In this document: one piece after another, positions 1-32,848 of the stretch | Layout of the letters: each line of letters opens with the position of its first letter | Numbering within the stretch: the first letter of the stretch is position 1 | NCBI GenBank assembly: GCA_024654485.1 | Contig: JANLHO010000049.1 | Span: 1-32,848, forward strand | DNA length: 32,848 bases | Origin: Patescibacteria group bacterium | GTDB lineage: Bacteria; Patescibacteriota; Minisyncoccia; Phycocordibacterales; UBA2100 | Direction: 5' to 3' | Notes under the pieces: model-generated | The model's database searches: none | The model's input: only the letters and a program-made list of their open reading frames with translations | Told to the model about the DNA's origin: nothing | Program-made: the position numbers and the translations under genes

Positions 1-7
1 TATCGTC

Positions 8-766
8 GTGCTGGGAGTCGCGATCGCACTCATCAGCACTATTAACAGCGATAAGGTTTATAATGAAGAGAAAGGAAGTACCCCCGACGCGTCTATGAAA
101 AACTCACAAGTACAGGTAGTGCCCGTGTCGCATGCGACGGCTGTCTTGCTGTGGGGCGACAAGGTGATATATACCGACCCGACAGGGGGCGTGGAAGCCT
201 TCGCAGGGCAGCCGCCCGCCGACATCGTCCTTTTGACAGACATCCACGGCGACCACATGGAGCCGGACACGCTTTCCGCCGTACTGGGGGATGCCGCGCT
301 GATAGCTCCACAGGCCGTTAAGGACGAGCTGCCGGAAGAGCTAGCCGCACGCGTGCGCGTACTCGCCAACGGCGAGTCTGCCGACGAAGCCGGTTTCCGC
401 ATAGAAGCGGTACCGATGTACAACATACCCGAATCTACCGACGCATATCACACGAAAGGGCGCGGCAACGGCTATGTCGTGGAAAAGGACGGCTTCCGCG
501 TATACGTGGCCGGCGATACCTCCGGCACGCCGGAGATGCGGTCTCTTACGGGCATAGACGTAGCGCTTGTGCCGATGAACCTGCCGTATACCATGAGCGT
601 GGAGGAAGCGGCAGACGCGGTCTTGGCTTTCAAGCCAAGACAGGTCTATCCGTATCACTATCGCGGTCCCGACGGACTGGCGGATGTAGAGAGATTCAAA
701 CAGCTCGTGGATGCCGCGGGCTACGATATAGAGGTGGTACTGCTGGATTGGTACGCGCGCTCCTGA
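8..766 (+). CDS. MBL-fold metallo-hydrolase (beta-lactamase superfamily II-like), probably 5'-truncated by the window edge
   Basis: Motifs YTDP, LLTDIHGDH (HxHxDH variant), VPMYN...YH, VYVAGDT, LVPMNLPYTM, VYPYHY. The frame is open back to the window start and the N-terminus is hydrophobic. Confidence 0.85.
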   Translation: MLGVAIALISTINSDKVYNEEKGSTPDASMKNSQVQVVPVSHATAVLLWGDKVIYTDPTGGVEAFAGQPPADIVLLTDIHGDHMEPDTLSAVLGDAALIAPQAVKDELPEELAARVRVLANGESADEAGFRIEAVPMYNIPESTDAYHTKGRGNGYVVEKDGFRVYVAGDTSGTPEMRSLTGIDVALVPMNLPYTMSVEEAADAVLAFKPRQVYPYHYRGPDGLADVERFKQLVDAAGYDIEVVLLDWYARS

Positions 767-803
767 CCCTACGGCCGAGGCTCTACACGATCAGGCGTGA
801 TGA

Positions 804-832
804 TTGACAAGATTCCACGTCTATGATATCCT
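804..832 (+). promoter_or_regulatory. sigma70-type promoter for the cold-shock gene
   Basis: TTGACA (804-809), 17-nt spacer, TGn-TATCCT (824-832). Predicts a ~90-nt 5' UTR, as is typical of csp genes. Confidence 0.7.
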
Positions 833-929
833 AGATATATCAATTTCAGGGCTGATCCAGAGAAGCGGGGATCGACCTACGACTCCAGCACACTGTCCTT
901 GATACTTTATAAGTAGTTTTTTCATTGCC

Positions 930-1133
930 ATGCAAGAAGGAACAATAGCCCGTCTCACCGACAAAGGTTTTGGCTTCATCAAGATCGAAGGACAGGAAAA
1001 GGATCTCTTTTTCCACTCCAACGAGCTCGTTGGCGTCTCCTTTGATGAGCTTCGTGAGGGGGACAAGGTGACCTTTGAGGTCGCGGACAGCCCGAAGGGG
1101 CCCAACGCGGTCAAGGTCAGCCGTGTCGCTTAA
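930..1133 (+). CDS. csp: cold-shock protein (CSD)
   Basis: RNP1 KGFGFI, RNP2 LFFH, C-terminal KGPNAVKV; 67 aa. Confidence 0.96.
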   Translation: MQEGTIARLTDKGFGFIKIEGQEKDLFFHSNELVGVSFDELREGDKVTFEVADSPKGPNAVKVSRVA

Positions 1134-1149
1134 GACCCAAGAAGTCTTT

Positions 1150-1182
1150 CACAAAACGCCGCGCTTAGCGCGGCGTTTTGTG
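1150..1182. terminator. intrinsic terminator after csp
   Basis: Perfect hairpin CACAAAACGCCGCGC-TTA-GCGCGGCGTTTTGTG with A/T tracts on both sides. Confidence 0.8.
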
Positions 1183-1271
1183 TGCAGGAGAAATAAGCAA
1201 GCCCGCCTTCAGGAGAGAGTCTTTAACCCGCAGATTTTGCACGCGCGGGCATGGCGGGTATACTTGCACGC

Positions 1272-1553
1272 ATGAGGTATGTTCTCTATGTAAAAACAGG
1301 ATGCCCGTATTGCAAGCGCGTGCTGGAATTCGCCAAAAAGAACGGAATAGAATTTGAGCTGCGCAACCGCGATGATGCGGGTGTCAGCGAAGAGCTTATA
1401 GCGCGCGGCGGCAAGCGGCAATTCCCGTACCTGGTGGATACGGAAAATGGGGAAGAGATGTACGAATCGGGAGACATAATCGCGTATCTTGCGAAGCAGG
1501 CGGGTATCACGGCTCAGGAAGGTTCAGGCGAAGGCACATGCGCTGTAGAGTAA
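1272..1553 (+). CDS. glutaredoxin / GST N-terminal-domain protein
   Basis: YVLYVKTGCPYC, GGKRQFPYLVD, MYESGDIIAYL. Start placed at ATG 1272, 7 nt after TATACT. Confidence 0.88.
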   Translation: MRYVLYVKTGCPYCKRVLEFAKKNGIEFELRNRDDAGVSEELIARGGKRQFPYLVDTENGEEMYESGDIIAYLAKQAGITAQEGSGEGTCAVE

Positions 1554-1759
1554 GGGTATCGGCGGACGTCCGCCGCGAGTCGCTCGCCGAAGGGAAAGGG
1601 GGCGTGCTTGACATATCGGTGCGGGAGAAGGCCGAGCGTGGGGAGGCCAATCTGCGCGTGCGTGAGCTTGTTGCGCGGCATTTCGGGGTCTCCGTGAAGG
1701 CGGTGCGCATCGTCACGGGACATCGCGGAAGCAGCAAGACGCTGGAGGTGATACAATAG
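1538..1759 (+). CDS. DUF167 / YggU-family protein
   Basis: Pattern VRV.A..RRE...LDISVREKAERGEAN..V..LVA.HFGV...VRIVTGHRGSSKTLEV. Confidence 0.85.
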   Translation: MRCRVRVSADVRRESLAEGKGGVLDISVREKAERGEANLRVRELVARHFGVSVKAVRIVTGHRGSSKTLEVIQ

Positions 1760-1770
1760 GCGCTAATCAA

Positions 1771-1805
1771 TCACCGTTCACTGTTTACTGGTCACTATTC
1801 ACTGC
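1771..1805 (+). repeat. degenerate heptamer tandem array (5 x TCACTGT-like)
   Basis: TCACCGT TCACTGT TTACTGG TCACTAT TCACTGC, ending 5 nt before the hpf start codon. Confidence 0.8.
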
Positions 1806-1810
1806 TATTT

Positions 1811-2179
1811 ATGGACATCCGTATCAAAGCGACCGATTACGAGCTGACGCCGCAGGTGGAGGAATATCTCACGCAGCGCATAGAAGCACTTCGGAAATTC
1901 ATAGGAGACAAAGAGGACGTTACACGATGCGAGGTGGAGCTAGGACGCGACGCGGGCCGCCCGCGCCACGGCGACAATCTTTATTTTGCCGAGATACGCA
2001 TAATCTCTCCCGGCGAGAGCGCAGTGTACGCACGCAACAATTCCGAATCGGTCAACGGCGCCATAGACGATGTGAAAGAGGAGGTGGAGCGCCAGATGCG
2101 CAAATCAAAGCGTGTAAGCATAAGCTTCATTCGCAAGGGCGGGGCGCTGGCTAAGAGGTTGATGAGGTGGGGGAGGTAG
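1811..2179 (+). CDS. raiA: ribosome hibernation factor HPF/RaiA (S30AE family)
   Basis: MDIRIKATDYELTPQVEEY...AEIRI...VYAR..SESVNGAIDDVKEEVERQMRK fits the S30AE fold. Confidence 0.85.
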   Translation: MDIRIKATDYELTPQVEEYLTQRIEALRKFIGDKEDVTRCEVELGRDAGRPRHGDNLYFAEIRIISPGESAVYARNNSESVNGAIDDVKEEVERQMRKSKRVSISFIRKGGALAKRLMRWGR

Positions 2180-2189
2180 AAGGGGCTTC

Positions 2190-2310
2190 GGCCCCGCACA
2201 CTATCGGCGAGCTTTATCGTTTGAGGTTTTGCTTTGTGTATCACCACTACGACTGGTCAAACAAATTTGAATAATTGGCTGCGCGAGGCTCGTCGATAGT
2301 GTGCGGGGCC
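2190..2310. repeat. 23-bp inverted repeat enclosing a 75-bp AT-richer core (MITE/REP-like)
   Basis: GGCCCCGCACACTATCGGCGAGC (2190-2212) versus GCTCGTCGATAGTGTGCGGGGCC (2288-2310), 22/23 complementary. Confidence 0.75.
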
Positions 2311-2431
2311 TGCGCTAGGGTTAGGGTGAGACGCGCGAGGCTCGCAATAAGTATCAGCCTGTCTCGCAGAGGTTGTAGAAGGTGCGCGAGGTCCGCCGAG
2401 GGTATGCTGGACCTCCGCAAGAGTCGGTCAA

Positions 2432-2475
2432 AACTTTTCCACTTCGCTCACGACCGTGAGCGAAGTGGAAAAGTT
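2432..2475. terminator. long perfect palindrome, probable bidirectional terminator between convergent raiA and fmt
   Basis: AACTTTTCCACTTCGCTCACG-AC-CGTGAGCGAAGTGGAAAAGTT, followed by CTTTT. Confidence 0.65.
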
Positions 2476-2482
2476 CTTTTAG

Positions 2483-3367
2483 CTACTCCGTGACGGGTTT
2501 TGCGCCGGAGCGCAGGAATTCTTCGTAGCTCATTTCTCGCTTGCCTTCGGGCTTCACGCGGTCAATGGCAAGCGCTTTCCCGTCCAGATGCGCTTCAAGT
2601 ATCTGCACGCGCAGACGCTTGCCGTCCCGCTCAAAGAAAGAGTGCGTACCCACAGTGGAATCAAAAGCCCGTATTTTCAGGAGATTTTTGTATGCATCGT
2701 CCGCGAGGTCCAGAAGTCCGTCGCTCTTGGTATAGGCGGGGCAGTGAGTCGCGAGGTCGTGATTTTGCGGCCGGGCATTTATCTCGCCCGATAGCCACGC
2801 GGGCATTACCTGTGCCAGAAGCCGCGCGCTCTCGTGCGTCGCCGCCTCTTCCGCCTCGCTCGCGCTCGGCGGCCACCCGCCGGTAGGCGGAGACATCTCT
2901 ATGCGCTTCTGCGCGATAACGGGTCCGTGGTCTATTTTCTCGTCCAGAAGGATGATTGATGTGCCCAGCTCACGATCGCCTCCGGCGATAGCGGCGCGTA
3001 CGGGGGAGGTGCCGCGCCATCGCGGCAGGAGCGAAAAATGGATATTCAGAGTTCCTCGCCCGGGTATCTCCAGCACGCTCTTAGGCAGTATCTTGCCGTA
3101 GTATATGACGACAAAAGCGTCCCACTCTTCGTCGGACAGCTCCTTCGCGAATTTCGAATCAAGCGTATCCGGCTGCATTGTGCGAATGCCGTGCATCTCG
3201 GCCCACTTCTTCACGGGCGGTGATGCGAGCGCCTTACCGCGCCCCTGCGGAGCATCCGGCGTCGTCACTACCAGAGAGGGGACGAGGCCGCTTTTTTCCA
3301 AGTCGTCCAGAAATACTGTCGCAAGATGCGGCGTCCCGAAAAAGGCGAATTTGGTGTCGGGTTTCAT
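2483..3367 (-). CDS. fmt: methionyl-tRNA formyltransferase
   Basis: FFGTP, VVTTPD.PQGRG, NIHFSLLPRWRGTSP, DHGPV, VKPEGKREM; adjacent to def. Confidence 0.96.
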   Translation of the reverse strand: MKPDTKFAFFGTPHLATVFLDDLEKSGLVPSLVVTTPDAPQGRGKALASPPVKKWAEMHGIRTMQPDTLDSKFAKELSDEEWDAFVVIYYGKILPKSVLEIPGRGTLNIHFSLLPRWRGTSPVRAAIAGGDRELGTSIILLDEKIDHGPVIAQKRIEMSPPTGGWPPSASEAEEAATHESARLLAQVMPAWLSGEINARPQNHDLATHCPAYTKSDGLLDLADDAYKNLLKIRAFDSTVGTHSFFERDGKRLRVQILEAHLDGKALAIDRVKPEGKREMSYEEFLRSGAKPVTE

Positions 3368-3412
3368 TTGGAAAATGGATTATGATATATCATAATTTTC
3401 GCCTGACATGAT

Positions 3413-4000
3413 TTATTTGCCATTCGCGGGCTGTTCGTCGTACATATGCGCCGCCTTGTCGGTGTATAGTACGCCCTCAAGGTGATCCATCTCGTGCTGG
3501 AATATGTGCGCGAGGAATCCCGACGCGCCGCGCGTGAAGCGCCGACCATCCTCATCAAAGGCTTGTATCGTGGCCTTCTCCGAGCGCAGTACCTCGCCCC
3601 ATTTGCCGCGCACCGAAAGGCATCCTTCGTGCTTCTCGCTCTTTTGCCGCGAGAGCTTGGTCATAACCGGATTGATATAGACCTGATCTCGGCCCAAGGC
3701 CGACCCGCCTTGGGCGGGCGGAACGCGCCCGTCGTCTGCATTTGCACTCCCAATCTCGTCGGGAGCGTTGCGCGAGCCGCGAGCAATGGCACGCCCAGAA
3801 ACAATAAAGAGGCGAAGCGGCTCGCCGACCTGCGGCGCGGCAAGCGCGACGCCATACTCTTCTTTTGCAAGGAGTTTTCGCATGTCAGAGATGAGCTCCT
3901 GAATGGTCGCGCCCGATATCTCCGCGACGGGTATCTCGCGCGCGACCTGCCGCAGAGCGCCGTTCGCGCTTTCCGGCAATATTTCCCGCTTTACCTTCAT
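3413..4000 (-). CDS. def: peptide deformylase
   Basis: GVALAAPQVG, EGCLSV, QHEMDHLEG. Confidence 0.97.
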   Translation of the reverse strand: MKVKREILPESANGALRQVAREIPVAEISGATIQELISDMRKLLAKEEYGVALAAPQVGEPLRLFIVSGRAIARGSRNAPDEIGSANADDGRVPPAQGGSALGRDQVYINPVMTKLSRQKSEKHEGCLSVRGKWGEVLRSEKATIQAFDEDGRRFTRGASGFLAHIFQHEMDHLEGVLYTDKAAHMYDEQPANGK

Positions 4001-4096
4001 ACGCGAAACTATACGGTATGCAGCGCAATAGCCAAAACATCAATGGAGTATGCGGGCAAAATCTGCTCCGGCAATGCTTAGGTGTACAATACGCCC

Positions 4097-4375
4097 ATGA
4101 AGCACATCAGCGCACACATCAAAAGGTCATCCGAGAGGTCGCGGCAGACGGAGCGCGGAGAGCTTATGCGCTACTTTGTGGAGAAGCTCAATGCAGGCCG
4201 CGAGCAGGACGGCCTTCCGCCGATATCAATGGGCCGCATGGGGAAGATGCTTGAGAAGATACCCACCAAAGACCTCTACTATATAAAAAGCGTATGCGAC
4301 GAAGCAAAAAATTTCTCCAAGAAATTTTGGTGGTTATTAAATCCTGACAAGTACGATAAGGGAAAGAAGTCTTGA
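4097..4375 (+). CDS. small basic hypothetical protein
   Basis: 92-aa ORF divergent from def, with TACAAT 6 nt upstream of the ATG. A diverged copy of its C-terminal coding sequence lies at 4443-4484, which supports the reading frame. Confidence 0.7.
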   Translation: MKHISAHIKRSSERSRQTERGELMRYFVEKLNAGREQDGLPPISMGRMGKMLEKIPTKDLYYIKSVCDEAKNFSKKFWWLLNPDKYDKGKKS

Positions 4376-4406
4376 TCGTTCCACTCGTCAACATGCAATG
4401 AGTCTC

Positions 4407-4442
4407 GCCCCGTAGCTCCGCCAAAGGCGGATGGTACCGGGG
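4407..4442 (+). repeat. 36-bp palindromic element GCCCCGTAGC-[15-nt hairpin]-TGGTACCGGGG
   Basis: Same architecture as the element at 19767-19802 (minus strand). CTCCGCCAAAGGCGGA (4416-4431) recurs exactly at 22018-22033. Confidence 0.75.
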
Positions 4443-4484
4443 TATCTATTGAACCCCGAGAAGTACGAGAAGGATAAAAAATAA
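4443..4484 (+). pseudogene. orphan duplicate of the 3' end of the 4097-4375 gene
   Basis: Reads YLLNPEKYEKDKK* versus WLLNPDKYDKGKKS* at the end of the upstream ORF. Confidence 0.7.
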
Positions 4485-4587
4485 ACAATGTCGCCCCGTC
4501 TCGTAGACGGGGGCAGGAACCGCGCCAGTTATACGTTCGCGTCGCGGCTTTGTCAAAGTGCGCACAGCGGATACAATGCCCTGACCC

Positions 4588-5601
4588 ATGTCATTCTTCT
4601 CACCCAAATTAGGCATTGACCTCGGCACGACCACCGTGCTGGTCTTCGTACCCGGCAAGGGCATCGTCTTGAACGAGCCGTCTGTGGTCGCGGTGTCGCA
4701 GGTGGACAATAAGATACTCGCGGTAGGAAACGATGCCAAAGAAATGGTCGGTCGCACCCCGGACGAGATACGGGCGTACCGACCGATGAAAGACGGTGTC
4801 ATCGCGGATTACCGCGTGACGGAGGCGATGCTCCGATACTACATAAGGAAGGCGCTCGGCAGGTGGAATCTTTTTCGCCCCGAAGTGATGGTCTCGGTAC
4901 CCGCAGGCGTCACCTCCACGGAGAGGCGCGCGGTAGTGGAGGCGGCGACCAAGGCAGGAGCGCGGCATGCATTCATCGTCAAGGAGCCGATACTCGCGGC
5001 GATAGGCGCGGGCATACCCATCCACGAGGCGCGCGGGCACATGATAGTGGACATCGGCGGCGGTACGACCGACGTTGCCGTAATCAGCTTGGGCGGCATC
5101 GTTGCATCCACATCGGTAAAATGCGCGGGCAACGCGATGGACCACGCGATAGCGGATTACATAAAGAAAACCTACAACCTCGGCATCGGCGACAAGATGG
5201 CGGAGGAGATAAAGATACATATAGGCTCCGCAACGCCGCTTGATGAAGAGCTCACGATGACGGTAAAAGGGCGCGACCACCTTACGGGCCTTCCGCGCTC
5301 TATAGAGCTATCCAGCAACGAAGTGGTGCGCGCGGTGGGGAAGGAGTTGCGGACAATGATAAACGCAATAAAAGACGTCCTGCAGGATACGCCGCCGGAG
5401 CTGGCAGCCGACATAATAGACAACGGCATCACCATGACGGGCGGCTCCTCCATGCTGCGCAATTTTCCCGAGCTTGTCTTCCGACGCACCGGCGTCAAGG
5501 CGCGCCTTGGCAAAGACGCCCCATACTGCGTGGCCAAGGGCACGGGCGAGGCGCTCAAGCACTTAGAGACTTATAAGAAGGCCATAATTTCAAAACGTTA
5601 G
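4588..5601 (+). CDS. mreB: rod shape-determining protein MreB/Mbl (paralog 1, stand-alone)
   Basis: GIDLGT, EPSVVA, RPMKDGVIAD, VDIGGGTTD, TGGSSML. Confidence 0.96.
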   Translation: MSFFSPKLGIDLGTTTVLVFVPGKGIVLNEPSVVAVSQVDNKILAVGNDAKEMVGRTPDEIRAYRPMKDGVIADYRVTEAMLRYYIRKALGRWNLFRPEVMVSVPAGVTSTERRAVVEAATKAGARHAFIVKEPILAAIGAGIPIHEARGHMIVDIGGGTTDVAVISLGGIVASTSVKCAGNAMDHAIADYIKKTYNLGIGDKMAEEIKIHIGSATPLDEELTMTVKGRDHLTGLPRSIELSSNEVVRAVGKELRTMINAIKDVLQDTPPELAADIIDNGITMTGGSSMLRNFPELVFRRTGVKARLGKDAPYCVAKGTGEALKHLETYKKAIISKR

Positions 5602-5628
5602 GTCGTCCGCTTGAGCCATGGAGATTTA

Positions 5629-5658
5629 CCCCGCACCAAGCTTTGCTTTGGTGCGGGG
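5629..5658. repeat. REP-like palindrome CCCCGCACCAA...TTGGTGCGGGG
   Basis: 11-bp perfect arms; related to 20262-20296 and to the arms of 2190-2310. Lies between convergent genes and may act as a terminator. Confidence 0.7.
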
Positions 5659-5720
5659 CGTATAAAAAAGCCATCATCTCCAAGCGTTGATCAGGCCGCT
5701 ACTTGCAGTCCATTCTTCCG

Positions 5721-6194
5721 CTACTTGTCGGATTTGGCGGGGCCGGTGGATGGACTGCTTTTCAGGCGCTCAATGTCGGCCATGAGGCGGCGCAGGTCGG
5801 CCTGAATGCTGCCGAGCGCCATCTTTTGCTCCAGCTTGCGGAGCGCGTCGGTCTTCTCTTCCTCCGTCATTTCCTCAAAGTCCTCGGTGATGTCCTCCAC
5901 ATCCTCCTGCAGCTCGTCAATGTCTTTCTGTATCTCGTCAATGTCCTCCCCGACATCTTCCAGCTCCTGCGTGGTGTAGTTGATGCTCATCTGTATGAAT
6001 ATTGATAGATAAATAGCCTCAAGCGATACGAGGGTCGTAACGAAAAGCAGCATAGCGCTCCACTCTATCAGCCCCACGTCCACCGCGACGAAGCTCGCTG
6101 CGAAAAGTATGGTATGCACGACAAGGGATGCCGGCGAGCCTATCCACCGCGTGATGGTCAGAGCGGTCTTTTCTATTTTTTTCTGCGTTGCCAT
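5721..6194 (-). CDS. DUF1003-family membrane protein with acidic coiled-coil tail
   Basis: ITRWIGS...HTILF...LVSLEAIYLSIFIQMS.N. Start chosen at MATQKK because TATACT lies 7 nt upstream. Confidence 0.8.
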   Translation of the reverse strand: MATQKKIEKTALTITRWIGSPASLVVHTILFAASFVAVDVGLIEWSAMLLFVTTLVSLEAIYLSIFIQMSINYTTQELEDVGEDIDEIQKDIDELQEDVEDITEDFEEMTEEEKTDALRKLEQKMALGSIQADLRRLMADIERLKSSPSTGPAKSDK

Positions 6195-6299
6195 GTCGGG
6201 GAGTATACTCGCCATTGCGTCCTCCACAAGAGTTTAATGTGCAAAACGCTCCGCCCGCATTCCCGTTCCGCAACATATTTATGGGGGTATACTGGAGCG

Positions 6300-6986
6300 A
6301 TGAGAAGGCAGCCGGTGGGAAATGCGCACCTGATAGCGGGGGGTCCCGAGCACGTAGAGACCGTTCTTGAGATGCTAAAAAATGATGGCATATCCGTCCG
6401 TGGCAATCCGGATATCTATGTGCGCACATACCGGCATTTCGGGATAGACGAGGCGCGCGAGATGCGCGAGCGCGCGGCGGCGCGACCCCTGGGGCCGCGC
6501 CGCTACTTCATCCTCGTCTGCCCAAGCATGACGAGCGAGGCGCAAAACGCGCTCCTCAAGACCATAGAAGAGCCGCCTGTGGAAGCGGCGTTCTACATAA
6601 TCACGCCCGCTCCGCAGACACTTCTGCCAACCCTTCGCTCCCGCATGCAGATCGCGGATGCTTCGGACTATACGACAGAGGCCTCCGGCTCCGGAATTGA
6701 TGCCAGAGAATTTCTTGCCGCCGCGCCGCCGAAGCGGCTGGATATGCTGAAACCGCTTCTACAAAAGGGCGAAGACGAGCGCCGCGACAGTGGCGCCATA
6801 GTCTCCTTCCTCTCCGAGCTTGAGGTGGCACTGTCCGGAGATTTCCGTAAAAAGATGCGTGAAGATATGCCCGCGATGAAGCAGGGAATAGAGGCGCTCT
6901 ATCGCGCCCGCGCCTACGCCATGGATAAGGGTGCGCTCGTCAAGCCCCTCTTGGAACAGGTCGCATTGCTGTGCCCGCAAATGTAA
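6300..6986 (+). CDS. holB: DNA polymerase III delta-prime-like subunit (short form)
   Basis: NPD, FGIDEAR, MTSEAQNALLKTIEEPP, LLPTLRSR. Confidence 0.8.
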   Translation: MRRQPVGNAHLIAGGPEHVETVLEMLKNDGISVRGNPDIYVRTYRHFGIDEAREMRERAAARPLGPRRYFILVCPSMTSEAQNALLKTIEEPPVEAAFYIITPAPQTLLPTLRSRMQIADASDYTTEASGSGIDAREFLAAAPPKRLDMLKPLLQKGEDERRDSGAIVSFLSELEVALSGDFRKKMREDMPAMKQGIEALYRARAYAMDKGALVKPLLEQVALLCPQM

Positions 6987-7042
6987 CGCGATGGCGTTCT
7001 AGCCATCACTGCATTGAGCATTGAGCGCCGAGACGCACGACA

Positions 7043-7096
7043 CTTGCCACTGACCCGATACTTAGGCAAATAACTAAGTATCGGGTCAGCGGCAAG
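7043..7096. repeat. 23-bp inverted repeat; 15 bp of it recurs directly at 7551-7565
   Basis: CTTGCCACTGACCCGATACTTAG / CTAAGTATCGGGTCAGCGGCAAG (22/23). TAACTAAGTATCGGG occurs at 7071-7085 and 7551-7565. Confidence 0.8.
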
Positions 7097-7138
7097 AACG
7101 TCTCCGCAGCGACGCATACGGGGACGCCGGCGGGAACG

Positions 7139-7546
7139 TCAATCGTCAAGGCAGAAGGGATCGCGCGTCGCGAGCCATTCGGAGAGCTCTTTAGGCGCGC
7201 GCGTGTTGTAGATGCAAAGGCGAATACGCCCGTGCTTGCGCGTCGTGATCAGGCCAGCCCGCTCCAGGGTCTCCACGTGGGCCATGGCCGAGGGGAGGGT
7301 GATATTAAAAGGCGCTGCAAGTTTAGAAACGGACATCGCGCCTGCGCGGTGCAGGCGTGCGAGCATTCGCCGATTCCGCTCTACGCCGAGCGCATCCAAC
7401 ATGAGTCGTGCGTTCTTGCGCGGTTCTCCCTTGCCGTATGTACGACGACGCAACATCTCCGCTTCCGCATCGCGATACAGCCGCTCTTCTCGCCGCCGTT
7501 CCTGCTCCCGTGCCCGTCTTATTCTGGCTTTGTTCCAATACTTCAT
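7139..7546 (-). CDS. ArsR/SmtB-family winged-helix regulator with Arg-rich N-terminal extension
   Basis: LDALG..RNRRML.RL...GAMSVSKLAAPFNITLPSAMAHVETLERAGLI...KHGRIR. Confidence 0.8.
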   Translation of the reverse strand: MKYWNKARIRRAREQERRREERLYRDAEAEMLRRRTYGKGEPRKNARLMLDALGVERNRRMLARLHRAGAMSVSKLAAPFNITLPSAMAHVETLERAGLITTRKHGRIRLCIYNTRAPKELSEWLATRDPFCLDD

Positions 7547-7648
7547 TTTCTAACTAAGTATCGGGCATCGGGTCTGACCGGCCTATATCGTACTTGTGGA
7601 AAACGAACACGCGCGAACCGGCCGCCCTCACATGCTATAATGTCGCGC

Positions 7649-8206
7649 ATGGCGATGAACTTCGATTTCAAGAGCTTTGACGAGAAAACGGCGGCCTCGC
7701 TGGAGTGGCTCGCCAAGGAGTATCGCGGACTGCGCACGGGCCGCGCCACCCCCATGATACTGGACGGATTGATGGTTTCCGCGTACGGCTCCATGATGCC
7801 TCTGAAGCAGGTGGCCAATGTCGGCGTAGAGGATGCGCGCACGCTGCGCGTCAGCGCCTACGACGCCGGGCTCATTAAGGATATAGAGCGCGCCATCGCG
7901 GGCGCGGACCTTGGTGTGGGCACTTCCACCGACGGCTCCAGTGTCCGCGTGACCTTTCCGGAGCTTACCGGTGAGCGTCGCGCCGAATTCATAAAGCTTG
8001 CGAAGGCGAAGCTTGAAGAAGCGCGCGCCACTGTGCGCGTCGCGCGTGATGAAGTGTGGAAGAATATCCAGTCGCGCGAGCAGGAGGGGACGCTTACCGA
8101 AGACGACAAATACGCTCTCAAGGACGAGCTGCAGAAAAAGGTGGACGCGGCCAACGAATCGCTGGAAAAGGCATTTGATAGAAAAGAGGAAGAGATGAGC
8201 GCATGA
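7649..8206 (+). CDS. frr: ribosome recycling factor
   Basis: LRTGRATP, AYGSMMPLKQVANV, FPELTGERR. The true start is near 7649 (TGn-TATAAT at 7633-7641), not 7232. Confidence 0.95.
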   Translation: MAMNFDFKSFDEKTAASLEWLAKEYRGLRTGRATPMILDGLMVSAYGSMMPLKQVANVGVEDARTLRVSAYDAGLIKDIERAIAGADLGVGTSTDGSSVRVTFPELTGERRAEFIKLAKAKLEEARATVRVARDEVWKNIQSREQEGTLTEDDKYALKDELQKKVDAANESLEKAFDRKEEEMSA

Positions 8207-8221
8207 GCAGTGCGTGGAAGG

Positions 8222-8386
8222 CAGTGCGTAGTGCGTAGAACCAGACCATGGCTGATTATCGCGACCTGATTGTCTGGCAGAAATCGGCAGTCAAGACAAG
8301 CGTAGAAATGCCGAGACGCTACTTTCAGAAGTATTACGAATGCTCAACAAGTTAAGTTCGGATTAGCGCCTACGCACTACGCACTG
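8222..8386. repeat. 17-bp inverted heptamer repeats flanking the four-helix-bundle remnant
   Basis: CAGTGCGTAGTGCGTAG (8222-8238) / CTACGCACTACGCACTG (8370-8386), perfect. Confidence 0.85.
8248..8366 (+). pseudogene. internally deleted four-helix-bundle (23S rRNA IVP/bAvd-like) gene
   Basis: N-terminus MADYRDLIVWQKS is joined out of frame to a C-terminus GSQDKRRNAETLLSEVLRMLNKLSSD*. Both resemble the family ends ([FY].DL.VWQK and EV.[KR]ML..L). Confidence 0.75.
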
Positions 8387-8407
8387 TAAACTACTCACTA
8401 TTACAAT

Positions 8408-9502
8408 ATGCTAACCGCATTACTCGTCATCGGCATTCTCGTACTCCTCATCGTGGTGCATGAGCTTGGGCACTTCGTCGCGGCGAAATTGTCGGGCGTG
8501 AAGGTGGAGGAATTCGGAGTGGGATATCCGCCGCGCGCCTTTACACTCGTAAAGTTGGGCGGCACGGAATACACGCTCAATTGGATACCCTTCGGCGGCT
8601 TCGTGCGCCTCTTTGGTGATGTGGGCGAGGGTGAGCACGGGAGGGGAAGTCTCGTGGATGCGCCTCGCTGGAAGCAGGCGCTTATACTCGTAGCCGGAGT
8701 GGCCATGAATGCGCTCACCGCATGGATACTTTTTGCGGTTGCTTTTCACATCGGCGTCCCGCAGCCTATTGATGCTCCCATGGCCGGGGAAGAAACGAGG
8801 ATCGTAATCGTAGATGTCGTGCCCGGCTCTCCCGCTTTTGCAGCAGGTCTTTCCGCAGGCGACATACTCGTGGACATGACCGATGAGAATGGAGAGCGCG
8901 CCATTGATGCCTGGACGCCGGACGCTGTCGTGGCTTTCGTAGGCGAGCGTGCCGGAGAGCCGATAGACGTTACTTTCGTACACGAAGGAGAGACGAAGCA
9001 CGCGACCCTCATACCGGCGCAAGGCGTGCTTGAGTCGGAAGCGGGGAAGCCCGCGCTCGGCGTCGCGCTCGTATTGGTGGCCAGCCGCTCCGAGCCGTGG
9101 GGAGATGCCCTGTACGACGCTTATTTTGCCACGATTGATACTTTCAAAAATGTCTTTGACAGCCTCGCCGCGCTCGTGGGGCGACTGACGAGCGGACATC
9201 CGAGCCTGTCCGGTGTGGTGGGGCCGGTCGGGATCGTGGGGTATGTGCACGACGCTTCGCAGAACGGATTCGGGGCGGTCTTGATACTCGCCGCAATAAT
9301 CTCCGTCAACCTCTCAATATTCAACCTCATTCCGATACCGGCATTGGACGGCGGCAGACTTCTTACCCTCGGCGTGGAGGCCGTTCTGCGGAGGGCGGCA
9401 CCACGGCTAATCACGCAGGCCTTGAACGCGCTCGGTGTCGCTTTCATCATTCTGCTAATGGTAGTCGTAACATATCAGGACATACTCCGGCTTATTGCGT
9501 AG
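8408..9502 (+). CDS. rseP: RIP metalloprotease RseP (M50 family, one PDZ domain)
   Basis: HELGH, IPFGGFV, AGVAMN, PDZ segment GSPAFAAGL, NLIPIPALDGG. Confidence 0.93.
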   Translation: MLTALLVIGILVLLIVVHELGHFVAAKLSGVKVEEFGVGYPPRAFTLVKLGGTEYTLNWIPFGGFVRLFGDVGEGEHGRGSLVDAPRWKQALILVAGVAMNALTAWILFAVAFHIGVPQPIDAPMAGEETRIVIVDVVPGSPAFAAGLSAGDILVDMTDENGERAIDAWTPDAVVAFVGERAGEPIDVTFVHEGETKHATLIPAQGVLESEAGKPALGVALVLVASRSEPWGDALYDAYFATIDTFKNVFDSLAALVGRLTSGHPSLSGVVGPVGIVGYVHDASQNGFGAVLILAAIISVNLSIFNLIPIPALDGGRLLTLGVEAVLRRAAPRLITQALNALGVAFIILLMVVVTYQDILRLIA

Positions 9503-9567
9503 GGAAGCGCAAGAGCGAGATTTTGCCTAAATTGCGCGATATGGCTTTGATGCGTTAGAATGTCGTA

Positions 9568-9748
9568 GAAATTAAGGAGCCGCAGGTGACTATAATTTCA
9601 AGACCCGCCTATCCGCCCTATGCAGCTACACAACTCAGACTTTGGTTACATCCTCCCCCTGTCAGTGGGCAATTTTGTATGTCCCCGTCAATCAGGCGGA
9701 TGGGCGGGTATAAGGACTTCTAAACTCTCTGTGCTCGTTAAGAATTCC
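9568..9748 (+). ncRNA. candidate 6S RNA-like long hairpin with central bubble
   Basis: Promoter-like TTGCGC-18-TAGAAT (9532-9561). Closing stem TTAAgGAGCcGCAG / CTGTGCTCgTTAA, A/U-rich internal bubble, 15-bp inner stem 9603-9617 / 9695-9709; ~180 nt. Folded by eye only. Confidence 0.5.
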
Positions 9749-9752
9749 TAAT

Positions 9753-11000
9753 ATGCGACAATCAAAGCTCTTCACCTCCACGAGGCGCAACGCACCGAAG
9801 GACGAGGTGGTCAGGAACGCCGAGCTTCTCATACGCGGCGGTTTCATACATAAGGAAATGGCGGGCGTGTATTCTTATCTGCCGCTGGGGCTTCGCGTCC
9901 TCCACAAGATAGAGCAGATAATCCGCGAGGAGATGGATGCCGTAGGCGGACAAGAGGTTCGCATGGCGACACTGCATCCGAGCGATAATTGGAAGAAGAC
10001 GGGCGGGTGGAGCAGCGTGGACGTCTTGTTCAAGATACAAAGCCGTACGGAAAAAGAATACGCTCTCGGTTCCAGCGAGGAAGAGATAGTTACTCCGATA
10101 GCGCAAGAATATATAGGCTCGTACAAGGATTTGCCTCTCGCCGTCTACCAGATAGAGCAGAAATATCGTGACGAGTTGCGCGCAAAGAGCGGTATTATGC
10201 GCGGACGCGAATTCGGCATGAAAGACATGTACAGCTTTCACGCCGACCAGAAAGACTTTGAGCGGTTTTATGAGACGGTCAAACAGGCCTACTTCAAGGT
10301 CTTTGAGCGCTGCGGGCTGGATGCCAAGGTGACGGAAGCTTCCGGAGGCGCCTTCTCCAACAAGCTCTCATACGAATTCATGGTGCTCACGGACGCCGGC
10401 GAGGACGACATTCTCTACTGCGGCCAGTGCACGCACTGCGTCAACGTGGAGGTCGCGAAGCACGCGGCAGGGGATACATGCCCGAAGTGCGGCAAGGGCA
10501 AGCTAAAAAAAGCGCGAGCCGCGGAAGTTGGCAACGTATTTGATCTGGGACAGCGGTACCCGAAAAGCTTCGGCTTCACCTTCAAAGACAAAGACGGGAA
10601 AGACAAGACGCCTGTCATGGGCTGCTACGGGATCGGAACGACGCGCCTCATGGGTACGATAGTGGAGGTACTCTCCGACGATAAAGGAATCGTATGGCCG
10701 GCGACCGTCGCGCCTTTTTCGGTCCACCTCGTCGCCATTGCCGGAGGCAACGCGGACGTTACCGCCGAGGCCGACCGCGTGTACGAACTTCTATGCGAGA
10801 ACGGCATCCCGGCCCTCTACGACGACCGCGACGAGCGTGCGGGCGCAAAATTCGCCGATGCCGACCTCATAGGCATCCCAAAGCGGCTGGTCGTTTCGGA
10901 GAAAACGGTCTCGGCGGGCGGAATAGAGGTGACGGATCGCTCAAACGGCTCCTCTACGCTCGTCGCCGACAGCGCGATAGTTGAACATTTGCGGATGTGA
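9753..11000 (+). CDS. proS: proline--tRNA ligase (short bacterial type without INS editing domain)
   Basis: MRQSKLF, GVYSYLPLG, KYRDELRAKSGIMRGREFGMKDMYSF, EVGNVFDLG, MGCYGIG, anticodon domain DDRDERAGAKFADADLIG. Confidence 0.96.
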   Translation: MRQSKLFTSTRRNAPKDEVVRNAELLIRGGFIHKEMAGVYSYLPLGLRVLHKIEQIIREEMDAVGGQEVRMATLHPSDNWKKTGGWSSVDVLFKIQSRTEKEYALGSSEEEIVTPIAQEYIGSYKDLPLAVYQIEQKYRDELRAKSGIMRGREFGMKDMYSFHADQKDFERFYETVKQAYFKVFERCGLDAKVTEASGGAFSNKLSYEFMVLTDAGEDDILYCGQCTHCVNVEVAKHAAGDTCPKCGKGKLKKARAAEVGNVFDLGQRYPKSFGFTFKDKDGKDKTPVMGCYGIGTTRLMGTIVEVLSDDKGIVWPATVAPFSVHLVAIAGGNADVTAEADRVYELLCENGIPALYDDRDERAGAKFADADLIGIPKRLVVSEKTVSAGGIEVTDRSNGSSTLVADSAIVEHLRM

Positions 11001-11003
11001 TTT

Positions 11004-12083
11004 ATGGGATTTCTTGACTCCTTGCGGCGCATTAAAGATCGGGTACTCGGCCTTTTCTCCAACGACATCGGCATAGACCTCGGCACCGCCAACACGCTTG
11101 TATATGTGAAGGGTCGGGGTATCGTCATCAACGAGCCCTCAATAGTGGCCGTCAATCAGAAGACGGGGCAGGTAGTCGCCGTCGGCGGGCAGGCCAAAGA
11201 CATGCTGGGTCGGACTCCGGCGCACATCCTTGCCGTGCAGCCCGTCGTGGACGGCGTCATATCCGACTTTGAAATAACATCCGAGATGCTCGCGTACCTT
11301 ATCGGCAAAGCCCAGGCGGGGCATACGAAGCTTCTGGGGCCGCGGGTCGCCGTGGGCGTGCCTTCCGGCATCACCTCCGTGGAAGCGCGCGCCGTGCGCG
11401 ACGCCGCGCGTGCCGCCGGAGCGCGCGAAGTGCACGTCATAGAAGAACCGATGGCCGCCGCCATCGGCATAGATTTACCCGTGCATGAGCCCACCGGCTC
11501 TATGGTCATTGACATCGGCGGCGGCACGACCGATATCGGCATCATCTCGCTCGGAGGGCTCGTCAACGCGCGCAACGTGCGCATAGCCGGCGACAAATTC
11601 AACGCCGACATCGTCGCGCACGCGCGCAATGAATTCAAGATGCTGATAGGGGAGAAAAGCGCCGAGGATATCAAGATAGCCATAGCATCCGTCTCCCCGA
11701 CGCGCCCGCCTATGCAGGCGATAATCCGCGGCCGCGATCTCGTGACCGGGCTGCCTCGTGAGATAACCATGTCGGATCAGGACGTGCGCAACGCCATAGG
11801 GCACTCCATAGAGGAGCTGGTGGAGGCTATAAAGGAAGTTCTGGAAACGACCCCGCCTGAGATACTTTCCGATATCATGCAACGCGGCATCCACCTCGCC
11901 GGCGGCGGGGCCATGATACGCGGACTGCCGGAATTCCTTACGGCGGAGCTTGGCGTGCCCGTCGTCGTCGCACCCGACCCACTGACGGCCGTCGTTCGCG
12001 GCACGAGCGTGGTCTTACTTAATATTGAGATTTTCCGAGAAACGCTTTTACGCAACGATGAAGAACTCGTACCCACAGAATAG
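11004..12083 (+). CDS. mreB: rod shape-determining protein MreB (paralog 2, in mre operon)
   Basis: IGIDLGTANTLV, EEPMAAAIG, DIGGGTTD, AGGGA; upstream of mreC. Confidence 0.97.
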   Translation: MGFLDSLRRIKDRVLGLFSNDIGIDLGTANTLVYVKGRGIVINEPSIVAVNQKTGQVVAVGGQAKDMLGRTPAHILAVQPVVDGVISDFEITSEMLAYLIGKAQAGHTKLLGPRVAVGVPSGITSVEARAVRDAARAAGAREVHVIEEPMAAAIGIDLPVHEPTGSMVIDIGGGTTDIGIISLGGLVNARNVRIAGDKFNADIVAHARNEFKMLIGEKSAEDIKIAIASVSPTRPPMQAIIRGRDLVTGLPREITMSDQDVRNAIGHSIEELVEAIKEVLETTPPEILSDIMQRGIHLAGGGAMIRGLPEFLTAELGVPVVVAPDPLTAVVRGTSVVLLNIEIFRETLLRNDEELVPTE

Positions 12084-12110
12084 TCGCGACGATTGCACAA
12101 AGTAGCGTAT

Positions 12111-12890
12111 ATGGACAGGTATTACCGAGCACCAAAAAGAGGCAGGCGACGCCTTATGGCCGCTACGGCCCTCGTCATACTCATACTGATAGCGGATGTC
12201 GTGTCAGGCGGGTACGTGCGCGGACAAGTGCGTCTGGTCGCCTCGGTCGTTTCGGGTTGGGGGAGCGCGCTGATGCGAGGCGTCGCCTCTACCGGCTTTT
12301 TGCAAAGCAGCGCCTCGCTCAAGGCGGAGAATCGCGCACTCAAGATTCAAGTGGCGCAACTATCCGAGAGGGCCGCGTCCGCCGAGGCGCTCAAGCGTGA
12401 GAACGATGCATTGCGCGAGCTCGCACGTCTTGCGGCCGATACACCCGGGATAACGGCTCCCATAATCTCGTCGGTGAGCGCTTCGCCGTACGGCACTTTT
12501 CTTATAGGTACGGGCGGGAGCGACATAATCTCAGGCGACATGGTAATGACGGAAGGGGGTTTCGTCGTGGGTATAGTGAGCGATGTGCGCGAAAGTACGG
12601 CGCTCGTGTCCGAGATATTTGCTCCGGGCAACTCCATAGATGCCTCGCTTCAAGGCGCGTACATACGCGTGGAAGGACGCGGGGGCGGCAACGCGCACGC
12701 TGAAGCGCCGCGCGATCTGATTGTCGGGGTGGGGGATGTCGTTGTAGCGCCGAGCTTCGGGCAGCGACCGATCGGCATAGTAGGGGCGGTCGCCTCCACT
12801 TCAGCCAGCGCTTCGCAAGACGTGTATCTGCATCTGCCGAGCGCGCTCTCAGCGATCTCTTTCGTATATGTATCACCTTCCGATTACTAG
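12111..12890 (+). CDS. mreC: rod shape-determining protein MreC
   Basis: N-terminal TM helix, coiled coil (LKAENRALK...LKRENDALREL), beta-rich C-terminal domain; follows mreB. Confidence 0.85.
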   Translation: MDRYYRAPKRGRRRLMAATALVILILIADVVSGGYVRGQVRLVASVVSGWGSALMRGVASTGFLQSSASLKAENRALKIQVAQLSERAASAEALKRENDALRELARLAADTPGITAPIISSVSASPYGTFLIGTGGSDIISGDMVMTEGGFVVGIVSDVRESTALVSEIFAPGNSIDASLQGAYIRVEGRGGGNAHAEAPRDLIVGVGDVVVAPSFGQRPIGIVGAVASTSASASQDVYLHLPSALSAISFVYVSPSDY

Positions 12891-13143
12891 CATTCGCGTG
12901 TTCGTAGCGCTCGCGGGACTCTTCGGCGTCTTGTGGGGGCCGTGGTGGCTGACCGCTGCCGCCATCGTGCTGCTGTCGGCTCGTTTTCGCGCGTGGGAAG
13001 CGCTCCTACTGGGTCTTTTGACCGATCTCACATGGCTGCCTGCGGTTTCTCTTTTCCAACCCGTGCCGTTTTTCACGCTTGGCGCTATCGCCGTGATTTG
13101 GGCGTTTGAGCCTATACGTTCAAAGTTTTTGCTCAGGACGTGA
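12868..13143 (+). CDS. small integral membrane protein, possibly a minimal MreD analogue
   Basis: Hydrophobic ~90 aa with GLLTDL, located between mreC and PBP2. Start uncertain. Confidence 0.6.
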   Translation: MYHLPITSIRVFVALAGLFGVLWGPWWLTAAAIVLLSARFRAWEALLLGLLTDLTWLPAVSLFQPVPFFTLGAIAVIWAFEPIRSKFLLRT

Positions 13144-13201
13144 TTTACCACCTCAGCCGACGGGAAGAGTCGCGTGTATGCCCATTTGGTATAGTGTGGG
13201 C

Positions 13202-14932
13202 ATGAGACAAGGGCGCGGAAGCAGTGTGGTGCACGAGATAGCGCCGGATGAAATATTCCTTGATTCCTCCAACTTGCCGGGACACGAGTCCAGCCAGTTT
13301 GAAGGGCGCGTCGCGAAGCCGCTTTCGCGGCGCGCGATAGTGGCTGTCGGTCTCGCATTTTTGCTCGTGGCGCTGGTGTTTGCCGGTCGCGCATTCAGTC
13401 TGCAGATAGTACGAGGCTCCCAGCTCGCGGACGCGTCGCGCTTCAATACGCTGAGCCGTACTATAATTTTCTCTTCGCGCGGCGTTATCTACGACAGGAC
13501 CGGTCGCGAGCTCGCGTGGAATGAGCCGCAACAACAGGCGGTTGCGGATGCGATATCAACTACCGATAAAGGAGAAGCAACGTCCCTCTACGCGCTGCGC
13601 CGCTATGCATCCGCTTCGGGTCTTTCGCACGTCTTGGGATTCGTGCAGTATCCGAAGGCGGATTCGCAGGGCAATTGGTGGCGAACCGAATACGCCCCCA
13701 TTTCCGGGGTTGAGCTTGCTTTCAACGATACGCTTGCGGGCGCGAATGGGAGCACTATGGTGGAGCGTGATGCGCACGGAAATGTTGAGAGAGAAGATAT
13801 CGTCGCCCGCCCTAAGAACGGAGAGCCTCTCACGCTCTCCATAGATGCCGACGTGCAAAGCAAGCTGTACGAAGTCCTTTTTGCTCACGCGAGTGAGCAG
13901 GGATTTGACGGCGGCGCGGCCGTCATCATGGATGTGCGGACGGGAGAGATCCTGGCACTCACGAGTTTCCCCGAGTACGACAATCAGGCATTCACCGACG
14001 GCAACGCGTCCGTAGTGCGGGCCGAGACATCCGACGCCTCCACTCCGCTTCTGGACCGTGCCGTCTCGGGTCTCTACACTCCCGGCTCTATCGTGAAGCC
14101 CATCTTTGCCGCAGCCGCGCTGAACGAGGGGATAATCTCGCCCGATAAAGACATTGTCTCTACCGGAGCGATAAGCATTCCCAATCCGTATGATCCGGAC
14201 AACCCGACCCTCTTTCGCGACTGGACGGTGCACGGCCCCGTCAATATGCGCGAGGCAATCGCGGTGTCCAGCGACGAATACTTTTACACCATAGGCGGCG
14301 GATACGAAGGCCAGCAGGGCTTGGGCATCGCGCGTCTGGATGAGTATGCGAAGCTATTCGGACTCGGAGAGCACACCGGTATAGAACTTTCTGGCGAGCA
14401 GTCAGGCGTTATACCCACGCCGGAGTGGAAAGCTATCACTTTTGGCGAGGACGATCCGTGGCGCATAGGAAATACGTACCATACCGCCATCGGCCAGTAC
14501 GGCTTTCAGATAACGCCGATACAGGCCGCCGTTTTTGCTGCCGCGATAGGGAATGGCGGAAAGCTGCTCAAGCCGCAGCTTGTGGCTTCCTCAACGCCGC
14601 AATTCAGGGATGTCGGCGTGCCCGACAAGTATCTACAGGTAGCGCGCGAGGGAATGCGTCTTGCCGTCACATCGGACCGCACCGATGCCACCGTAAAGTT
14701 CTTCAATATGTCGGGCATAGAGCTGGCGGCGAAAACAGGTACGGCGCAGCTGGGCCTGCACAACGAATGGATGAACTCGTGGTCTATCGGGTTCTGGCCC
14801 GCGAGTGATCCGAAGTACGCATACGCTGTGGTTCTGGAGCACGCGCCCGCAGGCACGCTCTCCGGAGCCGCGCCCGGAATGCTGCCTTTTTTCCGCTGGC
14901 TAATAGCCGCTCACCCTGAGTACGTAAAGTAG
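13202..14932 (+). CDS. mrdA: penicillin-binding protein 2 (class B transpeptidase)
   Basis: RGVIYDRTG, GSIVK (SxxK), SSD (SxN variant), KTGTAQ; single N-terminal TM. Start chosen 6 nt after TATAGT. Confidence 0.9.
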   Translation: MRQGRGSSVVHEIAPDEIFLDSSNLPGHESSQFEGRVAKPLSRRAIVAVGLAFLLVALVFAGRAFSLQIVRGSQLADASRFNTLSRTIIFSSRGVIYDRTGRELAWNEPQQQAVADAISTTDKGEATSLYALRRYASASGLSHVLGFVQYPKADSQGNWWRTEYAPISGVELAFNDTLAGANGSTMVERDAHGNVEREDIVARPKNGEPLTLSIDADVQSKLYEVLFAHASEQGFDGGAAVIMDVRTGEILALTSFPEYDNQAFTDGNASVVRAETSDASTPLLDRAVSGLYTPGSIVKPIFAAAALNEGIISPDKDIVSTGAISIPNPYDPDNPTLFRDWTVHGPVNMREAIAVSSDEYFYTIGGGYEGQQGLGIARLDEYAKLFGLGEHTGIELSGEQSGVIPTPEWKAITFGEDDPWRIGNTYHTAIGQYGFQITPIQAAVFAAAIGNGGKLLKPQLVASSTPQFRDVGVPDKYLQVAREGMRLAVTSDRTDATVKFFNMSGIELAAKTGTAQLGLHNEWMNSWSIGFWPASDPKYAYAVVLEHAPAGTLSGAAPGMLPFFRWLIAAHPEYVK

Positions 14933-15004
14933 TGCGACATGCGCACACAGGACGGCGCTTTTGCATTTTCCGGATATCCTGTACAATGCTGCGACTCTTT
15001 CAAT

Positions 15005-15472
15005 ATGAATGATGACACCAACTATCTGAGCAAGGAGAAATTTGACGAGCTGACCGCCGAGCTTGAGCATTTGAAGACCGTGCGTCGCCGCGAGATAGCC
15101 GAGCAGCTTGAGTACGCGCGCAGTCTTGGCGACCTCTCGGAGAATGCCGAATACGAGGAGGCTCGCAACCTGCAGGCGGCCACGGAAGACCGCATCCGCA
15201 ACATAGAGACTGAGCTCTCTCGCGCCCGAATCATAGAACACTCAAAAGGCAACACGGTAAGCCTCGGCTCTACAGTCACGATACAAAAGCAGGGCGAAAA
15301 GGAAGATCTCACATACGAGATAGTCGGCAGCGCGGAGGCCAACATGCAGGAGCACAAAATATCCCATCTCTCACCGCTCGGGAGCGCTCTCATGGAGAAG
15401 AAAAAAGGGGAAACATTCACTTTTGAAACCCCAAAAGGCGCGCAGAAATACAAAGTCGTGAACATCAGGTAA
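15005..15472 (+). CDS. greA: transcription elongation factor GreA
   Basis: GDLSENAEYEEA, ISHLSPLGSAL. Confidence 0.96.
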   Translation: MNDDTNYLSKEKFDELTAELEHLKTVRRREIAEQLEYARSLGDLSENAEYEEARNLQAATEDRIRNIETELSRARIIEHSKGNTVSLGSTVTIQKQGEKEDLTYEIVGSAEANMQEHKISHLSPLGSALMEKKKGETFTFETPKGAQKYKVVNIR

Positions 15473-15480
15473 ACGAAGAC

Positions 15481-15539
15481 CAGAGAGCAGTGAACAGAGA
15501 AAGGCCGCGCGTTTTCTGTCCACTGTCCACTGTTGACTG
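15481..15539. repeat. two opposed heptamer arrays with no gene between them
   Basis: CAGAGAG CAGTGAA CAGAGAA, 14-nt spacer, CTGTCCA CTGTCCA CTGTTGA CTG. Confidence 0.65.
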
Positions 15540-15571
15540 AACGCTCCCTTGCGCGTAGTGTGATTTCAATC

Positions 15572-16537
15572 ATGTCCGAACCAGCCTCATCCGAATCCGT
15601 GAATCTGGCGCTGGAGTTCGTAAGAGTGACTGAGGTCGCCGCGATAGCCGCCGCCAAGTGGGTCGGCCGCGGGGACGGCAAAGCGGCCGACAAAGCCGCC
15701 GTGGACGCAATGCGTACGCAGTTCAACACGATAGATTTTCACGGTACCATCGTCATAGGAGAGGGCGCGAAAGACGAATCCCACGAACTCTACGTGGGCG
15801 AGGAACTTGGGCAGGGCAAGGGCCCCGCATTTGATATCGCGGTAGACCCTCTTGAATGCACCGACTCGGTCGCGAACGGGAAGCCGAACGCGCTTGCGGT
15901 CATAGCGACGGGCCCCAAGGGCAGCCTTTACCGTGCGGCCGATTCGTACATGGATAAGATAGCGGTGGGGCCGGAAGCGGCCGGCGTCGTAGACCTTGAT
16001 GCGTCCGTCACGGACAACGTCAAGAAAACCGCCAATGCGCTCGGAAAAGAAGTTTCCGAGCTTGTGGTATCCATATTGGATCGCGATAGGCACGAAGGGC
16101 TGATACGAGAGGCGCGCGCCGCAGGCGCGCGCGTGCGACTATTCTCGGACGGCGATGTAGCCATGGCGCTCGGAACCTGCCTTGAGGACACGAGCGTAGA
16201 CATGCTCTTGGGCACGGGCGGTAGCGCCGAGGCGGTACTCGCGGCCGCAGGCATACGCGTCTTGGGCGGGGAGATACTGTGCCGGTGGAATCCCAAGGAC
16301 GAAAAACACGTTAAGCGCCTGAACGAGGCAGGGGTAACGGATTTCTCGCCGGTGTTTACCGCGCGCGACCTTGCCGCAGGCGACGACATAACCTTCACGG
16401 CGACAGGCGTTCTCACCGGACCCCTCGCGAGGGGCGTGCTATTCGCTGCGGACCACATCATGACGCATTCCGTCGTGATGTCGCTGGAGGGGAGGTCGGT
16501 TAGGTTTATTGAGACCAAGCACATGCCCGCACACTAA
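15572..16537 (+). CDS. glpX: class II fructose-1,6-bisphosphatase
   Basis: RVTEVAAIAA, GRGD..AADKAAV, VIGEG.KDE, DIAVDPLE, YMDK, DGDV, ATGV. Confidence 0.93.
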   Translation: MSEPASSESVNLALEFVRVTEVAAIAAAKWVGRGDGKAADKAAVDAMRTQFNTIDFHGTIVIGEGAKDESHELYVGEELGQGKGPAFDIAVDPLECTDSVANGKPNALAVIATGPKGSLYRAADSYMDKIAVGPEAAGVVDLDASVTDNVKKTANALGKEVSELVVSILDRDRHEGLIREARAAGARVRLFSDGDVAMALGTCLEDTSVDMLLGTGGSAEAVLAAAGIRVLGGEILCRWNPKDEKHVKRLNEAGVTDFSPVFTARDLAAGDDITFTATGVLTGPLARGVLFAADHIMTHSVVMSLEGRSVRFIETKHMPAH

Positions 16538-16688
16538 TTTTGCCGATGCCTCTTATGGACGAAACCGCTTACATGCAGATTACCAACGGAGCCACACGTT
16601 CCGCGTTCGCAACATTTTGCTACGGCGCGGAATGTCGGCAAATTTAGCGTGCGGGTGTGCAATAATTATCAGATAGCATAATCATATT

Positions 16689-17717
16689 ATGGATATAAAA
16701 ACACTGAAGAAGACGGCCGGCCAAATGGTCGCCAAGGGGAAGGGTATAATAGCGGCCGACGAGAGCGCAGGGACATGCCAGAAGAGATTTGATTCGGTGG
16801 GGGTGCCGTGCACGGAGGACAACCGTCGCGCCTATCGGGAGACCATAATCGCCGCGCCGGGACTTGAGGAGTATGTGAGCGGCATAATTCTATTTGATGA
16901 GACCATCCGACAGGAAACAACCGACGGCGAACGTTTCTCCGACGTGCTAGCAAAGAAGGGCATACTGCCGGGCATCAAGGTGGACATGGGCGCGAAGGAG
17001 CTTGCGCTTCACGCCGGTGAAAAGGTTACGGAAGGACTGGACGGCCTTCGCGAACGCCTCGCGGAGTACAAGACATTTGGCACGATGTTTGCCAAGTGGC
17101 GCGCCGTCATCACGATAGGAGAGGGTATACCCTCCGATGCCTGTATCCACGCCAACGCGCACGCAATGGCTCGCTACGCCGCGCTTTGTCAGGAGGCCGA
17201 TATCGTACCCATAGTGGAGCCGGAAGTTTTGATAGAAGGCGACCACACGATAGAGCAATGCTATGAGGCCAGCGTCGCCGCGCTCAAAAAGACATTTGAA
17301 GAGCTCGCAGGTCAGGATGTCGCTCTGGAAGGCACTATCCTGAAAGCGAGCATGGTCATAGCCGGCAAGAAGGCCGCGAAGCAATCAAGCGTGGAGGAGG
17401 TCGCGAGCGAGACGCTGCGCTGCCTCAAAGAGAGCCTGCCCTCCGCGCTCGCGGGGGTAGTCTTCCTCTCCGGCGGACAGAGCGACGAGCAAGCCACCGC
17501 GCACCTGAGCGCGATGAATGCCGGAGGCAAGCATCCGTGGCCGCTTTCTTTCTCTTACGCTCGCGCGATACAAAGCCCCGTCCTGAAGATTTGGGCCGAG
17601 AATCCCAACGCCAATGTGGAAAAGGCGCGCGAAGCTCTCCTCTTCCGTTCGCGCATGAACTCGCTCGCGACCATGGGCAAATACTCGGAAGAGATGGAAA
17701 AAGAAAGGCCGTACTAA
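16689..17717 (+). CDS. class I fructose-bisphosphate aldolase (eukaryote-like 'glycolytic' family)
   Basis: GKGIIAADES, GIKVD.G, AKWR, VPIVEPE, FLSGGQS, PWPLSFSYARA. Confidence 0.95.
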   Translation: MDIKTLKKTAGQMVAKGKGIIAADESAGTCQKRFDSVGVPCTEDNRRAYRETIIAAPGLEEYVSGIILFDETIRQETTDGERFSDVLAKKGILPGIKVDMGAKELALHAGEKVTEGLDGLRERLAEYKTFGTMFAKWRAVITIGEGIPSDACIHANAHAMARYAALCQEADIVPIVEPEVLIEGDHTIEQCYEASVAALKKTFEELAGQDVALEGTILKASMVIAGKKAAKQSSVEEVASETLRCLKESLPSALAGVVFLSGGQSDEQATAHLSAMNAGGKHPWPLSFSYARAIQSPVLKIWAENPNANVEKAREALLFRSRMNSLATMGKYSEEMEKERPY

Positions 17718-17752
17718 ACCGCGCAGCAAGTTGCAAAGTTTGGCCTGACCAT

Positions 17753-18814
17753 ATGAGCGAAAAACTAAAACCATCTCAAGTAGCAGCCAGACGCGGTCAG
17801 GAGCAATTACGCACAGTCGGGGAATTCACACCTCCTCCGGGGTGGTTTGCAGATGATTTCACGCAGTACGCTCGCGAAGATTCCGCAGAATATGGAAATC
17901 TTTTTCGCGGTGCTCTCTCACTTTATAAGAATGCGGAACAAGCTCGTGAAGCTGTTCAGAATACCCTCGCAAGGGCATGGGAATCCCATGGGCAATTCAA
18001 GCAAGGCTCCCACATGGCAGCCTGGCTATATACAATCCTACGCAACAACTTCCTAGACGAGAAAAGACGCGAGAAGACCGCCGCTTTATACAACACGCTG
18101 GAGAATAATCTTATGGGGGAGCATGGCGCGCTAGAATCTACGCCCGAGGAAGCAGTGTACGCAAAACAGATAGCAGAGCAAATTGACAAGTTGCCGCCCG
18201 ACATGAGAGCTGCTGTTCTTGCAGTGCATCGTTCGGGCTCATTTAAAGATGCCGCCAAAGAGACAGGGATGTCGCCGGAAAGAATCCGCGAGCTGCTTGA
18301 AATAACGAAGGGCATCATAACGAGTCGGGATGGTGAGGGCGATAGAATAGAAATCCAGCGCCCACCAGATAAGAAAAAGTTTGAAGATTTCATGTCAAGA
18401 CAGGACATTGAAAGATACCTTCCGCGCCTTCAGCAAAAATCAAGAGATGCATACACAAAAGTAGTGTTGGAGGGTAAGACATATAGTAATGCGACGAAAG
18501 AGCTTGGAATTTCCGAAGGCACTCTCAAATCACGTCTCTTTCGCGCCAGACAAAAATTATCGGAGTTAACGGGCGTGCTTATTGACGCTGTAACAAAAGA
18601 AAGCAGCTTACGCTCGTGGTACGAAGCTCGTCCCGAGTCATTTCGCAATGCTATAAAAAGATCAGGCCTGTCGCCTCGCCAGACTGATGTAATAAATCTT
18701 ATTATGGAAGGAAATGGCTCTGCTGAAATAGCAGACAAGCTAGGCGTAAAACTATTATCTGCGCGATCATATATTCAGCACGTGTACGACAAAATCTCCC
18801 CCCATCTTGAGTGA
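17753..18814 (+). CDS. ECF-like sigma-70 factor with sigma2, two sigma4-like HTHs and a LuxR-like HTH
   Basis: sigma2 AREAVQNTLARAW...WLYTILRNNFLD; sigma4a IDKLPPDMRAAVL...SFKDAAKETGMS; sigma4b EGKTYSNATKELGISEGTLKSRLFRARQKL; LuxR-like LSPRQTDVINLIMEG.GSAEIADKLG...VYDKI. Confidence 0.75.
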   Translation: MSEKLKPSQVAARRGQEQLRTVGEFTPPPGWFADDFTQYAREDSAEYGNLFRGALSLYKNAEQAREAVQNTLARAWESHGQFKQGSHMAAWLYTILRNNFLDEKRREKTAALYNTLENNLMGEHGALESTPEEAVYAKQIAEQIDKLPPDMRAAVLAVHRSGSFKDAAKETGMSPERIRELLEITKGIITSRDGEGDRIEIQRPPDKKKFEDFMSRQDIERYLPRLQQKSRDAYTKVVLEGKTYSNATKELGISEGTLKSRLFRARQKLSELTGVLIDAVTKESSLRSWYEARPESFRNAIKRSGLSPRQTDVINLIMEGNGSAEIADKLGVKLLSARSYIQHVYDKISPHLE

Positions 18815-18840
18815 TTTCACAAAAAGATCCGCTATCGCGG

Positions 18841-18911
18841 TGGACTTACCGGGAATCGAACCCGGGACTCGGCAATGCGAATGCCGCGTAATGCCACTTT
18901 ACTATAAGCCC
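18841..18911 (-). tRNA. tRNA-Ala(CGC)
   Basis: Acceptor GGGCTTA/TAAGTCC with G3:U70, anticodon arm CGGCA-TTCGCAT-TGCCG, T-loop GGTTCGATT. Confidence 0.93.
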
Positions 18912-18956
18912 TAGTGAGGAACGAAAATGGAAGCTTGCTTTCATTTTCTCCGAACG
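18912..18956 (-). repeat. 45-bp tRNA-abutting element, copy 1
   Basis: CGTTCGGAGAAAATGAAAGCAAGCTTCCATTTTCGTTCCTCACTA; 44/45 identical to 20110-20154; ends exactly at tRNA base 1. Confidence 0.9.
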
Positions 18957-19018
18957 ACGGGTTTATATCGTGAGATATAAGCCCGTGCGCAGAAATATAC
19001 CAGATACGGGAGCCGCGC

Positions 19019-19489
19019 TCAATTGATGAGCCAGATGTGGAGATTGAGATAGCCGGCAAATAGTATCCATGCGAGGTACGGCATTAGGAGATAGGCGGCG
19101 CGACGGTCTACCTCAAACGCGCCGATGATGAGCGAGAGTATTATGAATGCGAGGAAGAGGATGGCTATGAATGCGATAAATACCGCGTGAAGCGAGAAGA
19201 AGAAAAGCGTCCACGCCGCGTTGAAAAGGAGCTGGACGAAGTAGAAGCGCACCCAGCCCTCCACATGCGGCTCAAACGGCCTGTGATTCCATACGATAGA
19301 AAGGGCCATCGCCATGAGCGCATAGAGGATTAGCCACACCAGAGAAAATGCGGCATCCGGCGGCGTAAGCGAGGGCTTCACGAGCTGCGAGTACCATGAG
19401 CCGGCCTGCGTGTCTATGAGGAGATAGCCGATGAACCCTGCAGTATATGTGGCGACAAACGCTACTGCAGTCCGCGTCGTCGCCTTCAT
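19019..19489 (-). CDS. tspO: TspO/MBR tryptophan-rich sensory protein
   Basis: WYSQLVKPSLTPP..AF..VW.ILY.LM, QLLFNAAWT.FFF, LLMPYLAW..FA..LN. Confidence 0.93.
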   Translation of the reverse strand: MKATTRTAVAFVATYTAGFIGYLLIDTQAGSWYSQLVKPSLTPPDAAFSLVWLILYALMAMALSIVWNHRPFEPHVEGWVRFYFVQLLFNAAWTLFFFSLHAVFIAFIAILFLAFIILSLIIGAFEVDRRAAYLLMPYLAWILFAGYLNLHIWLIN

Positions 19490-19596
19490 GTCTTAAGCAT
19501 ATTTCACCGGAGAGGCAAAAATCGCGTTATCCACAGATGCCAAATCGGCGCATAGCGGCTTCCCAGCACGCGATAAATAGATTATCCTGCTCGGAC

Positions 19597-19670
19597 GCAC
19601 CCTTAGCTCAGTTGGTTAGAGCGTTCGATTCACATTCGAAAGGTCTCAGGTTCAAATCCTGAAGGGTGCA
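19597..19670 (+). tRNA. tRNA-Val(CAC)
   Basis: Acceptor GCACCCT/AGGGTGC, D arm TAGCTCAGTTGGTTAGAGC, anticodon arm TTCGA-TTCACAT-TCGAA, T-loop GGTTCAAAT. Confidence 0.92.
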
Positions 19671-19752
19671 CCCGCCTTCGCCGTTTTCGGCGGAGTGCGG
19701 CGCGAGTCCACCATTTGGCCGGTAGTGCGCACGCCGGTTTCGGAGGCTCTGT

Positions 19753-19815
19753 CGGGCTGTAGTATACCTCGGTAGCACAACGCTTCGCGTTGGCTACGGG
19801 GCAAGCCGGTAGTAC
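19753..19815 (+). pseudogene. 5' fragment of a tRNA-Pro(GGG)-like gene, interrupted in the D-loop by a palindrome
   Basis: CGGGCTGTAGTATACC (identical to 20155-20170), insertion, then CCGGTAGTAC. Confidence 0.8.
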
Positions 19816-19851
19816 TTTACAAGACGTGGCGTGAGTGGGGGGTTCTTTTGC

Positions 19852-19922
19852 CGGGGTGTAGTATACCGGTAGTACGCACGCTTCGGGTGCGTGTAGACCG
19901 GGTTCGATTCCCGGCACCCCGA
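19852..19922 (+). tRNA. tRNA-Pro(CGG)
   Basis: Acceptor CGGGGTG/CACCCCG, anticodon arm CACGC-TTCGGGT-GCGTG, T-loop GGTTCGATT. Confidence 0.93.
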
Positions 19923-19966
19923 CAAAAGAACCCCGCTATCGTGCGTACAGTCTTCAGTAGTACAGA

Positions 19967-20027
19967 GGGTTCGACCTGTGCTCCGTAGGCAAACGAAGTT
20001 TGTCCTTCGGGGTTCCCGGCAGCCCGA
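19967..20027 (+). pseudogene. 3' fragment of a tRNA-Pro(GGG)-like gene, interrupted in the T-loop by a palindrome
   Basis: GGGTTCGA, 38-nt insertion (19975-20012), then TTCCCGGCAGCCCGA (identical to 20211-20225). Confidence 0.8.
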
Positions 20028-20109
20028 CAGAGCCTCTGAGAAAGTATTTATGCGGTGCAGAATCATTTTCGTTCCTCACTACGGGCTGTAAGCAAGCTTT
20101 CAGCCCGGG

Positions 20110-20154
20110 CGTTCGGAGAAAATGAAAGCAAGCTTCCATTTTCGCTCCTCACTA
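20110..20154 (+). repeat. 45-bp tRNA-abutting element, copy 2 (partial third copy at 20064-20081)
   Basis: 44/45 identical to the reverse complement of 18912-18956; ends exactly at base 1 of tRNA-Pro(GGG). Confidence 0.9.
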
Positions 20155-20225
20155 CGGGCTGTAGTATACCGGTAGTACGCACGCATGGGGTGCGTGTAGA
20201 CCGGGTTCGATTCCCGGCAGCCCGA
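20155..20225 (+). tRNA. tRNA-Pro(GGG)
   Basis: Acceptor CGGGCTG/CAGCCCG, anticodon arm CACGC-ATGGGGT-GCGTG, T-loop GGTTCGATT. Confidence 0.93.
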
Positions 20226-20261
20226 ATCAAAATCGGCATTTGCAGTGCACCAGGTGCTATA

Positions 20262-20296
20262 CCCCACACCAGCTTTGCCGCAAAGTTGGTGTGGGG
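20262..20296. repeat. REP-like palindrome CCCCACACCAGCTTTGC-C-GCAAAGTTGGTGTGGGG
   Basis: 16/17 complementary arms; similar to 5629-5658; abuts the TATACT box upstream of prs. Confidence 0.75.
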
Positions 20297-20311
20297 GTAT
20301 ACTGGGCTCTC

Positions 20312-21283
20312 ATGGAGTACAAGATATTCAGCCTCGGCTCCAACGACAGCCTCGCGCAGAGGATATCCGACAAGTTGGAGCTTCCCCTGGGGAAGGTAAA
20401 ATGCCGCTCATTCTCCGACGGCGAGCAGCAGGTGCAATTCTTGGAAAATCTGCGGGGCAAGAGCATCTTCCTCGTCCAATCCACCAATCCTCCCGCCGAG
20501 AACTGGGTCCGGCTTCTTCTCGCGATAGACGCTGCGCGCGGAGCTTCGGCGCGAGAGATCACGGTCGTCGCACCATACTTCGGATATTCGCGGCAGGACC
20601 GCAAATCGCGCCCGCGCGAGCCTATCTCGGCGCGCGTCTTCGCGACGACGCTTGAGAGCCTCGGCGCCACTCGCTTCCTAACGATGGATCTGCACAACGA
20701 CGCCATCGGCGGATTTTTCCGCAAGACCATCGTAGACAATCTCTACGCGCGCCGCGACTTCATCGGACATTTTCGCGAGGTCTTCAAGGAAGCGCTTGAT
20801 GGGGACGACCTCGTAGTCGTCTCACCGGATGCCGGAGGCGTGGTACGCGCGCAATCATACGCCAAGCGACTCATGCGCTCGGCCGACCTAGCCATCATCC
20901 ATAAGCAGCGCGAGGTCCCGAATCAGGTCGCCAGCATGAAGCTCATCGGCGACGTCAAAGGCAAGGTCGCGCTCATCGTGGACGATATGGCCGACACGTG
21001 CGGGACGCTCGCGCGCGCGGCGGAGCTCTTGCAGGAGAATGGAGCGCGCGAGGTGTATGCCGCCGCGACGCACGGCCTGCTCTCCGGCGACGCGCTCGCT
21101 ACGATAGGGAACTCTCCGATCAAGAAACTTTTCATCACAGACACCATCTCCACCGACCGCGAGCTCGGCGACAAGGTAGAGGTCGTCTCGGTGGGGGAGA
21201 CTTTCGGCGATGCCATTGATCGCATAGAAACGGGAGAGAGCCTAAGCGCCCTCTTCCAGACCGACGAGGACGACGAGAAGTAA
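20312..21283 (+). CDS. prs: ribose-phosphate pyrophosphokinase
   Basis: FSDGE, PYFGYSRQDRK, MDLH, VSPDAGGV.RA, IVDDMADTCGTL, ATHG. Confidence 0.97.
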   Translation: MEYKIFSLGSNDSLAQRISDKLELPLGKVKCRSFSDGEQQVQFLENLRGKSIFLVQSTNPPAENWVRLLLAIDAARGASAREITVVAPYFGYSRQDRKSRPREPISARVFATTLESLGATRFLTMDLHNDAIGGFFRKTIVDNLYARRDFIGHFREVFKEALDGDDLVVVSPDAGGVVRAQSYAKRLMRSADLAIIHKQREVPNQVASMKLIGDVKGKVALIVDDMADTCGTLARAAELLQENGAREVYAAATHGLLSGDALATIGNSPIKKLFITDTISTDRELGDKVEVVSVGETFGDAIDRIETGESLSALFQTDEDDEK

Positions 21284-21322
21284 TCTCGAACAAATCCGAA
21301 ATACGGTGTATCCTTGAAGCGC

Positions 21323-21394
21323 GCCTCCATCGTTCAACGGATAGGACGCGAGCTTCCGGAGCTCGTAATGTGGGTTCGATTCCTGCTGGAGGCA
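21323..21394 (+). tRNA. tRNA-Arg(CCG)
   Basis: Acceptor GCCTCCA/TGGAGGC, anticodon arm CGAGC-TTCCGGA-GCTCG, T-loop GGTTCGATT. Confidence 0.93.
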
Positions 21395-21417
21395 CAAGAT
21401 ATCGTTTGCCTCTGCTG

Positions 21418-21442
21418 GCTACAAGCTGTAAGCTACAAGCTA
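21418..21442 (+). repeat. heptamer tandem array GCTACAA/GCTGTAA
   Basis: GCTACAA GCTGTAA GCTACAA GCTA, just before the tRNA-Ala pseudo-copy. Confidence 0.7.
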
Positions 21443-21447
21443 TCCTA

Positions 21448-21559
21448 GGGCCTATAGTATAGCGGTACCCGCCCGAACGACTGACGTCGTTCAGTCGGGC
21501 GGGGAACGCCTCCACCCGCCCGAACGTACCGTTCGGTACGGGCGGGTGGCATGGTGGAG
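21448..21559 (+). pseudogene. duplicate of the 5' 44 nt of tRNA-Ala(GGC), interrupted by two palindromic insertions
   Basis: GGGCCTATAGTATAGCGGTA [36 nt, 21468-21503] GAACGCCTCCA [32 nt, 21515-21546] TGGCATGGTGGAG. With the insertions removed it is 43/44 identical to 21796-21839. Confidence 0.9.
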
Positions 21560-21562
21560 CCT

Positions 21563-21805
21563 ATGGTATACACAGTCTACGTCTTGAAGGACGATCTAAA
21601 CAGGTTGTATAAGGGTATGACGAAGAATCTCTCTGGCCGTATCGCTCAACACAAGAATGGCCATACGATAACCACAGCAAAAATGAAGAATTTGCGCGTT
21701 GCATATACCGAGGAATTTGATAACTTTGAGGGCGCAAGGAAGCGCGAATTGTATTTCAAATCTGCAGCGGGCAGGCGTTTTCTGAAGAAAAAACTGGGCC
21801 TATAG
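21563..21805 (+). CDS. stand-alone GIY-YIG nuclease (UPF0213/YhbQ-like), 80 aa
   Basis: YTVYVL...LYKGMTKNL..RIAQHKNG...T.K...YTEEF....ARKRELYFKS..GR. The stop codon lies inside the downstream tRNA. Confidence 0.92.
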   Translation: MVYTVYVLKDDLNRLYKGMTKNLSGRIAQHKNGHTITTAKMKNLRVAYTEEFDNFEGARKRELYFKSAAGRRFLKKKLGL

Positions 21806-21866
21806 TATAGCGGTAGAACGCCTCCATGGCATGGAGGAGGTCGGGGTTCGACTCCCCGTAGGTCCA
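21796..21866 (+). tRNA. tRNA-Ala(GGC)
   Basis: Acceptor GGGCCTA/TAGGTCC with G3:U70, anticodon arm CCTCC-ATGGCAT-GGAGG, T-loop GGTTCGACT. Confidence 0.93.
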
Positions 21867-22194
21867 CAAAAATAAGGAGAACATCCCGAAGCGATTAATC
21901 TTCGCACGCGGCGCGTGCGTGGTGGCTTTGTACTCTGCCTCACGATTCGACTTCGTGCCGACTCTCTCGGGCGCGCGAGTACGCCACGCCCTCGGCCCCC
22001 GCCCCGCCGCCAATCCTCTCCGCCAAAGGCGGACAGGCATTCTCATCTATTTCGCGGGGGGATTTGAAAAAAGGAATGGGCGGCAGGAGGCAGGGTCGGC
22101 TTCCATTCTCGAAAATTAAATTCTAGATTCGGTGTCTAACACGGGGCCCACTATTAGTGACGAATGTGATATATAAAGTATAATGACACCCCAT

Positions 22195-23352
22195 ATGGAA
22201 GCAACAATTAAAAAAATGTTACTGCACGCAGGGATAGAGGTTGGCGGCAAAAAACGAGGGGATATCACGGTGCATAACCCCCGATTTTATTCTCGAATTT
22301 TAAAAAATGGCACTTTGGGTATTGGAGAGTCATATATGGACGGGGATTGGGACTCTAATGATTTGACTGAAACGGCCAATAAAGCATTCAAGGTGAATCT
22401 TAGAAGATCTCTTGCTAGTTTTTCGTTAAAAGATGCTTTCCATGTTGCGCACTCGTATCTTACCAATTTGCAAACTAAAAAACGCTCCTACGACGTTGGA
22501 GAAGAACATTACGATGTTGGAAATGATCTGTATGAAGCGATGCTCGGCAAGAGCATGGCATACACCTGCGCATACTGGAGGAATGGCGCCAAGACTCTCG
22601 ATGAAGCACAAAACGCAAAGTTCGATCTCGTATGCAGAAAAGTCGGCTTAAAAAGCGGCGACTCTATACTTGATCTTGGCTGCGGCTTCGGAAGTTTTCT
22701 CAGATACGCTGCAGAAAAATATGGAGTGAGTGGTCTTGGCGTAACAGTGTCAAAAGAGCAGGCGCGGTTCGCGAATGAACGGAACAAAGACCTTCCCGTC
22801 CAAGTCTTGGTACAGGATTATCGAGATCCAATACTCGATGATGCAGGCAACACACGCGTGTTTGACCACGTTATTTCTATTGGGCTATGTGAACACGTTG
22901 GACCGAGGAATTATCGGACTCTTATGCAAGTGGTTGACCGGCATCTCAAGCCGGGTGGATTACTCTTACTCCACACGATAGGTCAGCCAAAATCGATTAG
23001 AGCAAATGACGCGTGGACACATAAGTATATTTTCCCTAATTCTCAAGCTCCATCGCTTGCGCAAATTGCAAGATCTGCAGAGAAGATTTTCAACATTGAA
23101 GATGTTCACACATTTGGAACTGACTATGAGCCGACCGTACTCGCATGGTACAAAAACTTTTCCGATGCGTGGCCAATGCTTAAGGAAATCAAAAAACCCG
23201 ACGGCACACCTCGCTACACCGAAAGATTCCGAAGGATGTGGGAATTTTATTTACTATGTGGAGCCGGACTTTCGCGTTCGCAAAAATCATCCTTATGGCA
23301 GATTGTTTTCTCACGAGGAGACATTGCGGGTGGCTACCGATCTATTAGATAA
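22195..23352 (+). CDS. cfa: cyclopropane-fatty-acyl-phospholipid synthase
   Basis: LGIGESYMDGDW, HYDVGNDLY..ML...MAYTCAYW, LDLGCGFG, EHVG..NY, KYIFPN, RMWEFYL. Start is 22183 or 22195. Confidence 0.93.
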   Translation: MEATIKKMLLHAGIEVGGKKRGDITVHNPRFYSRILKNGTLGIGESYMDGDWDSNDLTETANKAFKVNLRRSLASFSLKDAFHVAHSYLTNLQTKKRSYDVGEEHYDVGNDLYEAMLGKSMAYTCAYWRNGAKTLDEAQNAKFDLVCRKVGLKSGDSILDLGCGFGSFLRYAAEKYGVSGLGVTVSKEQARFANERNKDLPVQVLVQDYRDPILDDAGNTRVFDHVISIGLCEHVGPRNYRTLMQVVDRHLKPGGLLLLHTIGQPKSIRANDAWTHKYIFPNSQAPSLAQIARSAEKIFNIEDVHTFGTDYEPTVLAWYKNFSDAWPMLKEIKKPDGTPRYTERFRRMWEFYLLCGAGLSRSQKSSLWQIVFSRGDIAGGYRSIR

Positions 23353-23365
23353 CCGTTTGGGAGCC

Positions 23366-23404
23366 ATCCCCGCCGTTTTATACTGTTCCTCAAACGGCGG
23401 GGAT
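23366..23404 (+). terminator. hairpin after cfa, possible terminator
   Basis: ATCCCCGCCGTTT...AAACGGCGGGGAT, 13-bp perfect arms; no clear U-tract. Confidence 0.45.
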
Positions 23405-23880
23405 GATTGTGCGCGCGTGGGTGGGTCTGGGGCAAGCACATACGGATTTGCGCCTCGCCATTCCTTTAAGAATTTTGTATGGCGAGGTGCCACTTGCATT
23501 CCTGATTTTGTGCAAACGGCTCGTTTGGTGCATTCGAGCCGTTTGCTCCTCATTGTATTTGAATCCCGCCCGCACCCTTTTTCAAAAGTCAGTCAGGGTT
23601 CTCCGCAAAATGGGTTCTGATTTTTTGATACAGTGACTACACAAAACTAGAGTCCAAGCCGTAGCTCGCCGGCTTCGCTGCGCTACGCCAGTCTTCCTTG
23701 AGATCCGTGTCGGTGCGCGGAGCTTTTGGGAGAACGCATAAGAGACAGGATATGCCATGGAGTAATGATAGACATCCTCACTCGTCTTCCTCTAGAGAGG
23801 AACTTAATGAAATCCACATTGTCCGGACTCTACTATAAAAGCTGCGTTTATAAGATAAATACCATACTAACTAATTACAT

Positions 23881-24555
23881 ATGAAAATCCTCATTGTTGA
23901 AGACGAAGAGAAGCTCGCGAATGCACTTGCGCGAGGACTCACCGTGAACGGCTACACGGTTGATACTGTTGCCGACGGCAAAAAGGCATTAATGCGCATA
24001 ACTCTTCATCGGAAAGATTACGACCTCATAATTCTTGACCTCATGTTGCCTTCTATGGACGGTCTGGAAATATGCCGGACAGCCCGTGAGCAGGGTGTCA
24101 CTATTCCCATACTCGTCCTCACGGCGCGAAACGAAACGGAGAAGAAGGTGAATCTTCTCCAATCGGGAGCTGACGATTACCTCGTGAAGCCGTTCTCGTT
24201 CGGCGAGCTCAATGCGCGTATCCAGGCGCTCCTACGCCGCCCGACCGAAGTGGTGCCTGAGATCTTGAAAACTGGCGACATTGAGCTCAACGTGATAGAG
24301 AGGCGCGTCAACCGCGGAGGAAAGAATATCTCCTTGACGCTCAAAGAGTTCGGGTTGCTGGAATACTTTATGCGCCACCCGGATCAGGTCGTGAACCGGG
24401 AGGATTTACTAGCGCACTTGTGGGACTTCAACTATGCTTCCTTCTCAAACGTCGTCGACGTCCACGTCAAAAACCTTCGCAAAAAACTCGGTGATGGCGG
24501 CACTGAGAACACTCTGGAAACGGTTCGCGGCATTGGCTACCGACTACGCGTATAA
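23881..24555 (+). CDS. OmpR/PhoB-family response regulator
   Basis: ILIVEDE, LDLMLP.MDG, LTAR, GADDYLVKPF, LTLKEF.LL, VVDVHVKNLRKKL, ETVRGIGY. Confidence 0.96.
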   Translation: MKILIVEDEEKLANALARGLTVNGYTVDTVADGKKALMRITLHRKDYDLIILDLMLPSMDGLEICRTAREQGVTIPILVLTARNETEKKVNLLQSGADDYLVKPFSFGELNARIQALLRRPTEVVPEILKTGDIELNVIERRVNRGGKNISLTLKEFGLLEYFMRHPDQVVNREDLLAHLWDFNYASFSNVVDVHVKNLRKKLGDGGTENTLETVRGIGYRLRV

Positions 24556-25654
24556 GTACCGATTCGATCCGTTTTTGCGAACCGAGGTGCATACAATGCT
24601 CGTCCTCGTCTCTTTTTCGCTTATCATCCTGATTTTTGTCGGCACTATAACGTACTTTCTCTACCGAGATGTTACAACGGTGATGTCGCAAGCGATCAGC
24701 GAAGCCATTGCCGCACAAACCGAGACTGCATCAATCGGGGCCAATGTCGTCTTAAAACTACAGAGCCTGCAGTTGAGAAATATTACGACGCTCGCGTCAA
24801 TCGTCATCGTCGTAACCGTCATTGCGGGCTACATCGTTGCGCGCGTCGTGCTTATGCCCACGAGGCGTGCGCTGGAGTTCCAGAAGCAATTTATCGGCAA
24901 TGTCGCGCATGAACTGCGTACCCCGCTTTCCATAATTAAGACCAACACGGAAGTCCGACTCATGGATGCCGACATACCGCCTGATGTGCAGGCTCTCCAT
25001 AAGGACAATCTCGAGGAACTAGATAGGATCTCCGAGATACTCAACAATTTGCTTTCCCTTTCCGGCTCCCTGCGGCCGGAACGTATTGAGTTTCAAGACA
25101 TTGATCTCGGTACAGTGGCGGAGATTGTTATGGGAAAACTGCGGGAGCTCGCGGACAGGAAGAGCCTCGTGATAACGGCGAAGGTGAGCGAGCGCCGGAG
25201 CGTGTGGGGCAACGCTTCAGCGCTAGAACAGATCGTCACCAATATCCTCAAAAACGCCGTTACGTACACGCCGAAAGGTGGGCACATTACACTGACCATT
25301 GAGCCGGTGCATCCGGACTTTATGGAACTTACGATACGGGACTCAGGTGTTGGTATAGCGCAGAAAGATCTTTTCCGCATCTTTGAGCCGTACTATCGTA
25401 CGGACTTATCACGCTCTCGCGCGAGAGGAGGGAGCGGTCTCGGGCTTACCATTGTGTCAGAACTCGTCAAACTCCACCAAGGCAAGATAACGGTGCAGAG
25501 TGTAGAAGGTCATGGTACGTCCGTGATGGTCCTTCTTCCCGCAGGGAAGAAGTACCTTAGAGAGAAGGCGAGAGGAAGTCGGGGTCGCGAGGGCATGAGT
25601 GAGATCGCGGTTGATTTCTCTCGTCACGGCAATAATCATTCAAATTCATCCTGA
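24494..25654 (+). CDS. two-TM sensor histidine kinase (HisKA + HATPase)
   Basis: H-box VAHELRTPL, N-box NILKNAVTY, G1 DSGVGI, F IFEPYYR, G2 GSGLGL. Start uncertain; overlaps the regulator. Confidence 0.92.
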   Translation: MAALRTLWKRFAALATDYAYKYRFDPFLRTEVHTMLVLVSFSLIILIFVGTITYFLYRDVTTVMSQAISEAIAAQTETASIGANVVLKLQSLQLRNITTLASIVIVVTVIAGYIVARVVLMPTRRALEFQKQFIGNVAHELRTPLSIIKTNTEVRLMDADIPPDVQALHKDNLEELDRISEILNNLLSLSGSLRPERIEFQDIDLGTVAEIVMGKLRELADRKSLVITAKVSERRSVWGNASALEQIVTNILKNAVTYTPKGGHITLTIEPVHPDFMELTIRDSGVGIAQKDLFRIFEPYYRTDLSRSRARGGSGLGLTIVSELVKLHQGKITVQSVEGHGTSVMVLLPAGKKYLREKARGSRGREGMSEIAVDFSRHGNNHSNSS

Positions 25655-25972
25655 ACTCACCTCTGTTTTTCTAAAATGTCGCACAGAAGTTCTTTGCGAC
25701 GGAGTTATTGTTATTAAGGTAAGGGAAATCTTCCGTATGCAAGGAGAGGATAGTGCCCGCCGATATATGGTGGGGCGAGCCGGGGAGGCGGGAACTCTGA
25801 GGAGCCTAGCCTCCCCGGCGTATGTGGGGCTCATCTCGCGTTCACGAATCCCGTTGCATAGTGCGAAAAAGGAGTGAAAACCCTGAAAGAGGCGCGAGTG
25901 TCTCTTCGTCTGTACATGAATGCGATGGGATTATATTGGTATCCGGAATATAAACGTCGCAATTATTTCTCC

Positions 25973-27310
25973 ATGACACAAGAAAAAATACAACAACACC
26001 GCGCACTGGTAGCGATGCCGCGGTATATTAACGAGATTACGTCCATTGGCGTAGTCGGCCTTGGATACGTTGGGCTGCCGCTCGCGATACTCGCGGCTTC
26101 GCGCGGATTCCGCGTGGTTGGCTTTGATATAGATGATGTAAAAGTCGCGCAACTTGCGCGACGAGAGGCTCACTTTTTGAGCAGCGAGGAAGCGGCGCTC
26201 TTTAAACACACGCCGACACTCTCTGTCACGGCAAATGAGCGCGATTTTGAGCGTCTTGACGCCTATATCATCTGCGTACCTACGCCGGTCCACGAGAACC
26301 ACTTGCCAGATCTGCGACCGCTTGAGAGTGCGTGCGCGATCGTCGGGCCTCATATCAAACATGGAACGCTCGTTGTCATAGAGTCCACCGTGAGCCCTGG
26401 TGTCTGCGAGGAAGTCGCGTTGCCGATCCTTGAGCGTTCATCGGGACGTTCGCGCGACGACTTCCATTTCGCGCACTGCCCGGAGCGTATCAATCCGGGC
26501 GACAAGGATTGGAACGTACACACGATATCTCGCGTCATTGGAGCCCGTACGCCTCACGACCTGGAACGAGCCTCCAAGCTTTATGAGAATCTTATAGATG
26601 CCGAGATCGTGCAAATGGGCTCAATAAAGGAAGCGGAGGCGGTCAAGATGGTGGAGAACGCGTTTAGAGACGTGAACATCGCGTTTGTGAATGAGCTGGC
26701 CATTAGCTTTGACCGAGCCGGGATTGATCTTGTGAACGTTATACGAGGAGCCTCAACAAAACCGTTCGGTTTCGTGCCCTTTTATCCGGGGTGCGGCGTC
26801 GGCGGGCATTGTATCCCTGTGGATCCGTATTACCTGATTCGCTACGGGAAGAGGAACGGGTTTGAGCATCGTTTTCTTATCGCCGCTCGCCGCGTCAATT
26901 CTCGCATGCCGCTTTACGCCGTGAGCGTTCTTGAGGAAGCACTTAAGGAAAAGAAGAAAAAGCTCTCGGGAGCAGTCGTTGCGATCCTTGGACTAGCGTA
27001 CAAGCGGGACGTTCCGGATGTACGAGAGAGTCCGGCGGCAGTGATCCATGACGCGCTCCTTCGTAAAGGTGTCGCGGTCCGCACCTTTGATCCATACGTT
27101 CCCGGAACGACCGCGAAGCGGCTGGAAGACGCGCTCAGCGGCGTTGACGCCGCTCTCGTAGCCACCGACCATACGCAGTTCTGCTCTCTTACGCCACAAT
27201 ATTTTGAGTCGCACGGAGTGGATGTTGTCGTGGACGGACGCAATTGTCTTGATAAAGAAGCTTTCATGAATTCGCGGATTCTCTATCGCGGTATCGGACG
27301 CAACGCATAA
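25973..27310 (+). CDS. nucleotide-sugar dehydrogenase (UDP-GlcNAc/ManNAc 6-dehydrogenase type, WbpA/WecC-like)
   Basis: GLGYVGLPLA, ICVPTP, IESTVSPG, PERINPG, K..EN.FRDVNIAFVNE, GVGGHCIPVDP, D.RESPA. Confidence 0.92.
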   Translation: MTQEKIQQHRALVAMPRYINEITSIGVVGLGYVGLPLAILAASRGFRVVGFDIDDVKVAQLARREAHFLSSEEAALFKHTPTLSVTANERDFERLDAYIICVPTPVHENHLPDLRPLESACAIVGPHIKHGTLVVIESTVSPGVCEEVALPILERSSGRSRDDFHFAHCPERINPGDKDWNVHTISRVIGARTPHDLERASKLYENLIDAEIVQMGSIKEAEAVKMVENAFRDVNIAFVNELAISFDRAGIDLVNVIRGASTKPFGFVPFYPGCGVGGHCIPVDPYYLIRYGKRNGFEHRFLIAARRVNSRMPLYAVSVLEEALKEKKKKLSGAVVAILGLAYKRDVPDVRESPAAVIHDALLRKGVAVRTFDPYVPGTTAKRLEDALSGVDAALVATDHTQFCSLTPQYFESHGVDVVVDGRNCLDKEAFMNSRILYRGIGRNA

Positions 27311-27313
27311 GAT

Positions 27314-28627
27314 ATGAACAACACGAGTACCAACATATCGGGTCGGGCAAGCGGGATAAAGGAGAAAGTAGACGGCATCGTCAGCAATCTCGGCGGCTGG
27401 TTCTTTTTCTTCAGCATCATCTATGTCATCCTCCTCTTTAAAGCGGTAACGTACGATTCAATCTCCAACCACGTCTTCTTCGGAATATACAGTTTACTAA
27501 TCACGACGTACATACTTTCTAGATTCCTTTTGGCGTATCTGCACAAACCGATTCCGGTTGATCTCACGTATGAACCGAGCGTGACATTCGTCGTTCCCGC
27601 AAAAGACGAGGAAGACAATATAGAGGAAACCATACGGCGATTTGCGGAGGTAGAGTACCCGAAGGAAAAAATAGAGGTCGTCGCCATCAACGACGGGTCC
27701 ACTGATAGTACGCTTGAGAGAATGTACAGTGTCGCGCACGAGATCAGAGATTCGGTAGGCCGCATAGAAGTGGTCAACTTCCAGAAGAATCGGGGCAAGC
27801 GATACGGCATGGCCGAGGGTGCAAAACGCGCTAAGAACGACGTCATAATATTCATAGACTCCGATAGTTTTATAGATCCGCAATCCGTGCGACACATGGT
27901 CAAATACTTTGCTGATCCGTCGGTCGGCGCCGTTTCGGGACACACGGATGTGTGGAACAGAGACACGAATCTCCTCACGCAAATGCAGGCCATTCGCTAC
28001 TACATCGCTTTCTCGGTGTACAAAGCCGCCGAATCCATCTTCGGAGTGGTCACCTGCTGCCCGGGCTGCTGCAGCGCGTACCGCAGGCGGTACGTTATGG
28101 AATTCATTGACGAATGGCTCCACCAGAGGTTCCTCGGCGTTCAGTGCACCTACGGGGACGATCGGTCATTGACGAATTTCATGATACGAAAATACCGCGC
28201 GGTCTATTCACCTATGGCGAAGGCGCATACCGTCGTGCCCGACACATTCCAGAAATATATGCTCCAACAGCAAAGGTGGAAGAGGTCGTGGATTAGAGAG
28301 ACTTTCATCGCCGCGACGTTCATGTGGAGAAAGAATCTCGTCGCTGCCTCGTCGTTCTATGCGTACATCTTCCTCGCATTCATCTCTCCCATAGTATTCT
28401 TTCGGGCCGTCGTCTGGTATCCGGTCGTGCACGACGGCTGGCCTGTAGTGTATCTTACGGGGCTTTTTCTTATGCTCTTTCTCCACGGGCTCTATTACAG
28501 GATCCATGTCGGCGCGCGCGCTTGGATCTTGGCAGTGGGAAGCTTTTGGCTCAACACCGTAATTCTCATGTGGCAGCTACCGTGGGCGGCATTGACGCTT
28601 CGCGACACGCGCTGGGGCACCCGATAA
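27314..28627 (+). CDS. processive GT2 glycosyltransferase, hyaluronan synthase/NodC-like
   Basis: NDGSTD, GKR, FIDSD, CCPG...YRR, GDDRSLTN, QQQRWKRSW; two N-terminal and several C-terminal TM helices. Confidence 0.88.
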   Translation: MNNTSTNISGRASGIKEKVDGIVSNLGGWFFFFSIIYVILLFKAVTYDSISNHVFFGIYSLLITTYILSRFLLAYLHKPIPVDLTYEPSVTFVVPAKDEEDNIEETIRRFAEVEYPKEKIEVVAINDGSTDSTLERMYSVAHEIRDSVGRIEVVNFQKNRGKRYGMAEGAKRAKNDVIIFIDSDSFIDPQSVRHMVKYFADPSVGAVSGHTDVWNRDTNLLTQMQAIRYYIAFSVYKAAESIFGVVTCCPGCCSAYRRRYVMEFIDEWLHQRFLGVQCTYGDDRSLTNFMIRKYRAVYSPMAKAHTVVPDTFQKYMLQQQRWKRSWIRETFIAATFMWRKNLVAASSFYAYIFLAFISPIVFFRAVVWYPVVHDGWPVVYLTGLFLMLFLHGLYYRIHVGARAWILAVGSFWLNTVILMWQLPWAALTLRDTRWGTR

Positions 28628-28633
28628 AAGCGT

Positions 28634-30217
28634 ATGTACGTAGACTTCTCAATTAGAAAAGCCGGGTTCCTCGCGCTCATCGCGTGCATTATGTTGTTCG
28701 CGGTGATCCAGACGTTTGCTCTCAAAGAGGGTCGGTATGGCTCAACCCCGCCGTTTGCCTCTTTCGGACTAATGTCGCAAGAAGTCGGTCTGCGCGCGCG
28801 ATATGCCATAGAGGGGAGCGTATTTAGACTTTCTCAAGCAGCGGGCTCCGCCTTCGCTTTCCTCGGCTTCAAGCCGCAGACAGACGGACCGTCGCGAAGC
28901 GCGCGGGCGATTCCCGTTCTCACGTATCACCGCATTGTGGGCAGTTCAAACGATTTCAACAACGTTACGACGGGAAACTTCAGAGACCAGATGTTCGCAC
29001 TCAAACGCGCCGGATGGGAGACGGTCACGCTCAAGGAGTACCGAGAGTTCATGGCGGGCACAAGGGAGCTTCCGGAGAAGTCATTCCTCATCACGTTTGA
29101 TGACGGAGCGAAGGAGAGCTTTTACCCCGTTGACCCGCTTTTTGACGTGCTCGGGTACGAGGGAGTTCTGTACGTCATCGCGTCCGCAATGTATACGCCC
29201 GAGAGCACCTACTATCTTTCTCCCACAGAGATACGCCGTCTTCTGGATACGGGGCGCTGGGAAATCGGCTCACACTCCTACGATGGACACCGACCGTATC
29301 CGGCCGATGCAGAAGGGAATACCGGCATTTTCTTTGCGGACAAGTTATGGCTTGAGGAAGAAAACCGTCTTGAAACGGATAAGGAGTTCACTTCTCGCGC
29401 ACGAGACGATCTAGTACATGCGCGGGAAGTGCTTGAGTCGGAATACGGAGTTTTAGTTGATACATTCGCATTCCCGCTCGGCAATGAAACCGGCATTGAG
29501 GGTGCGGCGAATTTCTCCGAAGGAGCGGCGATTACGGAACGCGAGGCCAAGAAGGTATATTCGCTCGGATTCCTCCAGACCGATCCTCATCGGTACTCTT
29601 CCAACTATCAGTCCGACGCCGGATCCATCGCGTACAGGATCCATGTTGATCATGACTGGGACGGTGAACGTCTTTTGCGCGAACTCCAAAATGGCCTCCC
29701 GAAAGACTTGCCATACGAGGACGATTTTTCGGAGGACAAAGGATGGATAGCCTCGTGGGGCGCGCTTGATCTCGGGAGAAATAATTTCTCTCTATCCGCC
29801 GACGAGGGAGCGTCAAGCGCGTCGGCATTTCTCGACGGCTCCAAGCTTTGGGACAACTACTCGTTCAATGTGTCAATGAATTGGCACGAGGGGTCCGCGT
29901 TCCTTATCGCAGATGTCGTGAACTCTAAAACGTATGACGCATGCGTGTTTTCCAACGGAGTTGTTCGGCTCCAAACGACAGTGAATGGAGAGACAAGTAC
30001 GCTCGCGGAGAAGCGCGACCCGAGCATACGTTTTGGCGACGGCGTACGTCCGGGGATTAGAGTGCACGATGCGGTCATTGAGTGCCTATGGAATTACGAG
30101 TCAATTCTGGAAGCGTACGAGCGCAGGAATATCGGGGGAGTGGGTGTTCAGGTGTGGAATCCGCAGCTTGGCACAGCCGCTCTCACTGTCTCCGATATCG
30201 CGGTACAACCGCTCTGA
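28634..30217 (+). CDS. CE4 polysaccharide deacetylase (IcaB/PgaB-like) with C-terminal beta-sandwich domain
   Basis: PVLTYHRI, LITFDDG, WEIGSHSYDGH, FAFPLG; N-terminal anchor; beta-rich C-terminal domain. Confidence 0.85.
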   Translation: MYVDFSIRKAGFLALIACIMLFAVIQTFALKEGRYGSTPPFASFGLMSQEVGLRARYAIEGSVFRLSQAAGSAFAFLGFKPQTDGPSRSARAIPVLTYHRIVGSSNDFNNVTTGNFRDQMFALKRAGWETVTLKEYREFMAGTRELPEKSFLITFDDGAKESFYPVDPLFDVLGYEGVLYVIASAMYTPESTYYLSPTEIRRLLDTGRWEIGSHSYDGHRPYPADAEGNTGIFFADKLWLEEENRLETDKEFTSRARDDLVHAREVLESEYGVLVDTFAFPLGNETGIEGAANFSEGAAITEREAKKVYSLGFLQTDPHRYSSNYQSDAGSIAYRIHVDHDWDGERLLRELQNGLPKDLPYEDDFSEDKGWIASWGALDLGRNNFSLSADEGASSASAFLDGSKLWDNYSFNVSMNWHEGSAFLIADVVNSKTYDACVFSNGVVRLQTTVNGETSTLAEKRDPSIRFGDGVRPGIRVHDAVIECLWNYESILEAYERRNIGGVGVQVWNPQLGTAALTVSDIAVQPL

Positions 30218-30373
30218 ACAAAGCACGAAAGTTTTGTACGGGCGCGGCTTCATGATAGTGGACATGAAGGAAATACCGTACTGCAGAAAATATTTTCTTC
30301 ATAAATCTATAGACATATCCTTAGGCGACGTGTACAAATATATGCAATGTACACGAAACCTATTTCGCTCCAT

Positions 30374-31240
30374 ATGAAACTGCCGGAGATTCAATTCCAT
30401 GGAGTCTTCGGCGTCATTTGCGTCGCTCTTCTCGTGCTTGCGGCAGCCGGTCTAAGTGTATTCTCCAGCGGAGAGCGCCCGCGTCCGGCCGCGCACGTCG
30501 TCGCGCCACTCATATATTCGTTCAATGCTCCCGGTATCCTGAACGAGGCGGGCAGAATGGACCACAGCACGAGTCCGTACTGGTGGCTCAACTCGGGAGG
30601 TCAGATGATCATTGAGGGAGGTTTCGGAAAAACCATGCAAGGAGAGGCATCGCCTTTCAATAAATGGCGATTGCTCTATGCGCTTACAAATCAGACCGAT
30701 ACGGACAGCGGCACGCACCCACAAAACATTTTCCGCCTTGTATCGCGAAGCTTGTGGGGAAACACAGAGACGCGGGTTTCTTTCCGCATTACCAACGTGA
30801 ATCTGAGTGACTCGCCGAACAGAAATGCTTCCAACGGTGTTCTCCTTCTCGGGCGCTACTATGACGATGACAATACGTACTACGCGGGAATCCGCGATGA
30901 CGGGCTCGCGATCATCAAAAAGAAAATCCACGGCGTCTACTATACGCTCGGCTCGGTCCAGATATTCGGGACGCCCGGAAAATACGATAGAAAAACAGTA
31001 CCAACGCTCCTGCCACAGAATTCTTGGATGGCGCTTAAAATGACCATACAGAATGCGTGGGACGGCTCTGTACTCATACGTTTATATCTGGATCGCGAGA
31101 ATGACGGGTCGTTCGTTTCAATTCTTTCGGCTCGCGATCTAGGAATGGAAGACATCCCGCTTAGAGAGGCCGGGTACGTTGGTATACGCACGGATTTCAA
31201 AGACGTGGAATTTGATTCTTTTCGCGCCGAGGAAATATGA
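30374..31240 (+). CDS. membrane-anchored ConA/lectin-like beta-sandwich protein
   Basis: N-terminal TM; GVLLLGRY.DDDNTYYAGIR, G.VGIRTDF..VEFDSF resemble jelly-roll (DUF1080-like) domains. Confidence 0.6.
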   Translation: MKLPEIQFHGVFGVICVALLVLAAAGLSVFSSGERPRPAAHVVAPLIYSFNAPGILNEAGRMDHSTSPYWWLNSGGQMIIEGGFGKTMQGEASPFNKWRLLYALTNQTDTDSGTHPQNIFRLVSRSLWGNTETRVSFRITNVNLSDSPNRNASNGVLLLGRYYDDDNTYYAGIRDDGLAIIKKKIHGVYYTLGSVQIFGTPGKYDRKTVPTLLPQNSWMALKMTIQNAWDGSVLIRLYLDRENDGSFVSILSARDLGMEDIPLREAGYVGIRTDFKDVEFDSFRAEEI

Positions 31241-31429
31241 TCCATAATGGATCCGGTATTCCGGTGTTGCACACATGAAAGGCGTGTGAAGATCGGAGTG
31301 GTCCGGCCGGGTCAGTAGGTAAGGACAGCTCGCGGATTTCGTCTGTACAAATAGCCCGGTAAGGTCTTTGGCCTTTTGTCGACGGGCGTACAGTAAAAGT
31401 GTGAAATTATCCATTAATAACTTAAAATT

Positions 31430-32224
31430 ATGAAAAGAATCTCAGCAATAGCTCTAATGTTGGGGCTGGTACTAGGAATCGCCCCGGTAGCGAGTGCGCA
31501 AGGCTTGTATCTCTATGGCAGTGGTAACTCCGAGACCTCTGTCGGCGCTGACGCTGACGGGATCGTGGATGTGAATCTTGACACGTCCGCCGATGTGGAA
31601 GCTGCCGCCGATGCGCAGGCTGCCGCAACGGGAGAGCAGAAAACGGAAGAAGATGCAGAAACGGGGGGAGATGCCGCTACGAGCGCCTCCGGTGATGTAC
31701 AGATAGGCGCGACGATTGGCGCAGAAGTGTCCGGTGGCACAGAAGGATCCAGTATCGTCATCACTCGTTCGTCGGCTTCGGCGGACAATACCGTCGCCGT
31801 GACCGCACCGAGCTCGGTGAGCACGAGCGCGGATCTTTCGGCTTACGCTTCCGCGGTAGTAGAGACTGACGAGAACGTGGATAGCGCGGAGCTCTCCAAC
31901 GAAGCAGTTTCTCTTGCCTACAAAGTCCGTGCGAAACTCTTCGGGATATTCCCCGTACTTATGCCGGCAACGGCAACAGTAACGGCGAGTGGTGAAACTG
32001 CGATTGAGTATCCGTGGTACTCAATCTTCGCGACCATTGATTCTGCGGAGTCTCTGGAAGCGGGGGTGATTGACGCAACGGCGACCACTCTATCTGCGAA
32101 CGCGAGTACGGAATTATCCGCATCCGCGCAGGCGCAACTTCTCAACCAGATTCACGCGGCGATGAGAAGCAACCTTGAAGCATCACTTGCGGCAGAGGCA
32201 TCCACAAACGCGACAGCGCAATAA
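31430..32224 (+). CDS. secreted Ala/Ser/Thr/acidic-rich hypothetical protein
   Basis: Signal peptide MKRISAIALMLGLVLGIAPVASA; low-complexity N-terminal half; motif KLFGIFPV...YPWY. Confidence 0.75.
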   Translation: MKRISAIALMLGLVLGIAPVASAQGLYLYGSGNSETSVGADADGIVDVNLDTSADVEAAADAQAAATGEQKTEEDAETGGDAATSASGDVQIGATIGAEVSGGTEGSSIVITRSSASADNTVAVTAPSSVSTSADLSAYASAVVETDENVDSAELSNEAVSLAYKVRAKLFGIFPVLMPATATVTASGETAIEYPWYSIFATIDSAESLEAGVIDATATTLSANASTELSASAQAQLLNQIHAAMRSNLEASLAAEASTNATAQ

Positions 32225-32404
32225 ACAAGGTCGCTCCCGTCATACCTCGCCCCACAGGGGCGAGGTATTTCGCGGGGAGACACCAGGCTTGTTTTTTGGA
32301 AGACGAAGCGCCCACCGGCGCTTCAAGTCTGTTAGCCTCTCTACCCGGAAGCCATGCTGCGGGGTATTCGGCTTCCAATAAACAAGGTCGCCCTCGTCAT
32401 ACCT
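32219..32404 (+). repeat. 29-bp direct repeat pair with hairpins between the copies
   Basis: CAATAAACAAGGTCGCTCCCGTCATACCT (32219-32247) versus CAATAAACAAGGTCGCCCTCGTCATACCT (32376-32404), 27/29. Perfect 12-bp hairpin at 32242-32268. Confidence 0.8.
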
Positions 32405-32539
32405 TGTTGCCCCGCCGCCATACAATTCCGGATTACTCCAGAGAAAAAATCAGAAAAGGAATAGCGGCGCGACGCAGGCCCGAGTTATTTCAAGCATAGA
32501 CCACTGGTATCGGAACAAGGAGACGAAGAATGTTGAGCT

Positions 32540-32848
32540 CTATTTCCCCGAGATTTGGACAGAACGTGGATGCGAAACTGATACTACGGTGCCGCGTTCT
32601 GTGCTAACTCTATTCACTTCGGCATTCAGTTGGTTTGCAAGTGACTCTATGATACTGGTACCCAGTCCTTCTCCTCTCGCGGCGGTTGCCGAAAGTCCGA
32701 CTCCATCATCGCCGATACTTAGCTTCCATTTTTTTGCCTGCGATTCATACGTCACTGTAATCTGACCCTCACCTTTGGGGAAAGCGTGTTTCAGAGAGTT
32801 CATGACCAGCTCTGTCGTGATGAGTCCCAAACCGATAGCCTCATCAGG
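32540..32848 (-). CDS. C-terminal HATPase domain of a HisKA_2/HWE-like histidine kinase (5' end outside the window)
   Basis: GLITTELVMNSLKHAFP, DDGVG, GLGTSII..LANQL. Confidence 0.85.
   Translation of the reverse strand, partial: PDEAIGLGLITTELVMNSLKHAFPKGEGQITVTYESQAKKWKLSIGDDGVGLSATAARGEGLGTSIIESLANQLNAEVNRVSTERGTVVSVSHPRSVQISGK

Follow-up and report, generated by a model that had tools for sequence, protein, structure and literature searches.

Several described systems share features with the element reported here. In common with REP/REPIN sequences and their RAYT genes it has short imperfect extragenic palindromes with conserved unpaired bases, a very variable copy number, paired or tandem arrangements and Y1_Tnp genes in the same genomes. 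It resembles the Correia (NEMIS) elements, MITEs of Neisseria of about 75-100 nt, in size, target duplication, intergenic, promoter-proximal position and the potential for co-transcription as a hairpin and for recreating promoter boxes at the junction. The ends of IS200/IS605 elements present a subterminal imperfect hairpin, a fixed 3' junction, strand specificity and a short pairing between 5' foot and junction that includes one non-canonical pair, traits which recur in our element. The intervening sequences of 23S rRNA are likewise self-contained extended hairpins within a stable-RNA gene, sporadic among related genomes, and integrative elements that target tRNA genes likewise bring their own copy of the interrupted tRNA segment, leave the gene intact and lie between flanking direct repeats.

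The window, that is, the whole stretch of DNA analysed, comprises 32,848 nucleotides from a Patescibacteria group bacterium (assembly GCA_024654485.1, contig JANLHO010000049.1), in which a preliminary description had pointed to one 45-mer lying before two different tRNA genes. Both copies are present, at 18912-18956 on the minus strand (one mismatch) and at 20110-20154 on the plus strand (no mismatches), identical in 44 of 45 positions, and in 100 shuffles the 45-mer was never matched. With the tRNA limits given by ARAGORN and Rfam, each copy ends at base -1 of its tRNA, as claimed. The target-specific hairpins described upstream of the Ala copy (18959-18984) and the Pro copy (20082-20107) are confirmed, and the 18-nt partial copy ahead of the latter is real, with one mismatch. 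In what follows x denotes the tRNA's own 5' bases, x_up the upstream copy of tRNA nt 1-8/9, x' the inverted copy and L the linker between x_up and x'. The two units are composed as follows.

18839..18911, minus strand: tRNA-Ala(CGC), base 1 at 18911, by ARAGORN and Rfam
18912..18958, minus strand: conserved core of the Ala unit, consisting of 5' flank, 11-bp hairpin and 13-nt tail
18959..18967, minus strand: x' of the Ala unit, inverted copy of tRNA-Ala nt 1-9
18968..18975, minus strand: linker L of the Ala unit, the loop of hairpin 1
18976..18984, minus strand: x_up of the Ala unit, direct copy of tRNA-Ala nt 1-9, the duplication proper being nt 1-8
18994..18999, minus strand: -10-like box TATATT of the Ala unit, 9 nt upstream of x_up
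20064..20081, plus strand: partial copy in the Pro unit, 3' arm of the hairpin and tail, preceding x_up
20082..20090, plus strand: x_up of the Pro unit, direct copy of tRNA-Pro nt 1-9
20091..20100, plus strand: linker L of the Pro unit, a mini-palindrome of the type AAGC-NN(N)-GCTT
20101..20107, plus strand: x' of the Pro unit, inverted copy of tRNA-Pro nt 1-7
20108..20154, plus strand: conserved core of the Pro unit, 5' flank, hairpin and tail
20155..20225, plus strand: tRNA-Pro(GGG), base 1 at 20155, by ARAGORN and Rfam

The covariance model R1 matches the Ala unit at 18903-18970 (80.5 bits) and the Pro unit at 20096-20163 (83 bits). A third, diverged copy adjoins tRNA-Lys(CTT) in the same genome (G000:C59, about 14450-14519, minus strand) and has a target-matched hairpin too. 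All three copies of G000 adjoin a tRNA, are confined to contigs C59 and C60, and follow a common order: -10 box, x_up, linker, x', imperfect hairpin, 12-13-nt tail, base 1. The 45-mer is the conserved core of small hairpin elements whose family is apparently undescribed. As a repeat it stands, but the conserved unit is slightly longer, its 5' flank beginning 2-3 nt earlier; the 5' and 3' flanks pair with each other, and between the final 4 nt of the tail and 4 nt of the 5' foot there are three co-varying pairs and one constant T.C mismatch. The distance from hairpin to junction is fixed at 12-13 nt on the 3' side, and each copy amounts to a block of about 75 nt made of L, x', the core with its 5' flank and tail, and the direct copy x. 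A direct duplication of 9 bp had been proposed; it has to be shortened to 8 nt (tRNA nt 1-8), because the base after x_up is still A in six tRNAs in which nt 9 is C or G. In the Ala unit x' has an A opposite C4 of the tRNA, a single C.A mismatch at tRNA position 4. The idea of a constant module with a variable arm complementary to its target is correct and generalises to other genomes: the arms match the target in 19 of 19 tRNA-abutting copies among related loci, in all eight tRNA-abutting copies of genome G122 and, read by eye, in 10 of 10 from a sample of the order. Every copy inspected has one and the same orientation relative to its tRNA or -10 box.

The element duplicates 8 bp of sites that are single-copy in orthologues, amplifies in tandem and decays to remnants. 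A copy in the rplU promoter of G122 is bounded by a perfect 8-bp direct repeat (8/8), which is present once in the orthologous promoters of G001, G011 and G033. Among 25 orthologous tRNA-Ala(CGC) loci 11 are filled, 13 are empty and one holds a tail-only remnant, and other genomes contain perfect tandem units of the form x-[L-x'-core-x]-[L-x'-core-x]. Promoter spacing gives a further signature. The -10 box stands 9 nt before x_up in the Ala and Lys units; in the ordinary tRNA genes of G000, where a box was found in 23 of 41, its distance to base 1 has a median of 10 nt and lies at 6-11 nt in 20 of the 23. Directly before base 1 of tRNA-Ala no -10 box was found. It is x_up that occupies the place which base 1 normally takes relative to the box. 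Of three readings offered earlier (an element with its own guide, a target duplication plus an inverted copy, a leader that competes with the acceptor stem) the second fits best, because x_up stands at the normal spacing of base 1 and the rplU repeat is 8 bp long against single-copy orthologues. The repeated insertion that had been read from the 18-nt partial copy is not needed, since slippage between the flanking 8-bp repeats would give tandem units, and the fragment is probably the remnant of such a unit.

On balance, if not by much, we favour an insertion element of a strand-specific, REP/MITE-like type, which would duplicate 8 bp, carry its target in inverted copy, restore the tRNA and be transcribed as a leader that can be removed. 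Insertion of the block after U8 of a tRNA gene would give the series promoter, x_up, L, x', core, x and rest of the tRNA, so that the core would end flush with base 1, an intact tRNA gene would be regenerated downstream, and an orphan first 8 nt of the tRNA would be left beside the promoter. Insertion after TATA of a -10 box would give two usable -10 boxes. In a tRNA gene, transcription from the promoter that precedes x_up would make the block a pre-tRNA leader, in which x_up may pair with x' to form hairpin 1, so that the anti-acceptor arm would leave the tRNA free; RNase P, the RNA of which occurs in G000, would then cut at the downstream copy and render the insertion harmless. Slippage between two x copies would yield the tandem units and could also lead to a clean deletion of the block. 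Such a design would be self-repairing, in that the downstream tRNA is intact, the anti-acceptor arm can be neutralised by the element itself and the flanking repeats allow clean loss.

How far does the element reach beyond this genome? Searched with a covariance model of the hairpin and flank-matched arms, the family is found in 98 of 116 genomes of the genus, with about 470 matches (0-26 per genome); in a sample of 151 genomes from the order it is found in 66, which represent 60 of 131 genera. It is thus widespread in this Saccharibacteria-labelled order of the candidate phyla radiation. Its units recur with the same architecture at many different tRNAs and promoters. About one third of copies lie flush with base 1 of a tRNA (17 of 50 loci retrieved by a 22-nt pattern, 8 of 26 among all model matches in G122, 10 of 30 loci in other genera), and the tRNAs concerned represent at least 17 anticodons: Ala CGC, GGC and TGC; Pro GGG and CGG; Lys CTT and TTT; Arg TCG, CCT, CCG, GCG and TCT; Thr GGT; Ile GAT; Phe GAA; Asp GTC; Met CAT; and Trp CCA. 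Most of the copies not at tRNAs lie in -10 boxes (TATA|AT), where the arms match that flank instead. Many copies thus lie away from tRNAs, yet every inspected copy has arms matching its own flank, and all inspected copies are intergenic or adjoin tRNAs. Host genomes of less than 1 Mb leave little room for selfish DNA, and the family is nonetheless found in at least 60 genera, at sites that are the most constrained ones, the first bases of tRNAs and the -10 boxes of promoters.

The extended stem x'-core-x is strongly supported by covariation. We find 87.8% of its cells paired against 70.8% in shuffles, none of 500 shuffles reaching the observed value, and slid controls pair at 38-49%; double changes occur in 23 of 27 pairs. 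Orthologous copies away from tRNAs, in which x is free of tRNA constraint, co-vary as well; GCCACGATA, GCCATGATA and GCCGCGATA, for example, each have a matching x'. The invariant bases are the unpaired ones, and they are invariant across more than 60 genera. These properties bear on the view that the unit is a double-stranded DNA operator or promoter module, whose 22-bp palindrome would bind a dimeric regulator or provide -35 or UP function. Its 10-2-10 layout recalls CRP/FNR-type sites, and in promoter-type copies the -10 hexamer begins, by eye, 17-18 nt past the hairpin. However, stem sequences are fully changed between orthologues and still complementary, different variants stand side by side in one genome, the complementarity runs on into the variable flanks, and tRNA-type copies lie downstream of their promoter. 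We consider this module very improbable.

The same covariation raises the question of a host function. Orthologous copies are kept across species with compensatory changes, also in genomes in which no Y1 match is found; this points to selection on the structure and therefore possibly to a role for the host, and it counts against an insertion element. In this view x'-core-x could be a conserved RNA structure in 5' leaders, those of tRNAs and of some mRNAs, which a host RNase, for instance RNase III, or an RNA-binding protein would recognise, with x_up:x', x':x and the acceptor stem acting as an attenuator-like switch that gates 5' maturation, and the duplication explaining only its origin. The promoter upstream of x_up and the constant co-direction with the downstream tRNA or gene are as expected for such a leader. 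In two Ala copies x_up now has T4, which pairs with the A of x' whereas the tRNA retains C4, and in some Ala copies the loop of hairpin 1 is complementary to the tail, by eye, with one compensatory change and G.U pairs. Computed folds of 10 loci add that two alternative structures differ by 0-3.3 kcal/mol, and in these computations the mutually exclusive pairings of an attenuator, 1:2, 2:3 and 3:4, have counterparts in x_up:x', x':x and x pairing with the tRNA 3' strand. The notion of an anti-acceptor arm that competes with the acceptor stem, raised in the preliminary description, agrees with these predicted energies, to which its support is confined. Yet G.U pairs are no commoner than A.C (10 versus 11 in the hairpin, 16 versus 15 in the flank helices, without excess on either strand), which is unusual for an RNA under selection; a range of 0-26 copies, tandems, tail-only remnants and 13 empty sites among 25 Ala loci have the look of a repeat that the host can do without; many copies precede the -10 box that they abut and hence lie outside the transcript of that gene; and no Rfam family matches. 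A host leader seems to us unlikely; if the hairpin is a host signal, then tRNA 5' maturation or promoter control in the candidate phyla radiation would have a layer that has so far gone unrecognised.

The computed folds also bear on the possibility that x_up is itself the functional acceptor strand and the rod an intervening hairpin placed between nt 8 and 9 of the tRNA, tolerated or cut out by analogy with the 23S rRNA intervening sequences removed by RNase III. The normal distance of x_up from the promoter would suit such a rod, as would the outer stem x':x kept by covariation, and in 7 of 10 loci the predicted minimum-energy fold joins x_up to the tRNA 3' strand, leaving the rod to project as a closed hairpin. 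Against this, the differences between folds are small (0-3.3 kcal/mol), and co-transcriptional folding should favour hairpin 1. The arrangement would mean a tRNA that either bears a 75-nt arm at its tertiary core or is split after nt 8, nothing found here points to a bacterial pathway for tRNA splicing or ligation, and the intact downstream copy makes a simple RNase P route sufficient. We regard an intervening hairpin as quite improbable. The 23S intervening sequences differ further from our element, which sits in tRNA genes and promoters and carries a replacement 5' end, so that no fragmentation is needed.

Which protein might move such a hairpin? Under the insertion element that we favour, the extended asymmetric hairpin would be recognised by a trans-acting protein. 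The G.U and A.C counts give no clear answer on the strand of action; since G.U is not favoured on either strand, the form read by the protein would probably be single-stranded DNA. Searches for Y1, TnpB, IS256, ISL3, rve and reverse transcriptase tied no transposase or nuclease to the element. Y1/RAYT-like genes occur in 108 of 116 genomes of the genus, in up to 15 copies per genome, and G000 encodes two Y1_Tnp proteins of 221-222 aa, neither of whose genes has an element copy nearby. A Y1 gene lies near the element in only one of 26 element loci with flanks of about 1.5 kb, and the co-contig Y1-element pairs listed are all more than 1 kb apart. Across the order Y1 is found in 45 of 66 genomes with the element and in 42 of 85 without (odds ratio 2.2, p = 0.03), a weak association; 21 of the 66, one of them with 12 copies, have no Y1 match. 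By adjacency and co-occurrence a Y1/RAYT link is thus weak and not required. Among the five copy-richest genomes an IS256-type gene is found in one, ISL3 in none, rve in none and reverse transcriptase in two, so that none of these gene types is common to all five. One of four reverse transcriptase loci has a copy nearby (G030), a proximity explained by the position of that copy in the promoter of the following SET-domain gene; the three others have none.

These results weigh on a guide-carrying single-strand element of IS200/IS605 or REP type, moved in trans by Y1 (HUH) proteins. Its x' would pair both with the target x, as the left cleavage site, and with the element's right end x, and excision would reseal the tRNA gene. 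The imperfect hairpin with invariant unpaired bases, the junction fixed 12-13 nt to its 3' side, the 4-nt pairing of tail and foot with its constant T.C mismatch, the strict orientation and the lack of G.U bias all speak for such a guide, as do the two Y1_Tnp proteins of G000, the expansion of their family in the genus and the weakly positive co-occurrence. However, the element does not flank the Y1 genes, no Y1 match is found in 21 of the 66 genomes with the element, each new target would require a new guide and a new right end simultaneously, and the G000 proteins score 39 and 31 bits with the NCBIfam model REP_Tyr_transpos, far under its cut-off of 80. The 8-bp duplication and variable arms also stand against IS200/IS605 elements, which are not known to duplicate their target and whose 4-nt guides are constant. 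Taken together, Y1-driven movement of this kind appears improbable.

Comparison with the systems named at the outset sharpens what is distinctive. A RAYT gene is flanked by its own REPs, which the Y1 genes here are not, and REPs are not known to have an outer stem derived from the flank, an 8-bp duplication or a position flush with base 1 of a tRNA. The 8-nt direct repeats (8/8 at rplU) are the target-site duplication expected of a MITE, but the termini vary: after the direct repeat come a variable linker and an x' specific to the target, one arm repeats the target in inverted form, the orientation relative to the target is single, and no parent insertion sequence was found in the five copy-richest genomes. 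From IS200/IS605 elements and the elements derived from them (PATE) it differs by its 8-bp duplication, site-specific arms of 7-9 nt and single hairpin, by the absence of an adjacent TnpA and, in G000, by the absence of a detectable TnpB. Unlike tRNA-targeting integrative elements it is about 75 nt long, has no integrase, sits at the 5' end, repeats 8 nt from base 1 and holds an inverted copy.

How does a hairpin come to carry both copies of its target? We know of no transposition chemistry that yields a direct and an inverted target copy together, a point against the insertion element. For the favoured insertion element we suggest, tentatively, as a reasonable possibility that falls short of an even chance, a new kind of strand-specific mobile hairpin, one that uses its target to write a part of its own sequence. 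x' would arise during insertion, for instance through snap-back (hairpin-primed) copying of a single-stranded overhang of 8 nt, the palindromic core priming the synthesis that creates x' and the second x, so that every copy would gain a site-specific outer stem and regenerate the gene it enters. Close to this lies the alternative that x' serves as a programmable guide and is used again to reach new targets. Copying of the arms from the target at insertion would be a mechanism that, to our knowledge, has not been described for any insertion sequence or MITE, and the snap-back scheme, if true, would explain how bacteria with tiny genomes tolerate insertions in tRNA genes and -10 boxes.

Other identities were considered and set aside. 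TIGR-Tas arrays place box C and box D between two spacers of 8-12 nt, next to a Tas (Nop-domain) gene (PMC12045711); the core here is a Watson-Crick hairpin in which no box C/D motifs are seen by eye. With Rfam 15 the window region 17000-23000 gave only tRNA matches (E<=1), and 20 related non-tRNA loci gave none but tRNAs at the gathering score. Small self-cleaving ribozymes cutting at base 1 find no support in Rfam, nor is a hammerhead core of the familiar consensus visible by eye. A retron ncRNA, suggested by the a1/a2-like arms and a bulged G, was rejected since no reverse transcriptase stands beside the copies, and integron attC and dif/Xer sites, as usually defined, do not fit outer boxes that vary by site. 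ARAGORN, with introns allowed, reports no outer tRNA at 19650-20300 of the kind an archaeal-type bulge-helix-bulge intron would give. Full-text literature yielded no description of such an element; the main text of a 2024 MITE survey, whose supplement could list it, has no occurrence of Patescibacteria or Saccharibacteria (PMC11602168). No public sequencing run contains the locus, the best share of its words being 0.09, and contigs of one RNA, two possible RNA and one DNA run (85% likeness) covered tRNA bodies alone, from other organisms.

For annotation, the copies of tRNA 5' ends and the pseudo-tRNA fragments near tRNA clusters in these genomes stem from the element, and the covariance model offers a handle for locating it in cultured Saccharibacteria. 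The linker seen in the Pro unit is not peculiar to it, as the AAGC-NN(N)-GCTT type recurs in many copies.

The element represents a genuine and apparently undescribed family that extends across the order. In the window the same 45-mer occurs at 18912-18956 (minus strand) and 20110-20154 (plus strand), with 44/45 bases identical and no match in 100 dinucleotide shuffles. ARAGORN and Rfam place tRNA-Ala(CGC) at 18839-18911 (minus) and tRNA-Pro(GGG) at 20155-20225 (plus), so that both 45-mers end at base -1. The target-specific hairpins upstream of the two copies are found as the preliminary description had them, and the 18-nt partial copy that it placed before the Pro hairpin is present at 20064-20081. 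The window is contig C60 of the source assembly (819,577 bp, 60 contigs, 56% G+C), which has 44 tRNA genes. Inspection of the 110 nt before each of these reveals a third, diverged copy before tRNA-Lys(CTT) on contig C59, whose hairpin is likewise built from the first 8 nt of that tRNA and an inverted copy; a search with the 26-nt core, allowing up to six substitutions, found none in this genome beyond these three. Being nearly identical, 1.2 kb apart and in opposite orientation, the two window copies might allow the segment between them to undergo gene conversion or inversion; a TspO/MBR family membrane protein gene lies in it (19019-19489, minus). On the other side of tRNA-Ala(CGC), a 425-aa ORF with sigma-70 regions 2 and 4 and a C-terminal GerE/LuxR helix-turn-helix (17537-18814, plus) ends on the opposite strand 25 nt from the 3' end of the tRNA.

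Every tRNA-abutting copy follows one order of parts, given here 5' to 3' on the tRNA strand:

-10-like box
spacer of 6-19 nt
x_up, a direct copy of tRNA nt 1-8, often 1-9
linker L
x', an inverted copy of tRNA nt 1-7 to 1-9
a single bulged base
5' flank (TCGCTCGGAGA type)
hairpin, about 11 bp
12-13-nt tail (...TCCTCGCTA type)
tRNA base 1

Both x_up and x' are present in 19/19 tRNA-abutting copies analysed, each with at most two mismatches in seven. Often the linker forms a mini-palindrome (AAGC-NN(N)-GCTT type) resembling the tip of the main hairpin. Since the base following x_up is A even in six tRNAs that have C or G at nt 9, the direct duplication is 8 nt long.

A search among 101 relatives with a 22-nt pattern, allowing up to two mismatches, matched 41 genomes, namely the source genome, 35 of 60 other genus genomes and 5 from other families of the order. 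Among the 50 loci fetched, 17 are flush with tRNA base 1, and three (L001-L003), in which the flank motifs are missing, appear to be matches by chance. Forty-four aligned units (alignment A1) served to build a covariance model, R1, which at E<=0.001 detects the unit in 98 of 116 genus genomes (about 470 matches, 0-26 per genome) and in 66 of 151 genomes, representing 60/131 genera, in an even draw from the order. We inspected all 26 matches in genome G122: 8 are flush with tRNAs called by ARAGORN, 2 more lie at tRNA-like 5' ends, and most of the remainder adjoin N5-6 TATA followed by AT or GT, which are -10 boxes belonging to protein genes or to a tRNA-Val promoter. In loci from other genera, chosen as best matches and tandem pairs rather than at random, 10/30 are flush with tRNAs. 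Across all sets the tRNAs abutted are Ala (CGC, GGC, TGC), Pro (GGG, CGG), Lys (CTT, TTT), Arg (TCG, CCT, CCG, GCG, TCT), Thr (GGT), Ile (GAT), Phe (GAA), Asp (GTC), Met (CAT) and Trp (CCA). The earlier expectation that copies abut tRNA 5' ends and carry a matched hairpin therefore holds in part: many copies are at tRNAs, all with the matched hairpin, and many others lie away from tRNAs, yet their arms match their own flank. Copies at L137 (G098:C40) and L090 (G122:C1) are followed by degenerate tRNA 5' fragments, and x_up of L137 runs through about 38 nt of a tRNA-Arg; these two loci associate the element with pseudo-tRNA fragments.

The structure written on A1 has 27 pairs:

x' with x (the direct copy adjoining the 3' end of the core), 9 pairs
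5' foot with the last tail bases, 3 pairs
a 4-bp helix, GGAG/CTCC, GGGA/TCCC or GGGG/CCCC
an 11-bp hairpin

Standard pairs fill 87.8% of 1180 cells as against 70.8% with partners shuffled (0/500 shuffles reach the observed value) and 38-49% with the partner slid by 1-3 columns, controls that overstate significance because the structure comes from these same, mutually related sequences. Changes on both sides are seen in 23/27 pairs; the hairpin stem is wholly replaced between orthologous Ala copies with pairing kept, and in orthologous copies upstream of tuf, where x belongs to no tRNA, x and x' still co-vary. The invariant or near-invariant columns are the unpaired ones, namely the two facing TC pairs of bases of a 2x2 internal loop and, two bases ahead of the junction, a C.T mismatch. 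Among non-Watson-Crick cells, read on the tRNA strand, G.T shows no excess over A.C, with 10 vs 11 in the hairpin, 16 vs 15 in the flank helices and 7 vs 29 in x':x, the surplus of A.C in x':x being due to an A of x' opposite C4 in Ala, Lys and two Arg lineages, a mismatch that would read G.T on the opposite strand. This pattern does not look like that of a typical selected RNA helix and is what one would expect of a hairpin recognised in DNA form, or on both strands. By eye, in Ala (CGC/GGC) units of other genomes (L012, L065, L066, L074, L063, L079) 8-10 nt in the loop of hairpin 1 (x_up:x') are complementary to the part of the tail adjoining base 1, a possible pseudoknot, with one compensatory change (L074) and G.U pairs (L063); the same inspection finds it absent from the window's Ala copy.

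What would such a leader do in a transcript? Folds computed from x_up to the tRNA 3' end for 10 units (L021 was left out, as a simple rule missed its diverged x_up) give two nearly isoenergetic structures, 0-3.3 kcal/mol apart. One combines hairpin 1, the core hairpin and a normal cloverleaf; in the other, which is the minimum-energy structure in 7/10 units, x_up is paired to the 3' strand of the tRNA, and x'-core-x protrudes between nt 8 and 9 as a closed rod. When x_up is omitted from the fold, the 5' strand of the tRNA is captured by the leader in 5/10. In two Ala copies T4 of x_up pairs with the A of x', and the tRNA keeps C4. In the proposed model, hairpin 1 would form first during transcription, the tRNA would fold normally, and RNase P, whose RNA is found in the genome (106 bits), would then take off the entire leader.

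That the block arose by insertion, with an 8-bp duplication plus an inverted copy, is well supported. Ordinary tRNA genes of the source genome have a TAnnnT box 4-30 nt upstream in 23/41 cases (median 10 nt), and in the Ala and Lys units the box lies 9 nt before x_up, with none directly before the tRNA; x_up thus stands where base 1 normally would, and this spacing supports insertion. The tRNA-Pro unit, located downstream of other tRNAs, is without such a box. At the L21 gene promoter of G122 a perfect 8-bp direct repeat flanks a block containing the inverted copy, and the orthologous promoters in G001, G011 and G033 have a single copy of that sequence directly before the gene, although the upstream region differs between genomes, so that this is not a clean filled/empty pair. 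Among tRNA-Ala(CGC) sites in 25 genomes, 11 are filled, 1 retains the tail only, and the other 13 have an ordinary promoter and no element; a tRNA-Pro(GGG) is likewise preceded by a remnant consisting of the tail alone. The wide difference in copy number between genomes points the same way. Identical or nearly identical tandem units, x-[L-x'-core-x]-[L-x'-core-x], occur in several genera, and a tRNA-Asp of G122 has a complete extra core before x_up. Slippage between the 8-bp repeats would give tandem units and would also delete the block precisely. The simplest account of the 18-nt partial copy at the Pro locus of the window is a tandem unit that has been truncated. All copies inspected have the tail towards the tRNA or -10 box and none is reversed, which argues for a strand-specific process or for selection.

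As candidate trans-acting factors, the source genome encodes two Y1_Tnp-domain (HUH) proteins of 221-222 aa, with 30.3 and 24.8 bits (cut-off 23), an H-hydrophobic-H motif in both, and a weak match to the NCBIfam REP-associated tyrosine transposase model:

G000:C28:10026-10688, minus strand, Y1_Tnp gene
G000:C55 (L053:388-1056), plus strand, Y1_Tnp gene

Relatives are found in 108/116 genus genomes, these genomes of <1 Mb having up to 15 diverged copies each, and in 87/151 of the order sample. Only 1/26 element loci has a Y1 gene beside it. Co-occurrence in the order sample is weak (45/66 element-bearing genomes vs 42/85 others, odds ratio 2.2, p = 0.03), and 21 element-bearing genomes are without a Y1 match. 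TnpB, searched in the source genome, and IS256, ISL3, rve and reverse transcriptase, searched in the five genomes richest in copies, show no consistent partnership with the element.

Like REPs and MITEs, the element is a small, repeated, extragenic, imperfect palindrome of variable copy number, and with IS200/IS605 ends it shares a fixed hairpin-to-junction distance and foot:tail pairing. It fails defining features of each of these families. No described element is known to us in which the outer stem repeats, in inverted form, the element's own target duplication, and a literature search covering the main text of articles found no description of the present one.

The neighbouring tRNA-Pro(CGG) of the window (19852-19923) has a leader (19837-19850) complementary to its trailer (19923-19934), of the type ...GTTCTTTTG [tRNA] CAAAAGAAC..., lengthening the acceptor stem by about 12 bp. 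The same arrangement with other sequences surrounds tRNA-Pro(CGG) in many genus genomes, possibly as a stem used in processing a polycistronic Val-Pro-Pro transcript. Two segments, 19742-19768 and 20010-20037, bracket this tRNA: the former holds nt 1-16 of a tRNA-Pro (19753-19768), the latter a tRNA-Pro-like 3' end (20010-20027), and these two pieces are in turn flanked by an 11-bp inverted repeat. No outer tRNA is called by ARAGORN when introns are permitted. In L057, L064, L068 and L069, too, an inner tRNA-Pro lies between tRNA-Pro halves that are split or interrupted, and the bracketing pieces may represent either a gene that has been disrupted or an uncommon nested layout.

Follow-up and report, generated by a model that had tools for sequence, protein, structure and literature searches.

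A working tRNA-Pro(CGG) gene nested in what look like the broken remains of two older copies in a Patescibacteria genome

Genomic islands, prophages and pNOB8-type plasmids integrate in tRNA genes and restore the displaced part from a copy of their own. In an archaeal example reported from Caldiarchaeum, a 1.8-kb recombinase element lies together with a tRNA-Thr 5' fragment and the tRNA that replaces it (PMC3293823). The locus described here, in which an intact tRNA-Pro(CGG) gene is enclosed by pieces of older genes (the Pro nest), resembles such tRNA-targeting elements in that partial gene copies lie beside an intact gene whose sequence is partly or wholly incoming. However, the insert is only ~100 nt long and lacks an integrase or recombinase, it brings in a complete tRNA and not just one end, and it is accompanied by both 5' and 3' remnants, by recursive nesting and by an acceptor-extending stem as its border. 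Whereas an integrase-borne island shows a recombinase in or beside the insert, and one tRNA end repeated at the borders of a kb-sized element, neither was seen at the Pro nest, where the insert measures about 100–270 nt. No nuclease or recombinase gene was found among the flanking ORFs, the ORFs overlapping 19630–20139 gave no family match, and the single tyrosine recombinase match (PF00589) in the genome under study (labelled G000; other G-numbers denote relatives) is on contig C56, away from the nest.

A second comparison is with free-standing homing endonuclease cassettes, described in excerpts of the literature for the GIY-YIG Seg proteins of T4, with SegB in a tRNA cluster, and for 'fractured genes' (PMC2988022, PMC13096335, PMC2677866). 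Within the window (the whole stretch of 32,848 nucleotides that was analysed), a GIY-YIG ORF at 21551–21805 (42.1 bits) lies between a 5' fragment of tRNA-Ala(GGC) and the intact gene, that is, inside the insert as in a homing cassette; a second GIY-YIG gene is likewise placed between a 5' fragment of tRNA-Ser(GCT) and the intact gene, and a third directly follows a 9-nt repeat of the tRNA-Met 3' end. G000 contains seven small GIY-YIG genes (proteins of 84–150 aa) and no Vsr/DUF559 nucleases. A break-and-copy route of this kind would explain why insertion into a conserved gene occurs at a single defined place. In contrast, the insert of the Pro nest contains no open reading frame, endonuclease or other, and its intact inner tRNA would retain any target within the tRNA; cleavage by the GIY-YIG proteins is only putative here.

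With MITEs, with REPs and REPINs and with their RAYT transposases, the locus has in common that the elements are short, non-coding and hairpin-forming, that one of its hairpins belongs to a family of at least eight copies and that the genome holds two Y1-like genes. The Pro cassette also ends in terminal inverted repeats (12/12 on their own, or 20 nt at 95% with the acceptor stem counted in), but many dispersed copies with the same termini were not found in G000. The arms are unique to each tRNA, no common terminal repeat is seen, the arms of the Pro cassette and of a comparable tRNA-Gln cassette share no sequence, and no arm recurs elsewhere in G000, which argues that there is no transposase-type terminal signal; nor was a target-site duplication seen in G000. 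The two Y1_Tnp ORFs (221 and 222 aa; 30.3 and 24.8 bits) are above the Pfam cut-off, and the best NCBIfam match of both is the REP-associated tyrosine transposase (REP_Tyr_transpos), at 39 and 31 bits, below its cut-off of 80. Unlike REPs, which flank a RAYT gene, the hairpins of G000 lie mostly at gene starts; the contigs with the Y1 genes (C28 and C55) hold no copy of the family, and the Y1 genes are therefore not hairpin-flanked.

Finally, excerpts of work on the disrupted tRNAs of Archaea and red algae describe multiple bulge-helix-bulge introns and split and permuted genes (PMC4390854, PMC4033280, PMC3728597). According to these excerpts, interruptions occur in the D-loop, the anticodon region and the T-loop, as in the Pro nest, and a mobile-element origin has been proposed for them. 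The Pro nest differs in being bacterial, in a genome in which splicing endonuclease and RtcB were not found, in having a shell that cannot be rejoined and in that the middle 'intron' is itself the working gene.

Anatomy of the nest

The nest is the middle member of a Val–Pro(CGG)–Pro(GGG) cluster, an order kept among the genus loci, and all of its parts are on the + strand. The cluster is opened by tRNA-Val(CAC) (19597–19672; ARAGORN, and Rfam at 73.3 bits), with ORFs for an aldolase, a sigma factor, TspO, Prs and a methyltransferase around it. Promoter and terminator scanning of 19300–20400 flagged neither a sigma-70-like promoter nor an intrinsic terminator in the stretch from Val to Pro(GGG); tRNA-Val(CAC) is context, from which transcription into the nest could possibly start.

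The innermost of three layers, layer 3, is an intact tRNA-Pro(CGG) with a GTG/CAC acceptor allele at 19852–19922, as the first-pass annotation of this DNA had proposed; ARAGORN and Rfam both call it (19852–19922/3), the latter at 57.3 bits (gathering score 29). No other Pro(CGG) gene was found in G000, and CCA is not encoded. A leader arm at 19839–19850 adds 12 bp to its acceptor stem by pairing with a trailer arm at 19923–19934, and base −1 (19851) faces the discriminator A73. Taken together with the acceptor strands, this inner inverted repeat (19839–19858 / 19915–19934) extends over 20 nt at 95%, the arms alone being 12/12.

Around the inner gene, which takes the place of the anticodon arm, lies the split shell of an older tRNA (layer 2). 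Its own leader arm (19740–19752) pairs with a trailer arm at 20028–20039, the resulting outer inverted repeat (19740–19759 / 20020–20039) being again 20 nt at 95%, so that the two concentric repeats of the first-pass annotation are both present. The 5' side starts at 19753–19768 with the acceptor 5' strand, positions 8–9, the D-stem 5' strand and the start of the D-loop, equivalent to tRNA positions 1–16 with a CTG acceptor allele; when the inner tRNA was compared with its own flanks by BLAST, its positions 1–16 recurred at −99 with 93.7% identity, and 19750–19768 is 89% identical to the inner copy. A hairpin element occupies 19769–19806 and is followed by the remaining D-loop and the D-stem 3' strand (19807–19815, CGGTAGTAC), inner positions 15–24 recurring at −46 over 10 nt at 100%. 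A linker at 19816–19838 replaces the anticodon-stem 5' strand of the shell and pairs imperfectly with 19935–19959 in the minimum-energy fold. Beyond the inner gene, the 3' side (19935–19974) comprises a rearranged anticodon-stem 3' strand, with GTGCGT at 19942–19947, a second GTAGTAC, and the variable/T-stem 5' part with the start of the T-loop (19960–19974, 80% identical to the variable/T-arm segment). A second hairpin insertion fills 19975–20012, and the shell closes at 20013–20027 with the end of the T-loop, the T-stem 3' strand, the acceptor 3' strand and the discriminator (20013–20029 matches the T-stem and the acceptor 3' end at 94% identity). The shell acceptor strands still match perfectly, CGGGCTG at −99 being complementary throughout to the 3' strand at +98. 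Outermost and oldest is the relic at 19717–19739 (layer 1), which consists of junction sequence and a D-arm/anticodon-stem 5' fragment of a Pro tRNA; this upstream fragment (19719–19734), also reported earlier, is 94% identical to 19866–19881, while the acceptor/D part and most of the 3' half of its gene are missing. All six elements listed in the first-pass annotation are present at the positions given there.

The earlier description of the shell as Pro(GGG)-like is unwarranted, as its anticodon arm is lost and by position it is a former Pro(CGG) gene. The CTG/CAG acceptor allele of the shell is also carried by intact Pro(CGG) genes of relatives, which have U-A at that pair in 24 of 61 cases. 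An intact tRNA-Pro(GGG), 94% identical to the inner Pro(CGG), lies 230 nt from it at 20155–20225, so GGG decoding does not depend on the shell.

As their positions recall, in excerpts of the literature, the multi-intron tRNA genes of Thermoproteales and Cyanidioschyzon, the three inserts might be taken as introns (D-loop, anticodon and T-loop) of a bacterial tRNA gene that is spliced in the manner of Archaea or red algae and whose middle intron contains a further tRNA. This reading is close to refuted. Neither RtcB (PF01139; control positive in 10/14 genomes) nor the tRNA splicing endonuclease (PF01974; control positive in four archaeal genomes) had any match in G000, which is 97.7% complete; once the inserts are taken out, the shell yields no anticodon stem-loop and its T-stem is down to three pairs; intact Pro(GGG) and Pro(UGG) genes are already present; and ARAGORN allowing introns of 0–400 nt made no shell call in 13 sequences (G000 and the loci of 12 relatives), its one call in G000 being the inner tRNA.

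Both ~38-nt palindromic insertions that had been reported fold more stably than shuffled sequences, the D-loop insert at −20.7 kcal/mol (z −3.81) and the T-loop insert at −16.3 kcal/mol (z −2.34), but their relationships differ. The D-loop palindrome is not private to the nest: it belongs to a dispersed REP-like hairpin family (nhmmer E 9.4e-14) with eight loci in G000 at E ≤ 0.008 and three weaker ones that look genuine by eye, and like REPs and REPINs the family consists of short imperfect palindromes dispersed in the genome. Its exact junction is ambiguous because the 5' arm of the element and positions 16–24 of tRNA-Pro share CGGTAG(T/C)AC. Its copies mostly lie at gene starts, beside a second copy of the first codons of the gene, and no 3' remnants were found behind the hairpin-bearing protein genes (typA, uvrB, leuS and five others), so that the two-sided nest is particular to tRNAs. 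The T-loop insert is an orphan sequence, with no second copy in G000 or in the 40 relatives searched, and T-loop insertions of other sequence occur at the same spot in G004, G003 and G073. At E ≤ 0.1, Rfam found only tRNAs and chance plastid matches in six loci, and left the hairpin family and a ~100-nt element after Val unmatched.

The leader/trailer helix of the inner tRNA

Among 43 tRNAs tested, the leader/trailer duplex of the inner tRNA-Pro(CGG) is the strongest (−27.4 kcal/mol). Across the genus, a helix with at least 10 of 14 pairs is found in 42 of 61 loci, whereas the stem is missing altogether in 17. In these 61 sequences the four cloverleaf stems are paired in 100% of cells and the helix in 74.4%, compared with 51.3% in shuffles and 43–45% when the partner is slid. 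The covariation score of the helix is 0.613 versus 0.233 in shuffles, with 0/500 shuffles as high, and all 14 pairs vary on both sides; the comparison of orthologous loci proposed in the first-pass annotation is therefore positive for the inner stem. G·U or U·G occurs in 47 cells and A·C or C·A in 17, as raw counts uncorrected for relatedness. As G·U is tolerated far above A·C, the helix is constrained on the tRNA-sense strand. The leader/trailer stem is thus more than a scar: it is kept, it covaries and it is constrained on the sense strand, and we infer that it works in RNA rather than in single-stranded DNA. As in a pre-tRNA processing helix, it extends the acceptor stem and is kept by compensatory change, and G000 encodes both RNase III and RNase P RNA.

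The region as a whole also folds unusually well, 19700–20060 giving −186.8 kcal/mol against a shuffle mean of −137.3 (sd 5.9; z −8.45; 0/100 as low), and a structured precursor of ~300 nt was one of the two explanations offered in the first-pass annotation. On this explanation the whole composite would be a selected RNA, a long structured precursor serving processing, stability or regulation, or giving stable small RNAs; shell pieces, loop hairpins and concentric stems might, for example, provide entry sites for RNase III. The covariation and the G·U tolerance of the inner helix speak for it, as do the two ribonuclease genes, the placing of inserts in three loops and not in stems for Pro and Gln alike, and the perfect complementarity of the shell acceptor pairs in nine nests despite decayed interiors. 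A 187-nt contig from an RNA library of a relative covers the inner tRNA, both arms and bits of the shell, but is weak support as DNA carry-over is possible. Against it, 52 of 62 loci have no strict shell acceptor pair, the loci lacking the stem do without even the inner part, shell interiors and loop inserts vary among genomes in sequence and length, and no relative of the G000 T-loop insert was found in the genomes searched. The precursor idea accordingly holds for the inner stem but not for the ~300-nt shell, which finds no support as a selected RNA since shells vary and decay between genomes and most loci have none; we consider selection on the whole composite unlikely.

Nests and acceptor alleles across the genus

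The nest recurs in the genus. In ten of 62 related loci an intact Pro(CGG) is flanked by shell acceptor strands that are perfectly complementary to each other, and nine of these loci are strict nests, with the pair at −49 to −99 and +44 to +170, against 2/62 in a reversed-flank control; more degenerate nests were recognized by eye in G058, G043, G008, G064 and G120/G129. This recurrence bears on the reading of the locus as a chimeric join of multi-strain reads in a metagenome-assembled genome. G000 is in 60 contigs, and no public run covers the locus: the best contained 0.14 of the sampled locus words, and four runs cover only the three tRNA bodies, from relatives. However, the same architecture in at least nine other, independently assembled relatives, some of only 5–10 contigs (G020, G008), argues against an artefact, and the layers are distinct in sequence rather than collapsed repeats. 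Misassembly is highly improbable.

The other explanation in the first-pass annotation, layered scars of insertion, stood in part, namely in the three layers of G000, in the recurrence of nests and in one pair of relatives resembling a filled and an empty site. G000 19717–19759 aligns (36/42) to the sequence directly 5' of the intact Pro(CGG) of G047 (locus L026), which is the 3' end of a 5' shell half plus the leader arm, and G000 20020–20043, the acceptor end plus trailer, aligns (19/24) to the trailer flank of that intact tRNA. G000 therefore has a broken shell where G047 has its working gene, with the older fragment outside. The layer-2 leader arm of G000 is homologous to the Pro(CGG) leader arm of G047, with two compensatory pair changes by eye. 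In a second comparison, G058 and G001 have near-identical outer arms and flanks, but G058 is ~160 nt longer in the middle, the extra stretch being a new leader arm, inner tRNA, trailer arm and hairpins. From their sequences the two resemble the filled and the empty state of a single site, although the polarity could be reversed, as direct-repeat recombination between shell and inner copy could also delete a nest.

Near-complete identity between G000 and G004 is limited to leader arm, tRNA and trailer arm (about 19833–19934), whereas their flanks agree only in tRNA-derived pieces and their shells differ. A short CAGTG repeat was seen by eye around the unit in G004 and G006 and has no counterpart in G000. 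We infer that the cassette travels from one lineage to another as a whole. Leader and trailer arms nevertheless vary among genomes with identical inner tRNA, those of G047 being unlike those of G000, and constraint or gene conversion, instead of a recent whole-unit transfer, may account for an identical tRNA body.

The acceptor alleles of shell and inner tRNA differ in four of the nine strict nests (shell/inner CTG/GTG in G000, CCG/GTG in G004 and G073, and CCG/CTG in G006). The GTG-allele tRNA is 100% identical over 71–72 nt in G000, G047, G004, G058, G073 and G043, and its distribution conflicts with protein trees: it requires 5–6 changes on a uvrB+typA tree of 21 genomes, where GTG carriers as one clade are rejected (delta lnL 142, p-AU 4.3e-5, under LG+G4), and seven on a class-II aaRS tree of 27 genomes (clade p-AU 3.5e-40). 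These clade tests were performed after the trees had been seen, although membership of the GTG group was decided on tRNA sequence only. The genus tree has a star-like shape, each of the 20 relatives tested being 77–82% identical to G000 in uvrB+typA, and the two trees disagree on the placement of G000, so that the count of allele switches rests on weakly resolved trees. The aaRS tree was rejected as a species tree because it groups G000 with G003, G055 and G067 and uvrB+typA do not; with the trees in conflict, the idea that the shell allele came from near relatives and the inner allele from distant ones was dropped in that form. The marker prs was also set aside, since five relatives, all 71–77% identical, gave no resolution.

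An alternative origin is local rearrangement, without any mobile cassette. The quasi-palindrome formed by arms and tRNA would be liable to break at its centre, the anticodon loop. Repair by fold-back synthesis, by template switching or by ectopic copying, with the unit itself or the neighbouring Pro(GGG) paralogue as the source, would give nested self-duplications that then decay neutrally. Several features agree with such an origin: outer and inner arms and tRNA pieces are nearly alike in G006 (96% over 26 and 32 nt), the paralogue is close by and very similar, 15 of the 44 tRNA genes of G000 have pieces of themselves within 400 nt, the nest has no enzyme gene, and the Pro nest has no terminal signal in common with tRNA-Gln(CTG), which shows the same three-insert architecture. 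It does not readily explain, however, the differing shell and inner alleles, the identity of the G000 inner allele in genomes that neither protein data set groups together, or a unit common to G000 and G004 within shells that are not. Local rearrangement seems to us an unlikely source of the nest.

A small tRNA cassette as the replacing unit

A working Pro(CGG) gene thus sits in the broken remains of two older copies, and the locus looks like the product of repeated replacement. The reading towards which we lean, with limited confidence, is that tRNA-Pro(CGG) has been replaced repeatedly by a small enzyme-less cassette entering the anticodon-loop region. Such a cassette, ~100 nt in length, would carry a complete tRNA-Pro(CGG) between two complementary arms, leader and trailer. 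On entering the anticodon-loop region of the resident gene, it would break that gene into dead shell pieces, 5' and 3', and supply the working copy, and the next cassette would hit this new copy, so that layers pile up, three of them in G000. Dead shells would be free to gain small hairpins in the D- and T-loops and to lose sequence, while the leader/trailer helix would remain under selection on the tRNA-sense strand, most likely because, in the transcript, it holds the two ends of the inner tRNA together and allows folding and processing without mispairing to the look-alike shell halves. As for the route of insertion, our guess is a DNA break in the anticodon loop that is repaired from, or filled by, the incoming cassette, the candidate enzymes in G000 being its small GIY-YIG nucleases and its pair of RAYT-like Y1 transposases. 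Other tRNA loci of G000 show a similar pattern that speaks for this reading, namely the three-insert tRNA-Gln(CTG), the 15 of 44 tRNA genes with pieces of themselves nearby, and the GIY-YIG genes at Ala(GGC), Ser(GCT) and Met.

A more far-reaching version, which we put forward tentatively and hold as doubtful, is that of a 'selfish tRNA gene', a new type of mobile unit in which an enzyme-less cassette of ~100 nt, a tRNA clasped by a structure-specific stem, homes across lineages of ultra-small CPR bacteria into the resident isoacceptor gene at its anticodon-loop DNA, GIY-YIG nucleases or RAYT-like transposases giving the break in trans. Such an invader would kill the resident gene, assume its function and become the next target, and its stem would be doubly used, as element boundary or hairpin in single-stranded DNA and as RNA clamp for maturation of the inner tRNA within its look-alike shell.

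No publication on similar tRNA nests, or on such a tiny-cassette route of tRNA gene replacement, was found in the literature searched. If the cassette reading is true, single-copy tRNA genes of streamlined bacteria are replaced horizontally by tiny cassettes that bring no enzyme. For annotation, standard pipelines would miss or mis-call the shells, half-tRNAs and hairpins around about a third of the tRNA genes of G000. The genus-wide, sense-strand-constrained leader/trailer helix of 12–14 bp is a testable pre-tRNA feature, and the loci offer a bacterial, datable series, from intact gene through anticodon-loop split and loop insertions to loss, for the old question of whether interrupted and split tRNA genes stem from mobile insertions.

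Anatomy of the proline nest

The source genome (820 kb in 60 contigs, 97.7% complete, 56% G+C; the window is contig C60) carries 44 tRNA genes, of which six lie within the window as detected by ARAGORN and Rfam, including tRNA-Val(CAC) at 19597–19672, an intact tRNA-Pro(CGG) at 19852–19922 and tRNA-Pro(GGG) at 20155–20225. Since the genome has three proline tRNAs (UGG, CGG and GGG), the nested gene is the sole CGG decoder found. All of the elements named in the first-pass annotation are present in the sequence: the pieces of a second Pro tRNA that form a broken shell around the intact gene (19753–19768, 19807–19815, 19960–19974 and 20013–20027), the 38 nt hairpins in the D-loop (19769–19806) and the T-loop (19975–20012) of this shell, an outer inverted repeat (19740–19759/20020–20039) and an inner inverted repeat (19839–19858/19915–19934), each of 20 nt and 95% identity, and a further Pro fragment at 19719–19734. 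The proposed stem capped by the tRNA is also recovered: folded as RNA, 19700–20060 forms a near-continuous single stem with the tRNA at its tip (−186.8 kcal/mol, z −8.45), a stability equalled by 0 of 100 shuffles.

The shell was also considered as a spliced tRNA gene and rejected as such, as removal of the three inserts leaves it without an anticodon stem-loop and with a T-stem of three pairs. ARAGORN, allowing introns of up to 400 nt, called only the inner tRNA and no intron-bearing shell in the source genome and in the nest loci of 12 relatives, and searches for RtcB and for a tRNA splicing endonuclease, both positive in control genomes, found neither in the 97.7% complete source genome. 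No published description of nested bacterial tRNA genes was found in the literature searched; the closest case found there is that of the Caldiarchaeum tRNA-Thr (PMC3293823).

Comparison with the relative G047 bears on the depth of the nest. The sequence 19717–19759 aligns at 36 of 42 positions with that immediately 5' of the intact Pro(CGG) of G047, namely the end of its 5' shell half and its leader arm, and 20020–20043 aligns at 19 of 24 positions with its trailer, whereas the same query, compared with the outside of the G047 shell, matches only 9 nt. The shell in the window therefore occupies the place of the working gene of G047, and its own leader and trailer arms lie at 19740–19752 and 20028–20039. 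Judged by these alignments, the fragment at 19719–19734 is what is left of an even older shell, and the locus is three layers deep. By eye, the orthologous outer helices of the two genomes are both fully paired; two compensatory changes of pairs and two wobble changes set them apart.

The neighbouring tRNA-Pro(GGG) has an arrangement of its own: a 27 nt direct repeat (20064–20090 and 20137–20163, 96%), consisting of the 18 nt 5' of the tRNA and its first 9 nt, brackets a 46 nt insert, part of which is antisense to the tRNA start and forms a mini-helix at about 20082–20108 (−15.5 kcal/mol). The upstream module of about 50 nt also occurs 5' of tRNA-Ala(CGC) on the opposite strand (18886–18961; 76 nt, 84%) and in the relatives G003, G067 and G064.

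The leader–trailer helix

Among 43 tRNAs tested in the source genome, strong leader–trailer duplexes were found only for Pro(CGG) (−27.4 kcal/mol) and Gln(CTG) (−24.2 kcal/mol), with Thr(UGU) third at −17.7 kcal/mol. The 14 pairs continuing the acceptor stem were examined in a gapless alignment of 61 loci of the genus (the source genome and 60 relatives), made after removal of a duplicate row and of a locus from another genus. Of the helix cells, 74.4% are paired, compared with 51.3% in shuffles and 43–45% with the partner strand shifted; covariation scores 0.613 versus 0.233 in shuffles, the former value being reached by none of 500, and all 14 pairs show changes on both sides. At least ten pairs form in 42 of the 61 loci and seven or fewer in 17. 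Within these 42 loci, the non-Watson–Crick cells comprise 47 G·U/U·G and 17 A·C/C·A (two-sided binomial p = 2e-4, with kinship ignored). If double-stranded DNA were constrained, the two classes would be balanced; the excess of G·U thus puts the constraint on the sense strand of the tRNA, acting as RNA or as single-stranded DNA of that sense. The suggestion of a structured precursor is thus borne out in part, through a leader/trailer helix that is conserved and covaries. The helix is also present in many loci without a shell, so that it moves along with the gene and persists after the shell is lost. Our guess is that it prevents mispairing between the inner tRNA and the shell halves and holds the tRNA ends ready for processing. 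RNase III and RNase P RNA are both encoded in the source genome.

A 187 nt metatranscriptome contig of a relative (run X15, record 11), overlying window positions 19844–19929, covers the inner tRNA along with both arms of the stem and extends on either side into sequence resembling the shell. It is a hint that nest precursors are transcribed, DNA carry-over being possible.

Loop hairpins and other split tRNA genes

The D-loop insert belongs to a hairpin family with eight loci in the source genome at E ≤ 0.008 and three weaker ones that look genuine by eye, and the relatives have one or two matches each. The 5' arm of the family and positions 16–24 of tRNA-Pro have CGGTAG(T/C)AC in common, which renders the insert junction ambiguous; from sequence likeness, this may also explain why another member occupies the same spot in the outer shell of G047. 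Candidates for moving such hairpins are two Y1-transposase-like genes, whose best match, to the REP-associated tyrosine transposase, falls below the cut-off of that family; no hairpin copies flank these genes in the source genome. No relative of the T-loop insert was found in this genome or in the relatives searched.

Most copies of the family lie 13–35 nt 5' of a housekeeping start codon (typA, an epimerase, uvrB, leuS, smpB and dnaJ), at C20:16363–16410 (L004:1496–1543), at C39:5584–5633 (L005:1498–1547) and on contigs C52, C10, C56, C36 and C24. Ahead of each stands a repeat of the start codon and first 4–13 codons of the same gene; in typA the 11 duplicated codons encode the same residues with 10 of 33 bases changed. 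These upstream frames are short and run through the hairpin, four of the eight stopping where an ATGA overlaps the true start, and no 3' remnants were found behind the genes concerned.

A second nested tRNA, with the architecture of the Pro nest, is tRNA-Gln(CTG) at 379–450 of contig C47 (nest about 270–560, reverse strand), in which the intact tRNA stands on a 14 bp leader/trailer stem with Gln-like shell pieces outside, and hairpins of 35 and 32 nt occupy the D-loop and T-loop. Same-strand pieces of themselves lie within 400 nt of 15 of the 44 tRNA genes, Pro(GGG) being counted owing to the Pro shell. Many such pieces are the exact last 16–22 nt of the tRNA, 108–210 nt downstream (Asn, Met, Asp, Glu, His and Ile), and the self-copy of tRNA-Phe is 52 nt long.

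Seven of the eight GIY-YIG matches in the source genome are small genes. One, an 84-residue frame at 21551–21805, lies between a 5' fragment of tRNA-Ala(GGC) (positions 1–20 at 21448–21467 and 21–31 at 21504–21514, with a hairpin between them and a second hairpin after) and the intact tRNA-Ala(GGC) at 21796–21867, which contains its stop codon. Another lies between a 5' fragment of tRNA-Ser(GCT) and the intact gene, and a third lies just after a 9 nt repeat of the tRNA-Met 3' end. No nuclease or recombinase was found in or beside the Pro nest.

Recurrence and proposed replacement across the genus

The order Val–Pro(CGG)–Pro(GGG) is conserved in the genus, with a strong Pro match in 104 of 116 genomes. 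A 7 nt CGGG... segment 5' of the intact gene, with its exact complement plus A on the 3' side, was found in ten of 62 loci with an intact Pro(CGG); nine have these segments at −49 to −99 and +44 to +170 and are taken as strict nests, the tenth (−179/+266) is doubtful, and a control with the downstream flank reversed gave two of 62. By eye, G058, G043, G008 and G064 carry more worn nests and G120/G129 multi-layer nests. The shells of G004, G003 and G073 have T-loop insertions at the same spot, unrelated in sequence and length, and G047 and G043 (L026 and L029) have in common an insert of about 100 nt across the shell T-arm, replacing the T-loop. Shorter related inserts stand at this place in G064 and G120/G129 (L034, L037 and L039). 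In many relatives the interval from tRNA-Val to Pro(CGG) also holds an element about 100 nt long that is structured and conserved (L007, L009 in two copies, L010, L011, L013, L027, L028, L042 and L045), which starts GTGCA(A/G)GGCGGAGCG and ends GTGACCAC; it is missing from this interval in the source genome, and the loci searched gave no Rfam match at E ≤ 0.1.

The relatives G058 and G001 have outer arms and flanks that are nearly identical letter for letter, and G058 is longer in the middle by about 160 nt, which comprise a 5' half that is degenerate and a 3' half that is intact, together with an inner tRNA, its new leader arm, its trailer arm and a pair of small hairpins. In sequence the two look like filled and empty versions of one site; the pair can be read in either direction, as recombination between direct repeats could also delete a nest. 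In four of nine strict nests the acceptor alleles of shell and inner gene differ (CTG versus GTG in the source genome, CCG versus GTG in G004 and G073, and CCG versus CTG in G006). The GTG allele differs from the common type by a flipped base pair, G–C being found at that pair in nine of 61 sequences, and it is 100% identical over 71–72 nt in the source genome, G047, G004, G058, G073 and G043. Mapped on a tree built from uvrB+typA of 21 genomes (1272 columns), the allele requires five changes under a mixture model and six under LG+G4. A single clade of carriers is rejected by these data (ΔlnL 142, p-AU 4.3e-5), as it is on a class-II aminoacyl-tRNA synthetase tree of 27 genomes (seven changes, p-AU 3.5e-40). 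The clade tests were run once the trees had been seen, although only the tRNA had served to define the GTG group. The tree of the genus is star-like, each of the 20 relatives being 77–82% identical to the source genome in uvrB+typA, and the two trees place the source genome differently. Its class-II synthetase gene (9753–11000) is 75–78% identical to those of G003, G055 and G067 and 54–60% identical to those of 23 other members; UvrB+TypA, at 77–82% identity to all, does not group these four genomes. Horizontal transfer probably gave the synthetase gene a history of its own.

Between the source genome and G004, identity is 96% over 19839–19934, within a block from about 19833 to 19934 that corresponds to leader arm, tRNA and trailer arm; outside it the two agree only in tRNA-derived bits. 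Local self-duplication at a fragile quasi-palindrome is a serious rival explanation for such loci. A nuclease may drive the formation of the nests, by an insertion route that is inferred, and what is inserted may pass between species as a unit. The build of the locus, the nests that combine two alleles, the scatter of one identical allele and the limits of the shared unit are all consistent with a small cassette that would insert into the resident gene and take its place, layer upon layer.

Follow-up and report, generated by a model that had tools for sequence, protein, structure and literature searches.

Two GC-rich hairpin inserts, termed A and B, interrupt a copy of a tRNA-Ala gene in the 32,848-nt stretch of Patescibacteria DNA that we analyzed as a whole (the window). 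Both are copies of a pan-bacterial family of 30–36-nt GC-rich DNA hairpins that is spread across phyla, and hairpin and the gene of a small GIY-YIG nuclease are tightly linked. We consider it probable, at roughly 60%, that the hairpin family is the regular partner of a small nuclease of the Ssn type and that the two make up a selfish cassette of ∼350 bp, which is nested here in a tRNA gene. In-frame GC-rich mini-hairpins in essential genes of ultra-small bacteria are now tied to a concrete partner, a tRNA-lodged GIY-YIG nuclease, and the origin of in-gene palindromes becomes directly testable. Records of both cultured Bacteroidota and uncultured groups contain the cassette, so that bench tests are feasible; cultured carriers among the named records include Zeaxanthinibacter and Pseudozobellia strains.

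Anatomy of the interrupted tRNA-Ala copy

The positions of all features are collected in Table 1. In 5′ to 3′ direction the locus carries a pseudo-tRNA-Ala with the two inserts, the GIY-YIG gene and an intact tRNA-Ala; since a tRNA-Arg(CCG) is located upstream, the cassette lies within a tRNA gene cluster. After in-silico deletion of the inserts, 21448–21559 differed from nucleotides 1–44 of the intact tRNA-Ala(GGC) at position 40 only. Insert A follows index 20 at the 3′ edge of the D loop (GGTA^GAAC) and insert B follows index 31 in the anticodon loop (CCA^TGG, 32^33), which splits the 44-nt repeat into stretches of 20, 11 and 13 nt. The original prediction stated that removal of either insert restores the tRNA sequence exactly at the junction. 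The junctions are indeed exact in silico, but the interrupted copy is a truncated pseudo-tRNA, and ARAGORN identified no tRNA at this site with the inserts either present or removed. The interrupted ‘tRNA’ is not a gene but a dead, truncated 5′ pseudo-copy of tRNA-Ala(GGC) comprising nucleotides 1–44; the host tRNA is kept intact via the duplicated 44 nt. Both the truncated tRNA duplicate and the GIY-YIG gene directly downstream had been overlooked in the earlier reading.

Table 1. Features of the tRNA-Ala locus in the window
Feature	Position	Strand	Evidence and remarks
tRNA-Arg(CCG)	21323..21395	+	ARAGORN; Rfam tRNA 54.5 bits; upstream neighbour
Pseudo-tRNA-Ala(GGC), index 1–20	21448..21467	+	Acceptor 5′ strand, D stem, D loop; identical to intact tRNA
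Hairpin repeat A, 36 nt	21468..21503	+	8-bp GC outer stem, AACG bulge, inner stem ACTGA/TCAGT, loop CGTCGT
Pseudo-tRNA-Ala, index 21–31	21504..21514	+	D stem 3′ strand, anticodon stem 5′ strand
Hairpin repeat B, 32 nt	21515..21546	+	Commonest type of the hairpin family
Pseudo-tRNA-Ala, index 32–44	21547..21559	+	1 mismatch at index 40; similarity to tRNA stops here
GIY-YIG nuclease gene, 80 aa	21563..21805	+	ORF list; Pfam PF01541, E = 1e-10
Intact tRNA-Ala(GGC)	21796..21867	+	ARAGORN; Rfam 58.1 bits; first 44 nt duplicated upstream

A GGAG stretch is found 3 nt ahead of the ATG at 21563, and an alternative ATG is present at 21551. The TAG stop of the nuclease gene (21803–21805) overlaps nucleotides 8–10 of the intact tRNA. 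Inserts A and B, which are themselves non-coding, are situated 17–95 nt upstream of the ATG at 21563, and the other side of the gene has no such hairpin. As no T run follows either insert, A and B were rejected as intrinsic terminators. A known RNA family was rejected as well, given that Rfam yielded no match at 21468–21546 (E ≤ 1).

The position of the inserts could suggest tRNA introns or processing signals of a working or split tRNA gene: the sites 21^22 and 32^33, together with 37^38 at a second locus (L246), resemble the sites, canonical as well as non-canonical, at which archaeal tRNAs carry introns. We regard this explanation as refuted and give it hardly any probability. The interrupted copy stops at index 44 and lacks a 3′ half, and hairpin removal restores no tRNA in the window, at 13 loci of the genus or at any of 80 loci from named records. 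Furthermore, the interrupted copy always has an intact tRNA of its own kind beside it, the genome is bacterial by gene content and the same hairpin is found in frame within protein genes. For an interrupted tRNA-like gene at another locus (L039) a group I intron was considered and rejected, as it had no Rfam support.

The hairpin family and its insertion sites

A and B had been described as sibling inserts. Their coordinates were confirmed, A (36 nt) and B (32 nt) do agree in 12 nt at the start and 8 nt at the end, and dispersed copies of the family were found. The pattern CCCGCCCG-N8–30-CGGGCGGG matches twice in the window, and none of 100 dinucleotide-preserving shuffles contained a match. 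Members of the family (30–36 nt, with copy lengths of 30–37 nt overall) have a CCCGCCCG stem and an AACG bulge, followed by an inner stem that covaries and a loop that is conserved; the AACG bulge and the loop bases (xxTCGT) are invariant across phyla. The interleaved X-Y-X′-Y′ layout that the original prediction saw in A and B is real: with DNA parameters either inner pairing can form together with the 8-bp outer stem, and the two differ little in energy. Using these parameters we obtained a minimum free energy of −15.9 kcal/mol for A (51% of the ensemble, z = −5.0) and of −12.0 kcal/mol for B (21% of the ensemble, z = −2.8). The further claim of a conserved two-state structure received partial support. 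The long bulged hairpin is 98.6% paired and covaries, with changes on both sides in 4 of its 5 inner pairs, a value that none of 500 shuffles reached, whereas the alternative hairpin is 80% paired through conservation alone, shows no covariation and has its 80% reached by 47 of 500 shuffles.

A genome search for further copies, which had been proposed as a check, yielded 35 family copies, spread over 12 of 116 genomes in the genus. Named records of many phyla contain at least 122 further stretches (in CPR groups, Bacteroidota, Bdellovibrionales, Planctomycetota and Gammaproteobacteria). The number of copies per genome ranges from 1 to 10; three identical copies are present in genome G014. The 32-mer of B was found in identical form 19 times among 80 record loci, which come from several phyla. 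The hairpin evolves slower than its surroundings, which fits a functional substrate as originally suggested. Between the window and L246, A is identical at 35/36 and B at 31/32 positions versus 72% identity of the nuclease proteins, and in the same host gene of genomes G014 and G043 the hairpin is identical at 36/36 positions compared with 22/30 for 30 flanking nucleotides. Phages were rejected as main carriers: among 17 pattern matches on viral contigs ∼3 belong to the family, and none has a GIY match or a tRNA nearby.

The expected insertion without target duplication was borne out. At both the A and the B junction a flanking direct repeat is absent and neither boundary can be shifted. Six G000 orthologues have exact empty sites of 10 or 12 amino acids, which correspond exactly to the hairpin length, and 19 of 29 relatives lack the insert at the recA site. 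Among public sequencing runs searched with a view to population polymorphism, none contained more than 0.10 of the sampled words. The rule that insertion occurs 3′ of an A had to be abandoned, since position −1 of 100 copies holds A 30, C 29, G 36 and T 5 times; the target preference is instead a symmetric TN^NA, with T at −2 and A at +2. Insertion sites recur in tRNA loops or at helix edges, the 3′ edge of the D loop accounting for 29 of 45 mapped pseudo-tRNA junctions. Hot spots of insertion are thus located in tRNA-derived DNA.

The orientation of the hairpin relative to gene and tRNA is variable (6 versus 6 at the D-loop site, both signs across the mapped junctions). Copies at 21^22 in the D loop could also spread by gene conversion between conserved tRNA D-arms instead of by targeted insertion. 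In genome G043 the two hairpin flanks share a tRNA type that differs from that of the intact tRNA, which shows that the hairpin entered the pseudo-copy; the idea that the hairpin marks a cassette junction was rejected on this basis. Insertion into the center of a larger palindrome was likewise rejected, because the flanks were not more complementary to each other than permuted pairs are (at least 3 bp at two sites versus a permuted mean of 2.8 sites). Two copies in genome G080 are nested inside a larger palindrome.

At least 15 copies of the genus lie in frame within long ORFs of housekeeping genes, for example recA, glyS, pheT and carB, and 13 of 15 coding copies are in phase 0. An open frame was observed for 15 of 45 hairpins with a length that is a multiple of three versus 3 of 58 hairpins of other lengths (p = 4e-4). 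A single-sequence structure model of RecA for placing the 12-aa insert reached a mean pLDDT of 40 and was unusable.

The GIY-YIG nuclease and possible roles of the hairpin

The nuclease is a single-domain protein in which the Pfam GIY-YIG domain covers residues 4–71, and its length of only 80 aa leaves no room for a second domain. The Tyr, Tyr-x-Gly, Arg, His and Glu columns that are conserved in an alignment of 14 proteins are present. Searches with the nuclease yielded 0 families in NCBIfam and 0 matches among PDB sequences. Orthologues with 67–69% identity occur in 5 of the 116 genomes of the genus. All five are hairpin-positive compared with 7 of the 111 others (Fisher p = 5e-6, a value that is overstated because the genomes are kin), and in all five the adjacent pseudo-tRNA holds a family hairpin. 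In metagenome loci that were selected by the protein alone, a hairpin is located 43–112 nt upstream in at least 19 of 24 (in 14 of 17 when near-duplicate loci were merged), and in 21 of 24 the start of an intact tRNA lies −6 to +11 nt from where the protein match ends. A clade of seven close nucleases (support 99/98), which includes Yanofskybacteria and Saccharibacteria, carries the hairpin in 7/7 cases. Other GIY paralogues are accompanied by different palindromes within their own pseudo-tRNAs.

Two observations speak against the main reading and for another enzyme: seven hairpin-positive genomes of the genus, two of them 72–84% complete, are devoid of a close nuclease orthologue, and a GIY-YIG match lies within 400 nt at only 5 of 80 named-record loci, with no GIY gene near the other 75. 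The hairpins could be REP- or MITE-like selfish palindromes moved, for example, by RAYT-like Y1 (HUH) transposases. They would then have piled up in dead tRNA pieces as a neutral, heavily transcribed environment with a TA^GA target, and the link to GIY-YIG genes would reflect a shared niche. Y1_Tnp (PF01797) was indeed detected above cut-off in 5/5 hairpin-rich genomes tested, including two genes of G000. Single-strand Y1 transposition typically inserts without target duplication, and the exact hairpin insertions match this behavior, which is also discussed in the Ssn paper (PMC11893778). The Y1 genes of G000, in turn, argue against such a partnership. The gene on contig C55 has a different repeat, GTCCGAGGGTTACCCTCGGAC, on both flanks and the one on C28 has no family hairpin within 900 nt, so that the REPtron arrangement, in which the repeat flanks the Y1 gene, is not found in this genome. 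G000 also lacks a full-length element bounded by the family ends; the 12-nt start occurs three times, always in short copies. Neither the hairpin upstream of at least 19 of the 24 close GIY homologues, a protein-first sample, nor the different palindromes of different GIY paralogues would be expected on this view. We set Y1/RAYT enzymes aside as hairpin partner, since in G000 they have a different repeat of their own, and judge this origin fairly unlikely.

It is also conceivable, if quite improbable in our view, that the hairpins are cis-acting parts of the cassette rather than nuclease substrates. They might interrupt the 44-nt direct repeat and so avert loss of the nuclease gene by recombination or slippage, or they might act as 5′ stem-loops that stabilize or regulate a nuclease mRNA read from the tRNA promoter. 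The division of the repeat by A and B fits the former role, and in most cassettes the hairpins lie between the start of the pseudo-tRNA and the ORF. The missing T run, which distinguishes A and B from intrinsic terminators, is compatible with these roles, and the occurrence of a hairpin in nearly all surviving cassettes would fit survivorship. However, identical hairpins in unrelated coding genes and spacers are left unexplained, as are the bulge and loop bases that are invariant across phyla and the separate palindrome of each nuclease clade. Variable orientation also argues against a strict RNA signal.

If the hairpin is instead the partner of the nuclease, as we favor, the hairpin folded on single-stranded DNA would be a putative nuclease binding site. 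The invariant unpaired AACG bulge and the xxTCGT loop would provide the contacted bases and the covarying inner stem would serve as scaffolding only. The nuclease may cut beside a hairpin that it has bound, or within single-stranded loops that tRNA-gene DNA exposes, and such cuts could trigger repair that copies or ligates the hairpin into new sites. Copies would persist only where they are tolerated, that is in dead tRNA pieces, in spacers and in in-frame surface loops with a length that is a multiple of three. Binding to the hairpin and cutting, as well as the route of hairpin spread, we infer from sequence data. GIY-YIG nucleases hydrolyze DNA and are not known to join it; exact insertion without loss or gain of target bases would therefore need another activity. 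The variable orientation of the hairpin, a point against the main reading, contrasts with the strand-specific recognition by Ssn enzymes. The original proposal that the target is recognized in a folded single-stranded form has become more plausible for DNA, because the nearest characterized nucleases, the Ssn enzymes, act only on single-stranded DNA (PMC11893778).

A bolder version, which we think unlikely, regards the hairpin as a transposase-free mobile element. An Ssn-like nuclease would excise it from single-stranded DNA at the foot of the stem, and the hairpin would be pasted elsewhere, the blunt-stemmed form being ligated into a nick or a single-stranded loop as a three-way junction. Such a process would insert the hairpin exactly and in either orientation without duplicating the target, and it would produce the symmetric TN^NA preference; its favored landing sites would be provided by folded tRNA-gene DNA (D-loop edge, anticodon loop, T loop). 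If true, this ‘fold, cut and paste’ mechanism would be a new way of transposing DNA and a source of natural pairs of single-strand nuclease and hairpin with new specificities.

Comparison with known systems

Rickettsia palindromic elements (RPE), attributed to Ogata et al. 2000, reportedly measure ∼100–150 bp and form sequence families of the Rickettsia type. They resemble the hairpins in being palindromic repeats that keep the reading frame of the housekeeping genes they occupy, in a reduced genome, and are read as extra peptide loops, and no transposase is known for either. The hairpins differ by their shorter length of 30–36 nt and by being near-identical across phyla, whereas RPEs are confined to Rickettsia-like lineages; a nuclease partner or tRNA nesting is not described for RPEs. 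A search of the open-access literature yielded no description of in-frame palindromes in Patescibacteria or CPR, nor of GIY-YIG genes with tRNA genes and palindromes or of the tRNA-nested layout.

With REP/BIME–RAYT systems and IS200/IS605 elements, which are discussed in PMC11893778, the family shares short imperfect palindromes, putatively recognized as folded single-stranded DNA, and insertion without target duplication. As in REP/BIME–RAYT systems a single small nuclease gene goes with the repeat family, but the partner is a GIY-YIG instead of a HUH/Y1 enzyme, and the Y1 genes of the genome are associated with a different repeat. Moreover, the repeats are intragenic as well as extragenic, and insertion is characterized by the symmetric TN^NA in place of a conserved tetranucleotide on the 5′ side. 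Regarding the hallmarks of MITEs, terminal inverted repeats of 8 bp are present, target-site duplication is absent and G000 has no parent element with the same ends.

SegB-type enzymes carry DNA-binding regions besides the catalytic domain. SegB of phage T4 is described as a free-standing GIY-YIG homing endonuclease in a tRNA gene cluster (PMC2330249). Both systems have a GIY-YIG gene that is lodged among or in tRNA genes, leaves the tRNA intact and is likely to be inherited selfishly. The nuclease described here differs in being a single-domain protein of 80 aa, and a hairpin partner and a duplicated tRNA piece are not Seg features. The locus illustrates tRNA genes as universal landing sites that let a selfish unit of 350 bp cross phylum boundaries.

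Among published systems the Ssn single-strand DNA nucleases with their hairpin repeats (Chenal et al. 2025, PMC11893778) come closest; according to that source they are the only characterized family of site-specific single-strand DNA endonucleases. Ssn enzymes are described there as single-domain GIY-YIG proteins of ∼94 aa whose genes are flanked by hairpin repeats (NTS/SRM in the case of SsnA, cd10448); they bind these repeats only as single-stranded DNA and cut a few nucleotides upstream. The published SRM motif, searched as a regular expression, was found in 0 of 100 family copies with flanks and 0 times in the window, and its 10 matches in the whole genome compare with 1–7 in random genomes. 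The motif was rejected as a descriptor of the family, and the hairpin sequences are unrelated. Further differences emerge. The asymmetry of our hairpins is internal (bulge and loop) and does not reside in the flanks, where it is found in Ssn repeats. Copy numbers are 1–10 per genome compared with hundreds, and many copies lie in frame inside genes compared with 2% of NTS inside genes. The hairpins occur on one side of the gene, whereas Ssn genes are flanked by repeats. In our system a tRNA gene, part of which is duplicated, houses the nuclease gene; the text of the Ssn paper contains 0 occurrences of ‘tRNA’ (PMC11893778). A single-domain GIY-YIG protein of ∼80–94 aa, a gene accompanied by hairpin repeats of 20–50 nt that are also dispersed through the genome, hairpins that differ between nuclease clades, and conserved non-palindromic bases that orient the hairpin are common to both. 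The Tyr, Tyr and Glu columns are at about the same positions as Y6, Y17 and E64, the residues mutated in the Ssn work (Y6A, Y17A, E64A; PMC11893778), when compared by residue number only. A second pair of hairpin and nuclease, with an unrelated and very well conserved recognition hairpin, would widen the toolbox of site-specific single-strand DNA endonucleases.

Two hairpins in a truncated pseudo-tRNA beside a nuclease gene

Hairpin inserts A and B were re-read from the window, and their sequences and coordinates were exactly those of the original prediction. They share the first 12 and the last 8 nt, and this end pattern matched twice in the window but in none of 100 shuffles. With these points confirmed, the earlier description of the inserts stands overall. 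A interrupts the D loop at its 3′ edge (GGTA^GAAC) and B follows CCA in CCA^TGG (canonical positions 32/33). Absence of a target duplication, as proposed before, was borne out: zero target bases are duplicated and both boundaries are unshiftable. With both inserts removed, the joined sequence equals nt 1–44 of intact tRNA-Ala(GGC) except at index 40, with no similarity past index 44. ARAGORN detected no tRNA in the interrupted stretch with the inserts present or removed. What they interrupt is thus no gene but a truncated pseudo-copy.

The ORF that follows (alternative in-frame ATG at 21551) encodes one GIY-YIG catalytic domain (Pfam PF01541, E = 1e-10). All Tyr, Tyr-x-Gly, Arg, His and Glu columns conserved over 14 homologues are present in the aligned 80-aa protein, and the TAG stop overlaps nucleotides 8–10 of the intact tRNA-Ala. 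The order of hairpin-bearing pseudo-tRNA 5′ part, nuclease gene and intact tRNA lies within a tRNA gene cluster. We conclude that the feature is real and non-random, and that it belongs to a nuclease-plus-hairpin cassette of wide occurrence. A short GC hairpin (TCCGCC AAA GGCGGA, 22015–22035) is found ∼150 nt downstream of tRNA-Ala and resembles half of the double-hairpin repeats elsewhere in the same genome (7 matches with a relaxed word).

Coordinates of the cassette and of related features in the window and its genome (C, contig; L, extracted locus)
Feature	Position	Length	Remark
Hairpin insert A	21468–21503	36 nt	between pseudo-tRNA index 20 and 21
Hairpin insert B	21515–21546	32 nt	after pseudo-tRNA index 31
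Truncated pseudo-tRNA-Ala with inserts	21448–21559		from sequence comparison to intact tRNA
GIY-YIG ORF	ATG 21563, stop 21803–21805	80 aa	between pseudo-copy and intact tRNA
Intact tRNA-Ala(GGC)	21796–21867
B-type copy, one base change	C9 7702–7733 (L008:1501–1532)		between tRNA-Asn and inverted and direct partial copies of its 3′ end
recA copy, in frame	C11 18247–18282 (L015:1501–1536)	36 nt	adds 12 residues, PARPDTSGRSGG, between YSI and GETK
Second cassette	C27 ∼10480–10900		tRNA-Ser nt 1–12, double hairpin, GIY-YIG paralogue, intact tRNA-Ser(GCT)
Y1_Tnp (HUH) gene	C55 288–1137	∼220 aa
Y1_Tnp (HUH) gene	C28 10026–10688	∼220 aa

The hairpin family and its target sites

Further copies, expected from a genome search for the end pattern, were found in the window's own genome, in its genus and in named records of other lineages. 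The own genome (820 kb, 60 contigs, 56% G+C, bacterial gene content) carries four: A, B, one on C9 and one inside recA on C11. A serine-recombinase-like ORF is located ∼500 nt from the C9 copy. A slightly relaxed end pattern gave 36 matches in 13 of 116 genus genomes and none for reversed-pattern controls; after exclusion of one match (G072), from which the family interior is absent, 35 copies in 12 genomes were counted, with 1 to 10 per genome.

All copies bear an 8-bp outer stem (CCCGCCCG/CGGGCGGG), a one-sided bulge of 4 nt (AACG) and a loop ending in CGT, while the inner stem (4–6 bp) varies from copy to copy. In an alignment of 23 copies of 36 nt (22 distinct) from several phyla, the long bulged hairpin was 98.6% paired and in four of its five inner pairs both partners varied (U-A replaced by C-G in 8 sequences, for example), values reached by none of 500 shuffles. 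The inserts had also been proposed to share a conserved two-state structure. The complementarity of the alternative inner hairpin, in which the bulge and first stem bases pair with the loop, is real and energetically plausible: both inner pairings are compatible with the outer stem, and their energies are close. This alternative was 80.3% paired, which 47 of 500 shuffles reached, showed one covarying pair, and has its outer pair broken without compensation by changes in the main stem. Equally well, bulge and loop bases may be invariant because they are unpaired and could be contacted by a protein, which is the simpler reading.

Copies are strongly conserved. Between the window and L246, a metagenome relative that shares the double layout, A is identical at 35/36 and B at 31/32 positions, and the nuclease proteins are 72% identical. 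Two genus genomes (G014, G043) with an insertion in the same host gene have identical hairpins (36/36) against 22/30 identical flanking nucleotides, and 80 loci (CPR groups, Bacteroidota and Bdellovibrionales) yielded 19 matches in which the B-type 32-mer is unchanged. By these sequence comparisons the hairpins evolve more slowly than their neighbouring sequence. Either the DNA itself is under purifying selection, or the copies are continually homogenised.

Flanks of 100 distinct sites revealed a symmetric target preference, with T at −2 in 52 and A at +2 in 54 sites (T at −1 in 5, A at +1 in 8). The proposed insertion 3′ of an A is not borne out. With the 12 D-loop-like sites excluded, the preference remains (T at −2 in 40/88, A at +2 in 42/88), and no flank palindromy beyond it was found. 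Within the genus, 9 of 35 copies lie in or beside tRNA gene pieces, plus one variant copy with a changed end; in the named records an intact tRNA is found within 400 nt of 16/103 family copies. We placed 45 such tRNA-derived junctions on the neighbouring intact tRNA, leaving out the window's own two; some were placed by one flank only and some are near-duplicates from related populations. The D loop 3′ edge (GGTA^GAGC, 21^22) accounts for 29, the T arm for 7, positions before the D stem (9^10 or 10^11) for 6, the anticodon loop for 2 and 26^27 for 1. Gene conversion between tRNA genes, whose D-arm sequences are highly conserved, could also have spread the copies at 21^22. At the D-loop site the hairpin is found in either orientation (6 and 6). 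The B copy of L246 is located at 37^38 and not at 32^33, with CA^TGG at both sites, so that B was inserted independently or moved.

A rival explanation takes the hairpins for tRNA introns. Their removal in 80 loci from the named records restored a tRNA in none, and the hairpin always lies in a partial duplicate. In G063 (L039:2559–2860) a tRNA-like gene beside a hairpin-bearing pseudo-copy is split after the anticodon region by ∼230 nt, for which Rfam gave no group I intron match.

Copies within protein-coding genes

Of the 35 genus copies, at least 15 fall within long ORFs, among them those of recA, a uvrC-like gene, pheT, glyS, superoxide dismutase, aspartate kinase, carB and uvrA. For six of the host genes, the orthologues in the own genome have a gap of exactly 10 or 12 residues where the hairpin is inserted. 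Phase 0 was observed in 13 of 15 independent coding copies, which read Pro-Ala-Arg ... Ser-Gly-Gly in either orientation. Among 103 family copies in the named records, an open frame reached at least 150 nt to either side in 15/45 copies with a length divisible by three and in 3/58 of other lengths (p = 4e-4); from this bias, coding copies are most likely translated. The recA site is exactly empty in 19 of 29 relatives; in the remaining 10, the same codon boundary is occupied by GC-rich inserts that are different or decayed, which marks the site as one where inserts repeatedly land or are tolerated. Genes of Rickettsia also contain in-frame palindromes, several times longer than those of this family.

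At the uvrA site, G014 carries a 34-nt family hairpin (L028:3001–3034), whose frame is kept only along with neighbouring changes, and the own genome a longer, different insert, QKPRRPDKSGVGVPTSARGGTSG (C10 ∼12170–12260). In two further genomes (G048:C30:15474–17639 and G070:C21:11043–13133) recA matches in two pieces within a single open frame of 736 or 714 aa, which suggests an intein of ∼370 aa near residue 216.

The nuclease link and comparison with known systems

Many genomes of the genus have small GIY-YIG genes (81/116 with a match at E ≤ 1e-5), and orthologues of the window nuclease (67–69% identity) occur in only five genomes. All five are hairpin-positive (Fisher p = 5e-6, overstated because these genomes are related) and carry the family hairpin in the adjacent pseudo-tRNA-Ala. 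RecA identity to the window's genome (79–89%) does not mark the five as a single close-knit group. Among 24 metagenome homologues chosen by protein alone (identity of 56% or more, with at least 200 nt of sequence upstream), the hairpin was found 43–112 nt upstream in at least 19, or 14/17 with near-identical loci merged. In 21 of the 24 loci an intact tRNA (for Ala, Val or Thr) begins −6 to +11 nt from where the protein match ends. In a tree of 38 proteins, the window clade (support 99/98; five genus members, one Yanofskybacteria and one Saccharibacteria record) has the hairpin in 7/7, a count unbiased only within the genus since members from other phyla were located via the hairpin. Distant homologues (40–49%) often show the mirror layout: tRNA, nuclease gene, hairpin-bearing tRNA piece. 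Other GIY paralogues have the same architecture but carry other palindromes, such as the family CCCGCCTCG...CGAGGCGGG at tRNA position 7^8 and double hairpins in pseudo-tRNA-Glu and pseudo-tRNA-Ser, the latter on the own-genome C27 (TCGGCC..GGCCGA, then CCAGCC..GGCTGG). A purely cis role of the hairpins for the cassette is a rival reading.

We put the chance that the hairpin, folded on single-stranded DNA, is the recognition site of the nuclease slightly above even (roughly 55%). The nuclease would recognise this fold, and its action would spread the hairpin, with exposed single-stranded DNA of tRNA genes as favoured target; we regard such a driving role as a tentative and rather doubtful extension. 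GIY-YIG enzymes hydrolyse DNA and are not known to join it, so that exact joining would depend on a ligase or on a repair polymerase. A further rival explanation is that a Y1 enzyme moves the hairpins. The own genome has two Y1 genes; on C55, pairs of a different hairpin repeat, GTCCGAGGGTTACCCTCGGAC (6 genome copies), lie to either side of the Y1 gene in a REPtron-like layout.

Our search of the open-access literature found no account of the tRNA-nested cassette or of the hairpin family. The closest published system is Ssn: single-domain GIY-YIG proteins of ∼94 aa that bind NTS/SRM hairpin repeats solely when these are single-stranded DNA, with cleavage a few nucleotides upstream, with ssn genes flanked by repeats and homologues each favouring their own (PMC11893778). 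In contrast to our cassette, which is nested in tRNA sequence, tRNA is nowhere mentioned in the text of that paper; the SRM motif published there matches 0/100 copies of our family, and few repeat copies within genes are reported for Ssn (PMC11893778). We place the cassette as a candidate new variant of the Ssn kind, with the Rickettsia-like in-frame copies as a side product.

Follow-up and report, generated by a model that had tools for sequence, protein, structure and literature searches.

Endonuclease ORFs lodged in essential genes are known from fungal mitochondria, in the form of the mORFs of Allomyces macrogynus (atp6) and of Glomus (atp6, atp9, cox2 and nad3), where gene ends are duplicated (PMC3630166). 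There, the ORF is free-standing and of the LAGLIDADG or GIY-YIG type, a duplicated segment preserves the gene, the displaced copy lies beside the ORF, the two copies are possibly of different (foreign) origin, and the ORF is in some cases in frame with the gene that hosts it (PMC3630166). In the tRNA cluster of phage T4, the free-standing GIY-YIG enzyme SegB cuts a relative's tRNA region and promotes the inheritance of its own gene along with flanking markers (PMC2330249). Stand-alone UPF0213 or Slx1-like proteins are presented, in the available section of a family survey, as the minimal form of the domain, devoid of auxiliary domains (PMC1564403). The papers that we found on the UPF0213-type family ascribe to it neither a biological role nor tRNA linkage nor mobility. 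To our knowledge, the genes of stand-alone GIY-YIG proteins (UPF0213, Slx1-like) rank with the most common small bacterial genes that lack an explanation.

SegB is about 220 aa long. Islands and prophages that carry an integrase duplicate the 3' end of a tRNA, are kilobases long and encode their recombinase. Short, GC-rich, dispersed palindromes are represented by REP sequences with their RAYT transposases, and by the Rickettsia palindromic elements (RPEs).

In the window, by which we mean the whole stretch of 32,848 nucleotides that was analysed, a small GIY-YIG ORF lies between an intact tRNA-Ala(GGC) and an interrupted direct repeat of its nt 1-44. This arrangement, first proposed in a sequence-only reading, was confirmed by direct reading and by a repeat search. 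The features are as follows:

19753-19851, + strand: probable ORF-less remnant of like kind, upstream of tRNA-Pro(CGG) (repeat families D4 and D6; by eye)
21323-21395, + strand: tRNA-Arg(CCG), the upstream neighbour (ARAGORN; Rfam RF00005, 54.5 bits; synteny in 10 loci)
21448-21467, + strand: block 1 of the 5' fragment, tRNA-Ala(GGC) nt 1-20, beginning exactly at +1 (repeat search)
21468-21503, + strand: 36-nt palindromic micro-element at the D-loop position, after nt 20 (hairpin fold)
21504-21514, + strand: block 2 of the 5' fragment, tRNA-Ala nt 21-31 (direct reading; k-mer match at tRNA position 21)
21515-21546, + strand: 32-nt palindromic micro-element in the anticodon loop, after nt 31 (hairpin fold)
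21547-21559, + strand: block 3 of the 5' fragment, tRNA-Ala nt 32-44 (direct reading)
21563-21805, + strand: ORF of a minimal GIY-YIG nuclease of 80 aa (PF01541 match)
21796-21867 (21866 as alternative end; ARAGORN/Rfam), + strand: intact tRNA-Ala(GGC) with a G3:U70 pair (Rfam, 58.1 bits)

The copy of tRNA-Ala(GGC) nt 1-44 spans 21448-21559 and is split by the 36-nt and 32-nt palindromes. It carries one mismatch, a T for A at 21555 in block 3, and its block 1 is 100% identical to 21796-21815 (repeat family D3). The block structure was established from repeat families and reading by eye; MAFFT misplaced the blocks when aligning the fragment with the tRNA, because of the palindrome insertions. 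An exact 20-mer repeat within 350 nt, with two more collinear blocks, is well beyond chance. Block 3 holds a GGAG (21556-21559) located 3 nt 5' of the ATG of the ORF, and also an alternative in-frame ATG at 21551. At its other end, the ORF terminates in CTG GGC CTA TAG, formed by tRNA-Ala nt 1-10, the stop codon being the tRNA's own TAG. This tRNA is the sole Ala-GGC gene among the 44 tRNAs that ARAGORN finds in the 0.82-Mb genome, and the syntenic order in relatives is prs, tRNA-Arg, tRNA-Ala(GGC) (10 loci).

No integrase or transposase family was detected by Pfam among 31 ORFs of the window (28 at E≤1e-5, 3 at E≤0.01), in agreement with the initial reading, and 7 of the 28 had no Pfam family. 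A sigma-70 scan, which is uninformative for the host lineage, revealed nothing promoter-like upstream of either the fragment or the ORF, and one weak terminator-like site within the ORF, inside the shuffle range. In the probable remnant near tRNA-Pro, the order is tRNA-Pro nt 1-16, a 37-nt hairpin-bearing insertion, 10 nt that match the tRNA D-arm (CCGGTAGTAC), 36 nt, and the intact tRNA-Pro.

The window protein matches the Pfam GIY-YIG family PF01541 over residues 3-70 (E 9.6e-11, 42.3 bits for a cut-off of 22.6). No NCBIfam model matches it, and the best match among sequences of solved structures, 1ywl, is weak (E 0.28). Residues Y6, Y16, G18, R26, H30, E62 and K66 are invariant across 17 tRNA-adjacent homologues; they include what we take to be the catalytic Tyr pair of the GIY and YIG motifs, the catalytic Arg and the metal-binding Glu. 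The AF2 model (pLDDT 93.3) predicts strands at 3-9, 15-20 and 45-52 and helices at 23-31, 55-66 and 68-78, that is, a three-stranded sheet with flanking helices, and it matches solved GIY-YIG domains in Foldseek. Rank 1 of this search was 1zg2, of the UPF0213 type (E 3.7e-4), and Slx1 was among ranks 2-5 (TMq 0.68-0.70); UvrC came only at rank 20 and I-TevI only at rank 39, which places the modelled structure closer to Slx1/UPF0213 than to I-TevI. The nearest folds, UPF0213, Slx1 and HIGLE, are structure-selective nucleases, and lend no support to the analogy with Penelope-like elements that had been suggested at the outset. According to Pfam and AF2, the catalytic domain takes up all 80 aa, with no auxiliary domain. 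It resembles stand-alone proteins of the UPF0213 and prokaryotic Slx1-like kind (BH0048, EF2693; YhbQ-type) in size, fold and catalytic residues. Across the ORFs dN/dS is 0.08-0.25, with a mean pS of 0.83, and synonymous sites are saturated. These data show that the window ORF encodes an intact, predicted minimal GIY-YIG nuclease of UPF0213/Slx1 type, under purifying selection. By its domain content it falls outside the two-domain GIY-YIG homing-enzyme family, and it may nonetheless work like a homing gene.

Like a mORF, the window endonuclease ORF is found between a functional and a displaced copy of part of an essential gene. Unlike the mORFs, as the available part of their description presents them (PMC3630166), it has a bacterial host, the host gene is a tRNA rather than a protein gene, and the displaced copy usually corresponds to the 5' part and precedes the ORF, in mirror image of the fungal case. 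Moreover, the window nuclease is a bare 80-aa catalytic domain, and the displaced copy nearly always comes with GC-rich hairpins. The position of a GIY-YIG gene among tRNA genes is shared with SegB, which, unlike the window cassette, is two-domain and phage-borne; neither hairpins nor a partial duplication of a tRNA were noted in the portion of its description that was available (PMC2330249). As for integrase-borne islands and prophages, the tRNA gene is likewise targeted and restored through a duplicated segment, but in the window it is the 5' part that is duplicated, the insert consists of one small ORF, and no recombinase family was found among 31 ORFs.

Small GIY-YIG genes are repeatedly found next to tRNAs. 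The window genome has nine such loci, made up of seven small PF01541 matches, a broken copy (C9) and a tblastn fragment (C21), with several divergent paralogues on different tRNAs. Six of the nine are within ~500 nt of a tRNA, tRNAs with 500-nt margins accounting for ~6% of the genome. In 11 Kaiserbacteria-genus genomes, picked beforehand for contiguity and, being related, non-independent as samples, 7 of 41 PF01541 matches had a co-oriented tRNA at most 60 nt downstream (~0.15% expected by chance), and 8 of 41 had a tRNA within 150 nt. For the best match per genome to the window protein, the distance to a tRNA was at most 150 nt in 12 of 29 cases, and 9 of 29 abutted one. The family, which all 41 of the genus genomes examined contain, is as a whole not tRNA-bound, because most copies, and large clades, are away from tRNAs: about 80% of the small GIY-YIG genes of the genus are not next to one, and of the 30 loci that scored best with Pfam, no more than 3 had a tRNA closer than 1.5 kb. 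On a tree of 89 proteins, tRNA adjacency required 7 changes, versus 16.6 in shuffles (0/500 as low), and protein clades tracked tRNA identity (Ala 5/5, Glu/Gln 3/3, Ser-GCT pair 2/2). The same tree also holds large clades with no tRNA adjacency.

Among 22 tRNA-adjacent cassettes of the genus, 16 had a recognisable 5' tRNA fragment from +1 and 19 had one or more GC-rich hairpins. At 13 loci of other lineages, found with a 5-sequence Ala-clade alignment that biases the sample towards this clade, the canonical layout was seen nine times, and a mirrored one, with the intact tRNA upstream of the ORF, twice. The layout occurs, with differing sequences, in at least 16 independent genus genomes; further classes of Patescibacteria have it too, as does the assembly of an isolate from the Flavobacteriaceae, Salegentibacter sp. 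R32. In this family, a homologue was present in 30 of 81 genomes, and a co-oriented tRNA lay within 70 nt at 18 of the 30 best loci. The isotypes occupied are Ala-GGC, Ala-TGC, Glu, Ser-GCT, Ser-GGA, Ser-TGA, Asn, Met, Leu, Phe, Asp, Arg and Pro, and related ORFs are found at more than 10 tRNA species in Patescibacteria and Flavobacteriaceae. Within one protein clade, relatives of 58-75% identity sit on tRNA-Phe, tRNA-Asp and tRNA-Arg, each with the fragment of the local tRNA, and 5' fragments retain their native upstream flank. The expectation that homologues would adjoin tRNA 5' ends of many isotypes, with palindrome-bearing partial duplicates, was thus borne out in the genus and in other lineages. 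So was the use of a stop codon supplied by the tRNA, which many cassettes share: the U8-A9-G10 'TAG' is borrowed in 5/5 genus Ala-clade copies, and also at tRNA-Asn.

The layout is not invariable. Two cassettes (L036, and C21 of the window genome) have no fragment, and the uninterrupted 34-nt fragment of genome G064 rules out, as a strict rule, that hairpins always interrupt the fragment. Broken or ORF-less copies were found on C9, at L074 (TAG stop), L115 and L123, and in the tRNA-Pro remnant of the window; such stages of decay are expected from the life cycle of a homing gene. A 248-aa ORF between tRNA-Arg and tRNA-Ala in another genome (G010, locus L004) was considered as a LAGLIDADG endonuclease and rejected, Pfam giving only a weak, sub-cut-off match to HTH_SB.

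Empty alleles, which had been anticipated as tRNA-Arg directly before tRNA-Ala, do exist in relatives. In G011 and G015, tRNA-Arg is followed by tRNA-Ala(GGC) after 40-50 nt, and in G041 a yerC-like gene is followed by tRNA-Ala(TGC). The occupied counterparts are in the window genome (G000), G059 and G014. Syntenic sites within one genus are thus polymorphic for presence and absence, as is the case for homing genes. In addition, fragment and adjacent tRNA may differ in allele. The G059 fragment is identical (40/40) to the tRNA-Ala(GGC) of G015, and the adjacent intact tRNA is of another type. In G014, the fragment is 38/39 identical to the type of G021 and G000, and the intact tRNA beside it agrees at 100% with those of G041, G022, G089 and G009. 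Fragment and adjacent tRNA are also different alleles in G064, whereas in the window they are the same allele (43/44). The upstream copy is more than a decaying relic: fragments stay near-identical to live tRNA alleles, whereas the synonymous sites of the ORFs are saturated. This near-identity, and the presence of foreign-allele fragments, point to recombination or co-conversion. About 50 of 116 genus genomes contain the cassette-linked type of tRNA-Ala(TGC), with an identity of at least 84%, and the majority of them have no Ala-clade ORF. This rules out that the type is always cassette-borne and, as both alleles are common in the genus, leaves the direction of allele replacement ambiguous.

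From these comparisons, we think it rather probable that the unit is a selfish, free-standing cassette of a predicted homing-type nuclease, living on tRNA genes by the mechanism proposed here. That it is a selfish mobile cassette is held with good confidence; that it spreads through break repair of the homing type has nearly even odds, leaning slightly against. The resident tRNA promoter would drive transcription of the ORF, and RNase P would separate the ORF from the tRNA. The nuclease would then break cassette-free tRNA genes, recognised either by their sequence or by cruciform or cloverleaf structures of such DNA. Repair of the break from a cassette-bearing copy, with the 5' fragment as left homology arm and the intact tRNA as right one, would insert a copy of the ORF, with possible co-conversion of the tRNA allele. 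The host would tolerate the cassette because the tRNA stays functional, and would be unable to delete it together with the adjoining tRNA because this is the sole copy. The 30-36-nt palindromes would be separate mobile micro-elements, landing in the redundant fragment because insertions are harmless there. By interrupting the direct repeat and any target site, they would make the cassette more stable, and they may be mobilised by the same nuclease. Against this reading, the predicted protein is devoid of the DNA-binding domain that I-TevI and SegB use for site recognition, and the intact tRNA, hence any target within it, persists beside the ORF. Since fragment and intact tRNA are of the same allele in the window, the model does not account for immunity to self-cleavage there.

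The strong purifying selection is compatible with a host function too. The ORF could be a host-serving gene, namely a domesticated structure-selective nuclease of repair or nucleic-acid processing, co-transcribed with the tRNA for its expression, the fragments being by-products of a general tendency of tRNA loci to rearrange in these genomes. Along with the dN/dS of 0.08-0.25 and the invariant catalytic residues, this would suit a family that is present in 41/41 genus genomes with most copies away from tRNAs, and also the partial duplication, with no GIY-YIG gene, of the Phe, His, Glu, Ile and Arg tRNA loci of the window genome. A fusion of a prokaryotic Slx1-like domain to the TrmH tRNA methyltransferase, for which the available part of the source suggests a role in RNA metabolism, goes in the same direction (Dunin-Horkawicz et al. 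2006, PMC1564403). We nevertheless regard a host-serving gene as improbable, given its patchy presence at syntenic sites, the divergent paralogues on different tRNAs in one genome, the broken copies, and the occurrence of one protein clade on different tRNA species across lineages; foreign-allele fragments, exact +1 placement and the borrowed stop codon also argue against it. When an internal fragment from the 5' part of a gene undergoes one crossover, the product is a truncated copy with native flank, the insert, and a complete copy. This is the observed layout, and a circle consisting of the ORF and tRNA nt 1-N could therefore have integrated in the Campbell manner and could excise via the direct repeats, the nuclease having at most a stimulating effect. 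The repeats are indeed direct and up to 44 nt long, and hairpins breaking them would lower excision. Yet neither a circle nor its joint was seen, in contigs that did not reach the ORF, and such integration leaves unexplained why local-tRNA fragments are present when an ORF clade occupies a new tRNA species, and how mirrored arrangements with the intact tRNA upstream arise, so we give it little credit.

Partial tRNA duplicates are a hallmark of integrative elements, and in the window genome 3' ends of tRNAs recur many times as copies of 15-22 nt, located 130-460 nt downstream of a tRNA. The cassette might then be what is left of an integrase-type tRNA-targeting island or prophage that lost its recombinase. 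This is very improbable: here the duplication concerns the 5' part, one ORF of 243 nt makes up the insert, no integrase or transposase family was found among 31 window ORFs, and the compact layout is found in dozens of genomes with no recombinase within 1.2-1.5 kb, as judged by ORF inspection only. A chimeric join or a collapsed repeat in the metagenome bin is hardly credible either. The genome was assembled from a metagenome in 60 contigs, no public run shared more than 0.14 of the sampled words, and the contigs obtained (X1, X2, X3, X5) cover only the two tRNAs and the two palindromes and bridge no junction. However, an artefact would not account for the same layout, with different sequences, in at least 16 genus genomes, other Patescibacteria classes and the Salegentibacter isolate, nor for an intact ORF on which selection acts.

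The literature searched, which excluded subscription journals and supplements, yielded no account of minimal GIY-YIG cassettes that flank tRNAs, and the proposed selfish cassette appears to be a widespread, apparently undescribed element of two bacterial phyla. Part of the stand-alone GIY-YIG family would thereby gain a concrete, testable lifestyle, that of a ~250-nt nuclease gene on an essential single-copy tRNA, borrowing its transcription and stop and keeping it intact via partial duplication. This may explain the pseudo-tRNA fragments and the rearranged and inverted tRNA genes of these reduced genomes, and possibly also how short palindromes came to be inserted in frame in core proteins. 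Occurrence in Flavobacteriaceae, including an isolate, makes experiments on cleavage and biased inheritance feasible, unlike in uncultured Patescibacteria. So small a nuclease, if it recognised tRNA-gene or hairpin structure, would interest enzymologists.

The palindromes were thought to be a feature of the tRNA cluster. In fact, 17 of the 20 copies examined were inside long open reading frames, mostly as in-frame insertions of 10-12 aa, and recA of the window genome is among the genes concerned. From the initial picture of a selfish unit targeting tRNA 5' halves, the recurrent placement at tRNA 5' ends and the empty alleles stand, and the cluster-specific palindromes have to be dropped, as does the Penelope analogy. 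GC-rich double-hairpin elements, attributed to Paquin et al. 2000, reportedly accompany mORF-like genes in Allomyces. With the RPEs, the palindromes share the location of most copies in frame within protein-coding genes. With REP/RAYT, they may share the association of particular palindrome families with particular enzyme clades and the flanking of the enzyme gene; unlike in REP/RAYT, the associated enzyme would be a GIY-YIG protein instead of a Y1 (HUH) transposase, and the elements are only 20-36 nt long.

The palindrome was present in 4/4 genomes with the nuclease clade versus 3/57 without it (G006, G064 and G046), these related genomes being non-independent. Sequence comparison thus describes a dispersed family of micro-elements that co-occurs with this nuclease clade, the link being correlative; that the nuclease mobilises them is doubtful. 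A two-component selfish system may be proposed tentatively, although it seems unlikely: tRNA-anchored minimal Slx1-like nucleases, acting on hairpin or cruciform DNA, would copy the cassette between tRNA genes, mobilise their cognate 20-36-nt palindromes (in frame in, for example, recA) and replace tRNA alleles. Should this be true, imported alleles would replace resident tRNAs, causing turnover of tRNA genes across Patescibacteria and Bacteroidota. In Bacteroidota, 7 of 7 sampled hairpin copies were away from any GIY-YIG gene. Hairpin families are shared within protein clades and differ between them.

As a DNA hairpin, the 36-nt palindrome folds with -15.9 kcal/mol (z -5.0, 0/200 shuffles as good), and the 32-nt one with -12.0 kcal/mol (z -2.8, 3/200 shuffles as good). 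Copies of the 36-nt family in G000, G014 and G059 differ from one another at 1-2 nt, and the D-loop site is also occupied in G014, G043, G066, L110, L111, L116, L117 and L118. Identical copies of the 32-mer were found in G014, G043, G006, L110 and L117, with a 1-mismatch copy on contig C9. In the G059 cassette, the identical 32-mer is at the same site but flipped.

Direct reading of the window bore out the sequence-only description of the cassette: the first 44 nt of tRNA-Ala are repeated upstream of the gene as three collinear blocks, separated by two palindromes and followed by a small GIY-YIG ORF. The tRNAs were called by ARAGORN and Rfam, block 1 was found by repeat search (family D3), and blocks 2 and 3 were read from the sequence.

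21323-21395, tRNA-Arg(CCG)
21448-21467, fragment block 1, equal to tRNA-Ala nt 1-20, no mismatch
21468-21503, 36-nt palindrome, between blocks 1 and 2
21504-21514, fragment block 2, tRNA-Ala nt 21-31
21515-21546, 32-nt palindrome, between blocks 2 and 3
21547-21559, fragment block 3, tRNA-Ala nt 32-44, single mismatch at 21555
21563-21805, GIY-YIG ORF, 80 aa (Pfam GIY-YIG, E 9.6e-11), alternative ATG at 21551
21796-21867, intact tRNA-Ala(GGC)
19753-19851, probable ORF-less tRNA-Pro remnant

Compared with shuffled sequences, DNA hairpin folding gave z −5.0 for the 36-nt palindrome and z −2.8 for the 32-nt one. The 3' end of the ORF overlaps tRNA-Ala by 10 nt, its stop being the TAG of the tRNA itself. 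The window's own genome (G000, 0.82 Mb, 60 contigs, numbered with C) has one Ala-GGC gene among 44 tRNAs, and outside the cassette the window's ORFs are housekeeping genes. Short, AGCT-rich tandem motifs (GCTACAAGCT and similar) were seen directly 5' of tRNAs or tRNA fragments at several loci (window 21396-21447; C59:1-100; positions 201-309, oriented view, of locus L075, upstream of its tRNA-Glu).

AlphaFold gave a confident model of the window protein (pLDDT 93.3). The closest solved structures, all of them GIY-YIG nucleases of a minimal or structure-selective kind, are UPF0213 protein BH0048, Slx1 and At-HIGLE; UvrC ranked only 20 and the homing enzyme I-TevI 39. Residues Y6, Y16, G18, R26, H30, E62 and K66 are invariant across 17 tRNA-adjacent homologues. 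In the closest clade (12 ORFs, 66 pairs), mean pN was 0.28 and mean pS 0.83, with dN/dS of 0.08-0.25 for pairs with finite dS; purifying selection thus acts on the protein, and synonymous change has reached saturation. A 2006 superfamily survey presents prokaryotic Slx1-like proteins as minimal, with no role known, and mentions a single fusion with a tRNA methyltransferase (PMC1564403).

Within the genus, Candidatus Kaiserbacteria, 22 tRNA-adjacent cassettes were read. The tRNA 5' fragment starts exactly at +1, preceded by the native upstream flank, in 16/22, and 19/22 contain GC-rich hairpins (one or two, each 16-40 nt), usually at loop-encoding positions within the fragment (after nt 7, 12, 20/21, 31 or 35). 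The distance to the ATG is 0-15 nt, and in two cases (L053, L110) the ATG is formed within the anticodon loop. The ORF stop is frequently supplied by tRNA sequence: TAG at tRNA nt 8-10 in all five genus copies of the Ala clade, the close relatives of the window ORF, and in the Asn cassette, TAA at nt 13-15 in the Glu cassette, and TAA 3' of the anticodon in the Met cassette. Exceptions are genome G064, with a 34-nt fragment devoid of hairpin, and locus L036 and a copy on C21, which have no tRNA fragment. The G064 cassette (L129:1185-1500) is a third, unrelated GIY-YIG lineage 5' of tRNA-Ala(TGC); its uninterrupted 34 nt come from yet another tRNA allele, and the TAG of the tRNA ends its ORF. 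Counting the Ala clade, L036 and L129, three GIY-YIG lineages are found at one tRNA species. Beside a cassette of G014, a tRNA-Glu(TTC)-like gene (L084:1041-1133, cassette orientation) has its nt 17-36 repeated in tandem (20 nt), because of which ARAGORN called it a 93-nt 'Gln'; the gene is either damaged or misassembled.

Empty alleles, in which tRNA-Ala directly follows tRNA-Arg, were looked for as the sequence-only reading had proposed, and they exist: the prs, tRNA-Arg, tRNA-Ala(GGC) locus is empty in G011 and G015, the tRNAs being 40-50 nt apart. In six other genomes this locus holds an unrelated Cys-rich membrane-protein gene, and the G014 cassette has a corresponding empty site in G041. 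At the site of the window's cassette, between tRNA-Arg and tRNA-Ala(GGC), G010 has a 248-aa ORF (L004:1291-2034). Its motif LYLAEGSK is reminiscent of LAGLIDADG, an identity that Pfam did not support, giving only a weak HTH match below cut-off.

The nearest relatives of the window ORF (67-69% identity) are on tRNA-Ala(GGC) in G059 and on tRNA-Ala(TGC) in G014, G043 and G066. Outside the genus, Ala-clade ORFs (58-75% identity) are on tRNA-Phe, tRNA-Asp and tRNA-Arg(CCG); there, a piece of the resident tRNA and palindromes of the same family lie beside them. The G059 fragment matches the tRNA-Ala(GGC) of G015 at 40/40 and retains the upstream leader of that allele; the intact tRNA next to the ORF is a different allele. 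Similarly, the G014 fragment is 38/39 identical to the type of G021 and G000, whereas its intact neighbour has the tRNA sequence of G041, G022, G089 and G009 (100% identity). Because synonymous sites of the ORFs are saturated, fragments that match so closely cannot be old neutral relics: recombination renews them, or they are under constraint. Cassettes that are broken or lack the ORF were also found (C9, L074, L115, L123 and the tRNA-Pro remnant).

PF01541 had 10 matches in G000: seven small ORFs, one frame the size of UvrC, and two to a single broken copy on C9. A GIY-YIG fragment on C21 was added by tblastn. Six of the nine small loci are within about 500 nt of a tRNA. On C27 the window-type layout is repeated on tRNA-Ser(GCT), repeats of the tRNA-Asn 3' end flank the broken C9 copy, and one C21 copy is situated between tRNA-Met and tRNA-Asp. 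All 41 genus genomes searched had PF01541 matches, 1-8 per genome. In a census of 11 genomes, picked in advance for contiguity, a co-oriented tRNA was present <=60 nt downstream of 7/41 hits, and a tRNA within 150 nt of 8/41; the chance expectation is about 0.15%. Of the 29 top hits to the window protein, one per genome, 12 were within 150 nt of a tRNA. By contrast, a tRNA was present anywhere within 1.5 kb at only 3 of the 30 loci with the highest Pfam scores, and large GIY-YIG clades are devoid of any tRNA link. The tRNA-adjacent habit is restricted to part of the small GIY-YIG family. On a tree of 89 proteins (quick IQ-TREE search, few columns), it is clustered, with 7 changes versus 16.6 in shuffles (0/500 as low), and protein clades track tRNA identity (Ala 5/5, Glu/Gln 3/3, Ser-GCT 2/2).

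An Ala-clade search gave 13 further loci outside the genus, labelled Saccharibacteria, Paceibacteria, Doudnabacteria, Adlerbacteria, Uhrbacteria, Minisyncoccia, one Bdellovibrionales MAG and four Bacteroidota. Their layout is canonical at nine, mirrored at two (intact tRNA 5' of the ORF, hairpin-interrupted or partial copy 3') and without fragment at two. A homologue of the Salegentibacter ORF was present in 30/81 Flavobacteriaceae genomes, with a co-oriented tRNA within 70 nt at 18 of the 30 best loci (13 abutting downstream, 5 upstream). Homologues adjoining palindrome-bearing partial tRNA copies, of several isotypes, are thus found in the genus and in other lineages, as had been suggested.

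A terminal-motif search of 61 genus genomes detected the palindrome family in G000 (4 copies), G014 (10), G059 (4), G043 (1), G006 (3), G064 (1) and G046 (1), and not in the other 54, four of which were matched by unrelated hairpins only. It was present in 4/4 genomes with an Ala-clade nuclease versus 3/57 without (Fisher test, about 7e-5, a value overstated because related genomes are not independent). These palindromes, CCCGCCCGA..TCGGGCGGG of 30, 33 or 36 nt, are mostly in frame within protein-coding genes; 17 of 20 copies examined are inside long open frames, and most in-frame copies insert 10-12 residues (PARP..SGG or PARTTD.VQSGG type, both orientations being seen). One copy is in recA (C11:18247-18282), others are at L132-L153 and L051:572-607, and a Cys-rich membrane protein has an identical insertion site in G014 and G059. 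Rickettsia palindromic elements resemble these in-frame copies, which are far shorter. The 32-nt variant is found mainly in non-coding or tRNA-fragment contexts (the L140 copy is in a 140-aa open frame, maybe spurious) and is 100% identical between several Patescibacteria lineages. Different nuclease clades have different hairpins. A 20-nt hairpin is common to cassettes of Kaiserbacteria (L059, L105) and of Flavobacteriaceae. It occurs 21 times in Salegentibacter sp. R32, and none of seven copies sampled in four Bacteroidota genomes had a tRNA or GIY-YIG gene nearby. The palindromes are therefore independent dispersed micro-elements, whose insertion into the tRNA fragment is, at the least, tolerated.

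The best-supported reading of the GIY-YIG/tRNA unit is a selfish, homing-type cassette. The ORF would be transcribed from the tRNA promoter and separated from the tRNA by RNase P; cassette-free tRNA genes would be cleaved, and repair would be templated by the cassette-bearing copy, fragment and intact tRNA serving as homology arms. Cleavage and transfer by the cassette nuclease are putative steps. What weighs against homing is that the protein has no DNA-binding domain, that self-immunity is hard to account for when both tRNA copies belong to one allele, which is the case in the window, and that most family members have no tRNA link. A nuclease serving the host is an unlikely reading, and a Campbell-type recombination cassette is improbable to the same degree. 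We hold the remnant of an integrase island to be very improbable; the Pfam matches of 31 window ORFs (28 at E<=1e-5, 3 at E<=0.01) included no integrase or transposase, confirming what had been read from the sequence. An assembly artefact is the least probable of all, as the same layout is present in independent genomes.

Full-text literature searches found no description of a tRNA-flanking minimal GIY-YIG cassette, and we file the homing-type cassette with mobile endonuclease ORFs carrying a duplicated host-gene segment. According to an excerpt on fungal mitochondria, such ORFs bring a replacement gene end and the native end remains as a duplicate, an arrangement of which the window cassette appears as a bacterial, tRNA-based mirror image (PMC3630166). 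T4 SegB is a looser relative (PMC2330249). A bolder possibility is that nuclease and palindromes together form a two-component system, which would in addition be behind the replacement of tRNA alleles.

Other rearrangements were observed around tRNA genes. In a second, non-coding element family upstream of tRNAs, a 9-nt repeat of tRNA nt 1-9 comes first; about 65 nt follow, containing GTTCGG(A/G)GAAAATG, a hairpin, CATTTTC and CTCACTA, and after them the intact tRNA. This resembles a miniature insertion that duplicated 9 nt of its target at the 5' end of the tRNA, and is found at L002, L005, L051 and twice in the window.

18912-18990, minus strand, beside tRNA-Ala CGC
20079-20154, before tRNA-Pro GGG

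Many G000 tRNAs have a direct copy of their own 3' end, 15-52 nt long, 130-460 nt downstream (C9:7627-8309; C49:4754-4922; C50:1985-2166; C54:20403-20531; C21:11502-11692 and 12701-12895; C34:3149-3312). The intervening DNA is hairpin-rich, and partly common to C9 and C49, and to other species (L013, L067). The tRNA-Met copy on C21 terminates in CCA, which the gene itself does not encode. Downstream of a GIY-YIG cassette in G013, a tRNA-Asn (L071:1764-1987) has a group I intron in its anticodon loop (Rfam RF00028, 55.6 bits versus a gathering score of 50); in L105, a comparable break after CTGT, possibly of this kind, had no Rfam match.

Two sharply distinct tRNA-Ala(TGC) sequence types divide the genus about in half: among 116 genomes, about 43 carry a tRNA at least 89% identical to the G000 type and about 50 carry one at least 84% identical to the G014 type. 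The loci read show a two-type pattern for tRNA-Ala(GGC) as well. Finally, species of the genus differ in the orientation of individual tRNA genes against conserved neighbours: tRNA-Arg(CCG) is inverted relative to prs (L005, L008, L017 against L001, L002, L011), and tRNA-Ala(TGC) relative to ddl (C46:5957-6033 against L054). A Val-Pro-Pro tRNA cluster flips likewise.
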